DNA of 64,000 nt from Trichormus sp. ATA11-4-KO1. GTDB taxonomy: Bacteria; Cyanobacteriota; Cyanobacteriia; Cyanobacteriales; Nostocaceae. Shown one piece after another: positions 1 through 64,000 of this stretch; within the stretch, counting starts at the first letter, position 1, and the number at the start of each line of letters is the position of its first letter. The position numbers and the translations under genes are program-made. The notes under the pieces were generated by a model that saw nothing but the letters and a program-made list of their open reading frames with translations, had not been told where the DNA came from and did not search any database. The stretch covers positions 10,202 through 74,201 of the forward strand of contig JAHHIM010000024.1 of assembly GCA_019358915.1 (NCBI GenBank), written 5' to 3'.

Positions 1-1
1 C

Positions 2-937
2 GATCGCTATGCAGCCTTTGCTGAAGAGATGCTGGTTCAAACCAGTACCGGTGTTGCTCCCTGGACTTTAATTGAGGCTAACTCCCAACGTTGGGCACAA
101 GTGAAGGTGCTAAGTCAGCTAGCTGCTACCTTGACGGCTGCCTTAGATCGACTCAAAATTCAGGTTCCTTCCCCTATCTTGCCTGCTCAAACTCATTTAG
201 AAACCACGGAGTCAGACTTATTAGCGCAAGTCGATTTGAGCTTGACTCTTACAGAAACTGACTACGAAGAGCAATTAGCCAAGGAACAAGTACAACTACG
301 TAAGTTACAGTTAAGCATCCACAAGCATCAAATCCCTGTACTGGTGATGTTTGAGGGTTGGGATGCAGCAGGTAAAGGAGGGGCGATTAAGCGCCTCACC
401 GATATCCTCGATCCTCGGAGTTACTTTGTTCATCCCTTTGCTGCACCCACAGACGAAGAAAAAGTTCATCATTACCTCTGGCGATTTTGGCGACGATTGC
501 CCACTGCTGGGATCATTGGCATTTTTGACCGTTCTTGGTATGGTAGGGTACTAGTCGAGCGGGTAGAGGGATTTGCTTCTGAGATCCAATGGCGCCGAGC
601 CTACCGAGAAATTAATGAGTTTGAGGCTCAGTTAACCAGTGCAGGCTATGTTTTAGTGAAGTTTTGGCTGCATATTAGCCCAGATGAACAACTTAAACGC
701 TTTATTGAACGTCAAAATGACCCTTTTAAGCAATACAAGCTTACCGATGAAGACTGGCGTAATCGGGAAAAATGGCCTGAATATGAAGTGGCAATAAATC
801 AAGCTATTCAGCGAACTACTACCCCCACTGCTCCCTGGACTGTCGTTGCTGCTAATGATAAATACTATGCCAGAGTCAAGGTCATTGAAACTGTTGTAGA
901 AGCAATTCAGGCTGAATTAAAACACCGTAAGAGTTGA
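2..937 (+). CDS. pap: Polyphosphate kinase 2 family, two-domain polyphosphate:AMP phosphotransferase (5' partial)
   Basis: FEGWDAAGKGGAIKR Walker A, FDRSWYGRVLVERVEG and LTDEDWRNREKW motifs; the frame is open from the window start. Confidence 0.9.
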   Translation, partial: DRYAAFAEEMLVQTSTGVAPWTLIEANSQRWAQVKVLSQLAATLTAALDRLKIQVPSPILPAQTHLETTESDLLAQVDLSLTLTETDYEEQLAKEQVQLRKLQLSIHKHQIPVLVMFEGWDAAGKGGAIKRLTDILDPRSYFVHPFAAPTDEEKVHHYLWRFWRRLPTAGIIGIFDRSWYGRVLVERVEGFASEIQWRRAYREINEFEAQLTSAGYVLVKFWLHISPDEQLKRFIERQNDPFKQYKLTDEDWRNREKWPEYEVAINQAIQRTTTPTAPWTVVAANDKYYARVKVIETVVEAIQAELKHRKS

Positions 938-944
938 CTAAATT

Positions 945-994
945 CAGTGCTGAGTGCGCTAGCCCTGAGCGAAGTCGAAGGGGAGTGCTGAGTG
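945..994. repeat. Short dispersed repeat embedded in AGTGCTG heptamers; second copy at about 3698-3742
   Basis: CTGAGTGCGCT(A/T)GCCCTGA(G/A)CGAAGTCGAAGGGGAGTGCTGAGTG occurs twice, near-identical. Confidence 0.75.
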
Positions 995-1179
995 AAAAAA
1001 AGAGGAAGAAAGGACTTTCTCACTCGTAAATGTGCCGCCCCTCTCTGACGGGCATAGCTGCGCTTACCGCGTTGCCATAGGCATAAGGCTCCGCCGACTT
1101 ATAGCAACTGGCGTGCAAAGTTACAAAGAAAAAGACACTTTATTGTAGTAATTTATACTTTTAATTCAGCAACGCCAAG

Positions 1180-1440
1180 CTACTTTTCTAATCGCACTGC
1201 GTACCACTGTAAATATTGTCCAGGGCCAATATCCAACTCACAACTCGTGTCGATTAAATATTGGGCTTGAGCTTCTACAGAATCAAAGTTTTGTAAGTCT
1301 GCTGGCAAATCATCCTCACTTATTTTTTGCAGCACTATCTTCAGCTTTGCTAATAATTCGTCTGCTGTGAGAAATTTTTCTGGTTGGTCGGTTTCTAGGA
1401 CGACAAAATCATCCTGTTGATACATTAGTGAGTCTGGCAT
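1180..1440 (-). CDS. crr7: Chlororespiratory reduction protein 7 (NDH-1 assembly factor)
   Basis: 86 aa; MYQQDDFVVLE...EKFLT and C-terminal CELDIGPGQYLQWYAVRLEK typical of CRR7. Confidence 0.8.
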   Translation of the reverse strand: MPDSLMYQQDDFVVLETDQPEKFLTADELLAKLKIVLQKISEDDLPADLQNFDSVEAQAQYLIDTSCELDIGPGQYLQWYAVRLEK

Positions 1441-1848
1441 TTAAGAAGTCTTATTAATAAATTATTGTTTTTCTACAACATTGTTACATGCGCATTTTTC
1501 AATATTTTTGTCTGCTAGCACTTATTACAGTTTTACTTACCACTGGTTAATATCAGTGTTATGTGAGCAAAGTCATCTACACTTAAGATTTCTACACCGT
1601 ATTTAAGTAATATACTGATATTCTTACGAAAAAGTCACCTATCTTTTGTAATACATATATATAAGTATATCTATTTTAAATCAGAATTTTCACTTAATTT
1701 TCAGATCAGTCAAGCGATTGAATAATAAAGTTTGTTCTTAGCTTGATATTGACCATATGTATTTTATGTAATTATGCCAAATTCACAGATGGTAAAGCTT
1801 GCTGATGAACATGAATGGGAGTCATATAATCACAGGATTGAAGATAGC

Positions 1849-1979
1849 TAAGTAGGTAGGCACAAATAAAATCAACTATGTAAAGAAAAATGAATCAGCT
1901 TAAAACCCTCTTCCCTTCTGCCTCCTGCCTTCTGCCTTCTGCCTTATCCTAGCGATAAATTTTCCCACCCACCTACTTA
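1849..1979. mobile_element. MITE-like element with internal CCTTCTG heptamer repeats
   Basis: Terminal inverted repeat TAAGTAGGT...ACCTACTTA; about 130 bp, non-coding. Confidence 0.6.
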
Positions 1980-2651
1980 TCCGTTTACGGCACTTTAATA
2001 ATCTCTCTACTTCCGCTCAGTTGGTGTCTAAAGTAACAGCATAAGCCAATAATTAAGGCTTACATTTGAAGTTTTACCCAACTTTGAAATAACACTTTAT
2101 TACCAGGGAAATATAAAAGTAACAATTCCTCACAAAACCGTAGCCAGACAAAGAGTAACAATTACCTTTACATCTTAAATAAATTGTCTATGCAACTTAG
2201 TGATCTAAATTTTTCTTGGCTCAATTGCCTTGAGCCATCTTATATCCACAAAAACTTACTTGTGCAGCCACATAAACTTGGTATGCAAGTTCTCGTACTG
2301 ATGAGAATGCGATTATTTCCAGGCGATGGACAAATAGGCTGTTTTCAATATCCGCTTACAAGTCGCTATTTACATAAATTATTTAAACAGAGGTTAATGC
2401 TGTTAAATACAAAACAAATAGTTAGAACAGTAAAAAATTCTTCACTTGTTTGTTTCAATCCGGTAACAACTAAGCAACCCTTGTAGTCATAAAAAAGGTT
2501 GTACTTATTTATTTTTTACCAAATAGTTTTTGCAGTAGGATTCTCTCTGCTGTAAAAAATTCTCGCTCGCAGACTATTTAGAGATGAGGTCTAGCAGGTT
2601 TTCCTCGATTTGCCCATACCCGATACTCTCAATTTCAGTGGAACGCAACTC

Positions 2652-3674
2652 ATGTCAGGCATAAGCCCATTTTCTATTCCCAAACAACCTCCAGTCATTC
2701 TGGTGGCTGATGATGACAAGACCATCCGAGTACTGTTGCGTGAAGCTATGGAACACGAAGGCTATCGAGTCGTCGAGGTCAGTGATGGTAAGCAGTGTTT
2801 AGATGCTTATGAAACCGTCAAACCAGATATAGTCTTACTAGATGCCATGATGCCTGTAATGGATGGCTTCACTTGCTGTAAGCAGTTGCTGCAAATTGCC
2901 AGAAATAATTTGATGTCAGCACTTGCTAGCCTTGATACTGAATCTGCTTTGGGCAATACTGTGATTTCCAAGATATGGGAGCGCACCCCCATATTGATGA
3001 TTACAAGCTTAAATGATGAAGAGTCAGTAGATCGGGCTTTTGACGCAGGGGCTACAGATTATGTCACTAAGCCAATTCATTGGGCAGTATTACGCCAGCG
3101 ATTACGAAGACTATTACAACAAGCACAAGTATATAAACAGTTAGAGGCGGCAAACTTAGCTTTGCAGCATCTCGCCAACGTGGATGGGTTAACTGGGCTG
3201 GCTAATCGTCGTCGCTTTGACGATTATTTAAATACGCAGTGGATTAATTTAGCACAGGAGCAATCTCCTCTATCGCTGATTTTGTGTGATATTGATTTTT
3301 TTAAATTTTACAATGACCACTATGGTCACCCAGCCGGGGATCTTTGCATCCGCAAGGTAGGTACAGTTTTGAGCCATAAAGCACAAAAAACTCAAGATTT
3401 AGTAGCACGTTATGGTGGCGAAGAATTTGCTGTAATTATGCCACATACCCATGAATCTGGTGCATTTCATGTTGCCTCAGCCATGCAAGCTGGAGTTAGG
3501 AATTTGCAAATTGTTCATAAAGGGTCTGCCGTTGGTCAGTATGTCACTATGAGTATGGGAGTAGCGACTATTATCCCTACCTGGGAATCCTCACCTTCCG
3601 ATTTGATTGTGGCGGCGGATCAAGCACTTTACCAGGCAAAAGAACAGGGGCGCAATCGTATCATCCTCAAGTGA
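2652..3674 (+). CDS. Response regulator receiver-GGDEF diguanylate cyclase (PleD-like)
   Basis: REC domain (ILVADDD, LLDAMMP, DYVTKP) plus DGLTGLANRR and ARYGGEEF; ATG at 2652 preferred over TTG at 2610. Confidence 0.9.
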   Translation: MSGISPFSIPKQPPVILVADDDKTIRVLLREAMEHEGYRVVEVSDGKQCLDAYETVKPDIVLLDAMMPVMDGFTCCKQLLQIARNNLMSALASLDTESALGNTVISKIWERTPILMITSLNDEESVDRAFDAGATDYVTKPIHWAVLRQRLRRLLQQAQVYKQLEAANLALQHLANVDGLTGLANRRRFDDYLNTQWINLAQEQSPLSLILCDIDFFKFYNDHYGHPAGDLCIRKVGTVLSHKAQKTQDLVARYGGEEFAVIMPHTHESGAFHVASAMQAGVRNLQIVHKGSAVGQYVTMSMGVATIIPTWESSPSDLIVAADQALYQAKEQGRNRIILK

Positions 3675-3697
3675 GTGCTACTCAAAGTGCTTCCTTC

Positions 3698-3779
3698 CTG
3701 AGTGCGCTTGCCCTGAACGAAGTCGAAGGGGAGTGCTGAGTGATTTATTTTTCCCAATGCCCAATGCCCTATTCCCCAC
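3698..3779. repeat. Short dispersed repeat plus STRR heptamers (CCCAATG) between convergent genes
   Basis: Copy of the 945-994 element followed by CCCAATG-CCCAATG-CCCTATT-CCCCA. Confidence 0.7.
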
Positions 3780-4991
3780 CTAAGATGGATACACTGGCAA
3801 CGTGAAATGGAACCACGCACCGTTATTGGGGGCAGAATCTACCCAAATTTGGCCGTAATGCGCTCGAATGATACGTTGGCATAAACAAAGACCAATGCCG
3901 TAACCATCTATACCTTCATCGCGTTGGAGTCGGAAGTGGTTTTCAAAAATGCGATCGCGGTTTTCTATCGGTATACCAGGGCCAGTATCACCAATACTGA
4001 ATTGCACTTTTTGGGTGGTGCGGTGCAATCCGGCAATGCTAATTTTGCCACCCTCTGGTGTGTATTTTATGGCATTATCTAACAGATTGGTCAGCACTTG
4101 GCGCAAACGTTCTGGGTCAGCATATACGCTTGGTAAATCTTTAGGAATATCCGTTTCAATTTGTTGGGATTTGGCAATGTAGCGATCGCGCAATTCTGCC
4201 AACACGTCTAAGCAGAGTTTGCCAATTTCCAATTTTTGCGGTGTGATGGGTAGTTCTGTATCGTTTCCCCGGCCTACCTGCAAAAGGTCAGCGATCATGC
4301 GGTCAATTATTTTTGTTTGACTACGGGCTTGTTTGAGTAAATGCGCCGTCATTGCTGGTTTGAGTCGCTGAAATTCACCAGTTTCTGTATTGTAGTTAGA
4401 TTGTAGAGTTTCTATGGCGATCGCCGCAGCTGTTAAGGGATTGCGGAGGTCATGTGCCAGCATGGCTATCACCCTGTCTTTAAATTGTAGCTGCTCCTGA
4501 AGTTTCTCTTTTTCTTGTTTTAAGCGAAAAATTTCGTCTGAGAGTTTGATGAGTTCCGCAGACACAGCCACGGAACTAATTGTTGATTTAGGTGATGATA
4601 CCCAATTGTCATCTATCTTTTCTTGCAAGTCTTCTTGCAATTTTAAGTAAGCGTCTACAGATGTTTGCCAGCGAGGCCACCAGTTTTTCAATTGGGCGAT
4701 GATATTACTCCCAGCGATAATCTGTCTGGGTTCTGGGTGGATTTTAATTAAAGCTGGGGTGGCTACTAATTTAAAATGTTCTGCTAAGTATGGTTGTTGC
4801 CCGACATCGATAATTTGAAGTTCAAAGTTATACTCAGCCTGCAATTCTTTTAAGTAAGCACGGATGCGCTGCACCTGTTGTCGGGACTTTGGTCGTCCAT
4901 CAACAAATAGCAACAGTTGGAGTGGAGCCTCAGAATAAATCGGCTGATCCTGGGAAACTTGCATGTAATCGTGTTTCAGCACTGGTAACAA
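3780..4991 (-). CDS. sasA: KaiC-interacting sensor histidine kinase SasA
   Basis: N-terminal KaiB-like domain (LLLFVDGRP...[20 protein letters not shown]), H-box [11 protein letters not shown] and HATPase; start may be 4964. Confidence 0.92.
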
Positions 4992-5113
4992 CCTGGCGAC
5001 GCTTTGCTTTACAGAAAGTAGAATGGACTAACGGTTGTCGATGGTCGTTGTTTTTCTTCAATTTAATATCTATTTTAGATTTTTCATACTCCTATCTGAT
5101 TGGTGTTTTTGAT

Positions 5114-6634
5114 ATGAGATATATGTTTTTTAGCCTTTTGCTGCCTTTTTCTTTAGTTTCTGTTTCAGGAACTGCCCTATCTGCCGAATATCAGTCTCAA
5201 TCTGCCCCAAATCAAAATCTTACATCAAAGCCAACAGGTGAAAAATTTTATACTGAGGCCGGGCGACTGGTGCAGCAACAGATCAATTTAATTGCTCGCA
5301 TTGAGCAAGCACTGATTGAGCCAGATGCTAATCGGATGCGAGCGGTGCGAGGGCAATTAACATCCCAAGTCAAGACAGTAGAAGGTTTTCTGCACCGTCA
5401 GCACAAAAACTCTAAAACTTTGTGTAGCTCTAGAGCGGATTTATCGAGAAATCTTTCCCCCTTACCTGACCCGTTAACCGAAGCCCAAGCTCAAATTTAC
5501 TGCTCTTTGGCTGCTTCTAGCCAGGAATTATTAAAATTGGCGCCAATACTAGACCTGCTGTTATCCCGACGGGGTGAATTAGCCTTAATTAGACAGCTAC
5601 CTCTAGTCACTGGGGAACGCCAATCAGATCCTGTACTTTCTCTTGCACCAATGCAGTATCCCCATCTGGAAAAGTTAGCGATACCTTTCTCTACATGGGA
5701 ACCACATTTACCGAATGACAATTTAGGAACACAAGCAGCGTCTTCAGAATCATCATCCCTACCCGTACAAGTAATTGGTAGGACTGCGAAAACAGCCATA
5801 GCCAGTTATGTACCACCTCGACAACCTGCGATCGCCGCGCCTGAAGCATCACTTATTACTTTAGCAACTGCCAAACAAATTTTAACAGCTACACAAACTG
5901 CATTTCCCCCAGAAATCCACTTTACAGATCCTTGGGAAAATGCGGCGATACTCGAGCGCTTTGCTTACGACATCGACCCCCAAGAACCACAAACTTACGC
6001 CAAGTTTCTGGAATTGCCTCGAACTGGTATTTTTCGTGTACTACAGTCTTCAGTTTACCAACGTCCACTGAATACACTGAGAAATCGTTTGCAACCCAGT
6101 GTGAGCGATCGCTATCCTTTCCCATTTTTGGGTGATGCTAAGGAGGGATTTAATCCTAGTTTAGCACTTCAGGTGATCGGAAAGCGCTTTCAGTTGGTAG
6201 ATCAAGGGGTGAATTACAGTTTCATGGTGGATGTTGGTAATGTACCCCTTGAGGAGTTGGATGAGACATTGCAAGCTGTAACGTCACCAACGCGAGAATT
6301 TTTACTAAACTACAGACCGCCCCAGCAGTTAGATGCTTTACAAATAGAAAAACGGCGATTCTTGACTGGCAAAGACCAGAACTGGAACCAAAGTCAAGTG
6401 ATTTTAGCCAATGCTAAAGCCGAGTTAAATCATACTTATATAGTGCGATCGCTGCAATTCCAACTACCAGAAAATGTCTTCAGTGGTCAACCTATTTCTG
6501 TAAACCAGCCACAACAGATACACAGCAGCGATATTCTCCTAGCCTTCCGGCCAGTTCGCCGCCGTTCTGATGGCAGTTACACAGTGCTTTGGCGAGTTTT
6601 AAATCAGTTACCCGCACCGCAAATCGAAGATTAA
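5114..6634 (+). CDS. Hypothetical exported protein
   Basis: Long ORF; ATG at 5114 gives a signal-peptide-like N-terminus (MRYMFFSLLLPFSLVSVSGTALSA) and avoids overlap with sasA. Confidence 0.7.
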   Translation: MRYMFFSLLLPFSLVSVSGTALSAEYQSQSAPNQNLTSKPTGEKFYTEAGRLVQQQINLIARIEQALIEPDANRMRAVRGQLTSQVKTVEGFLHRQHKNSKTLCSSRADLSRNLSPLPDPLTEAQAQIYCSLAASSQELLKLAPILDLLLSRRGELALIRQLPLVTGERQSDPVLSLAPMQYPHLEKLAIPFSTWEPHLPNDNLGTQAASSESSSLPVQVIGRTAKTAIASYVPPRQPAIAAPEASLITLATAKQILTATQTAFPPEIHFTDPWENAAILERFAYDIDPQEPQTYAKFLELPRTGIFRVLQSSVYQRPLNTLRNRLQPSVSDRYPFPFLGDAKEGFNPSLALQVIGKRFQLVDQGVNYSFMVDVGNVPLEELDETLQAVTSPTREFLLNYRPPQQLDALQIEKRRFLTGKDQNWNQSQVILANAKAELNHTYIVRSLQFQLPENVFSGQPISVNQPQQIHSSDILLAFRPVRRRSDGSYTVLWRVLNQLPAPQIED

Positions 6635-6672
6635 TGTTTGTATGTAGTGAGGACTTTAGTCCTCTTTAGAAG

Positions 6673-6906
6673 CTAATCTATTTCAGTCTTATGTCCCTTA
6701 CCTTTCGCAGCTTCTAGCTTTTGGCGAATTGCTGCTTGAATTTTTTCATCAAAATCAGGGTCGTCTGGACTGGTAATCACTGTATGTGAGTGCTGATTGA
6801 GTCTATCCAAGTATGCCTGAAAAGCAGCCTTATCGTGACGGTTATTAAGAAAGTAGCGTTTTAATTCAGTATCTGACATGCCATTATAATTAACTTGACT
6901 CATCAA
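6673..6906 (-). CDS. Small conserved cyanobacterial protein (DUF6887-like)
   Basis: MSDTELKRYFL...DKAAFQAYLDR pattern; coupled to the upstream ORF by an ATGA overlap. Confidence 0.65.
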   Translation of the reverse strand: MMSQVNYNGMSDTELKRYFLNNRHDKAAFQAYLDRLNQHSHTVITSPDDPDFDEKIQAAIRQKLEAAKGKGHKTEID

Positions 6907-7088
6907 ACTACCTCTCCATTGAGTAATATTTGCAACTCAAGCTCTTCGTTTTGCCCAGCTAGGATGTAAATGTTACGAGTTCTATTATCAAGGCAGATGA
7001 GGTGTATTGGCTGAAGCATAATATACGTCAGTTGATAGCCGACGCGATATAAACTCTCTAATTGAGCTTGAGTAGCCATTTCAGTCAA
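6903..7088 (-). CDS. Small conserved cyanobacterial protein (DUF6888-like)
   Basis: TQAQLESLYR...LQPIHLICLDNRTRNIYILAG pattern; overlaps the downstream ORF by 4 nt. Confidence 0.65.
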   Translation of the reverse strand: MTEMATQAQLESLYRVGYQLTYIMLQPIHLICLDNRTRNIYILAGQNEELELQILLNGEVV

Positions 7089-7361
7089 TCAATTCATCTA
7101 CCGTTAATTTTCATCAGCCATCACGATTATCGAGTAAGGTTGAAGCGAGAAAAACACTGACTACAACCTTTACAAAATAAGGAAGAAGTTAGGAGAAAGA
7201 AGGAAGAAGGAATAACAAAAACTTTAGTTGTGGGTTTAGAGCCGCACTTTAAAAAAGATGTTTTTTGTGCTGCGCAGCGCCAAAAAACGGCTTCGGAGTT
7301 TCAATCCCACTTTTTAAAATGTGGGTCTCTTCTTCCCTCTTCCTTCGTGAACCTTAAATTT

Positions 7362-8966
7362 TTAAATTTTTTGTGCAGTAACTTCCTCTTCTTTCTCTTT
7401 GGTTTGCAAAGATGCGTAAAGCCGATTTAACGCATTAACATAAGCTTGTGCAGATGCAACTATGATATCTGTGTTGGCTGCATGACCGGAAAACACCCTG
7501 GATTGGGATCTTAGACGAATTGTTACTTCACCAATGGCATCAATCCCGGCTGTGACTGACTGTACAGAAAACTCAATCAACTCGTTAGGTACGTTCACTA
7601 CGCGGTTAATTGCCTTATAAACAGCGTCTACTGGCCCAGTACCAATTGCTGCATCGGTTAATTCTGCACCATCTGGGGTGCGGAGGGTGACTGTAGCCGT
7701 GGGTTTAGCATTACTACCACAGGAAATTTGCACTAGTTCTACTCGGAATAAATCGGGTGCTTGTTGAATTTCATCATTAACAATAGCTTCTAAATCCCAA
7801 TCAGAAATTTCTTTCTTTTTGTCGGCTAATTCTTTAAACCTCACAAAGGCTTTATTTAATTCGGTTTCTGATAGTTCAAAGCCTAATTCTGTCAAGCGGG
7901 TACGGAAAGCATTTCTCCCGGAATGTTTACCCAAAACTATTTGATTGTCTGTTAAACCAATCAATTGGGCATCCATAATTTCGTAGGTGAGCTTATTTTT
8001 TAAGACCCCATCTTGATGAATACCAGACTCATGAGCAAAGGCGTTTGCTCCAACGATGGCTTTATTAGGTTGTACTAGCATTCCCGTTAAATTAGAAACT
8101 AGACGGGAGGTTTTGTAAATTTGACGGGTGTCAATTTTTGCTAACGGTTCTTCAGAATCTGCTGGTCTTCCCAAAAAAGGATTGAAATATTGTCGCCGGA
8201 CGTGCAACGCCATTACCAATTCTTCTAAGGCTGCATTTCCGGCTCGTTCACCAATACCATTGATGGTACATTCTAATTGCCTTGCGCCATTTTTTACGGC
8301 TTCTAAGAAGTTGGCAACTGCTAAACCTAAATCATTATGTCCGTGAACAGAAATAATCGCTTGGTTAATATTGGGAACATGCTCTTTAATGCCCTTAATT
8401 ATTGCCCCAAATTCGCTAGGTGTTGTGTAACCGACAGTATCAGGAATATTAACTGTTGTGGCTCCAGCTGCGATCGCTCGCTCTAATACTTGGTAAAGAA
8501 ATTCTGGGTCAGAACGTCCAGCATCTTCGGGGGAAAATTCGACATCATCGGTGAAACTCTTAGCATAAGCCACCATTTCTTCGGCGATGGCTAGTACTTC
8601 TGATTTGGTTTTTTTCAGTTTGTATTGGAGATGAATATCAGAAGTTGCAATAAAAGTATGAATTCTGCCATGAGCAGCTGGTTTAATTGCTGCGGCTGCT
8701 GTTTTTATATCATCATGTCTAGCTCTGGCCAAACTACAAATTATCGGGCCATCTTCTGTTCCCACAATTTGGGCAATTTTGTTGATTGCGGCAAAGTCTC
8801 CCGGACTAGCAAAGGCAAAACCTGCTTCAATTACATCTACTCCTAAACGTGACAATTGTTTAGCGATCGCTAGCTTCTCGTCTATATTTAGTGTTGCTCC
8901 CGGACATTGTTCTCCATCTCGGAGTGTCGTATCAAAAATGATAATTCTCTCAGGTTTGCTCATCAT
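7362..8966 (-). CDS. leuA: 2-isopropylmalate synthase
   Basis: [41 protein letters not shown] and C-terminal GTGPVDA regulatory domain. Confidence 0.97.
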
Positions 8967-9058
8967 TTTGGCTCGTTGTTTTAGTTTTTACTGTTCGCTT
9001 AAAATATCTTGAACCTTAGTTTTTTACTCTTAGCATTTGTAAATATTTATTAAGCCGA

Positions 9059-9592
9059 TTAACCTTCTACTTTTTCTATACTGTCTCTGATATCATTTAA
9101 ATCAATATATCTATCCGTAGCATTACGTAATTCTCTAGCTATCATGCCTTCTGTCGATACTACTGTAATATGCGTATTTTTTGAACGTAATAATTCAATT
9201 GCTCTTTCAAAATCTCCATCACCACTAAATAAAACGACCCTATCGTATTGATCTACTGTATTAAACATATCTACGACAATTTCAATATCTAAATTGGCTT
9301 TTTGGGAGTAGCGACCGGAAGAATCATCATAATATTCTTTGAGAATTTTAGTTCGTACTGTATATCCTAAACTAATGAGAGCATCTCTGAAACCTCGTTG
9401 ATCTTGTGGGTCTTTTAAGCCAGTGTACCAGAAGGCATTGATTAATGTTGTGTCTGATTGCTCGTGTTTGAAGTATTCTAATACTCTTCTTGGGTCGAAA
9501 AACCAACCATTCTTTTGTTGAGCATAGAACATATTGTTTCCGTCTACAAAAATAGACAGACGATTCATTGGGGAACCCATAGAAAAATACAC
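9059..9592 (-). CDS. labA: NYN-domain protein of the LabA/DUF88 family
   Basis: IFVDGNNMFY, QKANLDIEIVVDM, LFSGDGDF and LRNATDRYIDL motifs; exact start uncertain (9580/9568). Confidence 0.8.
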   Translation of the reverse strand: MYFSMGSPMNRLSIFVDGNNMFYAQQKNGWFFDPRRVLEYFKHEQSDTTLINAFWYTGLKDPQDQRGFRDALISLGYTVRTKILKEYYDDSSGRYSQKANLDIEIVVDMFNTVDQYDRVVLFSGDGDFERAIELLRSKNTHITVVSTEGMIARELRNATDRYIDLNDIRDSIEKVEG

Positions 9593-10296
9593 CTAATATA
9601 TAGAAAAGAATTTAGATTGAACAATAGATTATAGCAATTCTCAAATGATAAATTTGCTAATATCCTTAAAGCAGGTTTTTATGTATAGCTTTTATCTTAC
9701 CTCTTTCACAGCATAAAATTGGCTAAAACATTGGACTTAAGGTGCTGGGACTTGAACCTTTTCACCTTTAACACTATAAGAGATACCTCGTGCTCAAAAT
9801 CTACCAATAAATTTGACTGAGTAACAGCATTCTTAGCTATATAACTGTCAAGTTTACTTCTAAAGAGGTAAAGCATAGGTCTTGCGGTAGGATACAGGAT
9901 GATGACCATCTATAAGTTTTGTCGTCAACAAAAGTACAAGCTTTATGGTAAATTCAGTCTTGTACAAGAGGAGCAAGTTGTACCATAAGAAACTCCTCAC
10001 AGATCAAGTCTAGGAGGCATACCCGTTGGTTTGAGAAAATCAAATCTTACCGCAACAAAGTGCTGAAATAGAGCATTTCCGACTCCAGTCTGAGGCAGAA
10101 TCACGGCTTTGATCTCAATTAAGAGAATAAGTTAGCCAGTATCTGGGTTAAGAGCCAACTGAGTCGAAATTTCTTAACCCAAGTTTGGTCAAAAATATCA
10201 AAGACATTACAAAAGTATAAGATTCTCATTTAAGTCTTATTTCAATCTTGAATAAATAAATAGAGTAGTAGTACGTAAACCAACTATTAACACGAT

Positions 10297-12624
10297 ATGG
10301 CAGAAGAACCTACATCTACCTTAACCAAAAAATATGTTTCTGCTGCCAATATAACGTCAAGTAAACCGACAAAAGTGACTGTGACAGCATCACGCCAGTC
10401 ACTGCTAATGGCTCGCTTAGGTCATTTGCTAACTGGTGCTTCCGCAGTAGGTGCAGCATTGCTAACTATCTCTGGTTTGGGTTGGGTTCAATTGATGGAA
10501 AGTCAAACGCTTTCCACATTTTTTCAACTGCGTGGGCCGATAACACCTCCGGAAAATATCGTAATTTTGGCAATTGATGATCAATCAATATCAGTTCCCG
10601 AACAGTACTATAAAACAGATCCGCAACAGTATGCCTACTTAGAACCACTTAAGTCTTTTCCTTTTAAACGCGCTGCATACGGTAAAATAATTGAAAAGTT
10701 GACTAAGGCTGGTGTACGTTCCATAGCACTGGATGTAGTTTTTGATTTGCCTAGTATTTACGGAATTGCTGACGATCGCCAATTCCAGGCAGCATTACAA
10801 AAATACGGCAGTAAAGTTACCTTAGCCGCACTCTACGAAAATTTTGCAACGCACCAAGGCACCTTTATGCAACTGAGGCTACCCCAGGAGATGTTGCACA
10901 CAGGTTCGGTGTCAATGGGTACGGTGAATTTTCCTTTAGAGGTAGATGGCAAGGTTCACCGATTAGCTAGCGAATTTTCTCAATTAGTAGCCGCAGATCA
11001 TAACCTCTCCGTGACAGTCCGTGACTTTGATCAAGCAGTGTTGCAGACGGCGCAAATTAATTATCCCCAGCCAAAAGGCGATCGCATTCATTTTTGGGGG
11101 CCGAGTGGGACATTTGAGACAATTCCCTTATGGCATGTGCTTGACCCAGCAAACTGGGATACTTATTTACAACAGGGAAAAATATTCCAAGATAAAATTG
11201 TCATCATTGGGGCAACAGCCCAGTTAGGCAATGATTGGCATGGTGTAGCAGTTGCTAATACACCTGAAAAGATGTCAGGAGTGGAAATTCACGCCAATGC
11301 GATCGCCACTTTAATGACAGGGAAAGCAATTAGTCAAGCAATTAAAAGTCCACCTCTGCAAAGTTTGTTTGTACTGCTGCTAGTGGGTAGCACAGTATTA
11401 ATTATTACTAGAAGTAAGCGGGGAATTACTAGATTCATCTCTAGCTTAGCCTTAGCTACTATTTGGGGCGGAATTAGCTATGTGATTTTTGTTTCTAGTC
11501 AATTAATTTTGCCGACTGCCATACCCATGATCGCGATCGCCTTTAATGGGTTATCTTATTTAGGAACCGAAGTCGCCAGAGAAAAACTCAGAACCCGCCA
11601 ACTAGTAACTATTTTTCAGAGATATAAAACTTCTCCCGTAGTCCAAGAGATTATCAGCCAACAAAACGACCTGCAAGATTTACTTCAGCAAAGAGATTTG
11701 GCAGTCACCGGAAAAATCTTGGCTGGACGCTACAAAATTGTTAAAGTTCTTGGTTCCGGTGGATTTAGCGAAACCTACATTGCCGAAGATATCCAACGTC
11801 CGGGAAATCCCAGATGTGTTGTCAAGCAACTCAAACCAGCCAACACTCAATCAAAAGGGTTAGAACTTGCCAGACGTTTATTTAACTCAGAGGCGCAAAC
11901 ACTAGAAAAATTAGGAAAGCACCACCAAATTCCTCAACTTCTAGCTTATTTTGAACAAGATGAAGAATTTTATTTAGTGCAAGAGTATATAGTCGGTCAT
12001 CCTCTCAATCAAGAACTGCGATCGGGCAGAGCTACTGAAGAAATTGCAGTTATCAATATTGTACAGGACTTGTTGCAAATATTAATATTTGTTCATGAAA
12101 ACGGTGTGATTCACCGGGACATTAAACCCAACAACATTATCCGGCGACACTCAGACCGCAAGCTGGTATTAATTGACTTTGGCGCTGTGAAAGAAGTCTC
12201 CACATTGCCTTTTGACAGTCCAGAGCAAAGCCCCTTCACTATTGGTATTGGAACTAAAGGTTATGCACCAAGCGAACAATGTTTTGGCCGTCCCCAATAC
12301 AACAGTGATATCTATGCAGTGGGGATGATTGCGATTAAAGCTTTAACTGGTATCTCACCCCACGAGTTTGATAGAGATGCTCATGGAGAGTTGGCATGGA
12401 GTGAAAAAGCATTAGTAAGTCAATCTTTGGTAAATATTCTCAATAAAATGGTAATGGATGATACCAAACAGCGCTATCAGTCTGCATCAGAGGTTCTCAA
12501 GGATATCAACGAGTTAATAGATTCGCAAAACAGCAACTCTGCACTACAAAATGACTCATCTTCAGAAGCATCAGAAACTATCACACAACTTTGGCAAGAA
12601 TCATCTTCAGACACCACCATTTAA
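10297..12624 (+). CDS. CHASE2-domain membrane Ser/Thr protein kinase
   Basis: IVILAIDD...DVVFD...MSGVEIHANAIA (CHASE2), TM helices, LGSGGFSETY, HRDIKPNN and DFG. Confidence 0.92.
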   Translation: MAEEPTSTLTKKYVSAANITSSKPTKVTVTASRQSLLMARLGHLLTGASAVGAALLTISGLGWVQLMESQTLSTFFQLRGPITPPENIVILAIDDQSISVPEQYYKTDPQQYAYLEPLKSFPFKRAAYGKIIEKLTKAGVRSIALDVVFDLPSIYGIADDRQFQAALQKYGSKVTLAALYENFATHQGTFMQLRLPQEMLHTGSVSMGTVNFPLEVDGKVHRLASEFSQLVAADHNLSVTVRDFDQAVLQTAQINYPQPKGDRIHFWGPSGTFETIPLWHVLDPANWDTYLQQGKIFQDKIVIIGATAQLGNDWHGVAVANTPEKMSGVEIHANAIATLMTGKAISQAIKSPPLQSLFVLLLVGSTVLIITRSKRGITRFISSLALATIWGGISYVIFVSSQLILPTAIPMIAIAFNGLSYLGTEVAREKLRTRQLVTIFQRYKTSPVVQEIISQQNDLQDLLQQRDLAVTGKILAGRYKIVKVLGSGGFSETYIAEDIQRPGNPRCVVKQLKPANTQSKGLELARRLFNSEAQTLEKLGKHHQIPQLLAYFEQDEEFYLVQEYIVGHPLNQELRSGRATEEIAVINIVQDLLQILIFVHENGVIHRDIKPNNIIRRHSDRKLVLIDFGAVKEVSTLPFDSPEQSPFTIGIGTKGYAPSEQCFGRPQYNSDIYAVGMIAIKALTGISPHEFDRDAHGELAWSEKALVSQSLVNILNKMVMDDTKQRYQSASEVLKDINELIDSQNSNSALQNDSSSEASETITQLWQESSSDTTI

Positions 12625-12627
12625 TCG

Positions 12628-12715
12628 GCGGTTGCTGAACAAGATTTCAAACTCTTACTCTCTGCGCCTCTGCGCCTTTGCGTGAAACAAATTCATATTC
12701 TCAATCAGCAACGCC
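12628..12715. repeat. MITE-like inverted-repeat element (GTTGCTGA...TCAGCAAC) with internal CTCTGCGC repeats
   Basis: Inverted ends; related ends at about 1165-1176 and 17767-17930. Confidence 0.55.
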
Positions 12716-12717
12716 AT

Positions 12718-14064
12718 TTAATCTATCGATAAAAAATCTTCAGATGTGGTGGGATGAATGCCTATGGTTTCATGCAAATCTTTCTTGGTAATTCCCTTAC
12801 GAATTGCCACCCCTAAAGTTTGAATAATTTCGGCTGCATCTCCACCTAGCATATGAGCACCCAAAACTTGTTGAGAATCTTCATTTACTACTAACTTCAT
12901 CATCACTGCCTCATCTTGTTCGGTTAACTGATAAAACAATGGTTGAAAACGAGTGCAGTAACATTTCACAGATGCACCAAATTTTTCCCGTGCTTTAGCT
13001 TCTGTCATTCCTACACCAGCACCTTCGGGACGGGAAAACACAGCAGAAGGCACATAATCATAATTTACTTTTTGTGGCTGGTTGCCAAAAACCGTATGAG
13101 CAACGGCAATACCTTCAGCCTTCGCAACTGGAGTTAATTGCACACGGTTGATGCAGTCACCCACAGCATAAATATTTTTTTGGGTAGTGCAGCAGTATTC
13201 ATCTACTTTGATTTCACCCTGCTTACCAAGTGCAACTTGGGCTGTTTCTAAACCCAGATTTTGAGTATTGGGGGTGTAACCTGTGGCTACAAGAATGGTA
13301 TCTGCGGCAATAGTTTCTGAACAATCGCCAGTAGTCTTCAACAGTAAACCATCATCTAAGAGTGTAATTGCTTGAGCAGTGCTGTTAGTTAAAACCCGAA
13401 TTCCTCGTTTGCTTAAACCTCGTTGCACGCCAGAGCGGATTTCGTCATCAAATCCTGATAACATCATCTCATCTGTTTCGATTACTGTGACTTCGCAACC
13501 TAAAGCCTGCATCATGCTAGAAAATTCTGCCCCGATGTAGCCACCCCCAATAATTGCCAACCGTTTTGGCAAATAAGGTAAGTGAAATACCTCACGGGAT
13601 GTAATGGCATATTCTATTCCGGGAATGCTGGGCTTTTTAGCACGTCCACCCACAGCAATTAAAATTTTATCAGCTGTAACTTTGTGTCCACCTACATCTA
13701 GGGTATGGGCATCGCTGAGTACAGCGTGTTCTTTAATTATTTCAATTCCGGCGTTTTGTAACTGCTCACAATAAGAGTAGTGAATGTGTTCTAAATGTCG
13801 GTGTACGGACTTCATAAATAGTGTCCAGTCAAAGTAGCGTTTACACTTACTCCAACCGTAGCAATGTGCTATTTCATTTTCTTGAGCAAAATCAGCTGCA
13901 TAGACAATCAATTTTTTGGGAACACAACCACGATTTACACAAGTACCACCAATAGCTTCCTGTTCAGCAACAGCAACACGGACACCGTAACTAGCTGCTT
14001 TTTTAGCTGCTGCCAACCCTCCAGGCCCAGCACCGATGACAAACAAGTCGTAATCAAATGTCAT
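12718..14064 (-). CDS. gor: Glutathione-disulfide reductase family flavoprotein
   Basis: YDLFVIGAGPGG, GGTCVNRGCVPKK redox disulfide, GGGYIG and C-terminal IGIHPTTSE. Confidence 0.85.
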   Translation of the reverse strand: MTFDYDLFVIGAGPGGLAAAKKAASYGVRVAVAEQEAIGGTCVNRGCVPKKLIVYAADFAQENEIAHCYGWSKCKRYFDWTLFMKSVHRHLEHIHYSYCEQLQNAGIEIIKEHAVLSDAHTLDVGGHKVTADKILIAVGGRAKKPSIPGIEYAITSREVFHLPYLPKRLAIIGGGYIGAEFSSMMQALGCEVTVIETDEMMLSGFDDEIRSGVQRGLSKRGIRVLTNSTAQAITLLDDGLLLKTTGDCSETIAADTILVATGYTPNTQNLGLETAQVALGKQGEIKVDEYCCTTQKNIYAVGDCINRVQLTPVAKAEGIAVAHTVFGNQPQKVNYDYVPSAVFSRPEGAGVGMTEAKAREKFGASVKCYCTRFQPLFYQLTEQDEAVMMKLVVNEDSQQVLGAHMLGGDAAEIIQTLGVAIRKGITKKDLHETIGIHPTTSEDFLSID

Positions 14065-14474
14065 AAAAATCTGTTCCTTTTTAAGTGTTTGCAAAGCAGC
14101 GCTATTTTATCTCTTATAGTTATTTAGCTAATATTTTATCTACTGTCTTTGGGTGGATCAAAATTACTGAAGGTTTAGATGTATAATCTGTCATTTATAC
14201 TCACTAATGACATATTTTCAACAAATTTATAACTTGAGTAGGATAGTTATCTGGCTAGCGACAGGTATCTTGAGGAAGGTTAAGCCGACATCTATTGTCT
14301 AGATGAGGTAGAGGGCAGCAAAACCCAGCATATACAAGATTTTGCAAAGTTGGGTTATCCTAAGATTTAGGCTAAATCTACTTGTCTCGATCCAATTTAT
14401 ATTTTTCGCGATCGCGTTTCCCGTTGTTATTACGTGATTTTACAGAAATTACTGTAGTGCAAGGATAAAAATTT

Positions 14475-15353
14475 ATGTATACAGTTCTGCAAAAAATGCG
14501 GAATAAGATTTTAAGGGAAATTGATGCCATACCATTTATACAGTATCAAGAAGAACTTGCTTATCAAGCAGCAGTAGAAAAACATATTATAAATTTACCT
14601 ATTCTTTCCAAGAATGACTTAAATTTAGTCGAAACAATTAACCATGAAGGAGTTGCAGTTACTTCATTAGCAGAATTGGGCATTCCATCTACTCTTGAGA
14701 TACTTAAAGCAGCAAAAGACCTGATGCCAAAAATCCCACCAAAGATTTCTGGTCATAAAAATGAGTTTGTTGTTCATGCTAATTCCCAGCAAATAATGCA
14801 GTATCCAGAAATTTTCTTGTGGGGTCTGGAACAACGTTTACTCAACATTATAGAGAATTATTTGGGTTTACCAGTAGCCTATAATGGGGTCTATTTCCGT
14901 AGAGACATTGCCAATCAAGTCGAGCAAACTTCTAGGCTGTGGCATGTAGACAGAGAAAATCAAAAAATATTGAAAATTATAATTTATTTAAATGATATTA
15001 ATGAGGATACAGGGCCATTTCAATATGTTACACAAACTTTAACTTCAAAAATTACCAAATCTTTAAAATATACATCTGGCTACATCCAAGCACAAACTAT
15101 GCAAGATGTTTTATCCGCAGAACATTATAAATCATGTACAGGACCCGCAGGCACTGTAATTTTTGCTGCTACTGGGAGCATTTTTCATCGCGGTAAGATA
15201 CCTATAGCTTCTGATAGGTTTGCTATATTTTTTGATTACAGTTCTAGAAGAAAAAGAAAAAGTTTTTATGGGACAAATTCTCTATCATATAAAGATTTGG
15301 TATTACTCACCAAAAATCTTCCAGAACAAAAAAAGCAGTGTGTTTTTTGTTAA
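14475..15353 (+). CDS. 2OG-Fe(II)/PhyH-like dioxygenase
   Basis: WHVD (HxD) ... IIYLND ... GPF ... GPAGTVIF ... FHRG facial-triad pattern. Confidence 0.7.
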   Translation: MYTVLQKMRNKILREIDAIPFIQYQEELAYQAAVEKHIINLPILSKNDLNLVETINHEGVAVTSLAELGIPSTLEILKAAKDLMPKIPPKISGHKNEFVVHANSQQIMQYPEIFLWGLEQRLLNIIENYLGLPVAYNGVYFRRDIANQVEQTSRLWHVDRENQKILKIIIYLNDINEDTGPFQYVTQTLTSKITKSLKYTSGYIQAQTMQDVLSAEHYKSCTGPAGTVIFAATGSIFHRGKIPIASDRFAIFFDYSSRRKRKSFYGTNSLSYKDLVLLTKNLPEQKKQCVFC

Positions 15354-15616
15354 GAAGGAACAATTGAAAATAATTTAGCAGCATTACATTTAGAAGAACG
15401 TCCTCTACGGGGAGAATCTAATATCGCTTTAAAGGTCGGACAAGTTCTTAACCGTTACAAAGTTGGGAAACATTTTAAAATTTATATTAAAGCTGATAGC
15501 TTTTCATTTGAAAGAGATATACAAAAAATCGCATCAGAAGCGGCTTTAGATGGCTCATACATCATTCGTACATCTGTAGCACCTAAAATTTTATCTGCTG
15601 AAGATACTGTCAAGAT
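15354..15616 (+). pseudogene. IS1634-family transposase internal fragment
   Basis: Startless frame translates RPLRGESNIALKVGQVLNRYKVGKHFKI...SFSFERD...IASEAALDGSYIIRTSV...LSAEDTV, which resembles IS1634 transposases. Confidence 0.75.
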
Positions 15617-15648
15617 GGTGCGTTGTTGCACCGCGCAACGCACCCTAC
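15617..15648 (-). repeat. REP-like palindrome (GTAG-GGTGCGTTG...CAACGCACC)
   Basis: GTAG tetranucleotide followed by a 9-bp stem; lies at the end of the transposase homology. Confidence 0.65.
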
Positions 15649-15680
15649 TGGCGTGGTAAGGCTTACTAGTTTTGCCAGCA

Positions 15681-16058
15681 TTACCAACCACGTACACCCA
15701 TTCTTTGACAAACAATTTGCATTGCTTTACCTGGTGAAGAAGCGGCTACAAAAGGGATTTCGCCAGTATTGCGCTCTTGTTGAATTATTTGTCCACTAGT
15801 CCCGTAAATAGTAATGTTATTTAAAAAAAGCCGAGATTCTTGGCACGATGCAGAGAACGTAGTCTCAAATATACCGTCTCCATACATTCCGTAAAGTTTG
15901 TATGTCGTGCCTTTAATAGTTTCTGTATCCAGGGCTATATGGTTTCCTACCTTATCATGCCCCACGGTGATATACCTTTCTGCATCTTGAGCATTTACTA
16001 TACTACTGCTCAACAAAACAGCGATCGCTCCCACTATACTGCCTAGTTTAAAAAACAT
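15681..16058 (-). CDS. Small secreted hypothetical protein
   Basis: Signal-peptide-like N-terminus (MFFKLGSIVGAIAVLLSSSIVNA), two Cys. Confidence 0.7.
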   Translation of the reverse strand: MFFKLGSIVGAIAVLLSSSIVNAQDAERYITVGHDKVGNHIALDTETIKGTTYKLYGMYGDGIFETTFSASCQESRLFLNNITIYGTSGQIIQQERNTGEIPFVAASSPGKAMQIVCQRMGVRGW

Positions 16059-16296
16059 GAGTTTGCAAGTCTAAGATTTACATCTTTTTAGCCTTAATCA
16101 AAACAGTTATGGCACGGTATAAGCACCGAATATTAGATGCATCTCTCACCTAAAGACCAAAATCAACTAGTATGAGAAGTCAAAGATAATGCACACAAAC
16201 TTTGAGGATTTTGGCAGGCGATCGCAGTTAAAGTTTTCGCTGTAACAAAATTTGTATACAAATACATTCAAACTAACAAGTTACTCACCTTTTATG

Positions 16297-16349
16297 AAAA
16301 AAGGCCTGGCTAAGCCAAGCCCTGATGTATACCAAGCATTTACTACACC
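16297..16349 (-). ncRNA. Putative sRNA, cassette 1
   Basis: GGTGTAGTAAATGCTTGGTATACATCA-GGGCTTGGC-TTA-GCCAGGCC-T6; -10 TAAATT at 16356-16361; box CACATCC-TTTA-GGAGGATG at 16382-16400; TSS inferred. Confidence 0.55.
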
Positions 16350-16444
16350 AAGATTAATTTAAAGCTTCTATTCCTTTAGTTCATCCTCCTAAAGGATGTG
16401 TGCAAACAGCCTGATAACTGATAATAAATGACTTGATTACTCAT

Positions 16445-16500
16445 AAAAAAAGGTTCGGTTGTGAACCAAACCTCAATAATTGTTGTGCTTAACAACGTAC
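16445..16500 (-). ncRNA. Putative sRNA, cassette 2
   Basis: GTACGTTGTTAAGCACAACAATTATTG-AGGTTTGGTT-CAC-AACCGAACCT-T6; -10 TAAATT at 16507-16512; box TACATCC-CAAA-GGAAGATG at 16533-16551. Confidence 0.55.
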
Positions 16501-16649
16501 TAAATTAATTTAAACCTACTATTTTCGCAGTTCATCTTCCTTTGGGATGTACCCAAATTTTTCGGAAACTGTTAAGTCATGATTTTGTTAAAATATTCAC
16601 TATTTCCTATTACGTAAAGTCAATATTTAAGCTGTATATCAAAAGAATG

Positions 16650-16702
16650 AAAAAGGCTTGGGCAAGAGCCAAGCCTTTATGTATACCAGGTGTTTACCAT
16701 AT
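16650..16702 (-). ncRNA. Putative sRNA, cassette 3
   Basis: ATATGGTAAACACCTGGTATACATA-AAGGCTTGG-CTCTTGC-CCAAGCCTT-TTT; -10 TAAATT at 16709-16714; box CACATCT-TTAA-GGCAGATG at 16735-16753. Confidence 0.55.
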
Positions 16703-16877
16703 CTAGATAATTTATCTGCAATTTGTTATTAATTCATCTGCCTTAAAGATGTGTACAAATATTCTCAAAGCTGATATGCAGCATCGCACATAACTAAATA
16801 AATCTCTATAAACCTATTCATACTTTGGTGAGATGTCATTTTGCTATAACCAATATCTCACGAGACTTAATTTACCC

Positions 16878-16934
16878 AAAAAGAAAACCCTGGCTTGATT
16901 TCCAGGGCATATATGTATTTTTCAAGCATTAATA
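16878..16934 (-). ncRNA. Putative sRNA, cassette 4 (most diverged)
   Basis: TATTAATGCTTGAAAAATACATATATG-CCCTGG-AAATCAAG-CCAGGG-TTTTCTTTTT; -10 TAATAT at 16941-16946; box ATCCTTC-TATA-GATAGGGG at 16967-16985. Confidence 0.4.
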
Positions 16935-17090
16935 GTCCGAATATTAACTGCACAAAAAGTTTGTTGCCCCTATCTATAGAAGGATATAAGATCAATACTA
17001 TTTATGCTAGTTCTAGAAATTTAATTTTTTGTCAATTAATTAAAAACCTTAATATGTAGTGCTACTTGTTGATTATTTCTCTTTTTTTAC

Positions 17091-17142
17091 AAAAGAGGCT
17101 TGGCTATTAGCCAAGCCTCTCTATACCAAGAGTTTACCATAC
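17091..17142 (-). ncRNA. Putative sRNA, cassette 5
   Basis: GTATGGTAAACTCTTGGTATAG-AGAGGCTTGGCT-AAT-AGCCAAGCCTCT-TTT; -10 TAAACT at 17149-17154; box CACAACC-TTTA-GATAGATG at 17175-17193. Confidence 0.55.
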
Positions 17143-17455
17143 CTGGTTAGTTTAAATATGCTATTACTTAAGTTCATCTATCTAAAGGTTGTGTCCAGAT
17201 ATTATAAAAGCTGCTAGGGGCTGATTCAGATTACTATAATCAATAAAAGCTAACTATCTACTAGATGTTTGATATAATACTAATTACAGAAAAAATTTTA
17301 TCTGTATAATTTATGTTTACTAAATAGAAAATTTAGTGATTTTATTGACTATATTGTTTTTGATAATACACATAAATTTAAAATATTAGATTTTTAATGA
17401 TACTAAAAGCAGAAAAATATAGTATATAATTTTAGAAGCTAAATTGATAACATAT

Positions 17456-17505
17456 AAAAAAGGCTTGGTTCACTGCCAAGCCTTAAGTAGAAGTAGAATC
17501 TATAC
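17456..17505 (-). ncRNA. Putative sRNA, cassette 6
   Basis: GTATAGATTCTACTTCTACTT-AAGGCTTGG-CAGTGAA-CCAAGCCTT-TTTT; -10 TAAATT at 17511-17516; box TACTCTC-TATT-GGATGATG at 17537-17555. Confidence 0.5.
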
Positions 17506-17593
17506 AGCATAATTTAGCTATTTAAGTTAAATGATTCATCATCCAATAGAGAGTATACAAATATTCTAGAAGCTGATACAGCAGTAACTCATG

Positions 17594-17647
17594 AAAAAGG
17601 TTTAGCTAAATGCTAAACCTCCATAGAAAGCAGTTATTCGACACACC
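17594..17647 (-). ncRNA. Putative sRNA, cassette 7
   Basis: GGTGTGTCGAATAACTGCTTTCTATGG-AGGTTTAGC-ATTTA-GCTAAACCT-TTTT; -10 TAAATT at 17654-17659; box CACATCC-GCTA-GGAAGATG at 17680-17698. Confidence 0.55.
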
Positions 17648-17898
17648 AAAATTAATTTAAACCTTCTATTTCTTGAGGTCATCTTCCTAGCGGATGTGTG
17701 CAAGTATGTTGCCATATGATATGTCATTAACTTGACAAACCTTGATAGGAAGTCGTGTTAAATTATGGCGCTGCTGAGTGCAAGGATGATTAATCTCACG
17801 CAGAGGAGCCACAACGTTGGGTAGGTTCCCCGACTTGTAGCAAGTGGCGATCGCACAAGTGCAGAGAATAAGATTCTTTATCTAAAATCTTAAAAAGC

Positions 17899-17988
17899 TA
17901 CTGGGTCTAGTTTCCACTTAACGCAACGCCTAGCTAACAGCAAAACTGTAAACCCGTCGTCAAATTAACACAAAAACTAGACCCAGTA
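17899..17988 (-). terminator. Long-loop inverted repeat just downstream of the cpc operon (possible 3' stabiliser or terminator)
   Basis: Perfect 15-bp arms TACTGGGTCTAGTTT (17899-17913) and AAACTAGACCCAGTA (17974-17988). Confidence 0.45.
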
Positions 17989-18016
17989 TAAAATGTAGTC
18001 AATCAGAGTTTAAATC

Positions 18017-18784
18017 TTAGCGTCTGCTACCACCACGGTAAGGCACTGCATTGAGATAATCAATATCAAATGCAGAAAGCTTTTGTGCGTAGTTACCGTT
18101 ACCACTAACTGATGCTGCCATATCCGCATACTTGCGAGGATCACCTTCAGCGAGGCGTTTTTCTTGGAATTTGCGGGTGTAGAATTTCTCCAAAGTAAAG
18201 CGCCAATCGGTTCGGACTGTACCCACTTTTTCTTGGAAGTCTTCGCCGTAGCGGGGAGTTACCAAGTTGTAGGGGCGACCTTCTAAACGCTTGCGTTGGT
18301 AGGGTACGGTGTTGTCACCAAAACTTTGGGTGTACTCGTCGCTATCCACTAGGGCATCAACGAAGCCGCCAAAACCTTTGGTAGCAATAACAATTGACCA
18401 AGCAATTTGTTCGTCTTTGTTGTAAGACGAACGTCCTAACAAACGCTTCAGGGTAATGTCTACTAAACGGTAGTTGTTGTTAACCGAAACTACCAAGCGA
18501 TAGAATGCTTCAGACTTAGCTAGACCTCGGATGAAGTCCCGTACTGATAATGAACCAGTTTTCAGTTGAGATTCCAGAGTCTTTTGGCGGTTGAACTTGA
18601 GAATTTCATGTTCGCTGAAAACTTGGCGATAAGCAGCCCAAGTTATGCTTTGAATATCAGTGTAGGAACTGACATCTTCCAGACGATAGATATAAGGTGT
18701 ATCTTCATTCTGGTCAGCTACGCCAAAGCTTTTGACTCGATGATTTTGACTACTGGGTTTGTATTGAAGTAATGGCAGTGCCAT
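18017..18784 (-). CDS. cpcG4: Phycobilisome rod-core linker CpcG (CpcG4-like)
   Basis: [41 protein letters not shown]; last gene of the cpc operon. Confidence 0.85.
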
Positions 18785-18937
18785 GCTGCGTTCTTCCTCT
18801 TATTAACAAATTAAACAAAAAACTAGCTCTGAAAATGGAAGGAGGTTTGATTACTCAAAATTCTCATTCCGGCTTTACTTATTCTCCCGCATTTATGTTA
18901 GTAGCCGGAGCTGATTCCAAACCAATTTAGTATCAAT

Positions 18938-19681
18938 TTACCGTACAGGGAAATTGGCGCTGGAATCGATAGAAACAGGAACACCTTGCGGTTTAGTGTT
19001 TCTTGTCATGTCAGGAATTTGGATGTTTGCCAGGTTAACTGGTGTGTAGACAACTGTCTTGATTTCGATAGAACTGGCTAATTCCAAGAAATTCTTGATA
19101 TCGCCTGATTTATACCGCGCATCTTCTAACTTGTCACGCCAGTAGTCACCGTAGCGGGGTGTCACTAGATTAAAGGGTCTATCTTGGAAACGCCGCCGTT
19201 GGTAGGGAACGATATTTTCCCCAAAGTTGGTTTGATACTCTTGAGAGTCGATCAAAGCATCAACAAATCCATTCCAACCGAGAGTGGCTATCTTGATTGA
19301 CCAAGCAATCTCTTCGTCTTTGTTATAAGATGCACGACCTAAAAGTCGTTTGAGGGCAATTTCTACGAGGCGATAGTTGGAGTTGGTTTGTACTACTAAA
19401 TTCCGCAAGGCTTCGGATTTAGCCAAACCCCGGATGAAGTCCCGCACAGTAATTGCTCTATTCTTTACCTGAGATTCTAAATTGCTCTGGCGGTAGAATT
19501 TCAGGATTTCATGTTCGCTAAAAACCTGCCGATAGGCTGCCCAAATTAACTCTTGGATTTCACCATCAAAGGCATAGTCTTCAATGCGGTAAATTCTGGG
19601 GGTATCTTCGTTAGGTACTTCGTAACCAGGGACGCGTTGGTTTTGGGAACTAGGTTTATATTGCAGTAAAGGGATTGCCAT
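18938..19681 (-). CDS. cpcG2: Phycobilisome rod-core linker CpcG (CpcG2-like)
   Basis: [17 protein letters not shown] and PBS linker domain; 247 aa. Confidence 0.85.
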   Translation of the reverse strand: MAIPLLQYKPSSQNQRVPGYEVPNEDTPRIYRIEDYAFDGEIQELIWAAYRQVFSEHEILKFYRQSNLESQVKNRAITVRDFIRGLAKSEALRNLVVQTNSNYRLVEIALKRLLGRASYNKDEEIAWSIKIATLGWNGFVDALIDSQEYQTNFGENIVPYQRRRFQDRPFNLVTPRYGDYWRDKLEDARYKSGDIKNFLELASSIEIKTVVYTPVNLANIQIPDMTRNTKPQGVPVSIDSSANFPVR

Positions 19682-19734
19682 AGTGGATGTGTGGGTGTGA
19701 GTTGGTCTTGGTCATTTGTCCCATGACTCATGCC

Positions 19735-20574
19735 TTAATTTGTCCGGGTTGCCGGAATGTAACGGTAAGGTAGGGACACGGCTGTGGGTTTCACGGTTGG
19801 TTGTGGAGTCCCAACTTCGCGGGAGTTGTCTGGAATCTCCATATCTTTGATTTGGGAAGTAACTGAAGCAATGGTGCGCTGGTAGTTACGTTCGTTGGTA
19901 ATCATCTTCCCTGCCATATCTAGGAAGTTGGCGGGAATTACCCGGCGAATCTCTTGTTGAGTGGCGTATCCTGTAGTGCGGGCGTTGTAGAAGGAACGAC
20001 CACCTAGATAAGTCATGGTTTGGCGATCGCGCCAGTAGGAATTGTAGCGGGGATTAACTAAGTTAAAGGGTCTGTCTTGGAAGCGACGGCGTTGAAAAGG
20101 TACGATGTCATCGCCAAAGTTTTGCAGGTACTCTTCGCTGTCTAAGAGACTATCAATGAAACCGTGCAATCCCTTGGTGCCAATCACAATCGACCAGGCA
20201 ATTTCCTCGTCTTTGTTGTAGGCAGCACGTCCTAAAAACCGTTTTAAGGTGATATCAACTAAGCGGTAGTTGGAGTTGAGTTCTGCTACCTGTGTCCGGT
20301 AAACTTCCGACTTGCCCAATCCCCGAATAAAATCGCGGACGTTAATAGCCCGATTTCGCAGTTGCGATTCTAAAAATTTTTGGCGATTGCTGTCGATAAT
20401 TAGATGTTCGCTGAAAATTTGCCGATATGCTGCCCAAATGATGGCATCAATATCTGTATCTGAGGTAGCAGCCGCCAACCGGTACATGATTGGTGTATCT
20501 TCGTTGGGTACTTCGTAGCCTTCTACACGTTGATTTTGCGAAGAGGGTGAATAATTCAGTAATGGTATTGACAT
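19735..20574 (-). CDS. cpcG1: Phycobilisome rod-core linker CpcG (CpcG1-like)
   Basis: MSIPLLNYSPSSQNQRV and PBS linker domain; 279 aa; first cpcG after cpcF. Confidence 0.85.
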   Translation of the reverse strand: MSIPLLNYSPSSQNQRVEGYEVPNEDTPIMYRLAAATSDTDIDAIIWAAYRQIFSEHLIIDSNRQKFLESQLRNRAINVRDFIRGLGKSEVYRTQVAELNSNYRLVDITLKRFLGRAAYNKDEEIAWSIVIGTKGLHGFIDSLLDSEEYLQNFGDDIVPFQRRRFQDRPFNLVNPRYNSYWRDRQTMTYLGGRSFYNARTTGYATQQEIRRVIPANFLDMAGKMITNERNYQRTIASVTSQIKDMEIPDNSREVGTPQPTVKPTAVSLPYRYIPATRTN

Positions 20575-20614
20575 ATTTACTTTTGCCTTGTTTTATGGTA
20601 CATAAATCAAGTTA

Positions 20615-21229
20615 TTAGCTATAGGCTAGCTGTACACGGGCCCGGACTGCCTTTTCCACATCGGTTGCTAGCATCTCTTTGAGTCTAGTCTGGATGGGTT
20701 GCTGTAAATCGGGTATTTTGGCCAAGGCTTGCAGACCCACAACGGCGGCATAACGTATTGACCATTCCGAGTCTTGGGAAATGAAAAGCAGCGCTTCCCA
20801 AGCTTTTTTAGGTGCTGTGTGGCTGTCGGGAAAGTTGAGCTGATGCCAGTGCAGGTTTCCTAATCCCTTCGCAGCAGCACGGCGGACACTAGGGGCAAAG
20901 TCTGTAGTTGCTGCTGTGATTAAAACATCTAAAGCACGGGGGTCAGCGATCGCCGCTAAGGTCCGAATCGAATAAGCCCGTGCCCCATAGTTATAATCAT
21001 CAATTTGGGTTAGCAATTGTGGTACTGCTATTTGTCCAAATTCTGTGAGTGCAGCTACTGCCACCGTTGCAGCTGCTGGGTTGTTATAACCAAACACCGC
21101 TATTAAGGTGGGAATGGCTGCGACATCTTTCGCTGCTGCTAAGTTTTGCACTGCCGCCACCATTTTTGCTGGTGTATCTGCCAGGGCGACGGCACAAATT
21201 AATTCATCAGTCAAGTCGCTTCGCTCCAA
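20615..21229 (-). CDS. cpcF: Phycocyanin alpha-subunit PCB lyase subunit F
   Basis: HEAT repeats, FGYNNP, DDYNYGARAY and DFAPSVRRAAAKGLG; start may be a few codons downstream. Confidence 0.92.
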   Translation of the reverse strand: MERSDLTDELICAVALADTPAKMVAAVQNLAAAKDVAAIPTLIAVFGYNNPAAATVAVAALTEFGQIAVPQLLTQIDDYNYGARAYSIRTLAAIADPRALDVLITAATTDFAPSVRRAAAKGLGNLHWHQLNFPDSHTAPKKAWEALLFISQDSEWSIRYAAVVGLQALAKIPDLQQPIQTRLKEMLATDVEKAVRARVQLAYS

Positions 21230-21285
21230 TTAGTAATTAGTAATTCGTAATTCGTAGTTCGTAATTACGAATTACTAATTATTAA
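21228..21285. repeat. STRR-type heptamer repeats (TAATTAG/TAATTCG) in inverted arrangement
   Basis: AATTAGT-AATTAGT-AATTCGT-AATTCGT-AGTTCGT-AATTACG-AATTACT between cpcE and cpcF. Confidence 0.75.
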
Positions 21286-21288
21286 TAA

Positions 21289-22119
21289 CTACAACAGTGA
21301 ATCCATCAGGTTCATCACCCGGATTGCATTATCAGAAACAGATACAGCATCGAACTCTTGGGTGAGTTGATGCTCTAGCAATCCTTTGAGGGCGATGAGT
21401 TTGAAGCTGTTTTCTGCTTTGGCGTTAGCGATCGCCTCTGCTGCTGCCATATAGCCGATTGCACCCAAATCGCCTAAGGCAACGCGGCGCAATTTCAGGT
21501 CACCAATGTCCAACATCTTCACTAACCGTTCCCCATAAATAGGGTTTTGTGTCAGTTGGTACATGGCTCTGGCTGCGGCACACTGTACTCGTGGAACTTC
21601 ATGCTCCAAGAAAGGTTGAATTAGAGAAATCGCTTCAGTTGCACCAATAGCTCCCAAGGCTTCTAATACCGCTTCATAGGGCTGAGTTAGATGAGGGCAT
21701 CCCGGTATTTGCACGGCCTGTGCGATACCCCCATCTAACATTTTTATGAGTGCTGGCACCGCAGTTTGATCACCCAGCATTTGCAGGGACTGGGCTGCTG
21801 CTTCTCGAACATAAAAGTCAGGGCATTCTAAGCACTCAATTAAGCCTGGTACAGCTTTGGCATTCCCTAGTTTTCCCAGTGCTCTGGCTGCATTGCGTCG
21901 TAGGGGATAACCGCCCAGTTCTGTTCTGTCGGCTTCATCTTTTAACGCCGCAATTAAAGCATCTACAGCAGCTGGTTGATTGACCCGGAACTTGCCCAGC
22001 CACCAAGCTGCATAATAGCGGAGACTTAAATCTGATGATTGCAGGTTGGCGATTGCTAGCTCTGGTGTAAGCTGTGGCGCATTCTCAGCAGAATGTTCTG
22101 CTGCATTGGGTTCTATCAT
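21289..22119 (-). CDS. cpcE: Phycocyanin alpha-subunit PCB lyase subunit E
   Basis: LRYYAAWWLG, GGYPLRRNAARALGKLG and ENSFKLIALKG. Confidence 0.95.
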   Translation of the reverse strand: MIEPNAAEHSAENAPQLTPELAIANLQSSDLSLRYYAAWWLGKFRVNQPAAVDALIAALKDEADRTELGGYPLRRNAARALGKLGNAKAVPGLIECLECPDFYVREAAAQSLQMLGDQTAVPALIKMLDGGIAQAVQIPGCPHLTQPYEAVLEALGAIGATEAISLIQPFLEHEVPRVQCAAARAMYQLTQNPIYGERLVKMLDIGDLKLRRVALGDLGAIGYMAAAEAIANAKAENSFKLIALKGLLEHQLTQEFDAVSVSDNAIRVMNLMDSLL

Positions 22120-22129
22120 TGCCAGGAAG

Positions 22130-22393
22130 TTAGTTTTCTATGGCTACGCCACGCAAGCTATCAGCGCTCAATGGCTCAATTTTGATGATTTTGCCACCTA
22201 GGCGGTTAATCCGTTGCATTTCTTCGTTCATCCGACTGTATGGCACGGTAATGAATACACTGCCGCTACGACGGATATCGAATTTATTTTTGTCGGTTTC
22301 TGAGTTTTGGCGCAAGCCTACGACTTCATAACGAAATACTCGGCTTGCAGATGAAGAAACGCTACCAGCCCCAAGTGTGGTTTGACCGAACAT
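22130..22393 (-). CDS. cpcD: Rod-capping linker CpcD
   Basis: SRVFRYEVVGLRQ...VPYSRMNEEMQRINRLGGKIIKIEP. Confidence 0.95.
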   Translation of the reverse strand: MFGQTTLGAGSVSSSASRVFRYEVVGLRQNSETDKNKFDIRRSGSVFITVPYSRMNEEMQRINRLGGKIIKIEPLSADSLRGVAIEN

Positions 22394-22436
22394 TACTTCT
22401 ATATCTCCTCTACTGTTTGAGTAACGTAACGCTACC

Positions 22437-23297
22437 TTACGCTGACGTAATGCTGGCGATTTTGCCGCCTACTCGATGAATCTGCTGCATTTTGTCTAAC
22501 AACCGCTCGTAAGGTACAATAAACACTGTACTGCTACGACGCACACTGGGATAGCCAGTGCCACGGATTGCTGTTACTTCAATGCGGTAAACGCGATCGC
22601 CTTGACCCACAGCATTACCTAAATTCTTCTTGGGCGCTACATCTGCTGATGCCCGGAAATTCCAGTTATCATTACTTCCAGATGGGCCAACAATGGAGGA
22701 AGCTTTGTTACTAGCTAACTCTTGCGCTAACCGCGATTTTTTCCCTTCTACTTGAGCGCGATCGCTATTGGCATAACCCCGGTATAACCGGAAAAGACGG
22801 TTAAAACCTACAGTTTTTTGTCCCGGTTGAGTTTCAAAACCACGATAATAAGGGACAATGCTGTCGCCAAAGTTGTTTTGGTACTCTACAGAATCAATGT
22901 AGGAGTCAATTTCCGCGTCGTAACCTTTTGTTTGGTACAAGTCTAGGTGGTAAACAACTTCCGATTCATCGTAGGGCGCACGACCCAAAAGATGCTTGTA
23001 GTTGAGTTCAATCAACCGGGTTTGGAAACTGTTATAAAAAAACTTGGTTTTGTAGAGTTCTGATTTGGCAACGCTGCGAACAAACTCTCGCACTGTCAGG
23101 TTGCCGTCCCGCAAGAGTGATTCTGCACTAACCAGACGTTCTGATGCCATCAAATAGTCATTACCCAAAACTTGCCGATAAACGGCGCGGATAACTACCT
23201 CTACTTCATCTTTGCTGGCGTTAGGGCGCAGTTCAACTCGACGTACCTCGCTAAAAGGCTCTGTTCCTAGCCTTGATGCTGCTGCTGTAATTGCCAT
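22437..23297 (-). CDS. cpcC: Phycocyanin rod linker CpcC
   Basis: [29 protein letters not shown] and C-terminal CpcD-like domain. Confidence 0.96.
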
Positions 23298-23393
23298 TTT
23301 TCTTCACTACCTATTTATTTGCATTTCGGCTGCTTTTGCCGAGTGCTGGCTTTGCTAAAGCTTTTCTTTTTAATCTCTGCCTAAATAAAACTT

Positions 23394-23457
23394 TGCCCGG
23401 GGCGAGATCCAACTGCTGGGTGACTCCATCCAACACTTGCATCCCTCTCCGGGCAAG
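23394..23457 (-). terminator. Stem-loop after cpcA (partial terminator or stabiliser)
   Basis: TTGCCCGG...CCGGGCAA inverted repeat in the cpcA-cpcC spacer. Confidence 0.55.
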
Positions 23458-23465
23458 ATGGCTAT

Positions 23466-23957
23466 CTAGCTAAGAGCGTTGATAGCGTAGTCAAGGTAGG
23501 TGTTGGCTTCGTTAGCAGCTTGTCCAGTCAAACCATGATTGGCTTTGATGTGCTTGAGAGCTTCAACGTACCAGCTGGGAGACAAATCAAAGGAGCTGTT
23601 GATTTCAGCCAAGCCAGCGATTAAATATTCATCCAAGGGGCCTGTACCACCAGCAACCAAGCTGTAGGTAACGATACGTAGGTAGTGACCAACGTCACGA
23701 GCACACTTGGATTTACCACGGCTGTCAGCAGCAAACTGAGGGCCTGCTGTTTGGGTGGTGTAGGGGAATTTTTGGTATACAGCTTGGGTTGCACCATCAA
23801 TTAGACGTTGTGCATTGGCGGTCAAACCACGAGCAGCTTCCATGCTAGCAATAGCACGTACATAACGACCGTTAACTGCTTGCAGTTCGGTGTTGCTTAA
23901 GAAACGTCCTTGGGTATCAGCAGACGCAATTGCTTCGGTAATCGGTGTCTTAACCAT
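23466..23957 (-). CDS. cpcA: C-phycocyanin alpha subunit
   Basis: [26 protein letters not shown] and [14 protein letters not shown]. Confidence 0.98.
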
Positions 23958-24039
23958 CTTCTAAAATCTCCTTGGTATTTCGTAAATTTTGGACTGGTTA
24001 CCTATATTTATAGGTGCTGGGCTTTTTGTTAACGTGCTA

Positions 24040-24561
24040 TTAAGCAACAGCAGCAGCAGCACGATCAAAGTAGCTAGCTACTTCAGACATCAATTGGCTG
24101 CAATCGCCTTTGGTGATACCGTTAGGATCGTTAGCAATGCTAACCGCAGCATCTTTCATTTTTTGCACGCCTACAGCTACGGAAGAACCAGGTGTACCCA
24201 AAGCTTGGTAGGTTTCACGCAAACCGTTCAAGCAACGGTCATCTAGAACACTGGCATCACCAGCCAAAATAGCGTAGGTGACGTAGCGCAAGATGATTTC
24301 CATGTCGCGTAGACAAGCAGCCATACGACGGTTGGTGTAAGCATTACCACCAGGAGCAATCAGTTGGGGTTGTTCTTCAAACAAAGAACGAGCAGCGTTG
24401 GTAACGATCGCGGAAGCGTTGCTGGTGATGCGGTTAACAACATCCAAGCGCTTGTTGCCTTCTCTAACAACGTTGGATAGAGCATCTAGTTGCTCGTTGC
24501 TGAGGAACTCGCCTCTAGAGTCAGCTTGAGAAACTACCTTGGTGAATACATCTAATGTCAT
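24040..24561 (-). CDS. cpcB: C-phycocyanin beta subunit
   Basis: [33 protein letters not shown] and GDCSQLMSE. Confidence 0.98.
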
Positions 24562-25443
24562 GAACTTTAATCTCCTAATTCCTTAGTTGAGAGATGACTA
24601 GATTAAAACTGGCAATGTTTTATCAAATCGGAATGGTTGAAAACAGACTAGGGATCAAACTGCTTCTCGGTTAGTCTCAAATCCCTTTGCTACTACATGA
24701 ACTAGAAATTATGAGAATCTGGGGTGATTTATGAGAAGCTGGCAAACTTTACAGATTGATTGCCTTGTTTAACTTTTGTCTGTTATTTAACCCCTCCAGA
24801 TTATGTTTATACAATGCTATAGATCCTTTATTTGTTACAAATTGTGAATAAATAAGATGCATGAATAAGAATCCCCTCAAATGCTTTACATACAAGGACT
24901 CTACCTGAGAAATATCCAGGATTTTCGTAACATAACTTCGTATTTAGTACATTTATCAGCTAAAAACACTGTTTTTATATTTTCTTAAGATTTCTACAAA
25001 CCTTGAGATAGCAACAGATCGCAGTTTATCTTGTACGGAGAATCAGTACAGTCTTTATTAAGAACTTTTAACTTCATATTTCTAAATATTTGTTGTGAGT
25101 GGTTGTAACTCATCTTTTCAGAATGGGTAGGAGGAGAAAACTTCACAATTCTCAATAGTGGGGGAGCGGGCAAGGCTGTTTCATTCGCTTGTGTTGGAGA
25201 TTTGTCAAGAGGATAATCTCACGCAAAGGCGCAAAGACGCAAAGAAAAATCAGGTATTTCGGACTGAAGATGCCAAAATTTTCGGTCTTAATTGTGGATT
25301 TGCCCTTGCAATTTTAACCCTTTTAGGGAACGAATCAGCCCTGGGGGAGCGGGGGAGCATGGGAGTAGTAATTTAATTTTTGGAGTTACCTAAATATATA
25401 TAAATAAGTTTTTTTCTCCTCTACCCCTCCGCCCCTCCGTCTC

Positions 25444-25911
25444 CTATGCAGCGCCAATACATAACGCCTCTAGGGCAAGGGTGATGCGCGATCGCACAAC
25501 TTGATCTGCTTCTTGAGCCATCGCCTGTTGTAAGGCAGCCTGAGCCTGTTGTGTGGCAATTTCTTGCAGAGATACCACAGCAGCATAACGTAGTCTCCAG
25601 TCTTCAGGAGTGAGCAAAGCCCAAGTGAGCTTTTCCTCAGTACAGAGAATTATTTCTGTGTCGTGAGAATTACTACCAATCTTTCCCAGTCCCCGCGTAG
25701 CGATGCGACGGACATTTCCCTGACAGTGATTAGCTACTGTTGTTCCCATAACTGCGGCTAACAAATCAAAAGCTCTCTCGTCGCCAATTTGAGCTAAAGC
25801 CTGAATAATATAGGCTGGGAATCCCTGATCGCTCAAAGTCTCAAAGGCGGCAATTAAGGGTACTACCGTTGCTGGAGCTAATTCCACATCTCTCATCAAC
25901 CAGGGCATCAC
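25444..25911 (-). pseudogene. pecF: PecF-like phycoviolobilin lyase-isomerase subunit, apparently 5'-truncated
   Basis: DQGF..IIQALAQIGD, VANHCQGNVRRIA.RGLG and WALLTPEDW.LRYAA; immediately upstream of cpcB, but no pecBACE present. Confidence 0.7.
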
Positions 25912-25933
25912 ACAGATTTCTCAGATTTAAGTT

Positions 25934-26893
25934 CTAAGAGGAGATCGCAACTCGTCGCCGGAGAACTTCTAGCAGAGTTGTGAATGTTTGAGGGGGGGGG
26001 GCTGTCACCTCAATCCAAGCCTCAGAGACTGGATGTTGCAACTTTAGTCGCCAAGCGTGCAGTGCTTGACCTGGTAGATTTACACCGACAGAACGACCAG
26101 AACCGTAAACTGGGTCACCAACAATGGGATGACCGATTTTGGCGCTGTGGACACGAATTTGATGGGTGCGTCCAGTTTCTAATTGAAAGAGGATTAATGT
26201 ATAGTTACCCAAGCGTTCTAGTACCTGCCAATCAGTGATGGCAGACCTACCGCCTTTTTCTGTAGGGACAACTGCCATTTTCTTACGGTCTTGAGGATGG
26301 CGACCAATAGGGAAATCAATGCTGCCACTTGCAGTTTTTGGCGCACCATAAACCACACCCAAATATTCTCGCCGTGCAGTTTTTGCCTGGAGTTGTGCTT
26401 GCAGGCTTTGATAAGCAATATCGGTTTTAGCAATAGCGATCGCCCCTGTTGTATCCTTATCCAATCGATGGACAATTCCCGGACGTTGGACACCGCCAAT
26501 ACCCGGTAAGTTGGGACAGTGTGCCAACAAAGCATTGACCAGAGTGCCATCTGGGTGACCGGGTGCAGGATGGACGACTAAGCCAGCAGGTTTGTTAAGA
26601 ATAAGTAGCTGGTCGTCTTCGTAGAGAATATCTAGGGGGATAGCTTCTGCTTGTAGTTCTAGGGGTTGGACTTCTGGGATTTCTAAGGTGATGCGATCGC
26701 CTGCTTTCACATTAACTTTTTTGGTTGTGCAGACTTTGGCGTTAAGTTGAACATTACCCTGTTCAATTAATTGTTGGATGCGAGAACGAGATAAGTCTGG
26801 TAGTTCTTGTGCAAGGTAGCGGTCAAGGCGTTCACCAGAGGTATTGGCAAAGCGATCGCTGTATTCTTCGACTTGTAAATTAAATTCGGTCAC
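25934..26893 (-). CDS. rluD: RluA/RluD-family pseudouridine synthase
   Basis: S4 domain (RLDRYLA...LSRSRIQ), NKPAGLVVHP, HRLDKDTTG and TGRTHQIRVH. Confidence 0.9.
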   Translation of the reverse strand: MTEFNLQVEEYSDRFANTSGERLDRYLAQELPDLSRSRIQQLIEQGNVQLNAKVCTTKKVNVKAGDRITLEIPEVQPLELQAEAIPLDILYEDDQLLILNKPAGLVVHPAPGHPDGTLVNALLAHCPNLPGIGGVQRPGIVHRLDKDTTGAIAIAKTDIAYQSLQAQLQAKTARREYLGVVYGAPKTASGSIDFPIGRHPQDRKKMAVVPTEKGGRSAITDWQVLERLGNYTLILFQLETGRTHQIRVHSAKIGHPIVGDPVYGSGRSVGVNLPGQALHAWRLKLQHPVSEAWIEVTAPPPQTFTTLLEVLRRRVAISS

Positions 26894-27600
26894 AGTTCGT
26901 CTGGATTAATTCCTCGTTCTTGCAGTAAAGCATAAAGAGCTTGCAACTTGGCTTCAGCTTGTTCATCTCTAGCTTCAGCTTGCTCCGCACGTTGTCTTTC
27001 TTGCTGTCGTTGCTGGTCTAATTCCCAATAGGTGAGAAAGCGATCGCCATCAGGACGATAGATTTGCAGTTCTTTTTGAGACAACTCAAAGCGCACCCCC
27101 AATCTGGGACTTACCCAACCAGCCATTTGGTCAATTACTTCTAATCGTGAGTTCCGAAACTGCCAACCTGTCAAGTCAACTACATCAGGTTCATACAGAT
27201 AATATTCTTTTACACCGTAGCGCTCATAAAACTCAATTTTTTTCGCCATTTTCGAGATCCGGTTTCCAGGCGACCAAGTTTCAAACACTACTTGCGGCGG
27301 AATATTGTCTTCGAGCCACTGTTTATAAGAGCCTCGGTATCCTTTTTGTCTACCAAATACTACCATCACATCGGGAGCTTGGCGCAGCTTGTTATCACCT
27401 TCTACGGGATACCACAGCAAGTCACCAGCGACAAACACATTTGGGTCATTGGCAAACAGCAGTTCTAAATTCTCTTTAATCCACACAATCAATTCAAACT
27501 GCTTGGTGTTGTCTGCCATTAGTTGTCCGTCGCTGTCGGGGTAGATGATGCCTTTTTGGGTAGAAGATGGTAGCTGTGTGACCATTGTGGTGATTCCCAT
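26890..27600 (-). CDS. Uma2-family endonuclease-like protein (DUF820)
   Basis: YPDSDGQLMADNT, APDVMVVFG, PQVVFE and FYERYGVKEYYLYEP; coiled-coil tail. Confidence 0.88.
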   Translation of the reverse strand: MGITTMVTQLPSSTQKGIIYPDSDGQLMADNTKQFELIVWIKENLELLFANDPNVFVAGDLLWYPVEGDNKLRQAPDVMVVFGRQKGYRGSYKQWLEDNIPPQVVFETWSPGNRISKMAKKIEFYERYGVKEYYLYEPDVVDLTGWQFRNSRLEVIDQMAGWVSPRLGVRFELSQKELQIYRPDGDRFLTYWELDQQRQQERQRAEQAEARDEQAEAKLQALYALLQERGINPDEL

Positions 27601-28911
27601 TTAACAGGTGGCATGTTTAATTTTAACGAATCGCCACAAACGGCACAATTATTTCAACAGACAAGCTGCTTGAGAGATAGATAATATCCGCAACCATCGA
27701 CACAAAGACACACTTGTTACCTTTTATTTTCCTAAGTGAAATAACAAACTGTATGAGATAAATACTGTTTGTCATATTTTTCTTAAAAATCCGGTTATAA
27801 ATCAGAACTTGCGTAATTACAAACTAGAACATCCCACTTAAAAACAACTTTATTATTATTTGATTGATATGTTTATCTTGTCATAGAAATAACTATGTAA
27901 TTACTTACACCTAACAATTTATTACATTCCATGTGTTATCAATGTTTCTATACTATCGTTAATTTTAGTTTTTTGTAATCCCGTAGTATTACGGTAACTC
28001 TTGTCAAAGTAGGCTTTCCGGAAAAAATATCACTATTGTCTATTTATATTTGCTTTACTTATTTATCAATATATTCATACAACTTTTTCGCCTTTTTGGG
28101 AAAATTATAGTAATCTAAAATATAGTAAGTAAATGACTTACTATCTACCATTTAGCTGAAAAAAGCTACTATTCTGGTATTTACTACACTTGTTGGATTT
28201 TGCGGTCAATTCGGCGATTCATTAGTCAAAATGGTGCAGGGTGACTATTTATCACCACACAACACTAGACATCCTTTCCAGTGCTTATGAAGTGTTTGCC
28301 TACTGCTAAGTCAGACGCTATTGTATTTCCAAAAACATCTTAATTATCGCCAGACTCGCCTTTAGTATGCAGGCGATAATTTTGCCCAAGCTTGACTGGA
28401 GATAAAATCTACAATCTTGAACTTGGGTAAGGTATTGCCTCTGATTATACTTAATTCAACAGATACATTGTATCTAGCAAAACCCGCCCTCTAATCGCTT
28501 ATTGGCTGCAATCTCAATCTATGAAATACGGAATTTAGCAGTGCTTTTGTTACTGCTGGGCTACAGCCAATAGTCTGTATGCGGCAGTTGAGTTACTGTT
28601 AAATTAGCCAGATTAGTGAAAAATACAGAAAGTAAAATAGTATTTCAAATACTATTTTCTGGCAACCTGTCGGGTAATTTTGCTATTTGGCAATAGCATA
28701 ACTGGGTCTACCAAGGTGAATTGTAGTTTGATGAACTATAGCTTAGCAGATATTGGGGAATTCGGAGTTAGGGGTGAAGAGTCTCTGTACTAACCCAAAT
28801 GTGACCGTTATATTTATCTGAACACTACTTTTGAAAATCTCGTTGTGAATTCCGAAAAGGCTATTCACTAATTTTGACGGTGGATGTTAATTATATCTCA
28901 AATCTGTCCCG

Positions 28912-30000
28912 ATGAAGACACTTCCCATTAGTAGATATAGATTTTTCCAAAAACTCCAGCCCATATCTCTTTTAAAAAAAATCACTAGTAAGACGGTTAC
29001 TGGTTGTTTGCAAGTATTTAGCACATCAGGTTCTTGGTCAATATATATAGAGGAGGGTAAGCTGATTTATGCCTGCTACTCTGAGAAAATGTTTGAGCCG
29101 CTTTACAGAAACTTACAAAGCTTAAGTCAGCAAATCTCAACTCTTCCTCGCGGAATTCATGAGCAGTTGCAGGCAATATTTGAAAATGGTATTGAGAATC
29201 AGGCAATACCAAATCCAGATTATTTGGCTATTTGTTGGTTAGTCAGCCAGAAATATATTAGTCCCTCCCAAGCAGGGATACTGATTGAACAATTGGCACT
29301 AGAAGTCCTAGACTCATTTCTGGCCTTAGAAGAGGGAAGTTATGAATTTATTCCGGATAGCTTCCTAGATGACATGCCAAAGTACTGCCATCTCAATCTC
29401 CGCTTATTAGTCGAACAGTGTCAAAACTTTAGCCGTGATGGGACTTATCAAGAGAAATCACCAACTTCTTCAGTGCAACCTGCGCCATTAGCGCAGATAA
29501 ATCAGCCACAACCTGCGAAAACATTTCCCATAGTCAATAACAGCAATAAAGCGGCACAATTTAACGGTGCAGCGACTAACCATTTTCATACTATCTATAA
29601 TAACGGCCAGCAGAATAAGGCATCTGCTGAAAAGAAACTCTACACAATATTCTGTATTGATGACAGTCCTGCGGTACTGAATACCATAAAAAGTTTTTTA
29701 GATGAGCAAATATTTTCTGTTGTCGGAGTTACCAATTCTCTAAACGCTTTAATGCAAATTCTCCGCACCAAACCAGACATAATTTTATTAGACGTTGATA
29801 TGCCTAATTTAGATGGTTATGAATTATGCTCTTTATTGCGTAAGCATTCCTATTTTAAACACACACCCGTGATTATGGTGACAGGTAGAACAGGACTAAT
29901 AGATAGAGCCAGGGCTAAGATAGTCAGAGCCTCAGGATTTTTAGCTAAGCCTTTTACCCAAGGAGACTTATTAAAAACGCTCTTTCAACACATTGAATAA
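28912..30000 (+). CDS. patA: Heterocyst pattern formation response regulator PatA (PATAN + REC)
   Basis: MKTLPISRYRFFQKLQP...TGCLQV N-terminus; C-terminal REC (CIDDSP, LLDVDMP, FLAKPF). Confidence 0.85.
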   Translation: MKTLPISRYRFFQKLQPISLLKKITSKTVTGCLQVFSTSGSWSIYIEEGKLIYACYSEKMFEPLYRNLQSLSQQISTLPRGIHEQLQAIFENGIENQAIPNPDYLAICWLVSQKYISPSQAGILIEQLALEVLDSFLALEEGSYEFIPDSFLDDMPKYCHLNLRLLVEQCQNFSRDGTYQEKSPTSSVQPAPLAQINQPQPAKTFPIVNNSNKAAQFNGAATNHFHTIYNNGQQNKASAEKKLYTIFCIDDSPAVLNTIKSFLDEQIFSVVGVTNSLNALMQILRTKPDIILLDVDMPNLDGYELCSLLRKHSYFKHTPVIMVTGRTGLIDRARAKIVRASGFLAKPFTQGDLLKTLFQHIE

Positions 30001-30178
30001 TTTTTCATCCGTCAAATAAATATAAAAGATTATTGCTGTTAGAGATTTAGGATTAAGTATTTCTTGGGTAAATAAGTTGGCGAGAATAAATTAATTTACA
30101 GATCGCAAGATCCGGGTGGTTTTGGATCTATACCATCGGTAAAGTAAGGTAATGCCAAAATTCTCTTGATGCAGCTAC

Positions 30179-31048
30179 ATGATTTCGATGAACACGAGTG
30201 TGTATGACAGCGAAGACTACAGCCGAATTACTCAGGCGATCGCCTTCATGCGACAACATCACCTGAACCAACCCGATTTATCAACTGTGGCACAGCATAT
30301 AGGTCTGAGTGAATATTATTTTCAAAGGTTATTTACCCAATGGGCAGGCATCAGTCCCAAGCGTTTTTTACAATATCTCACTGTTGAATATGCTAAATCA
30401 AAAATCACCCAAACTAAAAGTCTTTTAGACCTGACCCTAGATGTTGGACTGTCAAGTCCAGGAAGATTACACGATTTGTTTGTGAACTTGGAAGCAATGT
30501 CTCCTGGTGAGTTCAAGACAGGAGGCGCAAGTTTACAAATTCGTTACGGCATTCATGATACCCCGTTTGGCAAGTCCTTACTCGCTACAACATCTCGTGG
30601 TGTCTGTCACCTGTCTTTTTTAGATGCATTAGATGAGCAGACCGCCGAGCAAACCCTGCGTCTGGAATGGAGAAGTGCTGAAATTATTCATGACCAACAA
30701 GCCACCCAACCCCTGCACAACCGGATTTTCCATCCAGATGCCTTCAGTCATCAGAAGCCACTAACGCTCCTGGTTAAGGGTACCAATTTTCAAATTCAAG
30801 TTTGGCGGGCACTTTTGAGAGTACCGTTTGGGGGTATCACAACTTATCAGAATATCGCTGAACTGATTGGTCGCCCAACTGCTGCTAGAGCCGTGGGTAA
30901 TGCTGTAGGCAAAAATTCCATTGCCTATCTTATTCCATGTCATCGTGTCATTCGGGAATCTGGGGAACTTGGTGGCTATAGATGGGGCTGGGAGCGTAAG
31001 ACAGCTATTTTAGGATGGGAAGCCAGTCGTACAATCTGCAATTTCTGA
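30179..31048 (+). CDS. Ada-like AraC HTH plus O6-methylguanine-DNA methyltransferase
   Basis: FQRLFTQWAGISPKRF, GTNFQIQVW, ARAVGNA and IPCHRVI active site. Confidence 0.92.
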   Translation: MISMNTSVYDSEDYSRITQAIAFMRQHHLNQPDLSTVAQHIGLSEYYFQRLFTQWAGISPKRFLQYLTVEYAKSKITQTKSLLDLTLDVGLSSPGRLHDLFVNLEAMSPGEFKTGGASLQIRYGIHDTPFGKSLLATTSRGVCHLSFLDALDEQTAEQTLRLEWRSAEIIHDQQATQPLHNRIFHPDAFSHQKPLTLLVKGTNFQIQVWRALLRVPFGGITTYQNIAELIGRPTAARAVGNAVGKNSIAYLIPCHRVIRESGELGGYRWGWERKTAILGWEASRTICNF

Positions 31049-31058
31049 GGATACTGTT

Positions 31059-31937
31059 ATGCGAGTTTCAGACGTTGCCGAACTCTTACTCTTAGCAGCG
31101 CTATGGGGTGGCTCCTTTTTATTTATGCGAATGACAGCACCTGTACTCGGTCCAGTTTGGTTGATTGAGATGCGAGTGCTATTGGCTGGTCTATTTTTGC
31201 TTCCGTTTCTGATTCGCCTAAATCTTTGGGGTGAAGTGCGTCGTCAAGTCATCCCGTTATTTATTGTGGGTTTTATTAATTCAGCGCTGCCTTTCTCACT
31301 ACTTGCCTTTGCATCCCTATTTTTACCTGCTGGGTTCACCTCTATCTTGAATGCAACATCACCCTTATTTGGCACAATTGTTGCTTCTGTTTGGTTAAAG
31401 GAAAAGCTAACAGTTAGCCGAATGATTGGTTTTGTTTTGGGCTTTGCTGGAGTTGTTGCCCTGATAGGATGGAAGACTTTTGCCGCAACACCCTCTTTTT
31501 TCGCTGCGGTGGGTGCTGGTTTGCTAGCAGCCGTGATGTATGCGATCGCAGCTCCCTACGCCAAGCAGCAATTGTCAAGTGTTCCTTCATTAGTTACTTC
31601 AACAGTTAGCCAACTGAGTGCAGCCATTTTTCTTTTACCAGCTTTACCGTTCACAGTACCAAAAACTGTACCTACAACAGACATCGTTGTAGCAGTTCTC
31701 GCACTCGCTTTATTCTCAACGGCATTAGCCTATATTCTCTACTTCCGGCTGATCAAGAACATAGGTTCAACAAAAGCACTGACTGTCACCTACTTAATTC
31801 CCTTGTTTGCAATGCTATGGGGCGCAATCGTGCTTAAGGAGCCAGTGACTTCATCGATGGTATTTGGCTGTACTCTGATTCTGCTGGGTACAGCGATCGC
31901 CAATGCAGCCAATCCACTAAAAATATCACACAATTAA
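31059..31937 (+). CDS. DMT/EamA family transporter
   Basis: LWGGSFLF, SILNATSPLF, about 10 TM segments, YLIPLFAMLWG...LKE. Confidence 0.9.
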   Translation: MRVSDVAELLLLAALWGGSFLFMRMTAPVLGPVWLIEMRVLLAGLFLLPFLIRLNLWGEVRRQVIPLFIVGFINSALPFSLLAFASLFLPAGFTSILNATSPLFGTIVASVWLKEKLTVSRMIGFVLGFAGVVALIGWKTFAATPSFFAAVGAGLLAAVMYAIAAPYAKQQLSSVPSLVTSTVSQLSAAIFLLPALPFTVPKTVPTTDIVVAVLALALFSTALAYILYFRLIKNIGSTKALTVTYLIPLFAMLWGAIVLKEPVTSSMVFGCTLILLGTAIANAANPLKISHN

Positions 31938-33122
31938 ATTTACCCGTGTTATGCCTTCGCGCATTTTATATTGTCGCTTTGACCAAGAGTGTTTGATGAT
32001 TTTACGTAATAAGGGAGCAAGTTGAACCAACAGCGATCGCAGCAATGGATTGTTCAGTTGTTGGCGTTGTCTGGCTTCTTCTAACTGGAGTTGCTGGGCG
32101 CGGATAATTTCTGGCTCACGTTCTGCTTGAATGCGCGACAGTGCCAAATCAATTTCTTGGTGTCCGGCTTTTGCTTGCAACAAAGGCACTAAATGATTAA
32201 CAGCAACAATCACATCACGTAATGCAACATTGATGCCTTGCGCGCGGACAGGAGACATGGGGTGTGCAGCGTCACCTAGAAGCAGTATTCCTGGTGTTTG
32301 CCATTGAGGACAACGACCAACCACAACAGAAAGTTTAATGGGTGATTCAATGGTATCTGCATAATTACGGAAATGTTCCGCCAGCCATGAAGGTGATAGT
32401 GAGGCAAAAATTTCTCCCCAATTTGCTTGCTTGTAGTCAGTTTTTTCATCTGCGGATATTACCCAAGCCAGATGTAGTTTTCCTGCTTCTGCTCCATGAA
32501 AGATGCTAAAAGCGCGATCGCCATTTACAATCGTCCGAAACACATTATCATCGGCAAACTTGGGGCTAGCAGCTAGCTTAAACCAGAGAATATCTATATT
32601 TTTGGGCTGACGTACCAATTTTAATCCGGCACGTTCTCGCACAATTGAGTTACGACCATCTGCCCCAATCACTAAATCAGCAGAAATTTGCCGCCCATCA
32701 CTCAGGACTACACCGACAACACGTTGATTGCTCCACAATAAATCTTTTACAGGCAAACCCTGGATAAGTTCAAACTCATCATTAAGTTGAGCTTCCGAAA
32801 TCAGTGCTTTGAGTAGCGGCGGTTGTGAAACCAGTGTACAAGGTCGGGTTGCCCCCATTGGTTCCTCAACTCGAAATAACTGTTTCCCCTCAATCATGAA
32901 TTCCCACGCACTCAGTGGTCGATGGGGAATCTGTTCTAACAACGCAGATAGTCCCATTTGTTCGAGTGCATCTAAGCCACTGGGCATTAATCCCTCACCG
33001 CGAAATACACGATGAAAGTCTTTTGCTGCTTCAATTAATGTTACTGCGATACCACGTTTTACAAGGAGTAGGGCAAGTGCTGCACCTGTTGGGCCTGCGC
33101 CCACAATTATAATTTGTGCCAC
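31926..33122 (-). CDS. FAD-dependent monooxygenase/oxidoreductase
   Basis: IVGAGPTG, IGADGRNS and LLGDAAHPMSP...QGIN. Confidence 0.9.
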   Translation of the reverse strand: MAQIIIVGAGPTGAALALLLVKRGIAVTLIEAAKDFHRVFRGEGLMPSGLDALEQMGLSALLEQIPHRPLSAWEFMIEGKQLFRVEEPMGATRPCTLVSQPPLLKALISEAQLNDEFELIQGLPVKDLLWSNQRVVGVVLSDGRQISADLVIGADGRNSIVRERAGLKLVRQPKNIDILWFKLAASPKFADDNVFRTIVNGDRAFSIFHGAEAGKLHLAWVISADEKTDYKQANWGEIFASLSPSWLAEHFRNYADTIESPIKLSVVVGRCPQWQTPGILLLGDAAHPMSPVRAQGINVALRDVIVAVNHLVPLLQAKAGHQEIDLALSRIQAEREPEIIRAQQLQLEEARQRQQLNNPLLRSLLVQLAPLLRKIIKHSWSKRQYKMREGITRVNLIV

Positions 33123-33171
33123 TTCATCCCTCCTGGATGTGTTTTTTAAAACTACATTTATCCAATATTAA

Positions 33172-33265
33172 TAGGACTTACGCACAAGTTACGGAAGAAT
33201 CAAACCGCAGAGGCACAGAGAACACGGAGGAATGAGAGTTAGAGAAGTATTTTGCGTAAGTCCTA
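33172..33265. mobile_element. MITE-like element
   Basis: Perfect 13-bp terminal inverted repeat TAGGACTTACGCA...TGCGTAAGTCCTA. Confidence 0.7.
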
Positions 33266-33309
33266 ATTAAAATTCTATCAACTGCGAGACAATTTAGGGC
33301 ATTTTCTTT

Positions 33310-33744
33310 CTAAGAATTACGAATTATATCAATGTCATTCCCGTCATATATCCACATTGGTTTGACCCCCTGTGAATGCTGAAAACCAAGTTTTTCATAA
33401 AACGGAACAGCATTATCTATTGCCAGTAATATTTGCTGATGAAAATTAATATAAGGGCTTTGCAGACGTTTCATAATTTCACGTCCTATACCTCTATTTT
33501 GATATGACGGTAATACTAATAAATGAGGGTAGTAAACAACTAAAGCACCATCTGAAATAGCATTACCAAGACCAATCAGCAAATTCTCATGCCATGCAGA
33601 AATAACTGTGTGCGAGTTGGTGAGTGCTAACAAAAGTTGTTCAGGTTTCTCTGCCGATGACCATCTACATTGTGAATAAAGATTGATTACCTGTTCACGA
33701 GGAAGTTTTGTTTGATCTTGATACTCAATTTCTGCATAAGTCAT
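33310..33744 (-). CDS. GNAT family N-acetyltransferase
   Basis: LLVLPSYQNRGIG and AVPFYEKLGF; ATG at 33744 preferred. Confidence 0.85.
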   Translation of the reverse strand: MTYAEIEYQDQTKLPREQVINLYSQCRWSSAEKPEQLLLALTNSHTVISAWHENLLIGLGNAISDGALVVYYPHLLVLPSYQNRGIGREIMKRLQSPYINFHQQILLAIDNAVPFYEKLGFQHSQGVKPMWIYDGNDIDIIRNS

Positions 33745-33785
33745 GGCTATCGTGTTGTTAGATAGGAATATAACAATCAATTAAT

Positions 33786-34397
33786 TCACTTTTTTGCCAC
33801 TCCTTTATATAGATAGCCTGAAATTTTTGGTAAATTTTCGCCGACAAATTCTTCTAGAGTAACAGTATCAAAACTTTGCTCAACTAATTGTCTAATATTA
33901 CGGTTGAAATGACACCCATCTCCTATAATTTTTTGTATGGGTGTTAATCGGTTTTGCCAAACCTGGATTTTAGGTTTATTACTCAATCCATGTTCCAAGA
34001 AAAAGAATTGTCCACCTGGTTTCAAAACTCGATAGACTTCTTTCAATGCTTGTTCAACTTTGGCAATACTACATAAAGTAAATGTACTAACCACACTATC
34101 AAATGTATTATCTACCATTGGCAAATTTTCACCGTTTAATACTCGATGATCTACTGTAATTGAGGATGATTGAATACGTTTTTGCGCTATTTTATGAACT
34201 CCAGAATTGACATCAACCGTGATAATTTTTTCCAGTTCTTGAGGATAGTAGGAAAGATTTAAACCTGTGCCGAAACCAATTTCTAAAGTTTCACCTTTTA
34301 CATTTGCTAAAATTTCTTGCCGATACTTGGTAATACTGGGGTCGGATAGTGACCAATCAAGCAGATAAGGAAGTATTTTTTGTGAATAAAATCCCAT
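33786..34397 (-). CDS. Class I SAM-dependent methyltransferase
   Basis: LEIGFGTG, FDSVVSTFTLCS and RVLKPGGQFFFLEHG. Confidence 0.9.
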   Translation of the reverse strand: MGFYSQKILPYLLDWSLSDPSITKYRQEILANVKGETLEIGFGTGLNLSYYPQELEKIITVDVNSGVHKIAQKRIQSSSITVDHRVLNGENLPMVDNTFDSVVSTFTLCSIAKVEQALKEVYRVLKPGGQFFFLEHGLSNKPKIQVWQNRLTPIQKIIGDGCHFNRNIRQLVEQSFDTVTLEEFVGENLPKISGYLYKGVAKK

Positions 34398-34436
34398 TTT
34401 ATACTCCTATGAAACTTGATCAGAGTATACAATTTT

Positions 34437-35309
34437 TCACCGTGCGATCGCTACATGAGGCAAACGGCTCCATTCATTCCAAGAGCCGTCGTAATTGCGA
34501 ACCTGGGGATAGCCGAGTAAATACTTTAAAACAAACCAAATATAGCCGGAACGCCCACCAATGGCGCAGTAGGGAAATACTTCTTTATCAGTTGTGATAC
34601 CTTGACTTTTGTAAAGAGCTTGTAATTCGTCGAATGATTTGAAGGTTCCGTCTTCGTTTAAAGTCAGGATATGCTCAATGTTAATTGCACTGGGTATATG
34701 TCCAGCACGCTCAGTTGCTGTTGGGGGCTGATTGAAAAACCACTCGCCACTATACTCTTGAGGTGTGCGAACATCTAATAAGACACAATCATTTTTACCG
34801 ATAGATGCCTGAACTTCCTCATGTGAAACTCTGAGGCTAGTATCAGGAGTTTTGGCAGAGTATGGAACTGGTTGATATGTGGATAATTCTGTTGCTAGTG
34901 GACGACCTTCTGATTTCCATTTCTGATATCCACCATTGAGAACTCGTACATTCTCATGTCCAAATAATTTTAATAACCAAAAAATCCAAGCTCCTGTTCC
35001 GGGATAGCTACCATAGGCGATTACCGTCGTCTCGTTGGTGATGCCAGATTTTGACATCAACTGCTCAAATGCGATCGCCTCCGGCGGGGCGTAGCCCATC
35101 GCATCTAAATTCATTCTCCAATCGGGTAATAATATGTCTGTTAAGATGTTCCAAAACACAGACCCAGGAATGTGAGCATTTTTATATGGCTGTGGCATCA
35201 TATCGACTTCGATAATGCGGAGATTTGGCTCATGCAGGTGATTTGCTAGCCATTCAGTATCAACTAAAACGTCGGGATGGGCATACTGGGAGATGATTTT
35301 TGTTGACAT
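34437..35309 (-). CDS. Two-domain rhodanese sulfurtransferase
   Basis: HIPGS, LNGG, LLDVR, GHIPSA, YCAIGGRS and NYDGSWNEW. Confidence 0.92.
   Translation of the reverse strand: MSTKIISQYAHPDVLVDTEWLANHLHEPNLRIIEVDMMPQPYKNAHIPGSVFWNILTDILLPDWRMNLDAMGYAPPEAIAFEQLMSKSGITNETTVIAYGSYPGTGAWIFWLLKLFGHENVRVLNGGYQKWKSEGRPLATELSTYQPVPYSAKTPDTSLRVSHEEVQASIGKNDCVLLDVRTPQEYSGEWFFNQPPTATERAGHIPSAINIEHILTLNEDGTFKSFDELQALYKSQGITTDKEVFPYCAIGGRSGYIWFVLKYLLGYPQVRNYDGSWNEWSRLPHVAIAR
35071..35102. mobile_element. 24-nt short dispersed repeat inserted in frame at a HIP1 site
   Basis: Minus strand GCGAT-GGGCTACGCCCCGCCGGAG-GCGATCGC; removing 24 nt restores a single HIP1 site and the reading LDAIAFEQ. Confidence 0.7.
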
Positions 35310-35411
35310 GCTAAAGTCTTCCTTAAAGGTGAATTCATTTCTTATACACAGTTAAGATAAAGCTCATGTTCTGACCCCGCCTAGTCCTCGAACGAGTACA
35401 CTTTGCAAATC

Positions 35412-36122
35412 ATGGCGAACTTGCAATCTTTATTTCCCCGCATCACCCACGCCCAAAATGAACAAGAATTGCGATCGCTGATTTTGGTAGAAGTTAGTGA
35501 ATATTTTGCCGCTAAACGCTCAGGATTATTTTTTGTCGAGCAACTTCCCTTGCTGGAAGGCAAGTTACAAAAAGTTATGCAACTGGCGTTATCTACCAAG
35601 TACAATCCTGTTGTGCGCTACTTGGTAGAGCGACACGCCCCGGTTCACGAAGCTTTGGTAATATCACCGAAAGCATGGCAGTTGATTTGTCCACGTGCTG
35701 ACCACTGGCATGTCATGGTGGGGCCAATTGTCAATCAAGGTCAATTAGTTGGTGTGATTGGCTTGACTCGTACCCTGGGAATGCCTGCATTTGATACGCA
35801 AAATTTGCTTGATTTAAGCGCACTTTGTCTGCATTTATCTTCTTGGGTAGCAACGGTGCGCTCGCCAAACTTTTCTCAACACAAATTGCCATACCCACAA
35901 TTCCAGACAAATCGCCTCACACCCCGCGAACTACAAATTGCTGAACTAGTCGCTCAAGGGCGAACCAGTTCACAAATTGGTGCTGAACTTTGGATTACTG
36001 AAAATTCCGTAAAGCAAGCCTTAAAGCGAATGTTCCGTAAGCTGGAAGTTTCGTCTCGCGCAGAGATGGTGGCTCGGTTGTCTGCAAGTACTATGGCACA
36101 CTATCAAAAAGAATTGTTTTAA
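35412..36122 (+). CDS. GAF plus LuxR-HTH transcriptional regulator
   Basis: LTPRELQIAELVAQG...ITENSVKQALKRMFRKLEVSSR; GAF-like N-terminal part; divergent from the rhodanese gene. Confidence 0.85.
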   Translation: MANLQSLFPRITHAQNEQELRSLILVEVSEYFAAKRSGLFFVEQLPLLEGKLQKVMQLALSTKYNPVVRYLVERHAPVHEALVISPKAWQLICPRADHWHVMVGPIVNQGQLVGVIGLTRTLGMPAFDTQNLLDLSALCLHLSSWVATVRSPNFSQHKLPYPQFQTNRLTPRELQIAELVAQGRTSSQIGAELWITENSVKQALKRMFRKLEVSSRAEMVARLSASTMAHYQKELF

Positions 36123-36595
36123 ACTGTTTCTTTATCCACCCAACTCACCTGCTTTTGAACTCCATACCCATCTTCAATAGTGTGGCCTGGATAGGAATTT
36201 GACCGTGATTGAATGACAATCCAGTAAAGTGCTTCTACATCTGAGGTATTGCGAAAACAGCGTTCTCCTTCAGGATCTACCCGTACTACTGTTCCCTCAC
36301 TTATGGGAAAGACACGTTCATCAACTTGAAATTCTCCCTGCCCGCGAATAAAAATGTAAATTTCTTCGTTGAGCTGATGCTTGTGATAAAACGGTATTGA
36401 CTGCTGTGGTAGAAGCATATTGACAGAAATCTCTGCACTGGTGAGGTCAAGCAGTTGTTTCAAAAATACCTTACCCTCGAACTCAAATGGAACCCCTGGA
36501 GCCTGAAATTTAAACTGATGTAACTGAGAGAAATTTCCTAAGTTCACAGCAGCAAAGTTTTGCCCGGTTTTGACAGATAGAGAAAATTGAGTCAT
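36119..36595 (-). CDS. Cupin domain protein
   Basis: PFYHKHQLNEEIYIFIRGQG...EGTVVRVDP. Confidence 0.85.
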   Translation of the reverse strand: MTQFSLSVKTGQNFAAVNLGNFSQLHQFKFQAPGVPFEFEGKVFLKQLLDLTSAEISVNMLLPQQSIPFYHKHQLNEEIYIFIRGQGEFQVDERVFPISEGTVVRVDPEGERCFRNTSDVEALYWIVIQSRSNSYPGHTIEDGYGVQKQVSWVDKETV

Positions 36596-36677
36596 TTTTA
36601 ACTTTTAAATTGCAAGTTAAAAGCTAAGATACCAAGATAATTTGTAAAATGCAAGTAATTTAATTTATCCCTGAATC

Positions 36678-37013
36678 ATGCAGTCACGAAGGTCACCATG
36701 CCCCATAGCTTGTACATTAGATTTAATAGGCGATCGCTGGACGCTGCTGATCATTAGGGACATGATGTTTTTCCATAAGCAGCGTTTTGAGGAGTTTTTA
36801 GACTCTCCTGAAGGAATTTCTACAAATATCTTGTCAAATCGGTTGAAATTGCTAGAAGAGCTAGGTTTAGCAGAAAAACAGCTATATAGTAACCATTCTC
36901 GACGGATGAGCTATCAATTAACAGAACGAGGTCAAAGCCTCCGCCCTGTGTTGAAAACGATGATTGCTTGGGGACTCAAGCACATTCCTGAAACTCAGAT
37001 TCCTGATGAGTAA
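36678..37013 (+). CDS. HxlR-family winged-helix regulator
   Basis: CPIACTLDLIGDRWTLLIIRD, GISTNILSNRLK and YQLTERG. Confidence 0.9.
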   Translation: MQSRRSPCPIACTLDLIGDRWTLLIIRDMMFFHKQRFEEFLDSPEGISTNILSNRLKLLEELGLAEKQLYSNHSRRMSYQLTERGQSLRPVLKTMIAWGLKHIPETQIPDE

Positions 37014-37056
37014 TTTCAAACTAAGCGACACTCATATTTACTACGGAGGCAGCAAT

Positions 37057-37181
37057 TTTATCAGTTATGCCCCCATGAGCTTATGGGAATAAAAATGGTG
37101 GGTAGCTCACAAGTCTTAAATAGGGCGACACCCAGATAAAATACTGTGCATATTTACTACTGAGCCGATAACTGCGATCGC
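37057..37181 (-). repeat. Direct-repeat copy of the cobA 3' end and downstream flank
   Basis: 37116-37181 matches 37846-37911 at 65/66 nt; looser similarity continues into the flank (TTTATCAGTTAT...CCCATGA.CTT). Confidence 0.85.
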
Positions 37182-37233
37182 AGGTACTGTAAATCTAGTA
37201 TAAGCTGTTACGAGCAGGACAACATTCTCTTGC

Positions 37234-37533
37234 TTATGGCAGCCGACTACGCCATTTTTGAGGATTTTGAGAGCAATGAAAAACTGAGTAGACAATGAGC
37301 GTATAGTCAAAATACTCGTAGAAAACAACGTAAGGAAAGCGGCGAACGACAGCCCTTCTATAACTTTCATAAACTACCGGATACATTGTTGGGTTTCGTC
37401 GAACAAAATGAAGGCAAGCATCAACACAACGAAGAAACTCTTCACCCAAACCAGGTTCCTGATTTTCATACCAAGTGTAAGCCTGAACTGTATCCTGTTC
37501 TGCTTCTGGCAGAATAATCAAGTTTCTAAACAT
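37234..37533 (-). CDS. RelE/ParE family toxin
   Basis: LIILPEAEQD...WYE...LGEEF...RRAVVRRFPYVVFY...VFHCSQNP. Confidence 0.85.
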   Translation of the reverse strand: MFRNLIILPEAEQDTVQAYTWYENQEPGLGEEFLRCVDACLHFVRRNPTMYPVVYESYRRAVVRRFPYVVFYEYFDYTLIVYSVFHCSQNPQKWRSRLP

Positions 37534-37753
37534 CGCTGCTGTTTAGGCGAATTCTCTCTTTGACTTCCTCCCATGAACTACCTGAGTCAGGATTCTGCAA
37601 GTATGCTGCTTTTCTCTTAGCAAGTTCTTCTTTCTGCCAGTCAAGCACAGAGATTTGTTCTGGAACAGAGGCAATACTATCCCATAAATCTTCCACAAGC
37701 TGTAACTTTTCCGAGAGGGTTAACTCAAAAATTTGAGTGAACTCTTTGTTCAT
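37526..37753 (-). CDS. Addiction-module antitoxin (TIGR02574-like)
   Basis: LTLSEKLQLVEDLWDSI...WQKEELAKR...SWEEVKERI; overlaps the toxin start. Confidence 0.85.
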   Translation of the reverse strand: MNKEFTQIFELTLSEKLQLVEDLWDSIASVPEQISVLDWQKEELAKRKAAYLQNPDSGSSWEEVKERIRLNSSDV

Positions 37754-37845
37754 GCTGACTTTACCAAGGAAAACCTGTTTTTTCTAGTTTATCAGTTATA
37801 CTCTCCCATGAACTTCTGTAGTGTAAATAGCTAGTTCATGTACTC

Positions 37846-38625
37846 TTAAATAGGGCGACACCCAGATAGAATACTGTGCATATTTACTACTGAGCCGATA
37901 ACTGCGATCGCGGGTGCGCCAAATCCAGTTTCCTCAACTTGCCCAATAATTGACTCTAACGTCCCGACCAATTCTGCTTGTTCTGGTCGTGTACCCCAAC
38001 GCACCAAGGCAATGGGTGTCTCTACACTCAACCCAGCTTGACTTAACTGTTCCACAATGTAAGGTAGATTGTGCATCCCCATGTAAATCACAATGGTTTC
38101 CGAACCGTGGGCGATCGCCTGCCAATTCACCCTCGGTCTATACTTACCTGCTGACTCATGCCCAGTTACAAAAGTTACAGAAGAACTATGCAGTCGATGA
38201 GTTAAAGGTATCCCAGCATAAGCAGGAGCCGCAATTCCTGATGTAATTCCTGGCACAACTTCTACAGATATCCCAGCTTGGACTAAATCTGCCATTTCTT
38301 CGCCACCGCGACCAAAAATAAACGGGTCGCCGCCCTTGAGTCGCACCACTACTGCGTGATCTTGCGCCTTTTCAATGAGCAGATGGGTGGTTTCTTCTTG
38401 TAATAATGAATGTCTCCCCATCCGCTTACCTGCGTTGATTTTTTCGGCTTGGGGATTAATCATAGCCAGAATTGCTGGACTGACCAAGGCATCATAGATC
38501 ACGACATCCGCACATTCCAATAAACCCTTACCTTTAAGGGTCATTAATCCTGGATCTCCAGGCCCCGCACCTATTAAATAAACCTTACCTAAACACCCTT
38601 GCGCTTCTTTCTCTGTGCGGCTCAT
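37846..38625 (-). CDS. cobA: Uroporphyrinogen-III C-methyltransferase
   Basis: VYLIGAGPGDPGLMT, RLKGGDPFIFGRGGEE, VVPGITS and GIPLTHR. Confidence 0.96.
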   Translation of the reverse strand: MSRTEKEAQGCLGKVYLIGAGPGDPGLMTLKGKGLLECADVVIYDALVSPAILAMINPQAEKINAGKRMGRHSLLQEETTHLLIEKAQDHAVVVRLKGGDPFIFGRGGEEMADLVQAGISVEVVPGITSGIAAPAYAGIPLTHRLHSSSVTFVTGHESAGKYRPRVNWQAIAHGSETIVIYMGMHNLPYIVEQLSQAGLSVETPIALVRWGTRPEQAELVGTLESIIGQVEETGFGAPAIAVIGSVVNMHSILSGCRPI

Positions 38626-39335
38626 TTATGTATCAAATCCCCAATTATCTCAGCTAATTCTGTACTTGCTCCCAAAGGTTCTGCCAGTTGGCAAGTTACA
38701 GCAGGAAATTGTAATTTTAGCGTTTCTACGGACTTTGCGATCGCATCGGTAATACCACCTGTGAATAGAAAATATGGCAAAATTGCAATTTCCCTCTTGC
38801 CAGCAGCCACAAGCTCTTGTACCTGCGATTCTAATTTAGGTGGTACAGCCCAATAAGCCGCCACTGCTCCCAATTTGGCTGCAATTGTTTCTATTGGCTC
38901 TAAGGAACCAGGACGACTGCTACCATGAGCTAACAAAATTGATTTTTCAGCTTTCATCGTAGCCATTTGCTTGACTAGCAATGTGACTAAGCCGGGATGA
39001 CTGCCTAAATGTGGTTGCAGATTAATCATGATATCTTGACCAACAGCCTGTTGCGCCAGTGCAATCTCGACAGGAATATCTGTCATTACATGCACACCCG
39101 GTAGCAGAAATAACGGTATTACCTTGAGGCTACTAGCCCCGGAAACTAAAGCACTGTGGGCAAATTGTTTAATCTGCTCATGCAAAGGCTCAGGTTTTAA
39201 TTCTAGAGAAGCTATACCCATAAGATGTTTGGTATTCCCCAGTTTCTGCGATACCAACCCTGCTAATTGCTGCATAGCAATTTCTGGGCGTGGGTCACGA
39301 CTACCGTGGGATACCAGCAAATACGCAGATGTCAT
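38622..39335 (-). CDS. cbiX: Sirohydrochlorin chelatase (CbiX/SirB)
   Basis: LLVSHGSRDP, PLFLLPGVHVMTDIP, LLAHGS and PYFLFTGG. Confidence 0.85.
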   Translation of the reverse strand: MTSAYLLVSHGSRDPRPEIAMQQLAGLVSQKLGNTKHLMGIASLELKPEPLHEQIKQFAHSALVSGASSLKVIPLFLLPGVHVMTDIPVEIALAQQAVGQDIMINLQPHLGSHPGLVTLLVKQMATMKAEKSILLAHGSSRPGSLEPIETIAAKLGAVAAYWAVPPKLESQVQELVAAGKREIAILPYFLFTGGITDAIAKSVETLKLQFPAVTCQLAEPLGASTELAEIIGDLIHK

Positions 39336-39396
39336 ACCAATTAAAAAAAAGAGTGAGACACAAACACAGCCAAAGTCTAATTTTCTTAATTACGAA

Positions 39397-40740
39397 TTAG
39401 TAATTATTTTCAGGGTAACAGCTTGGCAGCTTGGAAACTAAAACACTGGTATGTTGCCACACTTGAGTCCCACCAGCCCAAATTCGGGAGGGGAAGTATC
39501 CTTTAGGGATAGACCAACTTAGCAGAAATTGAGAACTAGACTGGGAGTTATAAACAGTCCAACCAATAGCAGCACAAAATTTGCCGTAGTCACCATCAAC
39601 GTTTTCATAAATTTGCTTCTGAACACTAAACCCAAACCGTTGTTGGCTGTACTGCATCCACAGTTGGTCAATTGTTTGTAAAACCTCATCTGGCAACTTT
39701 TTCAAATCACTACAAAAAAGATAGCTGTTAATTGGCTTCGAGAGTGCTTGACACATCACCACCCAAGTTTCTTGGTCTGCTTGTTGCCATTTCCTGACAG
39801 CGAGGAAATCGCGCAATTGGCTGTAATCAAGTTCTATCTTTAAATTATCTGGCTGTGTTGTGGCTAAATTTAAGGCTTCCAGGACTTCCGCAGCCGATTG
39901 ATAACGTTGAGAAAGGGCATTGTGCAGCAATTTATCAAGAATTTGACCGAGTGCATGACCTACCCTATTTTCACTTAATATATAGTCACGCCATACCCAG
40001 CGATCGCTAATCACATCAAACAACTCAAAGGGAGAAATTCCCGTCAATAAATGAATACAGGTGACACCTAAACTATAAAGGTCACTAGCTGGTAAAGCTT
40101 TACCCCGTGTTTGTTCAGGAGCAATATATTCTGGACTGCCTATTGTTGTTCCTGTATGTAGCAACGCTGTAGTAGTGATGTGTTTAGCAACTCCGAAGTC
40201 AATTAAAACTAGATCACCTTGGGGGACGCGACGCATGATATTTGCTGGCTTAATATCACGGTGAATCACTCGGCGGTCATGGATGAATTGCAGCACTGGC
40301 AACAAATTTTGCAGTAATTCCCCTATTTGGGATGCGTTAAATACTCCTTGCTGTTGTAATTCCTGTGCCAGGGTTTGTCCTGAAATTAATTCCTCCACCA
40401 AATACAGCTGATGCTCTTGTTCAAAGTACCCTAATAGTTGAGGTATTTGGGGATGCTGCAACTCATCTAGACGAACGGCTTCCTGACGAAATAATTCTAC
40501 TGCCTTGTGAAGGCTTTCTCTATCTTCCTCTGGAAAACAGAATTGTTTGATGACACACCTGATTTTGGAGGGAAGGTGTTCATCCACAGCCAAAAAAGTT
40601 CTGCCAAATCCACCGTGTCCTAAGCAACAGAGCAGGCGATAGCGGTCTTGGAGCAACAATTGCCCACCACATTTGGGACAAACTTGAGCCGTGTCAGAAT
40701 TTTGTAAATGCAGACAGCCAATGTTGGGACAGAGTTTCAT
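39397..40740 (-). CDS. Ser/Thr kinase with C-terminal GUN4-like domain
   Basis: N-terminal Cys4 ribbon, HRDIKPAN, DFG; DYSQLRDFL...WQQADQET...IDQLWMQYSQQRFGFSVQKQIY. Confidence 0.9.
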   Translation of the reverse strand: MKLCPNIGCLHLQNSDTAQVCPKCGGQLLLQDRYRLLCCLGHGGFGRTFLAVDEHLPSKIRCVIKQFCFPEEDRESLHKAVELFRQEAVRLDELQHPQIPQLLGYFEQEHQLYLVEELISGQTLAQELQQQGVFNASQIGELLQNLLPVLQFIHDRRVIHRDIKPANIMRRVPQGDLVLIDFGVAKHITTTALLHTGTTIGSPEYIAPEQTRGKALPASDLYSLGVTCIHLLTGISPFELFDVISDRWVWRDYILSENRVGHALGQILDKLLHNALSQRYQSAAEVLEALNLATTQPDNLKIELDYSQLRDFLAVRKWQQADQETWVVMCQALSKPINSYLFCSDLKKLPDEVLQTIDQLWMQYSQQRFGFSVQKQIYENVDGDYGKFCAAIGWTVYNSQSSSQFLLSWSIPKGYFPSRIWAGGTQVWQHTSVLVSKLPSCYPENNY

Positions 40741-40817
40741 TACCAGGTAGAACGTTTTCTGGGCTTCATGATCTTAGTATTCCCAATTTATTCCCGACTC
40801 TCCCTCGGCTGCTTGCC

Positions 40818-41198
40818 TTATTGCTGCTCGGCGGTGTAAGTATAAAAGTTATTAAATGCCCCCACTGTCTCAAATCTGTAAGCAGGTATCCAAGAACTCA
40901 GTCTTATATCTGTACTGTAAATGCTAAAAATCATAAAATCTTGCTTTTGCGTAGTCAGAGCCAGGATTTCCCGCATATGGGGATTGGCTGTATCTACCAG
41001 TTGCTCACATTTAGAATTTAGTAAATTTTCTAAGAAACTTGTAGTTTTTTTGCAAACATCCTTTTTTAAATATTCTGTCAGTCGTTGCGCTGCGTACTCT
41101 TCATATTCAGCCTGCGACGGATTAGTTTTCGCCATTGTCACTCCCAAAGTGGCTAATCCTGCTGCTCCCGCGTATGCCATAATAGTCAGTGCTTTCAT
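40818..41198 (-). CDS. DUF4359-like membrane-anchored protein
   Basis: N-terminal TM, TNPSQAEYEEYA, FSIYSTD and FETVGAFNNF. Confidence 0.7.
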   Translation of the reverse strand: MKALTIMAYAGAAGLATLGVTMAKTNPSQAEYEEYAAQRLTEYLKKDVCKKTTSFLENLLNSKCEQLVDTANPHMREILALTTQKQDFMIFSIYSTDIRLSSWIPAYRFETVGAFNNFYTYTAEQQ

Positions 41199-41278
41199 GT
41201 TTCCTAACTGTAATTCAATGTTGTCATTGGACTCCCAAGACTGGGAATAAACAAAGTCCGTTCCTTAAAAAAAAACTC

Positions 41279-41308
41279 TTGATTACTTCTTCAAAGAAAT
41301 GTTATAAT
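41279..41308 (+). promoter_or_regulatory. Sigma70-type promoter of tRNA-His
   Basis: TTGATT-N18-TATAAT with extended TG, 15 nt upstream of the tRNA. Confidence 0.6.
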
Positions 41309-41323
41309 CAGCAATATCGAAAT

Positions 41324-41397
41324 GGCGAGCGTAGCCAAGTGGTTAAGGCAGTGGTTTGTGGTACCACCATTCGTGGGTTCGAGTCCCATCGTTCGCC
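41324..41397 (+). tRNA. tRNA-His (GUG)
   Basis: G-1 plus acceptor GCGAGCG/CGTTCGC, D-loop CCAAGTGGTTAAGG, anticodon arm GTGGT-TTGTGGT-ACCAC, T-loop GGTTCGAGTCC, discriminator C; CCA not encoded. Confidence 0.96.
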
Positions 41398-41799
41398 CTT
41401 ACAAAAGCTATTTTTTTGAGTAAATTCAGTGGATACTGGTTAAATCGTGAAATTTTCAATCAGTAAAGAGGCATTACCTAAGATTGGGCTAATTTAGGCA
41501 ATGTTCATTAATCACTCTTGACATTAATCGATATTACTTAGATATACATATCATAAGGCATAAGTTTCTGTTTGCAGCCATGAATAACTCTCTAAAATCA
41601 ACATTAGCCTCATGATTACATGGCTTAAAATTAGATATGGATAACCCTTAACCTGACAAAGACTTGTTGACACCAATTATTCAATTCCTCAATTACGAAT
41701 TGCCTTACAGGTTCGCGAGTTTGCCAAACTTCTTTAAAGAAATTACCCGAACGACGCCAAGCGCCAAGATGGCGACTCGCTCACGAATTAAGAATTAAT

Positions 41800-43473
41800 A
41801 TGACTGTATTTGCCTCTGAACGCCTCTTATTCACTCCCACCACTCCCAACACCGATGCGATACCGCTAATTTTTGCCTTTCCTAATGAGTACAGCGTCGG
41901 TATCACCAGCCTCGGCTATCAGGTGGTGTGGGCTACTTTGGCTATGCGTGAAGATGTGCAGGTGAGTCGCTTATTTACCGATATTCAGGAACAACTTCCC
42001 CGCAACCCGAAAATTGTAGGATTTTCGCTTTCCTGGGAACTAGATTATGTAAATATTTTAAATTTACTCGAATCTCTAGAAATTCCTATTCGGGCTACTT
42101 TCCGTGATGATTCACATCCCATAGTTTTTGGTGGTGGCCCTGTACTCACTGCTAACCCGGAACCTTTTGCAGACTTTTTTGATGTCATCTTACTAGGTGA
42201 TGGAGAAAATCTACTGCCTAATTTTATTGAGGTGTACAAAGAAGTTAGAAACGCCTCTCGCCAGACTCAGTTAAAAGCATTGGCGCAAATTCCAGGAATT
42301 TACGTTCCTAGTTTATATGAGGTGGAATATCAGGCAAAAGATGGTGCAGTGAAGTCAATTAAACCAATTTTCCCAGAAATTCCCGCAGTGGTGCAAAAGC
42401 AAACTTACCGAGGAAATACCCTTGCATCATCAACTGTAGTGACTGAAAAAGCCGCCTGGGAAAATATTTACATGGTAGAAGTGGTACGAAGTTGTCCAGA
42501 AATGTGCCGCTTCTGTATGGCAAGTTATCTGACATTGCCTTTTAGAACAGCCAGTCTGGAAAGTTCTTTGATTCCAGCCATTGAAAGAGGTTTACAAGTT
42601 ACAAATCGCTTGGGTTTATTGGGTGCTTCGGTAACTCAGCATCCAGAGTTTGAGGCTTTGCTAAATTATATTAGTCAGCCAAAATATGATGATGTGCGTT
42701 TGAGTATTGCCTCAGTGCGAACCAATACAGTAACTGTGCAGCTGGCAGAAACTTTAGCAAAAAGAGACACGCGATCGCTTACCATTGCTGTAGAAAGTGG
42801 TTCGGAAAAACTCCGCCAAATTATCAACAAAAAGTTGCATAACGATGAAATCATCCAAGCTGCGGTAAACGCCAAAGCTGGAGGCTTGAAAAGTCTGAAA
42901 CTCTACGGGATGGCAGGAATTCCCGGTGAAGAACCAGAAGATTTAGCACAAACCGTAGATATGATGCTGAGTATCAAAAAAGCTGCCCCAGGACTGCGAT
43001 TAACACTAGGATGTAGCACCTTTGTACCCAAAGCCCATACACCATTTCAATGGTTTGGGGTGAATCGCCAAGCGGAAAAGAGGTTACAATTTTTACAAAA
43101 AAAACTCAAACCTCAGGGTATAGAGTTTCGCCCCGAAAGCTATAATTGGTCGATTATACAGGCTTTGATATCCAGAGGCGATCGCCGACTCTCACAACTG
43201 CTCGAATTAACCCGTGAATTTGGCGACTCTTTAGGTAGCTACAAACGAGCTTTCAAACAACTCAAAGGACAAATCCCCGACTTAGAGTTTTACGTCCACA
43301 CCAATTGGTCAACAGAACAAATCTTACCTTGGAATCACTTGCAAGGGCCGCTACCACAGTCTACACTACTGAAGCACTTGGCTGATAGCTTATATGGCAG
43401 CCATGATGAAGAAATGAAAAGTAAAAAAACGAATTTCTTTAAATCTGATTTAAAACTACATGGCATAGCCTGA
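41800..43473 (+). CDS. B12-binding-domain-type radical SAM protein
   Basis: FPNEYSVGITSLG, GGGPVLTANPEP, EVVRSCPEMCRFC (CxxxCxxC) and FVPKAHTPFQW. Confidence 0.9.
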   Translation: MTVFASERLLFTPTTPNTDAIPLIFAFPNEYSVGITSLGYQVVWATLAMREDVQVSRLFTDIQEQLPRNPKIVGFSLSWELDYVNILNLLESLEIPIRATFRDDSHPIVFGGGPVLTANPEPFADFFDVILLGDGENLLPNFIEVYKEVRNASRQTQLKALAQIPGIYVPSLYEVEYQAKDGAVKSIKPIFPEIPAVVQKQTYRGNTLASSTVVTEKAAWENIYMVEVVRSCPEMCRFCMASYLTLPFRTASLESSLIPAIERGLQVTNRLGLLGASVTQHPEFEALLNYISQPKYDDVRLSIASVRTNTVTVQLAETLAKRDTRSLTIAVESGSEKLRQIINKKLHNDEIIQAAVNAKAGGLKSLKLYGMAGIPGEEPEDLAQTVDMMLSIKKAAPGLRLTLGCSTFVPKAHTPFQWFGVNRQAEKRLQFLQKKLKPQGIEFRPESYNWSIIQALISRGDRRLSQLLELTREFGDSLGSYKRAFKQLKGQIPDLEFYVHTNWSTEQILPWNHLQGPLPQSTLLKHLADSLYGSHDEEMKSKKTNFFKSDLKLHGIA

Positions 43474-43532
43474 AAATTATACTGTATAAGACTTTGGTGC
43501 TAAACTTTAAATTTGAATCAGGAGCAAGTCTC

Positions 43533-44144
43533 ATGTTTCAAGCTTTGCCAAAAACAGTAACTTTTGCAGAATTCCTAAATTGGAAGCCAGACGGTAAATG
43601 TTATGAACTACATGATGGAGTGATTGTTGAAGTGCAGCCAGTAGGAGATCATGAAGAGATTAATGGTTTTTTAGCTGGCGAAATCACTCTAGAGTTCAAA
43701 CGATTAAAACTTCCTTATCTCATACCCAAGCAAGCATTAATCAAAGTTCCTGCAAGAGAATCTGCTTATTCACCTGATGTAATTGTCATCAATCAAAAGC
43801 ATCTTTCATCAGAACCAATGTGGAAAAAGTCTTCGACAGTGACTGAGGCTGCATCTGTTCCTTTAGTTATTGAAGTCGTCAGTACTAATTGGCAAGATGA
43901 TTATGCACACAAGCTAGTTGACTATGAAACTTTTGGTGTTCCTGAATATTGGGTTGTTGACTATTTAGCTTTGGGTGGTAGGCGATACATAGGTAATCCC
44001 AAACAACCTACGATTTCTATTTACTATTTAGTGGAAGATGAGTATCAAGTTAACCAGTTTCGAGGTAGCGATCACATAATATCGCCTACATTCCCAGAAT
44101 TGAATTTGACTGCTGAACAAATTTTTCAAGCTGGGCGACCTTAA
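43533..44144 (+). CDS. Uma2-family endonuclease-like protein
   Basis: YELHDG, YSPDVIV, LVIEVVSTNW and GVPEYWVVD. Confidence 0.88.
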   Translation: MFQALPKTVTFAEFLNWKPDGKCYELHDGVIVEVQPVGDHEEINGFLAGEITLEFKRLKLPYLIPKQALIKVPARESAYSPDVIVINQKHLSSEPMWKKSSTVTEAASVPLVIEVVSTNWQDDYAHKLVDYETFGVPEYWVVDYLALGGRRYIGNPKQPTISIYYLVEDEYQVNQFRGSDHIISPTFPELNLTAEQIFQAGRP

Positions 44145-44263
44145 TCAAGAGCGATCGCCTAGCCCTGCTTATGTGGGAATATTAGATAATCTTTATTTGA
44201 CACTTTCCATAGACAAACTACCTAGAGTTTTTACATTTGCCTATCGTCTTACGAATTAACTCA

Positions 44264-44452
44264 ATGCAAACCACGGCAGATTATTATTGTGCCTATTGTG
44301 GCGAACCAAACTTAACCTTTATCGATTTAAGCGCTGGGTCACAACAATCTTATGTAGAAGACTGTCAAGTTTGCTGTAACCCCAACATTTTGTATGTGCG
44401 GGTTGATGAAGATACCCTAGATATCGAGATTGATACTGAATGCGAAGGCTAA
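44264..44452 (+). CDS. CPXCG-motif cysteine-rich protein
   Basis: CAYCGE...YVEDCQVCCNP. Confidence 0.8.
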   Translation: MQTTADYYCAYCGEPNLTFIDLSAGSQQSYVEDCQVCCNPNILYVRVDEDTLDIEIDTECEG

Positions 44453-44471
44453 ATTTTAGGTTTTTCTTTCC

Positions 44472-44921
44472 ATGCTGCACTTTCAACATTCCTCAGTAAT
44501 TAATGCACCACCCGAAGTAGTTTGGAAATTTCACGAAAGACCGGATATTTTGCAACTACTAAACCCACCTTGGCAACCAGTTCAAGTAGTCCGTCGTGAA
44601 GGAGGGCTGGAAGTGGGTGCTATCACCGAATTTCGTTTATTTTTGGGGCCATTACCTTTAACTTGGTTAGCGCGTCACACTGAATGTGAACAAAATTGTC
44701 TGTTTATCGACGAACAGATATCTGGCCCTTTTGAGTCTTGGGTACATCGACATGAATTTGCGCCAGAAAATGGTAAAACCAGGCTAACTGATGCTGTTGC
44801 TTTCTCAATGCCGGGTGGTGACACAATTGAATTTATCAGTGGTTGGTTAATCAAAGTGCAACTAGAAGCGATGTTTCGTTATCGTCATCATGTGACTAAA
44901 CGCGAGTGTGAGTCACGATAA
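44472..44921 (+). CDS. SRPBCC family protein
   Basis: INAPPEVVWKFH, FIDEQISGPFESWVHRHEF and MFRYRH. Confidence 0.85.
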   Translation: MLHFQHSSVINAPPEVVWKFHERPDILQLLNPPWQPVQVVRREGGLEVGAITEFRLFLGPLPLTWLARHTECEQNCLFIDEQISGPFESWVHRHEFAPENGKTRLTDAVAFSMPGGDTIEFISGWLIKVQLEAMFRYRHHVTKRECESR

Positions 44922-45125
44922 CGCGGTGAGATTAACATCGTGGCATTATCTAATGAGTCTTGTCTACGTTCCTGTACAGTGCCACATTAAATAACAGGGA
45001 GACAAATTTGTGTGGTCAAAGTTGAAGTTATATCTAGCGGCATCTGTGAAGAGAGGTGACTTTTGCTAGCGTAGAGATATGAAAAATTATTGCTCATTCA
45101 CAAATTAGCTTGCACACGAAATAAT

Positions 45126-46004
45126 ATGGCTCATTTAGATATTCGTCGCTGGGAAAATGTTAACGGTGATTTTTATGTAGATACTACTTGTATTGATTGT
45201 GATACGTGTCGCTGGATGGCACCTCAAGTATTTTCTCGTATCAATCAACAGTCCGCAGTACATCATCAGCCACAAAATGAAGTAGAAAGATTAGCAGCAC
45301 TCCAAGCACTTTTAGCTTGTCCAACTAATTCTATTGGTACAGTTGAGAAGCCATGTGATATCAAATTTGCTCAACAAAGTTTTCCAATTTTAGTTGATGA
45401 AAATATCTATCACTGTGGTTATCATTCGGAAAAATCTTATGGTGCTGCTAGTTATTTAATTCAAATTCCAGAAGGTAACATTTTAGTGGATTCTCCTCAA
45501 TTTTTATCACCTTTAGTCAAGCGTATAGAAGAAATGGGTGGAATTCGTTATATGTACTTAACTCACAGGGATGATGTAGCAGATCATCAAAAATTTGTTG
45601 AACATTTTCAATGTCAGCGTATTCTCCATATTGATGAAATTACTGCGGGTACTCGGAATGTAGAAATACAGCTAACTGCAAAAGAACCATTTGCTCTAAC
45701 TCCAGATTTGCTGATTATTCCCGTTCCTGGTCATACCAAAGGACATACGGTTTTACTGTACAAAAATAAATTTTTATTCACAGGCGACCATCTTGCTTGG
45801 TCAGAAAGCTTGCATCAGTTGGTAGCATTTCACGATGTCTGTTGGTATTCTTGGTCAGAACAGATAAAATCAATGTATAAGTTAGTTAAATACTCATTTG
45901 AGTGGGTACTACCTGGTCATGGTCGAAGATTTCATGCTGATGCTGACACCATGCGTCAGCAGATGAACAAGTGTATTGAGTTAATGGAATCAATCAGAAA
46001 GTAG
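45126..46004 (+). CDS. Ferredoxin-like plus MBL-fold metallo-hydrolase
   Basis: CIDCDTC...ACP N-terminal domain; THRDDVADH, PGHTKGH, TGDH and LPGHG. Confidence 0.85.
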   Translation: MAHLDIRRWENVNGDFYVDTTCIDCDTCRWMAPQVFSRINQQSAVHHQPQNEVERLAALQALLACPTNSIGTVEKPCDIKFAQQSFPILVDENIYHCGYHSEKSYGAASYLIQIPEGNILVDSPQFLSPLVKRIEEMGGIRYMYLTHRDDVADHQKFVEHFQCQRILHIDEITAGTRNVEIQLTAKEPFALTPDLLIIPVPGHTKGHTVLLYKNKFLFTGDHLAWSESLHQLVAFHDVCWYSWSEQIKSMYKLVKYSFEWVLPGHGRRFHADADTMRQQMNKCIELMESIRK

Positions 46005-46065
46005 CCATTAGCTTACAATGCTTCAAATTGCATTTGAACAGCTATAAGAAAATTACAAAAGATAC

Positions 46066-46884
46066 CTATTTATCCTGATTTTTTAGACCTTGTTGAGAAA
46101 CCCATTTCATCAAGCCAGGAAATAATCTGTATAAACCCTGCGACACATTTGCCGAACCCACCATTACTTCCGATTTTTGATGCTTAACTGCATCCCAAAT
46201 AGCATTTGCCACATCTTCAGGCTTCTCAATAACAGGATTTTTCAGCACATTATCAAGCTGTTGACGGCGGCTGGTAATATCTTGCTCATCCTTACCTCGA
46301 AAAACTGCCCGTTCCATAAAACTACTTTTGATTAAATTTGGATAAATCCCACAAACAGAAATACCTTTTGGCTGTAATTCTGCCTGCAATGATTCTGTTA
46401 ATCCTGTCACCCCAAATTTACTAGTACAGTAAGGAACTAAATAAGCAGTAGGTACTTTTCCCCCAATAGAACTGACATTAACTATGGTTCCACTTCCCCG
46501 TTGGAGAAAATGAGGCAAAAGAGCATGGATAGTATGAATATATCCCCATAGATTAGTATCTATAACTTGGTGCCAATCGTTGAGCGAAAACTGTTCCACT
46601 GGCCCTGATGCAAAAATACCTGCATTGTTTACCAGCACATCAATGTCAGCATAATGCTCCAAGGCATTTTTCACTAATGTATCTACCTGGGATGGATCTT
46701 TGACATCGCAAGTAATAGTTAATGGTGCTGTACGACCAAGGCTTTGTAATTCCTGTGCTGTGGCTGCCAAGGAGTCAGCATGACGAGCTGCAAGGACAAG
46801 GTTATATCCTTTTCGGGAAAATAAAAGTGCAGTTGCTTTACCAATGCCTTGAGAAGCACCTGTAATTATTACTGTAGGAGCCAT
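46066..46884 (-). CDS. SDR family oxidoreductase
   Basis: TGASQGIG, LVNNAG and YCTSK (YxxxK). Confidence 0.92.
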   Translation of the reverse strand: MAPTVIITGASQGIGKATALLFSRKGYNLVLAARHADSLAATAQELQSLGRTAPLTITCDVKDPSQVDTLVKNALEHYADIDVLVNNAGIFASGPVEQFSLNDWHQVIDTNLWGYIHTIHALLPHFLQRGSGTIVNVSSIGGKVPTAYLVPYCTSKFGVTGLTESLQAELQPKGISVCGIYPNLIKSSFMERAVFRGKDEQDITSRRQQLDNVLKNPVIEKPEDVANAIWDAVKHQKSEVMVGSANVSQGLYRLFPGLMKWVSQQGLKNQDK

Positions 46885-47383
46885 ATTCTAAAATTAGAAT
46901 GTTATTTACTATCTATTTAGTCTGGGCAACAAGGCTCAAAAAAATCTTCTGACTTCCGTTAGATTTTTGATGAGATTTGGAATAGTATTTGGTCACTATA
47001 ATTCATTCATTGTGAAATTTTAGCTAGTAATGAATGGTGAAAAAACATCTACTCAATGAAATAATTATTTAATAAAAAGACTTCCGTGCAAAAATTCTCT
47101 AAATCTCATCCTTTAGACTTGCTGAGAATTTGGCACTAGAGACAGATAGCACTAAATGACCAGGTAAATATTATGAAAAATGTAATTAGATTTTTCAGGA
47201 AAATCCACAATGCAACTTTATTCTAGTGATGCAAATAACACTACATAAAATTGGCAAGAAGCGTCATGCCTTTAAGTTTGATTTTACGCCTCAGTCTGAA
47301 GTTGGAAGCGTGTTGCTGATCTATTAGGAAAAGAGGGAACAGAGGCATTTTCTCGCGATTGAATAGCTTGAGAAAGGCTGAGT

Positions 47384-47561
47384 CTGACATCTTGCACCAA
47401 CCCTTGGCGATTAAAATCGCAGCTATACAAACAAAGTCCGCCTTGCGGACTCAAGGAAAAACAAGGGTTTTGAACCCACGTAGGTGGCCTTCCCTCCGGG
47501 AAGACGCTACGCGTCGCGCCTGTGTAGCTGTGACTTCCAGTCGCCTGGTGCAAGATATGAG
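47384..47561. mobile_element. MITE-like nested palindromic repeat
   Basis: Ends CTGACATCTTGCACCA / TGGTGCAAGATATGAG; inner inverted arms GGCGATT..AATCGCAGCTATACA / TGTGTAGCTGTGACTT...GTCGCC. Confidence 0.7.
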
Positions 47562-47920
47562 GAGTAGGGAAATGAGTAAGGGGGAGAATTTTTTTCTCCT
47601 GTTTCTCTGCTTGAGGATCTCAATGGTAACAATACAGTACAAAAGTACTATGTTGATGCTTCACGCTTCTGACTAATGAGTGACCATCCTTGCTTGCCAA
47701 AGATAACAATAGCAACATCTTTACCTGGGCGACTCAATAAGATCAGTTGTATGTGTAATAATAGTTAAAGTAACTTAACATTTCTACATAGTATAAAAAT
47801 GTTGGTATTGTCTAGTGTAGAACACTAACCACTAATAGACATTTCTAGCTCGTGGTTGGTGCTTTTTACTGTGACTATATTTTGAGAATTTTCACCTAAA
47901 ATGCTACGCGGAGTAAAAGC

Positions 47921-48685
47921 GTGATCCAGTTAGAACAACCATATAAAAATCAAAAATCAATCACCCCAGAAGTAAAAAATAACGATTTATTTGGGGGAAT
48001 TTTTATAGCCATTGCCATTATTAGTATATGGGCTATTAGCTTGGGATTATTACTATTTATTGATATCTCAGAAATAAATTTTTTGATTTTATTGCCAATT
48101 ATCCTGTGGCAAACATTTTTATATACAGGATTATTTATTACTTCTCATGATGCTATGCATGGGGTAGTATTTCCCAAAAACACCAAAATCAACCATTTTA
48201 TTGGGTCATTAACCTTATCAATTTATGGTCTTTTATCATATCCAAAACTGTTAAAAAAGCATTGGTTACATCATCATAAACCAGTAAGTAAAATAGATCC
48301 AGACTTTCATGATGGTAAGCATAAAAACTTTTTTGCTTGGTATATTTATTTTATGAAGGGTTACTGGAGTTGGCAACAAATTATTACTTTAACTATTATT
48401 TATAACATCGCAAAATCCATATTTCATATACCTGGTGATAATCTAACTTATTTTTGGGTAATTCCTTCCATATTAAGTTCATTACAATTATTTTATTTTG
48501 GGACTTTTCTGCCTCATCGTGAGCCAAAAGGCGGTTATATTCAGCCTCATTGTGCCCAAACTATTAACCGGCCAATTTGGTGGTCATTTATTACTTGCTA
48601 CCATTTTGGCTACCATAAAGAACATCATGAATATCCCCATATTCCTTGGTGGCAGCTACCACAAATTTATAAAATTTGTAAGTAA
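47921..48685 (+). CDS. crtW: Beta-carotene ketolase
   Basis: TGLFITSHDAMHG, HWLHH...DPDFH, FGTFLPHR and CYHFGYHKEHHEYP His boxes. Confidence 0.9.
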   Translation: MIQLEQPYKNQKSITPEVKNNDLFGGIFIAIAIISIWAISLGLLLFIDISEINFLILLPIILWQTFLYTGLFITSHDAMHGVVFPKNTKINHFIGSLTLSIYGLLSYPKLLKKHWLHHHKPVSKIDPDFHDGKHKNFFAWYIYFMKGYWSWQQIITLTIIYNIAKSIFHIPGDNLTYFWVIPSILSSLQLFYFGTFLPHREPKGGYIQPHCAQTINRPIWWSFITCYHFGYHKEHHEYPHIPWWQLPQIYKICK

Positions 48686-48931
48686 TCAGCAAAACCACAG
48701 AGGATCAAGGGAAGATGCATCTGATAAAAAAAAATAAAATCCTATTTGGTAGTCACGGATTCCTCTCTTGTTCAGGGTGATCAGGACTGGACTCAAGACA
48801 GGGGAAATTGCACCTATCTTGTTCGGTTCTACGACTGTCGCTAGTACACAAAAGACTATAACCTCATAAGTAATGATGAAATACTTAATCTAAACGCCGC
48901 CAGCCGCTCTAAAATTAAGGGGTGAAAACCT

Positions 48932-50413
48932 GTGTACGAATGGATATTGCCAAGTCTGAGTGAAGTTTTAGCCGAAAGTCAATCAATCATGGCTGAATGT
49001 TCACCAACCAAAGCAGAGCGGCAATGGCGCGTCAGTTTAGCAGCGACAGAACAACTGCTAATCAACACTTTAGCAACCACTTCACCTGAGGCGAACCAAG
49101 GATTAGTGCTAGCTGCACCAGCACCCTTATTTAGTCAGCCTAGACTAACTCAAAGCTTACAAACTGTCACTTTTACAGCTAAGCCATTTAACCCCTTGGC
49201 ACTGATGCCATTTCACATGCCAACAGTGATCGCCATGGCAGATGTAGAAAAGGTTCCCCACGAATCAGTACTACCCTTGCTACCTGCCGACCCACTGGCA
49301 GCAGAGCAATTTTGTTTGGTTTTTACAGAAAAATTTCGCTTAGTCTTAGTTTTAGCAGAACACAAAAACGGTAATAAAACATTTTCATTTTCTTTTGAGC
49401 CAGAAATAGTCCAGCAGGCTTGGCGATCGCTAGGCGCGCGGGTAATGCTGAGTAATCCAGAATTTTTTGCTGAACTGGATACATTAGTACAAAAATATGC
49501 TCCTGTGACAGCAGATTATCGGACTGTGATGCAGTTTAGCCAGTTGTTGCTTCAAGAATTAACACAACCAGAAGAAACTAAGGAAGCATCACAAAACCCT
49601 GGAGACTGGGGACAAAAGAGTGAGCCTCATCTTTATTGCCCAATTTCCCATCCCCAATCCTCAATTTCCCACACTCAATCTCCAGTCCCTGACATCGAAT
49701 TACTCCAAGCTTTTGCTCATGAAGTTCGCACTCCATTGACAACCATTCGCACCATGACGCGCCTGCTGCTGAAGCGGCGAGACTTACCAGCTAATGTAAT
49801 TCATCGGTTAGAAATTATCGACCACGAGTGTACCGAGCAAATTGATCGGATGGAGTTACTATTTAAAGCAGCAGAACTAGAAACTTGCACCTCGGTAAAA
49901 TCTCCAAACACTCAACTTACACCCATGTCGTTAGATCAAGTGTTGCAGCAGAGTATTCCTCGCTGGCAACAAGCAGCGCATCGGCGGAATTTGACTTTAG
50001 ATGTGGTTTTACCCCAGCAACTGCCAACAGTGGTCAGTAATCCGAATATGCTGGATCAAGTACTCACCGGGTTGATGGAGAATTTCACTCGCAGCTTACC
50101 ACCAGGCGGTCATATTCAAGTACAGGTGATCCCGGCGGGAGACCAACTAAAATTGCAATTATCGCCCCAAATCCAATGCCAAGACACCAGTAAAGTAGCC
50201 GCAACTCCACCAATTCGTAAAGCCCTTGGTCAACTGCTGATGTTTCAGCCAGAAACAGGTACGATTAGCTTGAACATTGCCGCAACCAAGCATTTATTTC
50301 AGGCTATTGGCGGTAAACTAATTGTCCGCCAACGCCCACACAATGGGGAAGTTTTAACTATATTCTTGCCTTTGGAAGTCAGCAGTAAGCACAAGTTAGG
50401 AATTAGAAGTTAA
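48932..50413 (+). CDS. Sensor histidine kinase-like protein with a degenerate ATPase domain
   Basis: H-box AFAHEVRTPLTTI; no canonical DxGxG or GxGLG boxes; in-frame heptamer repeats at about 49640-49690. Confidence 0.8.
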   Translation: MYEWILPSLSEVLAESQSIMAECSPTKAERQWRVSLAATEQLLINTLATTSPEANQGLVLAAPAPLFSQPRLTQSLQTVTFTAKPFNPLALMPFHMPTVIAMADVEKVPHESVLPLLPADPLAAEQFCLVFTEKFRLVLVLAEHKNGNKTFSFSFEPEIVQQAWRSLGARVMLSNPEFFAELDTLVQKYAPVTADYRTVMQFSQLLLQELTQPEETKEASQNPGDWGQKSEPHLYCPISHPQSSISHTQSPVPDIELLQAFAHEVRTPLTTIRTMTRLLLKRRDLPANVIHRLEIIDHECTEQIDRMELLFKAAELETCTSVKSPNTQLTPMSLDQVLQQSIPRWQQAAHRRNLTLDVVLPQQLPTVVSNPNMLDQVLTGLMENFTRSLPPGGHIQVQVIPAGDQLKLQLSPQIQCQDTSKVAATPPIRKALGQLLMFQPETGTISLNIAATKHLFQAIGGKLIVRQRPHNGEVLTIFLPLEVSSKHKLGIRS

Positions 50414-50427
50414 GAAGGGAATGGGGA

Positions 50428-51825
50428 TTATGGATTTTTTACAGCGATCGCTCTTGGTGTTTTGCGAACTCTTGGTAGCTGCACAATAAAGGTAGACCCT
50501 TCATCCAGCTTACTTTTAACATAAATAGCACCACCACAACGCCACAACAACCGTTTGACAATCGTTAAACCCAAACCAGCGCCACCCATATCTTCAGTAA
50601 CTCCCGAACGGACTCGATAAAAGCAGTCAAAGATTTTGGGAATTTCGTTTTCACTAATTCCCATACCTGTGTCGCGGAATTCTAATTGCACATAGTCGTT
50701 GTGAACACGCGTCCTTACCCACACTTGGCCACCATTGGGGGTAAACTTAATGCTGTTATGTAGCAGATTAATCACTATCTGCCTTAGTCCACCCATTACA
50801 CACCACACACCGGGAAGTTCAGATGGTATGGTGTAAGCTAACATAATGCCTTTTTCATGAGCTACAGGCTGGTAAGTGCTCACTATCCCAGGCACAATAT
50901 CTGCAAGATTTACCAACTCTAAGTTCGTCCCCTCCAAATTATGCTCCAGATTTACCAAATCTAATAAACCTGTAATCAGAGTACTTTGGCGATCGCACTG
51001 GGTATTGAGCATTTGTAAATAACGTTGTCGCTGCGGTGGTTTAAGATTAGGCGAATTTAACAACGAAAGTGCTGTCTTCATGTGCGTTAGAGGTGTCCGT
51101 AGTTCTTGACACACACTGCTCAAGTATTCATCCTTAAGTTGCTCTTGGTTTTGTAGCTTTTGATTTTGCAGCCGCAACTTAGCGATGCGTTTAGTCGAGA
51201 TGTAGCAATTAATTTCCTCCTGTCGCTGGAGTTGTTTGGTCAACAGCTGACTCATAATTGCTGATGCGGATACACTTGGGCAAATCAAATCCGCAGGTAC
51301 AACAGATGATTCTGGTAACCTCGCCTGCTTAATGCCATCTAACACTCGCTGAATGACTCTTCCTTCAACAGTAGTTATAGCTAGTAAAGGCGGGTGTTTC
51401 TGGGTGTGCGCCTTCCCCATACCGTGGGTTTTATTTTTCAGCGATCGCTGCACTACAATTAAATTGCAAAACTGCGGCGACAACACTATGAGAAAGTATT
51501 CCCGCCGCAATAGCCTATTTGGTGGTAGTTGCACGCAGACATGATTAGATGCGTTGAAATTTGCATTTCCTCTCATCTGGCAAGTATAGATCACGCCAGA
51601 ACCACTCATCGAAGATTGATATCGCAATAATTCTGCGTCCCAAATTTTTCCTGGTGGTAGCTTAACCCAAAACGTTGCGGTGATCTGTTGCTCAATCAGT
51701 AAATCTATTTGTGACCTCACTAGAGATAGCAGAGTAGCAGGATTGAGGGGCAATGGTTGAGGAGGCGCTTGCGCTCCCAAAGCCAGCCGATAAACAGATA
51801 GATCCTGACGCGGAGAATCATTCAT
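50428..51825 (-). CDS. DICT-like sensor histidine kinase
   Basis: REYFLIVLSPQF sensory part; CQELRTPL (His replaced by Gln), NLLHNSIKFT, DTGMGI and GAGLGL. Confidence 0.85.
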   Translation of the reverse strand: MNDSPRQDLSVYRLALGAQAPPQPLPLNPATLLSLVRSQIDLLIEQQITATFWVKLPPGKIWDAELLRYQSSMSGSGVIYTCQMRGNANFNASNHVCVQLPPNRLLRREYFLIVLSPQFCNLIVVQRSLKNKTHGMGKAHTQKHPPLLAITTVEGRVIQRVLDGIKQARLPESSVVPADLICPSVSASAIMSQLLTKQLQRQEEINCYISTKRIAKLRLQNQKLQNQEQLKDEYLSSVCQELRTPLTHMKTALSLLNSPNLKPPQRQRYLQMLNTQCDRQSTLITGLLDLVNLEHNLEGTNLELVNLADIVPGIVSTYQPVAHEKGIMLAYTIPSELPGVWCVMGGLRQIVINLLHNSIKFTPNGGQVWVRTRVHNDYVQLEFRDTGMGISENEIPKIFDCFYRVRSGVTEDMGGAGLGLTIVKRLLWRCGGAIYVKSKLDEGSTFIVQLPRVRKTPRAIAVKNP

Positions 51826-52081
51826 GAGTACAGCACAACAAACAGGAAAAAGTAGTTATGTCATCGATTTTCACCCCTATGTGTACCTTTTTTACAAAAA
51901 AGCTACGGAAAAAATATAAATTATAAATTCACAAGGCTGAGATTCTAGGTATTAACCCTTTAAATATGACTCGTAAAATTTCTTTTTTTCTCGGCGCTCT
52001 CTGTGACTCTGCGGTTTAAAGTAATTTATTTAACCACAGAGGCGCAGAGAACACAGAGTTAAGAGATGGAAAGGGTTAATT

Positions 52082-53182
52082 CTAGCTCGCTTTCAGAGAT
52101 GGATAATCTGTGTAACCATTCTCCAAATTTTGCTCTTTCACACCATAGAATGTTGCAGGATTGGGCGAGTTTAACTCAGCATCAATTGCAAAACGCTCAG
52201 GTAAATCAGGGTTAGCGATAAATAGCTTGCCGAAGGAAACTAGATCCGCTTCATTTGTCACCAAAATTTGATTTCCCTGAGATTTATCATACCCTCCGTT
52301 GGTGATGATTAAGCCTTGATAGAGGGGGCGAAAGGTGGAAATTACGGGATTGATAACATCGCGGGTTGCTAAATCTTGTTCATTTGGCTCCATTAAATGA
52401 ATGTAAGCAAGCGCAAATAAATTCAGCTTTTTAATCACATAGCTAAATGTTGCTTGAGGCTGAGAATCGTGCATTCCGTAAAATGTATTGCTGGGAGATA
52501 ACTTAATCCCGACGCGATCGCTTTCCCAAACTTGGCAAACTGCCTCGACCACTTCTAGGAGAAATCGCGCGCGATTTTCAATGGAACCGCCGTATTTATC
52601 TGTTCTCTGATTTGAGCCGTCTTGCAAAAATTGATCGATTAAATAACCAAAAGCACCATGTAACTCAACGCCATCAAACCCTGCGTTCATGGCATTTTTT
52701 GCACCTTGGCGGAACTGCTCGATAATTTGCGGTATTTCGTCAGTTTCTAGAGCGCGGGGTGTTTCTAAGGTAACTTTGCCTCTTGGGGTGTGGAGTGTTC
52801 CCGTTGCGGCGATCGCACTAGGAGCTACAGGTAACTCACCATCCAAAAGAAATGGATGTCCTACCCGCCCACTGTGCCACAGTTGCAAGAAAATTTTGCC
52901 TCCTTTGGCATGAACGGCATCGGTGACTTGTTGCCATGCCGTTACCTGCTCAGGTGAGTAAATACCTGGACAGTTGATATATCCATTACTCAATGGTGAA
53001 ATCATCGTGCATTCAGTGATGATCAACCCGGCTGAGGCTCTTTGGGCATAATATTCTGCCATCAAAGGAGTGGGAATTGATCCCACAGCCCGGAGGCGAG
53101 TCATCGGGGCCATGACCATCCGGTTTTGTAATGCCTGACTCCCCATTTGCATGGGTGAAAACAGATTAATGGTAGAACTCAT
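52082..53182 (-). CDS. Old yellow enzyme family alkene reductase
   Basis: NRMVMAPMTR, YYAQRASAGLII, QLWHSGR, GFDGVELHGAFGYL, RTDKYGGS and GYTDYP. Confidence 0.93.
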   Translation of the reverse strand: MSSTINLFSPMQMGSQALQNRMVMAPMTRLRAVGSIPTPLMAEYYAQRASAGLIITECTMISPLSNGYINCPGIYSPEQVTAWQQVTDAVHAKGGKIFLQLWHSGRVGHPFLLDGELPVAPSAIAATGTLHTPRGKVTLETPRALETDEIPQIIEQFRQGAKNAMNAGFDGVELHGAFGYLIDQFLQDGSNQRTDKYGGSIENRARFLLEVVEAVCQVWESDRVGIKLSPSNTFYGMHDSQPQATFSYVIKKLNLFALAYIHLMEPNEQDLATRDVINPVISTFRPLYQGLIITNGGYDKSQGNQILVTNEADLVSFGKLFIANPDLPERFAIDAELNSPNPATFYGVKEQNLENGYTDYPSLKAS

Positions 53183-53288
53183 GACTTTTCTTTGGTTTAA
53201 GCGCAAAGGTTCAATTGGTTACCACTTCAGGCTAAAATGACTGCTGCACAAAAACAATTAGGTACCAAATGGTGCGTGAAAAATTTTG

Positions 53289-53660
53289 ATGGTACAAGAC
53301 TTTCCCGAACCAGAATTATTCACACTCAATTGCCCGACTCAGCAAATTCTTGATGTGATTACAGATAAGTGGAGCGTGATTGTGCTATATTGCCTAGCCT
53401 ACCGTTCACGACGATATAACGATATTCAGCGACGCATTGAAGGAATTTCCCAAAAGGTGCTAACTCAAACCCTGCGTAAACTAGAACGGCATGGGTTAGT
53501 GGAGCGTCAAGTATTATCACAGATGCCTTTGAGTGTGGAATATTCTCTAACACCTTTGGGAGAAACACTAATAGAACCATTACTAGCGATCGCTAATTGG
53601 TCAAGAGAACACTTTTCTAAGGTAGTTGCATCACGCAATCACTACGATCAGCAAGACTGA
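53289..53660 (+). CDS. HxlR-family regulator
   Basis: CPTQQILDVITDKWS, GISQKVLTQTLRKLE and VEYSLTPLG; divergent from the OYE gene. Confidence 0.9.
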   Translation: MVQDFPEPELFTLNCPTQQILDVITDKWSVIVLYCLAYRSRRYNDIQRRIEGISQKVLTQTLRKLERHGLVERQVLSQMPLSVEYSLTPLGETLIEPLLAIANWSREHFSKVVASRNHYDQQD

Positions 53661-53832
53661 TCACAGTTATGATTAAGCACAAATAGTGAAGAGGCGATCG
53701 CATAATACGTAAAACAATTTTTGGAGCATTATCTTTCTCCTATGTTATGGTTGCAAAAATTTAGTTAAAGTTAATAACAAGATAACTCGATTACAGATGA
53801 ATATGCATTGAGCAAATAAGACGGTTATCCCT

Positions 53833-54405
53833 ATGAATCAACTCAAAACTCAACTCACCCTTGAAGAATTCCTCGCACTCCCCGAAGCAGACATCCCCCA
53901 TGAACTCATTGAGGGAAAAGCTGTCCCCAAATTCAAAAATGATGAAATGTCACCAAAATTCTTTCATAGTTCGATAACAGGTGCGTTATTTATACTCTTA
54001 TCTGCATGGGCACAAGGAAAGGGACGGGTGGTCATAGAATGGGCAATTAAGCTAACACGAAATCAACAAGACTGGGTTCCTGTACCAGATTTGACTTATA
54101 TTTCTTATAACCGTCTTGCTGCTGATTGGTTACAAGATGATGCTTGTCCTGTTGCACCCGAATTAGTGATTGAAATTATCTCACCTGGTCAAACTTTCGG
54201 AGAAATGACAGAAAAAGCTACAGATTATCTGAATGCTAAAGTTCAACGAGTTTGGATTATAGACTCTAGAGCAAAAACTCTGACTATTTTTTATCCAGAT
54301 GCTCTCCCTCAAACTAAACGCGGTACTGATGCTTTAGCAGATTCTTTATTTACAGACATACAAATTACGCCTCGGCAAATCTTTCAAAAAGCAGGAATTT
54401 CCTAA
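53833..54405 (+). CDS. Uma2-family endonuclease-like protein
   Basis: LEEFLALPE, VPDLTYIS, PELVIEIISP and VWIID. Confidence 0.88.
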   Translation: MNQLKTQLTLEEFLALPEADIPHELIEGKAVPKFKNDEMSPKFFHSSITGALFILLSAWAQGKGRVVIEWAIKLTRNQQDWVPVPDLTYISYNRLAADWLQDDACPVAPELVIEIISPGQTFGEMTEKATDYLNAKVQRVWIIDSRAKTLTIFYPDALPQTKRGTDALADSLFTDIQITPRQIFQKAGIS

Positions 54406-54430
54406 CGAATAATCTAAAATCTTATTATTA

Positions 54431-56524
54431 TCAACGCTGTAAAATTAAATGATTGCGTTCAGTTAATCTAGCTTCCCAGTTAGGCTCAACTACAATTGTG
54501 CTAATTTTTTCAACTATAATAGCAGTCCCACTAATTCTATCTCCTGGTTGCAAATCTTCCCGTTGATAAACAGGCGTATCATACCATTTGTTAGCAGTAA
54601 ACATTCTAACTGTTTCAACAGCTTTGGGGACTTCATTTAGAGGACGGGTACGAGTAATTAAGGGTTCTGCGGGAGTATCCATTTTTTGAATTACTTCTAC
54701 TGACGCAGATTCGACAATTAAAGTTTTTTCTACTTGGATGAAACCGTAACGAGATTTATGTTCATCTGCAAATTCTTGTTGCATTACTGTTATCTGAGTG
54801 GCAAAGTTAATATTTAATGTAGAGTTAGTCCCTGCATATTTTAAATTAACTTTTCGGACTACTTCCTCTTTATTGCTCACCTTTTCTGATGTTATTTCAC
54901 CTCTAGCTTGATTTTCTAAAGATGCCATTAGCTGCTGTAATTGTGGAATTAAAACTTGAGTTAAAGGCTGTTCTACGCCACTTTCTCTAATTGCTCTAAT
55001 ATCAGCTAAACCCATACCATAAGCTGAAAGAACCCCAGCATAAGGGTGGAGAAATATCTTTTTCATCCCTAATGTATCGGCAATTAAACAGGCAACTTGC
55101 GCCCCGGCACCACCAAAACAACAAAGTACATATTGGGTAACATCATAACCCCGTTGTAGACTGATTTTTTTAATAGCATTTGCCATATTTTCTACAGCGA
55201 TCGCTATAAATCCGGCTGCTACTTGTTCGGGAGTCCGATGATTTCCTGTAACATCTGCAATCTCTTGAGCTAATTGGGTAAATTTCTGAATAACAATATC
55301 TTTATCTAAAGGCAAATTACCATTTAATCCAAAGACAGAGGGGAAGTATTGGGGATGAATTTTACCTAACATGACATTGGCATCAGTAACTGCTAATTTC
55401 CCTCCTCGTCGGTAACAAGCAGGCCCAGGATTTGATCCCGCAGATTCTGGCCCGACACGATAACTAAAACCATCAAAAAACAGAATTGAACCGCCACCAG
55501 CCGCAATAGTATTAATTGCTAATACGGGAACTCGCATCCGCGCCCCAGCAATCTCGGAATCTAATTGACGTTCATATTCTCCTTTAAAGTGGGCAACATC
55601 CGTACTTGTTCCGCCCATATCAAAGGTAATAACTAACTCGAAACCTGCTCTTTTACTAGTTTGCACTGCACCGACAATTCCCCCAGCCGGTCCGCTTAAA
55701 ATACTATCTTTCCCTTGAAACTGTGGGGCTGCGACTAAACCGCCGTCAGATTTCATGAACATTAATTTTACTTGGGGTAAGTAACTAGCTACCTGGTTAA
55801 TGTAGCGACGCAGAATTGGAGTTAAATAAGCATCAACGACTGTTGTATCTCCTCGGCTCACCAATTTCATTAAAGGACTGACTTGATGGGATATAGATAT
55901 CTGTGTAAATCCAATTTCTTGAGCAAGTTGGGCAACTTGTTGTTCATGGTAAGGATAGCGATCACTGTGCATAAAAACAATGGCACAACTGCGAATCCCT
56001 GTATGATAAACTGCTTGTAAATCGTTCTTTACTTGGTGAATATTGACAGATTTTAATTCCTCACCGTGGGCATCATAGCGCTCATCAACCTCAACTACCT
56101 GTTCATACAGCATGGTTGGTAAAATGATCTGACGAGCAAAGATATCAGGACGATTTTGGTAGCCAATTCTCAGGGCATCTTTAAACCCTTTAGTAATGAA
56201 AAGTGCCAGGCGATCGCCTTTTCTTTCTAATAGGGCATTTGTTGCTACTGTTGTCCCCATTTTTACCACTTCTATAACTTCAGTAGGCATAGGTTCATTA
56301 CCTGCAAGACCGATAATATCCCGAATACCTTGAATAGCTGCATCTTGATATTTTTCAGGATTTTCCGAAAGTAGTTTATAGACGATAATCCATTGATGCT
56401 GAGGAATAGAAACAATTAAAAAACGGTCAGGATGGCTTGAGAGTTTGTCTATAATTACCTGTTCATCAGTAACAGCAACTATATCTGTAAATGTACCGCC
56501 TCGGTCAGCAAAAAATTTTAACAT
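54431..56524 (-). CDS. Hydantoinase A / 5-oxoprolinase N-terminal half
   Basis: [39 protein letters not shown] and [11 protein letters not shown]. Confidence 0.92.
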
Positions 56525-56629
56525 TGTTTATTTATTCAATAATCTAGAAGTAAAATCATACTATTTGGGATTTTAAATTTTATTCACATAGGTCTTGAAG
56601 AGAAAGATTTAAAAAGTTGATGTTAAAAC

Positions 56630-56863
56630 TTAACTGGCTAAAGAAAAAGCTTCTTCAACTGCCTTAGGTAACTCAATAGGTATAAAATAAGTACTTGGGT
56701 ATAAATAATCTTCGCCTGATTCATCAATCACCCGAATCATATAATGTTGAATAGCATGAACATCAGGAATAACCTGATAAATTTTTCTAATTTCTAAGGA
56801 AGCGGGGTAATCTTTGTTGCTAATGCAAACAACAAATTTAGTTTTTGTATCTGCCGACTGCAT
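56630..56863 (-). CDS. Conserved small hypothetical protein
   Basis: FVVCISNKDYPASLEIRKIY...IRVIDESGEDYLYP; preceded by an AGGAG RBS. Confidence 0.7.
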   Translation of the reverse strand: MQSADTKTKFVVCISNKDYPASLEIRKIYQVIPDVHAIQHYMIRVIDESGEDYLYPSTYFIPIELPKAVEEAFSLAS

Positions 56864-56913
56864 AAATACTCCTATACAAAGCGTTTAATTTATATACTAT
56901 ACTGAGTATATAC

Positions 56914-57153
56914 TTAAATCGTCAGCAAGAAAGCGATCAAGATGATACTGAGGGTAAAAGCAAATAACAAGGCATATTCAAATCTGCGACTAAAATATCC
57001 CACAGCCGCAACCAAGCTAATAACGAGTATAGCAATGCCAATGTACTGTTCGCGTTGCCAACCTTTAGCAATGAGTGGATCTTGCTGAATCGGTTCAGTA
57101 GAGGGACTTTCTTGAATTGTAGTGGGCAATGGTGTTTCAGGTTGTGAAAACAT
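56914..57153 (-). CDS. Small two-TM membrane protein
   Basis: MFSQPETP... followed by two hydrophobic helices; ATG at 57153. Confidence 0.6.
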   Translation of the reverse strand: MFSQPETPLPTTIQESPSTEPIQQDPLIAKGWQREQYIGIAILVISLVAAVGYFSRRFEYALLFAFTLSIILIAFLLTI

Positions 57154-57169
57154 AAGATATACATTAATT

Positions 57170-57640
57170 ATGAAAGTACGAAGATATGAAATAGGTGATA
57201 CCGAAGCAATTATGAAGTTGTTCTCTGACACCATTCATGAAGTGAATATTCGTGATTACACAAAAGCACAAATAGATGCTTGGACATCAGTAAATATGGA
57301 TGTTGAAGTTTGGATGAACAGCTTAAAAAGTAAGTTTACTTATGTAGCCCAAGAGGATGGTAATATTCTTGGCTTTGGAGAACTAGAGGCAAATGGACAT
57401 ATTGACCGCTTTTATTGCCATAAAGATTTTCAAGGTCAAGGAGTTGGTACTAAAATTTTAGAACAAATTGAATTAACAGCCAGAGATTTAAAGATTCAAA
57501 AGTTATTTGTAGAAGCTAGTATTACAGCTAAACCTTTTTTTGAAAGGAAGAAATTTATTGTTGTAAAAAAGCAAGAAGTAGAACGCAGGGGACAAAAATT
57601 AACAAATTTTGTCATGGAAAAGATATTATTTAATAACTAG
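57170..57640 (+). CDS. GNAT acetyltransferase (YafP-like)
   Basis: RDYTKAQIDAW, HIDRFYCHKDFQGQGVG and EASITAKPFFE. Confidence 0.88.
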   Translation: MKVRRYEIGDTEAIMKLFSDTIHEVNIRDYTKAQIDAWTSVNMDVEVWMNSLKSKFTYVAQEDGNILGFGELEANGHIDRFYCHKDFQGQGVGTKILEQIELTARDLKIQKLFVEASITAKPFFERKKFIVVKKQEVERRGQKLTNFVMEKILFNN

Positions 57641-57765
57641 TTATTCTGCACTAACAGCCTAAGCATAATTTTAACTGTGTTAATTATCTAAATTTTATTT
57701 TTTATAAAAACTACATAAATATTAGACTAGATTTTGTTTTATATACCCTGAGAAAGAAAGGTTAG

Positions 57766-57810
57766 TTATTCCATTAGAAAGAAGTTATTACACCTCCTAA
57801 TCTCTAAAGT
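57766..57810 (+). promoter_or_regulatory. Candidate promoter with the same geometry as the sRNA cassettes
   Basis: TTATTCC-ATTA-GAAAGAAG-N20-TAAAGT upstream of the transketolase. Confidence 0.4.
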
Positions 57811-58005
57811 GAACCCAGGAAGACTGAAAGAACTTCCTTGGTTATTGACAAATTACCACCCATAACAAAATTAAACATTAGAAGTCAAAAAAGAATTTTT
57901 GTTTTGGCACAAAGCATAGTGGTAATTTATCCGGGAAATAGCTCAATCTAGCCAAAAATTGCTAAAAATTGGCAATTACCTGTATTTTTATTCAGGAAAA
58001 CTATT

Positions 58006-59895
58006 ATGACCACACAGGAGCAACTACACCAATGGCATGAACTAGGACAACAGTTGCGTGTAGATAGTATTCGCGCTACAACCGTTGCTGGTTCAGGTCA
58101 TCCTACTTCGTCTATGTCAGCTGCTGATTTGATGGCGGTTTTACTTGCTAAACATTTCCGCTATGACTTCGACAACCCAGCTAATCCTAATAACGATCGC
58201 TTGATGTTTTCTAAAGGACATGCAGCACCCCTGCTCTATAGTATGTATAAAGCAGCAGGGGTAATTAGTGATGAAGAATTGCGATCATTGCGGCAGTTTG
58301 GCAGTCGTTTAGAAGGTCATCCTACGCCAGTTTTACCTTGGGTTGATGTAGCAACTGGCTCCCTAGGACAAGGTTTGCCGATTGGTGTGGGAGTAGCTCT
58401 GGCAGGTAAATATTTAGATCAACTTCCATATCATGTCTGGGTACTTCTGGGTGATAGCGAAACAGCCGAAGGTTCGGTTTGGGAAGCTTTTGATCATGCC
58501 GCACATTACACCCTAGATAATCTCATTGCCATTATTGATGTCAATCGCCTCGGTCAACGGGGTCAAACCGAATTGGGTTGGAATACACAAGCCTACGCTA
58601 ATCGTGCTAGAGCCTTTGGCTGGCAGGCAATTGAAATTGATGGTCATAACTTAACAGAGATTGACCAAGCATTTAGCGCGGCGTTAACCGTTAACGATCG
58701 CCCCACAGTCATTATTGCCCGCACCAAGAAAGGTAAAGGTGTAGCTTCCCTAGAAGATTTAGGTGGTTGGCATGGCAAAGCGTTGAGTCCCGATGACGAA
58801 AAACAAGTAATTGCCGAGTTAGGCGGTGAACGCCAAATTATTATTCAGGTGGATACACCCGAAGAACAAGGACAACCAGCATCAACAGGCAATCCTCAAC
58901 CCCTGCAACTGCCTACCTATAACAAAGGCGCAAAAGTTGCCACACGTAGGGCATATGGCGATGCTTTAGTCGCATTAGGAGCCGCTAAACCCGATATCAT
59001 TGCCCTAGATGCAGAGGTAAGCAATTCTACTTACGCCGAAGATTTTGCCGAAGCTTATCCTGAGCGCTACTTTGAAATGTACATTGCTGAACAGCAAATG
59101 ATAGCAGCTGCGGTGGGCTTACAGGTGAGAAAATACAAACCCTTCGCGTCTACCTTTGCTGCTTTCTTAACTCGGGCCTACGACTTTGTGCGGATGGCTG
59201 CCGTTTCGCGCGCCAACATTAAATTAGTGGGTTCTCATGCGGGAGTATCCATTGGACAGGATGGCCCTTCGCAGATGGGGTTGGAAGATTTAGCCGCCCT
59301 GCGAGCAGTATGGAGTAGTACCGTACTTTATCCTAGTGATGCTAATCAAACCGCCAAACTAGTCGCGCAAATGAGCGATCGCGATGGCATTGTTTATCTG
59401 CGCACTACACGGGAAAAAACACCTGTGATTTATGGTGCTAATGAAGAATTTCCCATTGGTGGTAGCAAAATTATTCGTAGTTCTGACCGAGATCAAGCAA
59501 CTGTGATTGGTGCAGGTATTACCCTGCATGAGGCACTTAAGGCTTATGACAGACTGAAAAACGAAGGCATTATGGTACGTATCATTGATGCTTACTGTGT
59601 CAAACCCATTGATGGACAAACAATTCAGCAAGCTGCACGGGATACTAAAGGTAATTTAGTAGTTGTTGAAGACCACTGGATAGAAGGCGGACTAGGCGCG
59701 GCTGTGCTGGATGTGTTTGCTGGTACTAGCAATACTCCTGTTTACGATGGGCCTCAACTGCGATTAATTAAGTTAGCGGTGCGTGATATGCCAGGTTCAG
59801 GCACACCAGAAGAACTACTTCATGCTGCCAAAATAGATGCTGATGCCATTGTGGAAGCTGTGAAATCGCAAGTTAGACAGCCAGTAGGAGTATAA
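58006..59895 (+). CDS. tkt: Transketolase (single-chain, short type)
   Basis: SGHPTSSMS, SKGHAAP, LEGHP, TGSLGQG, GDSETAEG..DVN TPP motif, IAEQQM and GQDGPSQM. Confidence 0.92.
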   Translation: MTTQEQLHQWHELGQQLRVDSIRATTVAGSGHPTSSMSAADLMAVLLAKHFRYDFDNPANPNNDRLMFSKGHAAPLLYSMYKAAGVISDEELRSLRQFGSRLEGHPTPVLPWVDVATGSLGQGLPIGVGVALAGKYLDQLPYHVWVLLGDSETAEGSVWEAFDHAAHYTLDNLIAIIDVNRLGQRGQTELGWNTQAYANRARAFGWQAIEIDGHNLTEIDQAFSAALTVNDRPTVIIARTKKGKGVASLEDLGGWHGKALSPDDEKQVIAELGGERQIIIQVDTPEEQGQPASTGNPQPLQLPTYNKGAKVATRRAYGDALVALGAAKPDIIALDAEVSNSTYAEDFAEAYPERYFEMYIAEQQMIAAAVGLQVRKYKPFASTFAAFLTRAYDFVRMAAVSRANIKLVGSHAGVSIGQDGPSQMGLEDLAALRAVWSSTVLYPSDANQTAKLVAQMSDRDGIVYLRTTREKTPVIYGANEEFPIGGSKIIRSSDRDQATVIGAGITLHEALKAYDRLKNEGIMVRIIDAYCVKPIDGQTIQQAARDTKGNLVVVEDHWIEGGLGAAVLDVFAGTSNTPVYDGPQLRLIKLAVRDMPGSGTPEELLHAAKIDADAIVEAVKSQVRQPVGV

Positions 59896-60071
59896 ACATT
59901 AATGTCTAACTCTTTCCTTTGGTAGGAGTGAGAAGCAAAAGTGACAGTTACTTTAAAAATTACTTCTACCAATTGGAAACAAAAATGTGACAGATACAAA
60001 ATATGGCAACCTAAATCATATCTGCCACCTCTTAATTACGAATTGGTATTACTGTAACCAGGAGGAAAAAA

Positions 60072-60305
60072 ATGCCTGACAAGTATCATACCGGAACTCA
60101 GGACGAACACTTTAACCTCATCAGTGTTCTCTACCACGCCTTACAATGTGCAGCTTGTTGTGACAAGTATATTGAAGACGCAGAACAAGCAGGCGATCGC
60201 GAACTTGCCCAATTTTTCCAACAAATCAAAGAGCAAAATCAAAATGTGGCAGAGCGAGCCAAGCAGTTACTATCAAAGCGCACTGAGCAGCTTGTAGCGC
60301 ACTAA
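60072..60305 (+). CDS. Small ferritin-like/general-stress hypothetical protein
   Basis: GGAGG RBS; FNLISVLYHALQ...YIEDAEQAGDRELAQFF helical pattern. Confidence 0.7.
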   Translation: MPDKYHTGTQDEHFNLISVLYHALQCAACCDKYIEDAEQAGDRELAQFFQQIKEQNQNVAERAKQLLSKRTEQLVAH

Positions 60306-60662
60306 ATCAGGACTGGGAAAAAGCAGGGGAGCAGAGAAGAGACTGAGACTAATATAACTTCTTTCTCTTCTAACCCCTTTATCTTTGCACCTCCACCTTG
60401 CCTAATTTTCCATTAACAAGTGGAGGATAAACTGAAACTGTTAATCTTCCATAAGGAAGAGTTTCAACTATGAAAACATACAAGTATTTATAGCTTAAGT
60501 TATATATAAGTAGATAATTAATTTGGCTCAAATTTATCTTACGAGGTATGAACTAGAAACTATAAAATATCTCATTTGAATTCAGCCGCCAGCAGGAGGA
60601 AAATCAGCATAATACTCTTTACGCTAATGGATAGATATAAACAATTTACCCAACTTGGAACT

Positions 60663-61505
60663 ATGCCTCTTTATAAACTCGAAGAATTCGCTCCTAACTA
60701 TCGAGAAACCTTTGGCGGTGATGATGTTAAAGCTTTGGATCTCTATACCGAAGGGGGTATGATAGTCGGCTCTGTTGCTGATGCTTTAGTTGACCAAGAT
60801 GGACATTTTCGCTATCTAGTAATTGACACAAATTTAGATTCAGTCAGCAAAAAAATATTACTGCCAATTGGTCTTTCTCGCATCAATTATCCAGCAAAAC
60901 GTGTTTACGTTGATGGACTGAGTAAAGAGCAAGTAGAATGTTTACCTGAATACAGAGAAGACATCAATGTTGATGAGGATTATGAAGAACAAGTCCGTTT
61001 TGTTTTTCGCCCTTTAACTAATGATGGCACTAATAATCGCGAGACATTCAATTACCAGCAAGAACCAGCTTTATATAATTTAAATGAACAATATCATCAA
61101 ACACTCAGACTGTATGAAGAAAGATTAATTGCTAATAAGCATCGGATCAAGAGCGGAGAAGTAGCAGTTGGTAAGCACATTGAAACACAAACCGCACGGG
61201 TGACAGTACCTATTAAAAAAGAACGTGTTTTAATCGAGCGAGTACCACCAACTGAAATAGGAACAGTTGTCGATCCAAACGCGCTTAAGTTTCAAGAAGG
61301 GGAGGTAGCACGCATAGAATTGTATGAAGAAACCCCGGATATTCGTAAAGAGGCTTTCGTGCGCGAAGAAGTTAGACTGAAAAAGGTGGTGGATCAGCAA
61401 ACAGTAGAAGCAGAAGACACAATTCGTCGAGAACAATTAGATATTGATACTACAGGCGAATTGCGTGTGGATAAAACGGGTACTAATAGACCAGAAACTG
61501 TTTAA
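60663..61505 (+). CDS. PRC-barrel plus DUF2382 (YsnF/AvaK-like) protein
   Basis: GSVADALVD..GHFRYLVID, LRLYEERLIANK, GEVAVGKH and VREEVRLKK; ATG at 60663. Confidence 0.88.
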   Translation: MPLYKLEEFAPNYRETFGGDDVKALDLYTEGGMIVGSVADALVDQDGHFRYLVIDTNLDSVSKKILLPIGLSRINYPAKRVYVDGLSKEQVECLPEYREDINVDEDYEEQVRFVFRPLTNDGTNNRETFNYQQEPALYNLNEQYHQTLRLYEERLIANKHRIKSGEVAVGKHIETQTARVTVPIKKERVLIERVPPTEIGTVVDPNALKFQEGEVARIELYEETPDIRKEAFVREEVRLKKVVDQQTVEAEDTIRREQLDIDTTGELRVDKTGTNRPETV

Positions 61506-61775
61506 GTTGCTTATAAAGAATTGGTAGGGTAGATGGATATGAAAAGCCTTGCAGGCAGGGTATATTTTACCTCTGTCTGTACTTTTAATTGTGCATATTT
61601 AATTTAAATATGCACAATTATTATAGTGAATTTCGATTCTTGATATCACAAAACATCTATAACTTTGGATATCAATAAATTGAGGAAATTAAGTCAAAAG
61701 AAGGAGGTAAAACCTTGTGTAAATATTTATATTAATTAAGTAACAGATGGCTTAAAAAATTAGAGGTAAGATATA

Positions 61776-62636
61776 ATGACTCTCCACAAATTAGCAGATT
61801 TTGATCCAAATTACCGGGATAGTTTTCAAGGTAATGATATTACCGGATTTGGTGTTTATACAGAAAGAACTGATGAGAAAATAGGCACTGTTAGTGACAT
61901 TCTAGTTGATGATGAAGGTCATTTTCGCTATCTGGTGGTTGACTTAGGTTTCTGGATCTTTGGTAAAAAAGTATTATTACCAGTTGGTCGTTCCCGCATT
62001 GACTATAATGCTAATCGCGTCTACACCATTGGCATGACTAGAGAGCAAGCTGAAGCTTTGCCAGAGTTTGAAGAAGGACGCATACTTGATTACGACTATG
62101 AAGAACGGGTACGCGGAGTTTATCGCGATCCTAAATATCAAACTAGACCTGTAGAAGCATCAACCCCGATGCCAACAACTACACCAACCTATAACCGTGA
62201 CACCTATACTTATGAACACGAACCTTCTTTGTATGGATTAAATGAGCAAGATCATCAAACCCTAAGACTATACGAAGAACGGCTAATTGCTAATAAGAGA
62301 CGGCAGAAAACTGGTGAAGTAGCAGTTGGTAAGCACGTCGAAAGTGAAACTGCTAGAGTTTCAGTACCGGTAGAAAGAGAACATGTTGTCATTGAGCGCA
62401 TAACTCCAGACGACGCTGGTAGAGTTGTTTCTAGCAGCGAAGCTAACTTCCGTGAAGGCGAAGTTGCTCGTGTAGAACTCCATGAAGAAACGGCTGACGT
62501 TCGCAAAGAAGCAGTTTTACGTGAAGAAGTCAGAGTTAAAAAAGTTGTAGAGAAAGACACAGTGGAAACTCAAGAAACTGTACGTCGTGAAGAGTTAGAT
62601 GTGAATGCTCCTAATCTTCCAGTTGAAGAGCGCTAA
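61776..62636 (+). CDS. PRC-barrel plus DUF2382 (AvaK-like) protein
   Basis: KIGTVSDILVD.EGHFRYLVVDLGFWIFGKKVLLPVG, LYEERL and VRREEL; GAGG RBS. Confidence 0.9.
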   Translation: MTLHKLADFDPNYRDSFQGNDITGFGVYTERTDEKIGTVSDILVDDEGHFRYLVVDLGFWIFGKKVLLPVGRSRIDYNANRVYTIGMTREQAEALPEFEEGRILDYDYEERVRGVYRDPKYQTRPVEASTPMPTTTPTYNRDTYTYEHEPSLYGLNEQDHQTLRLYEERLIANKRRQKTGEVAVGKHVESETARVSVPVEREHVVIERITPDDAGRVVSSSEANFREGEVARVELHEETADVRKEAVLREEVRVKKVVEKDTVETQETVRREELDVNAPNLPVEER

Positions 62637-62683
62637 CTAACAAACACAGAATAATCACTCGTGAGCTAATTACTCTATTAGGG

Positions 62684-62720
62684 ATAGTACAGGTAGGGCT
62701 TTCCTCAGCTTTACCTGTAC
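62684..62720 (+). terminator. Stem-loop after the AvaK-like gene
   Basis: GTACAGGTAGGGCT...AGCTTTACCTGTAC inverted repeat. Confidence 0.5.
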
Positions 62721-62783
62721 TTGTAATCACTCAAAAGGATAAAAATAACTAATTTTTATAAAAGTAATTAATCAATCTTAATT

Positions 62784-63665
62784 ATGAATAGCCAACCGAT
62801 GGCGAATAACCTTAAACACGTCAACCAAAAAACCAGTGTAAACACCTTGCTAGAAACATTGAAAAACAAGGTGCAAGACTTTGCTGTAATAGACAGGCAA
62901 GGCCAACTAATAGGCAAAGTCAAGAATATTATTTTGAATGCTAATCATCGGCTAAACCTTGTAATATCTCAACAGGAAGACACGCGATCGCTAGATAGAC
63001 ATCGTTTATTTCTATTGTGGAGCCAAAAAGTCAACAAAATTGACAATGAAGCTCAATCTGTTTTCATAGACCTAGACAAATCAGAAATAGAGTTTATGCC
63101 TGAATATTTAGGAACAGGAACACCAGGCGAACAAAAAATATCGGATAACTCAACCGAGTTAAATACCAATAGCCAAACTATCCAAAGTCAAGTTGAGTCA
63201 GCAAATTCAGAAGTTGATGAAGAAAATATTATTCGGTTAATTGAAGAGCGACTGATAGCTGACAGTAGCAAACATAAACTTGGTGAGGTGATTGTTCGCA
63301 AAGAAATTGAAACTCGGATGGTACAAGTACCAGTCCGGCGAGAAAAATTAATTATAGAACAAGTTAGCCCAGAAAATAGACAACTTGCAGAAATTGATTT
63401 AGGGCAAGGGGAAATTTCTGGTCTTGAATTGATTACAGGAGAAAGACCTGAAGAGGTAATATTTGATGGTAGCTTAACAGTGAATGGTGTATTTAGTTCA
63501 CCCAAAATTGCCAGTTTACTTTTAAATGCGATCGCTCTCGAAAAAGACCACGGATGTAAGCAGGTGAAAATTACAATTGCTGTGGCTAATGAGTCACTAC
63601 AGAAAAAATACCAGGAGTGGTTTGACCGTTGTTCTCTAGGTCAAAAAACCCAGCCTGAAAAATAA
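62784..63665 (+). CDS. PRC-barrel plus DUF2382 protein
   Basis: VIDRQGQLIGKVKNIIL, IRLIEERL and GEVIVRKEIETRMVQVPVRREKLIIEQV. Confidence 0.8.
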   Translation: MNSQPMANNLKHVNQKTSVNTLLETLKNKVQDFAVIDRQGQLIGKVKNIILNANHRLNLVISQQEDTRSLDRHRLFLLWSQKVNKIDNEAQSVFIDLDKSEIEFMPEYLGTGTPGEQKISDNSTELNTNSQTIQSQVESANSEVDEENIIRLIEERLIADSSKHKLGEVIVRKEIETRMVQVPVRREKLIIEQVSPENRQLAEIDLGQGEISGLELITGERPEEVIFDGSLTVNGVFSSPKIASLLLNAIALEKDHGCKQVKITIAVANESLQKKYQEWFDRCSLGQKTQPEK

Positions 63666-63876
63666 TTTATACATCAATACTGTTTACTTAGGCTGGAATA
63701 ACATATGCAGTAATACTCACCTTGATTTAAATTGAGGTGTGTATCTTTTCTGAGTAAATATTGCTAATAATAATACTAAAAAGGTTAGCATTCCTGCTAG
63801 ATATAATGGATAACCATAGGTTGGGGGATAAGATTGATCAATTAGTAATCCGGCAATCACAGGACCAATGCCATTA

Positions 63877-64000
63877 GAGGATGTTTGAAAAGTTTTAGGG
63901 AGTCAAAAATTAAGCCAATCGCTTCACCATAATACGGATCATTGCAAGGTAGAGAAAGGTTTCTGAAGTTTCGGGCAATAATTCATAATCTCTGGCCAAT
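63877..64000 (-). mobile_element. IS5-family (IS1031-like) element end, running off the window
   Basis: Terminus GAGGATGTTTGAAAAGT after TTA; the minus strand encodes LARDYELLPETSETFLYLAMIRIMVKRLA* (stop at 63910-63912), a typical IS5 transposase C-terminus. Confidence 0.85.

Follow-up and report, generated by a model that had tools for sequence, protein, structure and literature searches.

An ordered array of predicted small-RNA genes with a common 42-bp promoter box in Nostocaceae

Structure of the array

In the window analysed here (the whole stretch of 64,000 nucleotides from Trichormus sp. ATA11-4-KO1), the minus strand between 16297 and 17721 consists of seven cassettes, each with a promoter box, 20 nt, a -10 hexamer, an RNA of 49-56 nt, and a hairpin followed by a T-run. 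The gene upstream of the array encodes a phycobilisome linker (PF00427). The features are given below, with box scores from the promoter matrix described later and, for some RNAs, the score of the Rfam family RF02596 (cyano_het_sRNA).

17680..17721, minus: promoter box of cassette 7, 42 bp; 33.1 bits; -10 TAAATT at 17654-17659
17594..17647, minus: predicted sRNA type A, 54 nt including terminator; identity of the first 20 nt 0.994 over 42 copies; RF02596 29.0 bits
17537..17578, minus: promoter box of cassette 6, 42 bp; 31.4 bits; -10 TAAATT at 17511-17516
17456..17504, minus: predicted sRNA type B, 49 nt with terminator; present in 8/21 array loci; basis, its fold
17175..17216, minus: promoter box of cassette 5, 42 bp; 41.7 bits; -10 TAAACT at 17149-17154
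17091..17142, minus: predicted sRNA type C (variant C2), 52 nt including terminator; 16 C and 4 C2 copies; RF02596 32.6 bits
16967..17008, minus: divergent promoter box of cassette 4; rejected by the matrix (-49.4 bits); variant box shared by orthologues; -10 TAATAT at 16941-16946
16884..16934, minus: predicted sRNA type H, 51 nt, terminator sequence particular to this type; 23 orthologous copies at the same array position
16735..16776, minus: promoter box of cassette 3, 42 bp; 41.2 bits; -10 TAAATT at 16709-16714
16650..16702, minus: predicted sRNA type D, 53 nt including terminator; no difference in the first 20 nt among 32 copies; RF02596 22.7 bits
16533..16574, minus: promoter box of cassette 2, 42 bp; 38.8 bits; -10 TAAATT at 16507-16512
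16445..16500, minus: sRNA type E, 56 nt; orthologue of PCC 7120 5335648r
16382..16423, minus: promoter box of cassette 1, 42 bp; 42.9 bits; -10 TAAATT at 16356-16361
16297..16349, minus: sRNA type F, 53 nt; orthologue of PCC 7120 5335498r; 25 copies, 0.994 identical

The boxes of cassettes 1-7 end at 16382, 16533, 16735, 16967, 17175, 17537, and 17680, which agrees with the spacings of 151, 202, 232, 208, 362, and 143 nt in the original prediction. The coordinates also bear out its distance of exactly 20 nt from box to hexamer in 7/7 cassettes and its hexamers (TAAATT in five, TAAACT and TAATAT in one each). No ORF of 70 aa or more overlaps the array, as had been claimed, and the ATG within the box of cassette 1 is followed by AAC TAA and halts at codon 3. 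The description of the cassettes as independent, non-coding promoter-RNA-terminator units was likewise upheld. When up to 3 mismatches are allowed, the box plus 20 nt plus TAAATT matches the window 4 times, where 0.01 matches are expected (0/100 shuffles reach 4), and 227 of the 233 typed units terminate with a hairpin plus T-run. Two details needed revision. The box had been described as 19 nt long, and the conserved promoter element is actually 42 bp; it had also been assigned to all seven cassettes, which holds for six (31-43 bits) and fails for the degenerate box of cassette 4 (-49 bits).

Beyond the array, a perfect 15-nt inverted repeat with 60 nt between its arms lies at 17899-17988, directly after the last cpcG gene; it is probably the 3' stem of the cpc operon. 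The RNA run X1 for this organism (share 0.05) gave coverage only at 18456-18800, within cpcG.

Types, order and distribution

In 18 relatives, the regions with weaker, clustered RF02596 matches were fetched, giving 20 loci; RF02596 itself scored above the cut-off in 19 of 61 genomes. The 5' parts of the RNAs sort into types A, B, C/C2, H, D, E, F, and G. Within a type, the first 20 nt are 0.978-1.0 identical (six types measured), against 0.59-0.72 in the promoter spacer. What had been called a variable segment thus differs among cassettes, yet is near-invariant between species. The order A-B-C-H-D-E-F-G is kept in 21/21 loci from 19 genomes, with units lost and never swapped. All eight types occur together in one relative, and the window has all but G.

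Meanwhile, the flanking genes change from locus to locus. The neighbours differ in all 20 loci of the relatives, and among the loci compared, cpc genes flank the array in this window only; a tie to the cpc operon is not borne out. A phycobilisome link was rejected as well, the arrays of relatives being far from cpcG and a genome of the same genus having other upstream genes. In the relative G030, the array is a few kb from a tail tube-/sheath-like ORF cluster.

A 22-mer of type E is present as a single copy in 153 of 389 family genomes (control, 0), and within one large genus its occurrence is patchy. Scanning a genome collection with the promoter pattern gave at least 122 loci; among the matches listed, 108 precede a typed RNA, and the genera are Nostoc, Anabaena, Dolichospermum, Cylindrospermum, Nodularia, and their kin. 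Pattern matches in Rivularia were rejected as units. A search for distant homologues in 5 genomes lacking RF02596 gave 30 seed-like matches, none with box and terminator. A chlH tree places the 15 RNA-bearing genomes together on the same side of one branch (76/98).

Relation to RF02596 and other small RNAs

The original prediction matched the units to no known family. The Rfam search of the window, run at an E-value threshold, however, gave RF02596 matches on five units (32.6, 29.1, 29.0, 22.7, and 18.4 bits), all below the covariance-model cut-off of 35.7 bits, and four array units of relatives score 36.8-41.6 bits. The canonical RF02596 copy of this genome is on another contig (87.1 bits), and its promoter has the same box and hexamer. 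Array and RF02596 have both promoter and terminator in common, as seen from the box scores (31-43 bits in 6/7 boxes, background 9.0) and from the terminator alignment. The RF02596 gene resembles the array units in its 42-bp box, -10 hexamer, size, and terminator stem, and differs in standing alone and in having a 21-nt spacer. The 5' ends are also different: its invariant 5' sequence is not carried by the array units (16/23 nt in type E, 8-11 in the others). Judged by sequence, the array units are sub-threshold paralogues of RF02596. At L103:1500-1600, in a Nostoc MAG, an RF02596 gene has an intact promoter and a 3' half replaced by other sequence.

Two of the units have orthologues among the RNAs of Nostoc PCC 7120. 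Table S3 of PMC4734099 contains 5335498r (row 260, 32 reads) and 5335648r, both with mapped starts, and 5335648r was validated by Northern blot. Their sequences correspond to cassettes 1 and 2, and they are 150 nt apart in PCC 7120 and 151 here. The Table S3 sequences fall one base short of their spans, so the mapped starts match the predicted ones at 16349 and 16500 to one base. From a sequence match with the same table, we infer that RF02596 is the PCC 7120 sRNA 4547237r, which was verified by Northern blot and primer extension and rises with culture density and long nitrogen starvation (PMC4734099). In PCC 7120, RF02596 and the counterparts of cassettes 1 and 2 have thus been shown to be transcribed (PMC4734099). 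The published raw reads, 121/9/12/5 for 5335648r, 8/4/9/11 for 5335498r, and 4/1/1/2 for 4547237r (PMC4734099), do not move together and so give no sign of joint regulation.

In the parts of PMC4734099 available, these three RNAs occupy separate rows that are not connected with each other, and neither a function nor an array context is stated for 4547237r; a motif search of its Table S3 gave no row for types A, B, C, or D. The PCC 7120 locus of 5335498r and 5335648r adjoins alr4448, not cpc, according to a row in the supplement of PMC10287535, and the accessible supplement of PMC11797042 has no relevant row. Three of the nine members were thus already listed, without function. In the accessible literature, with subscription papers outside the search, we found no description of the array, the common box, or their function. 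The novelty is partial because starts had already been mapped for both PCC 7120 orthologues (cassettes 1 and 2) and one was seen by Northern blot (PMC4734099).

The closest analogue is NsiR1, a set of tandem sRNAs of about 60 nt in heterocyst-forming cyanobacteria, each with its own promoter and terminator, in which divergent copies have different targets (PMC9045159, in the part available). The tandem arrangement and the promoter and terminator of each unit are alike. However, NsiR1 has mostly identical copies, a DIF1 promoter (TCCGGA), and a position upstream of hetF, whereas all copies differ here and each is frozen. The RF02399 (NsiR1) model has no match at 14000-20000 of the window and eight on other contigs, and TCCGGA is present at the true NsiR1 repeats of this genome and absent from the array boxes. 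Together with neighbours other than hetF, this agrees with the earlier statement that the array is not NsiR1. In the assembly, contig ends interrupt the true NsiR1 array (G000:C7:111639-112237 and C8:5-192), and a further copy lies at C6:86686-86736. NsrR1 is about 110 nt long and has an NtcA site over the -10 box (PMC6166021, accessible part); identity with it was rejected, since the units are 49-56 nt and the spacer upstream of the -10 hexamer is not conserved.

To our knowledge, LuxO drives essentially only the qrr genes. Sets of sibling sRNAs include Vibrio Qrr (4-5 members), Streptococcus csRNA (2-6), OmrA/B, and PrrF (PMC4211561, in the part available). Like these sets, whose members are tandem or dispersed, the array holds related predicted sRNAs under a putative common control, and it contains at least two related sRNA genes with promoter and terminator of their own, the mark of sibling sRNAs. 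Unlike these sets, which have 2-6 members close in sequence, the battery here has nine, with about five unrelated 5' classes and a strict order.

Promoter box and candidate targets

The promoter matrix was built solely from the common 42-bp element of 19 canonical RF02596 promoters. Over the 5.97-Mb genome, it gave 67 bits for the canonical RF02596 gene, 31-43 for six of the seven cassettes, and 9.0 for the next match. The box in this genome is confined to six cassettes and the stand-alone RF02596 gene. Cassette 4 is a genuine conserved unit despite its degenerate box, with 23 orthologues that have the divergent version. In the arrays of relatives, the spacer between box and hexamer is 20 nt in 67 of 69 boxes (boxes scoring >12), and in RF02596 promoters it is 21 nt in 60 of 68; the box end is at -33 from the start in both layouts (20+6+6 and 21+6+5). 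The common box suggests that the cassettes are co-regulated.

The logo of 161 array units reads ATC-N9-AAT, 10 nt, ATC-N9-GAT, equivalent to two T-N11-A sites. Of 235 units, 176 have T-N11-A at box positions 28/40 and 118 have it at 3/15, although the motif is short and other symmetries fit. T-N11-A with dyad symmetry is the LysR signature (PMC11495319, accessible part), LysR-activated promoters having a regulatory and an activation site, and the box may be read by a LysR-type activator. This family assignment is tentative because a TCC-N4-GGA palindrome overlaps the T-N11-A sites. None of the 7 LysR genes of the genome is adjacent to the RNA genes, and no regulator gene was found travelling with the array among the loci of relatives.

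Candidate mRNA targets were ranked by duplex score, without accessibility, over about 5,045 mechanically called ORF starts, and the leads were then checked in relatives. No perfect complement longer than 14 nt to the array RNAs exists in the genome, and wobble-tolerant pattern scans did not rise above reversed controls. The best leads, predicted from sequence, are a conserved gene for an 87-aa protein and sigA.

Type C2 pairs with the 87-aa gene over 15 contiguous nt that cover the Shine-Dalgarno sequence and the AUG (-22.1; next -17.0), better than 16/16 shuffles. The mean at this site is -20.4 in 19 RNA-bearing genomes and -17.7 in 11 others, and types D and C reach -14.1 and -11.7. Its product is a conserved cyanobacterial protein with 491 homologues, to which neither a name nor a Pfam family could be assigned. 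The gene (G000:C73:212263-212600, minus strand) has a conserved TTGACA promoter, and its spacer between Shine-Dalgarno sequence and AUG is unusually well conserved. Extra sites for H, E, A, and B upstream of it were rejected, being at or above its -35 box and not conserved.

Nucleotides 1-11 of type E pair perfectly with codons 4-8 of a sigma-70 gene (by Pfam), which we take to be sigA, the primary sigma factor. The first 22 nt of this gene (G000:C5:44094-44115, minus strand) are fixed in 378 of 389 family genomes, at synonymous sites too and regardless of the RNA; to judge from this, constraint beyond coding acts there. RF02596 and type E differ at this site at a wobble and at the bulged base. 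Within a single genome, most target ranks do not exceed chance; shuffles did better than the best score of E in 5/8 cases and than that of B in 3/8. Genomes that lack the RNAs conserve the 87-aa and sigma-factor sites to the same degree. For an RNA that does not vary, the targets should be either invariant or numerous; the two frozen sites fit this, without being proven by it.

A further candidate site for RF02596 and E is the GTG start of a hypothetical gene of 276 aa, where 3/8 shuffles match the best duplex of RF02596. The site is found in 12/18 RNA-bearing and 0/12 other genomes, plus 2/2 and 0/3. No family or name was obtained for the 87-aa and 276-aa hypothetical proteins. Just upstream of the 276-aa gene is a direct duplication of about 48 nt (G000:C65:25010-25110). 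In addition, psaK (type D) has -15.9 in RNA-bearing genomes and -7.8 in others, and the dps start (type B) -12.0 and -5.7. The contrasts for the 276-aa gene, psaK, and dps are confounded because the RNA-bearing genomes form one branch.

Other candidates were dropped. For type A, chlH gave -16.1 in RNA-bearing and -15.2 in other genomes, and the sites of type D in a pilin-like and a CheY-like gene are not conserved. A NarL-type regulator proposed for C, D, and F is a weak candidate, present in 7/19 RNA-bearing genomes, with the site in 4/6 close orthologues and 0/13 others. At G000:C17:21500-29400, a histidine kinase and NarL-type regulator pair lies within a tail tube-/sheath-like ORF cluster, presumably a contractile injection system. 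Pairing with tRNAs was rejected (as-good shuffles: A 2/60, RF02596 17/60, F 41/60), as was pairing among the sRNAs (best -12.9).

Proposed function and alternatives

With moderate confidence, we propose that the locus is an ordered battery of seven paralogous cassettes with one 42-bp box and one activator, whose predicted RNAs of 50-56 nt block translation by pairing. A jointly switched sRNA panel is likely because the box is exclusive to these genes and the 20-nt front end of each type is near-invariant across many nitrogen-fixing cyanobacteria. One ancestral cassette would have been duplicated, and the 5' part would then have diverged. A single activator, predicted to be of the LysR type, would switch the cassettes on together, its site having its centre at about -41 and a second half-site lying at about -66. 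By analogy with RF02596, activity may be expected in dense or starved cultures. The invariant front ends would pair with the start regions of different mRNAs and block their translation. The candidate sites are the Shine-Dalgarno sequence plus AUG in the 87-aa gene for C, C2, and D, codons 4-8 of sigA together with the GTG start of the 276-aa gene for E and RF02596, and a dps start for B. A much bolder version seems unlikely to us, namely a microRNA-like panel in which a dedicated activator has a regulon of only the nine sRNAs, each with a frozen 20-nt guide end of its own, and these jointly shut off translation of the primary sigma factor and other conserved genes in stationary or resting filaments, a developmental switch of the whole clade that was overlooked in PCC 7120.

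The analysis joins three orphan sRNAs of a 2016 screen and six unlisted ones in one putative regulon with a sharply defined operator. The clade includes the genetic model PCC 7120 and the bloom-forming Dolichospermum, Nodularia, Sphaerospermopsis, and Cuspidothrix. Since the 42-bp element stands solely before these genes, the regulator should be findable by one pull-down, and most of the panel could be removed by one deletion. If the proposal is true, nine co-promoted sRNAs would form a larger and more diversified set than the sibling sets in the accessible part of PMC4211561, and a clean case of sRNA families arising by cassette duplication.

Alternatively, genuine and jointly regulated RNAs could serve as ligands of proteins, as decoys or aptamers. 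The short 5' hairpin and common terminator would then bind one RNA-binding protein family, with one type per paralogue. Near-total invariance over 20-24 nt exceeds the usual seed length, and the lack of a long perfect complement in the genome (none above 14 nt), the small hairpin into which every 5' part folds, and the terminator stem sequence common to most types would suit such a role. Yet the hairpins formed by the 5' parts are weak, and the types do not all share a single-stranded motif (most pairs have a best ungapped identity of 7-11 nt). Moreover, C, D, and F differ mainly by wobble-neutral transitions, and NsiR1 works by pairing (PMC9045159, in the part available). We regard protein ligands as improbable, though worth keeping in mind.

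Co-regulated pairing sRNAs whose box is read by a non-LysR factor (a response regulator, another activator, or an alternative sigma factor), with a wider regulon including dps, are quite unlikely. This idea draws on the TCC-N4-GGA palindrome and on a related element 19-20 nt from a -10 hexamer between dps and a DCC1-like gene, seen in 20/30 loci and also in genomes without the RNAs. The full 42-bp matrix, however, misses the dps site, and a mixed model gave no further clear members (two at 21.5-21.7, against a best of 18.0 in the reversed-genome control). The dps/DCC1-like element of this genome (G000:C55:160675-160972) resembles the proximal half of the sRNA box and has a -10-like hexamer about 20 nt away on each strand.

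It is very doubtful that some units are near-leaderless mRNAs for micro-peptides (MVNTWY..., MLLCTGF...). An AUG is at nt 3-4 in C, C2, D, and RF02596, and the codon that distinguishes C, D, and C2 changes synonymously or conservatively. Nevertheless, such a start is missing from A, B, E, F, and H, synonymous positions do not vary within a type, and the frame lengths scatter, with 20 different peptides among the D copies and 44 among the RF02596 copies; the RNAcode column of the PMC4734099 table, as far as available, leaves these rows unflagged.

A mobile or selfish repeat, or a guide/spacer array of a defence system, is hardly credible: the cassette design is repeated and the flanking genes differ between genomes, but the hairpin pattern has 11 matches in the genome, of which 5 are these genes and the others have no T-run, plasmid matches are absent, phage matches are at chance level (E 0.4-5), 0/6 viral matches to the promoter pattern are units, no protein partner or conserved neighbour is nearby, and the 5' parts are invariant rather than strain-variable. 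Decayed MITE copies, which the original prediction had named as a possible refutation, do not account for the units, given a box confined to these genes, the few hairpin matches, and a type E that is single-copy in each of the 153 genomes.
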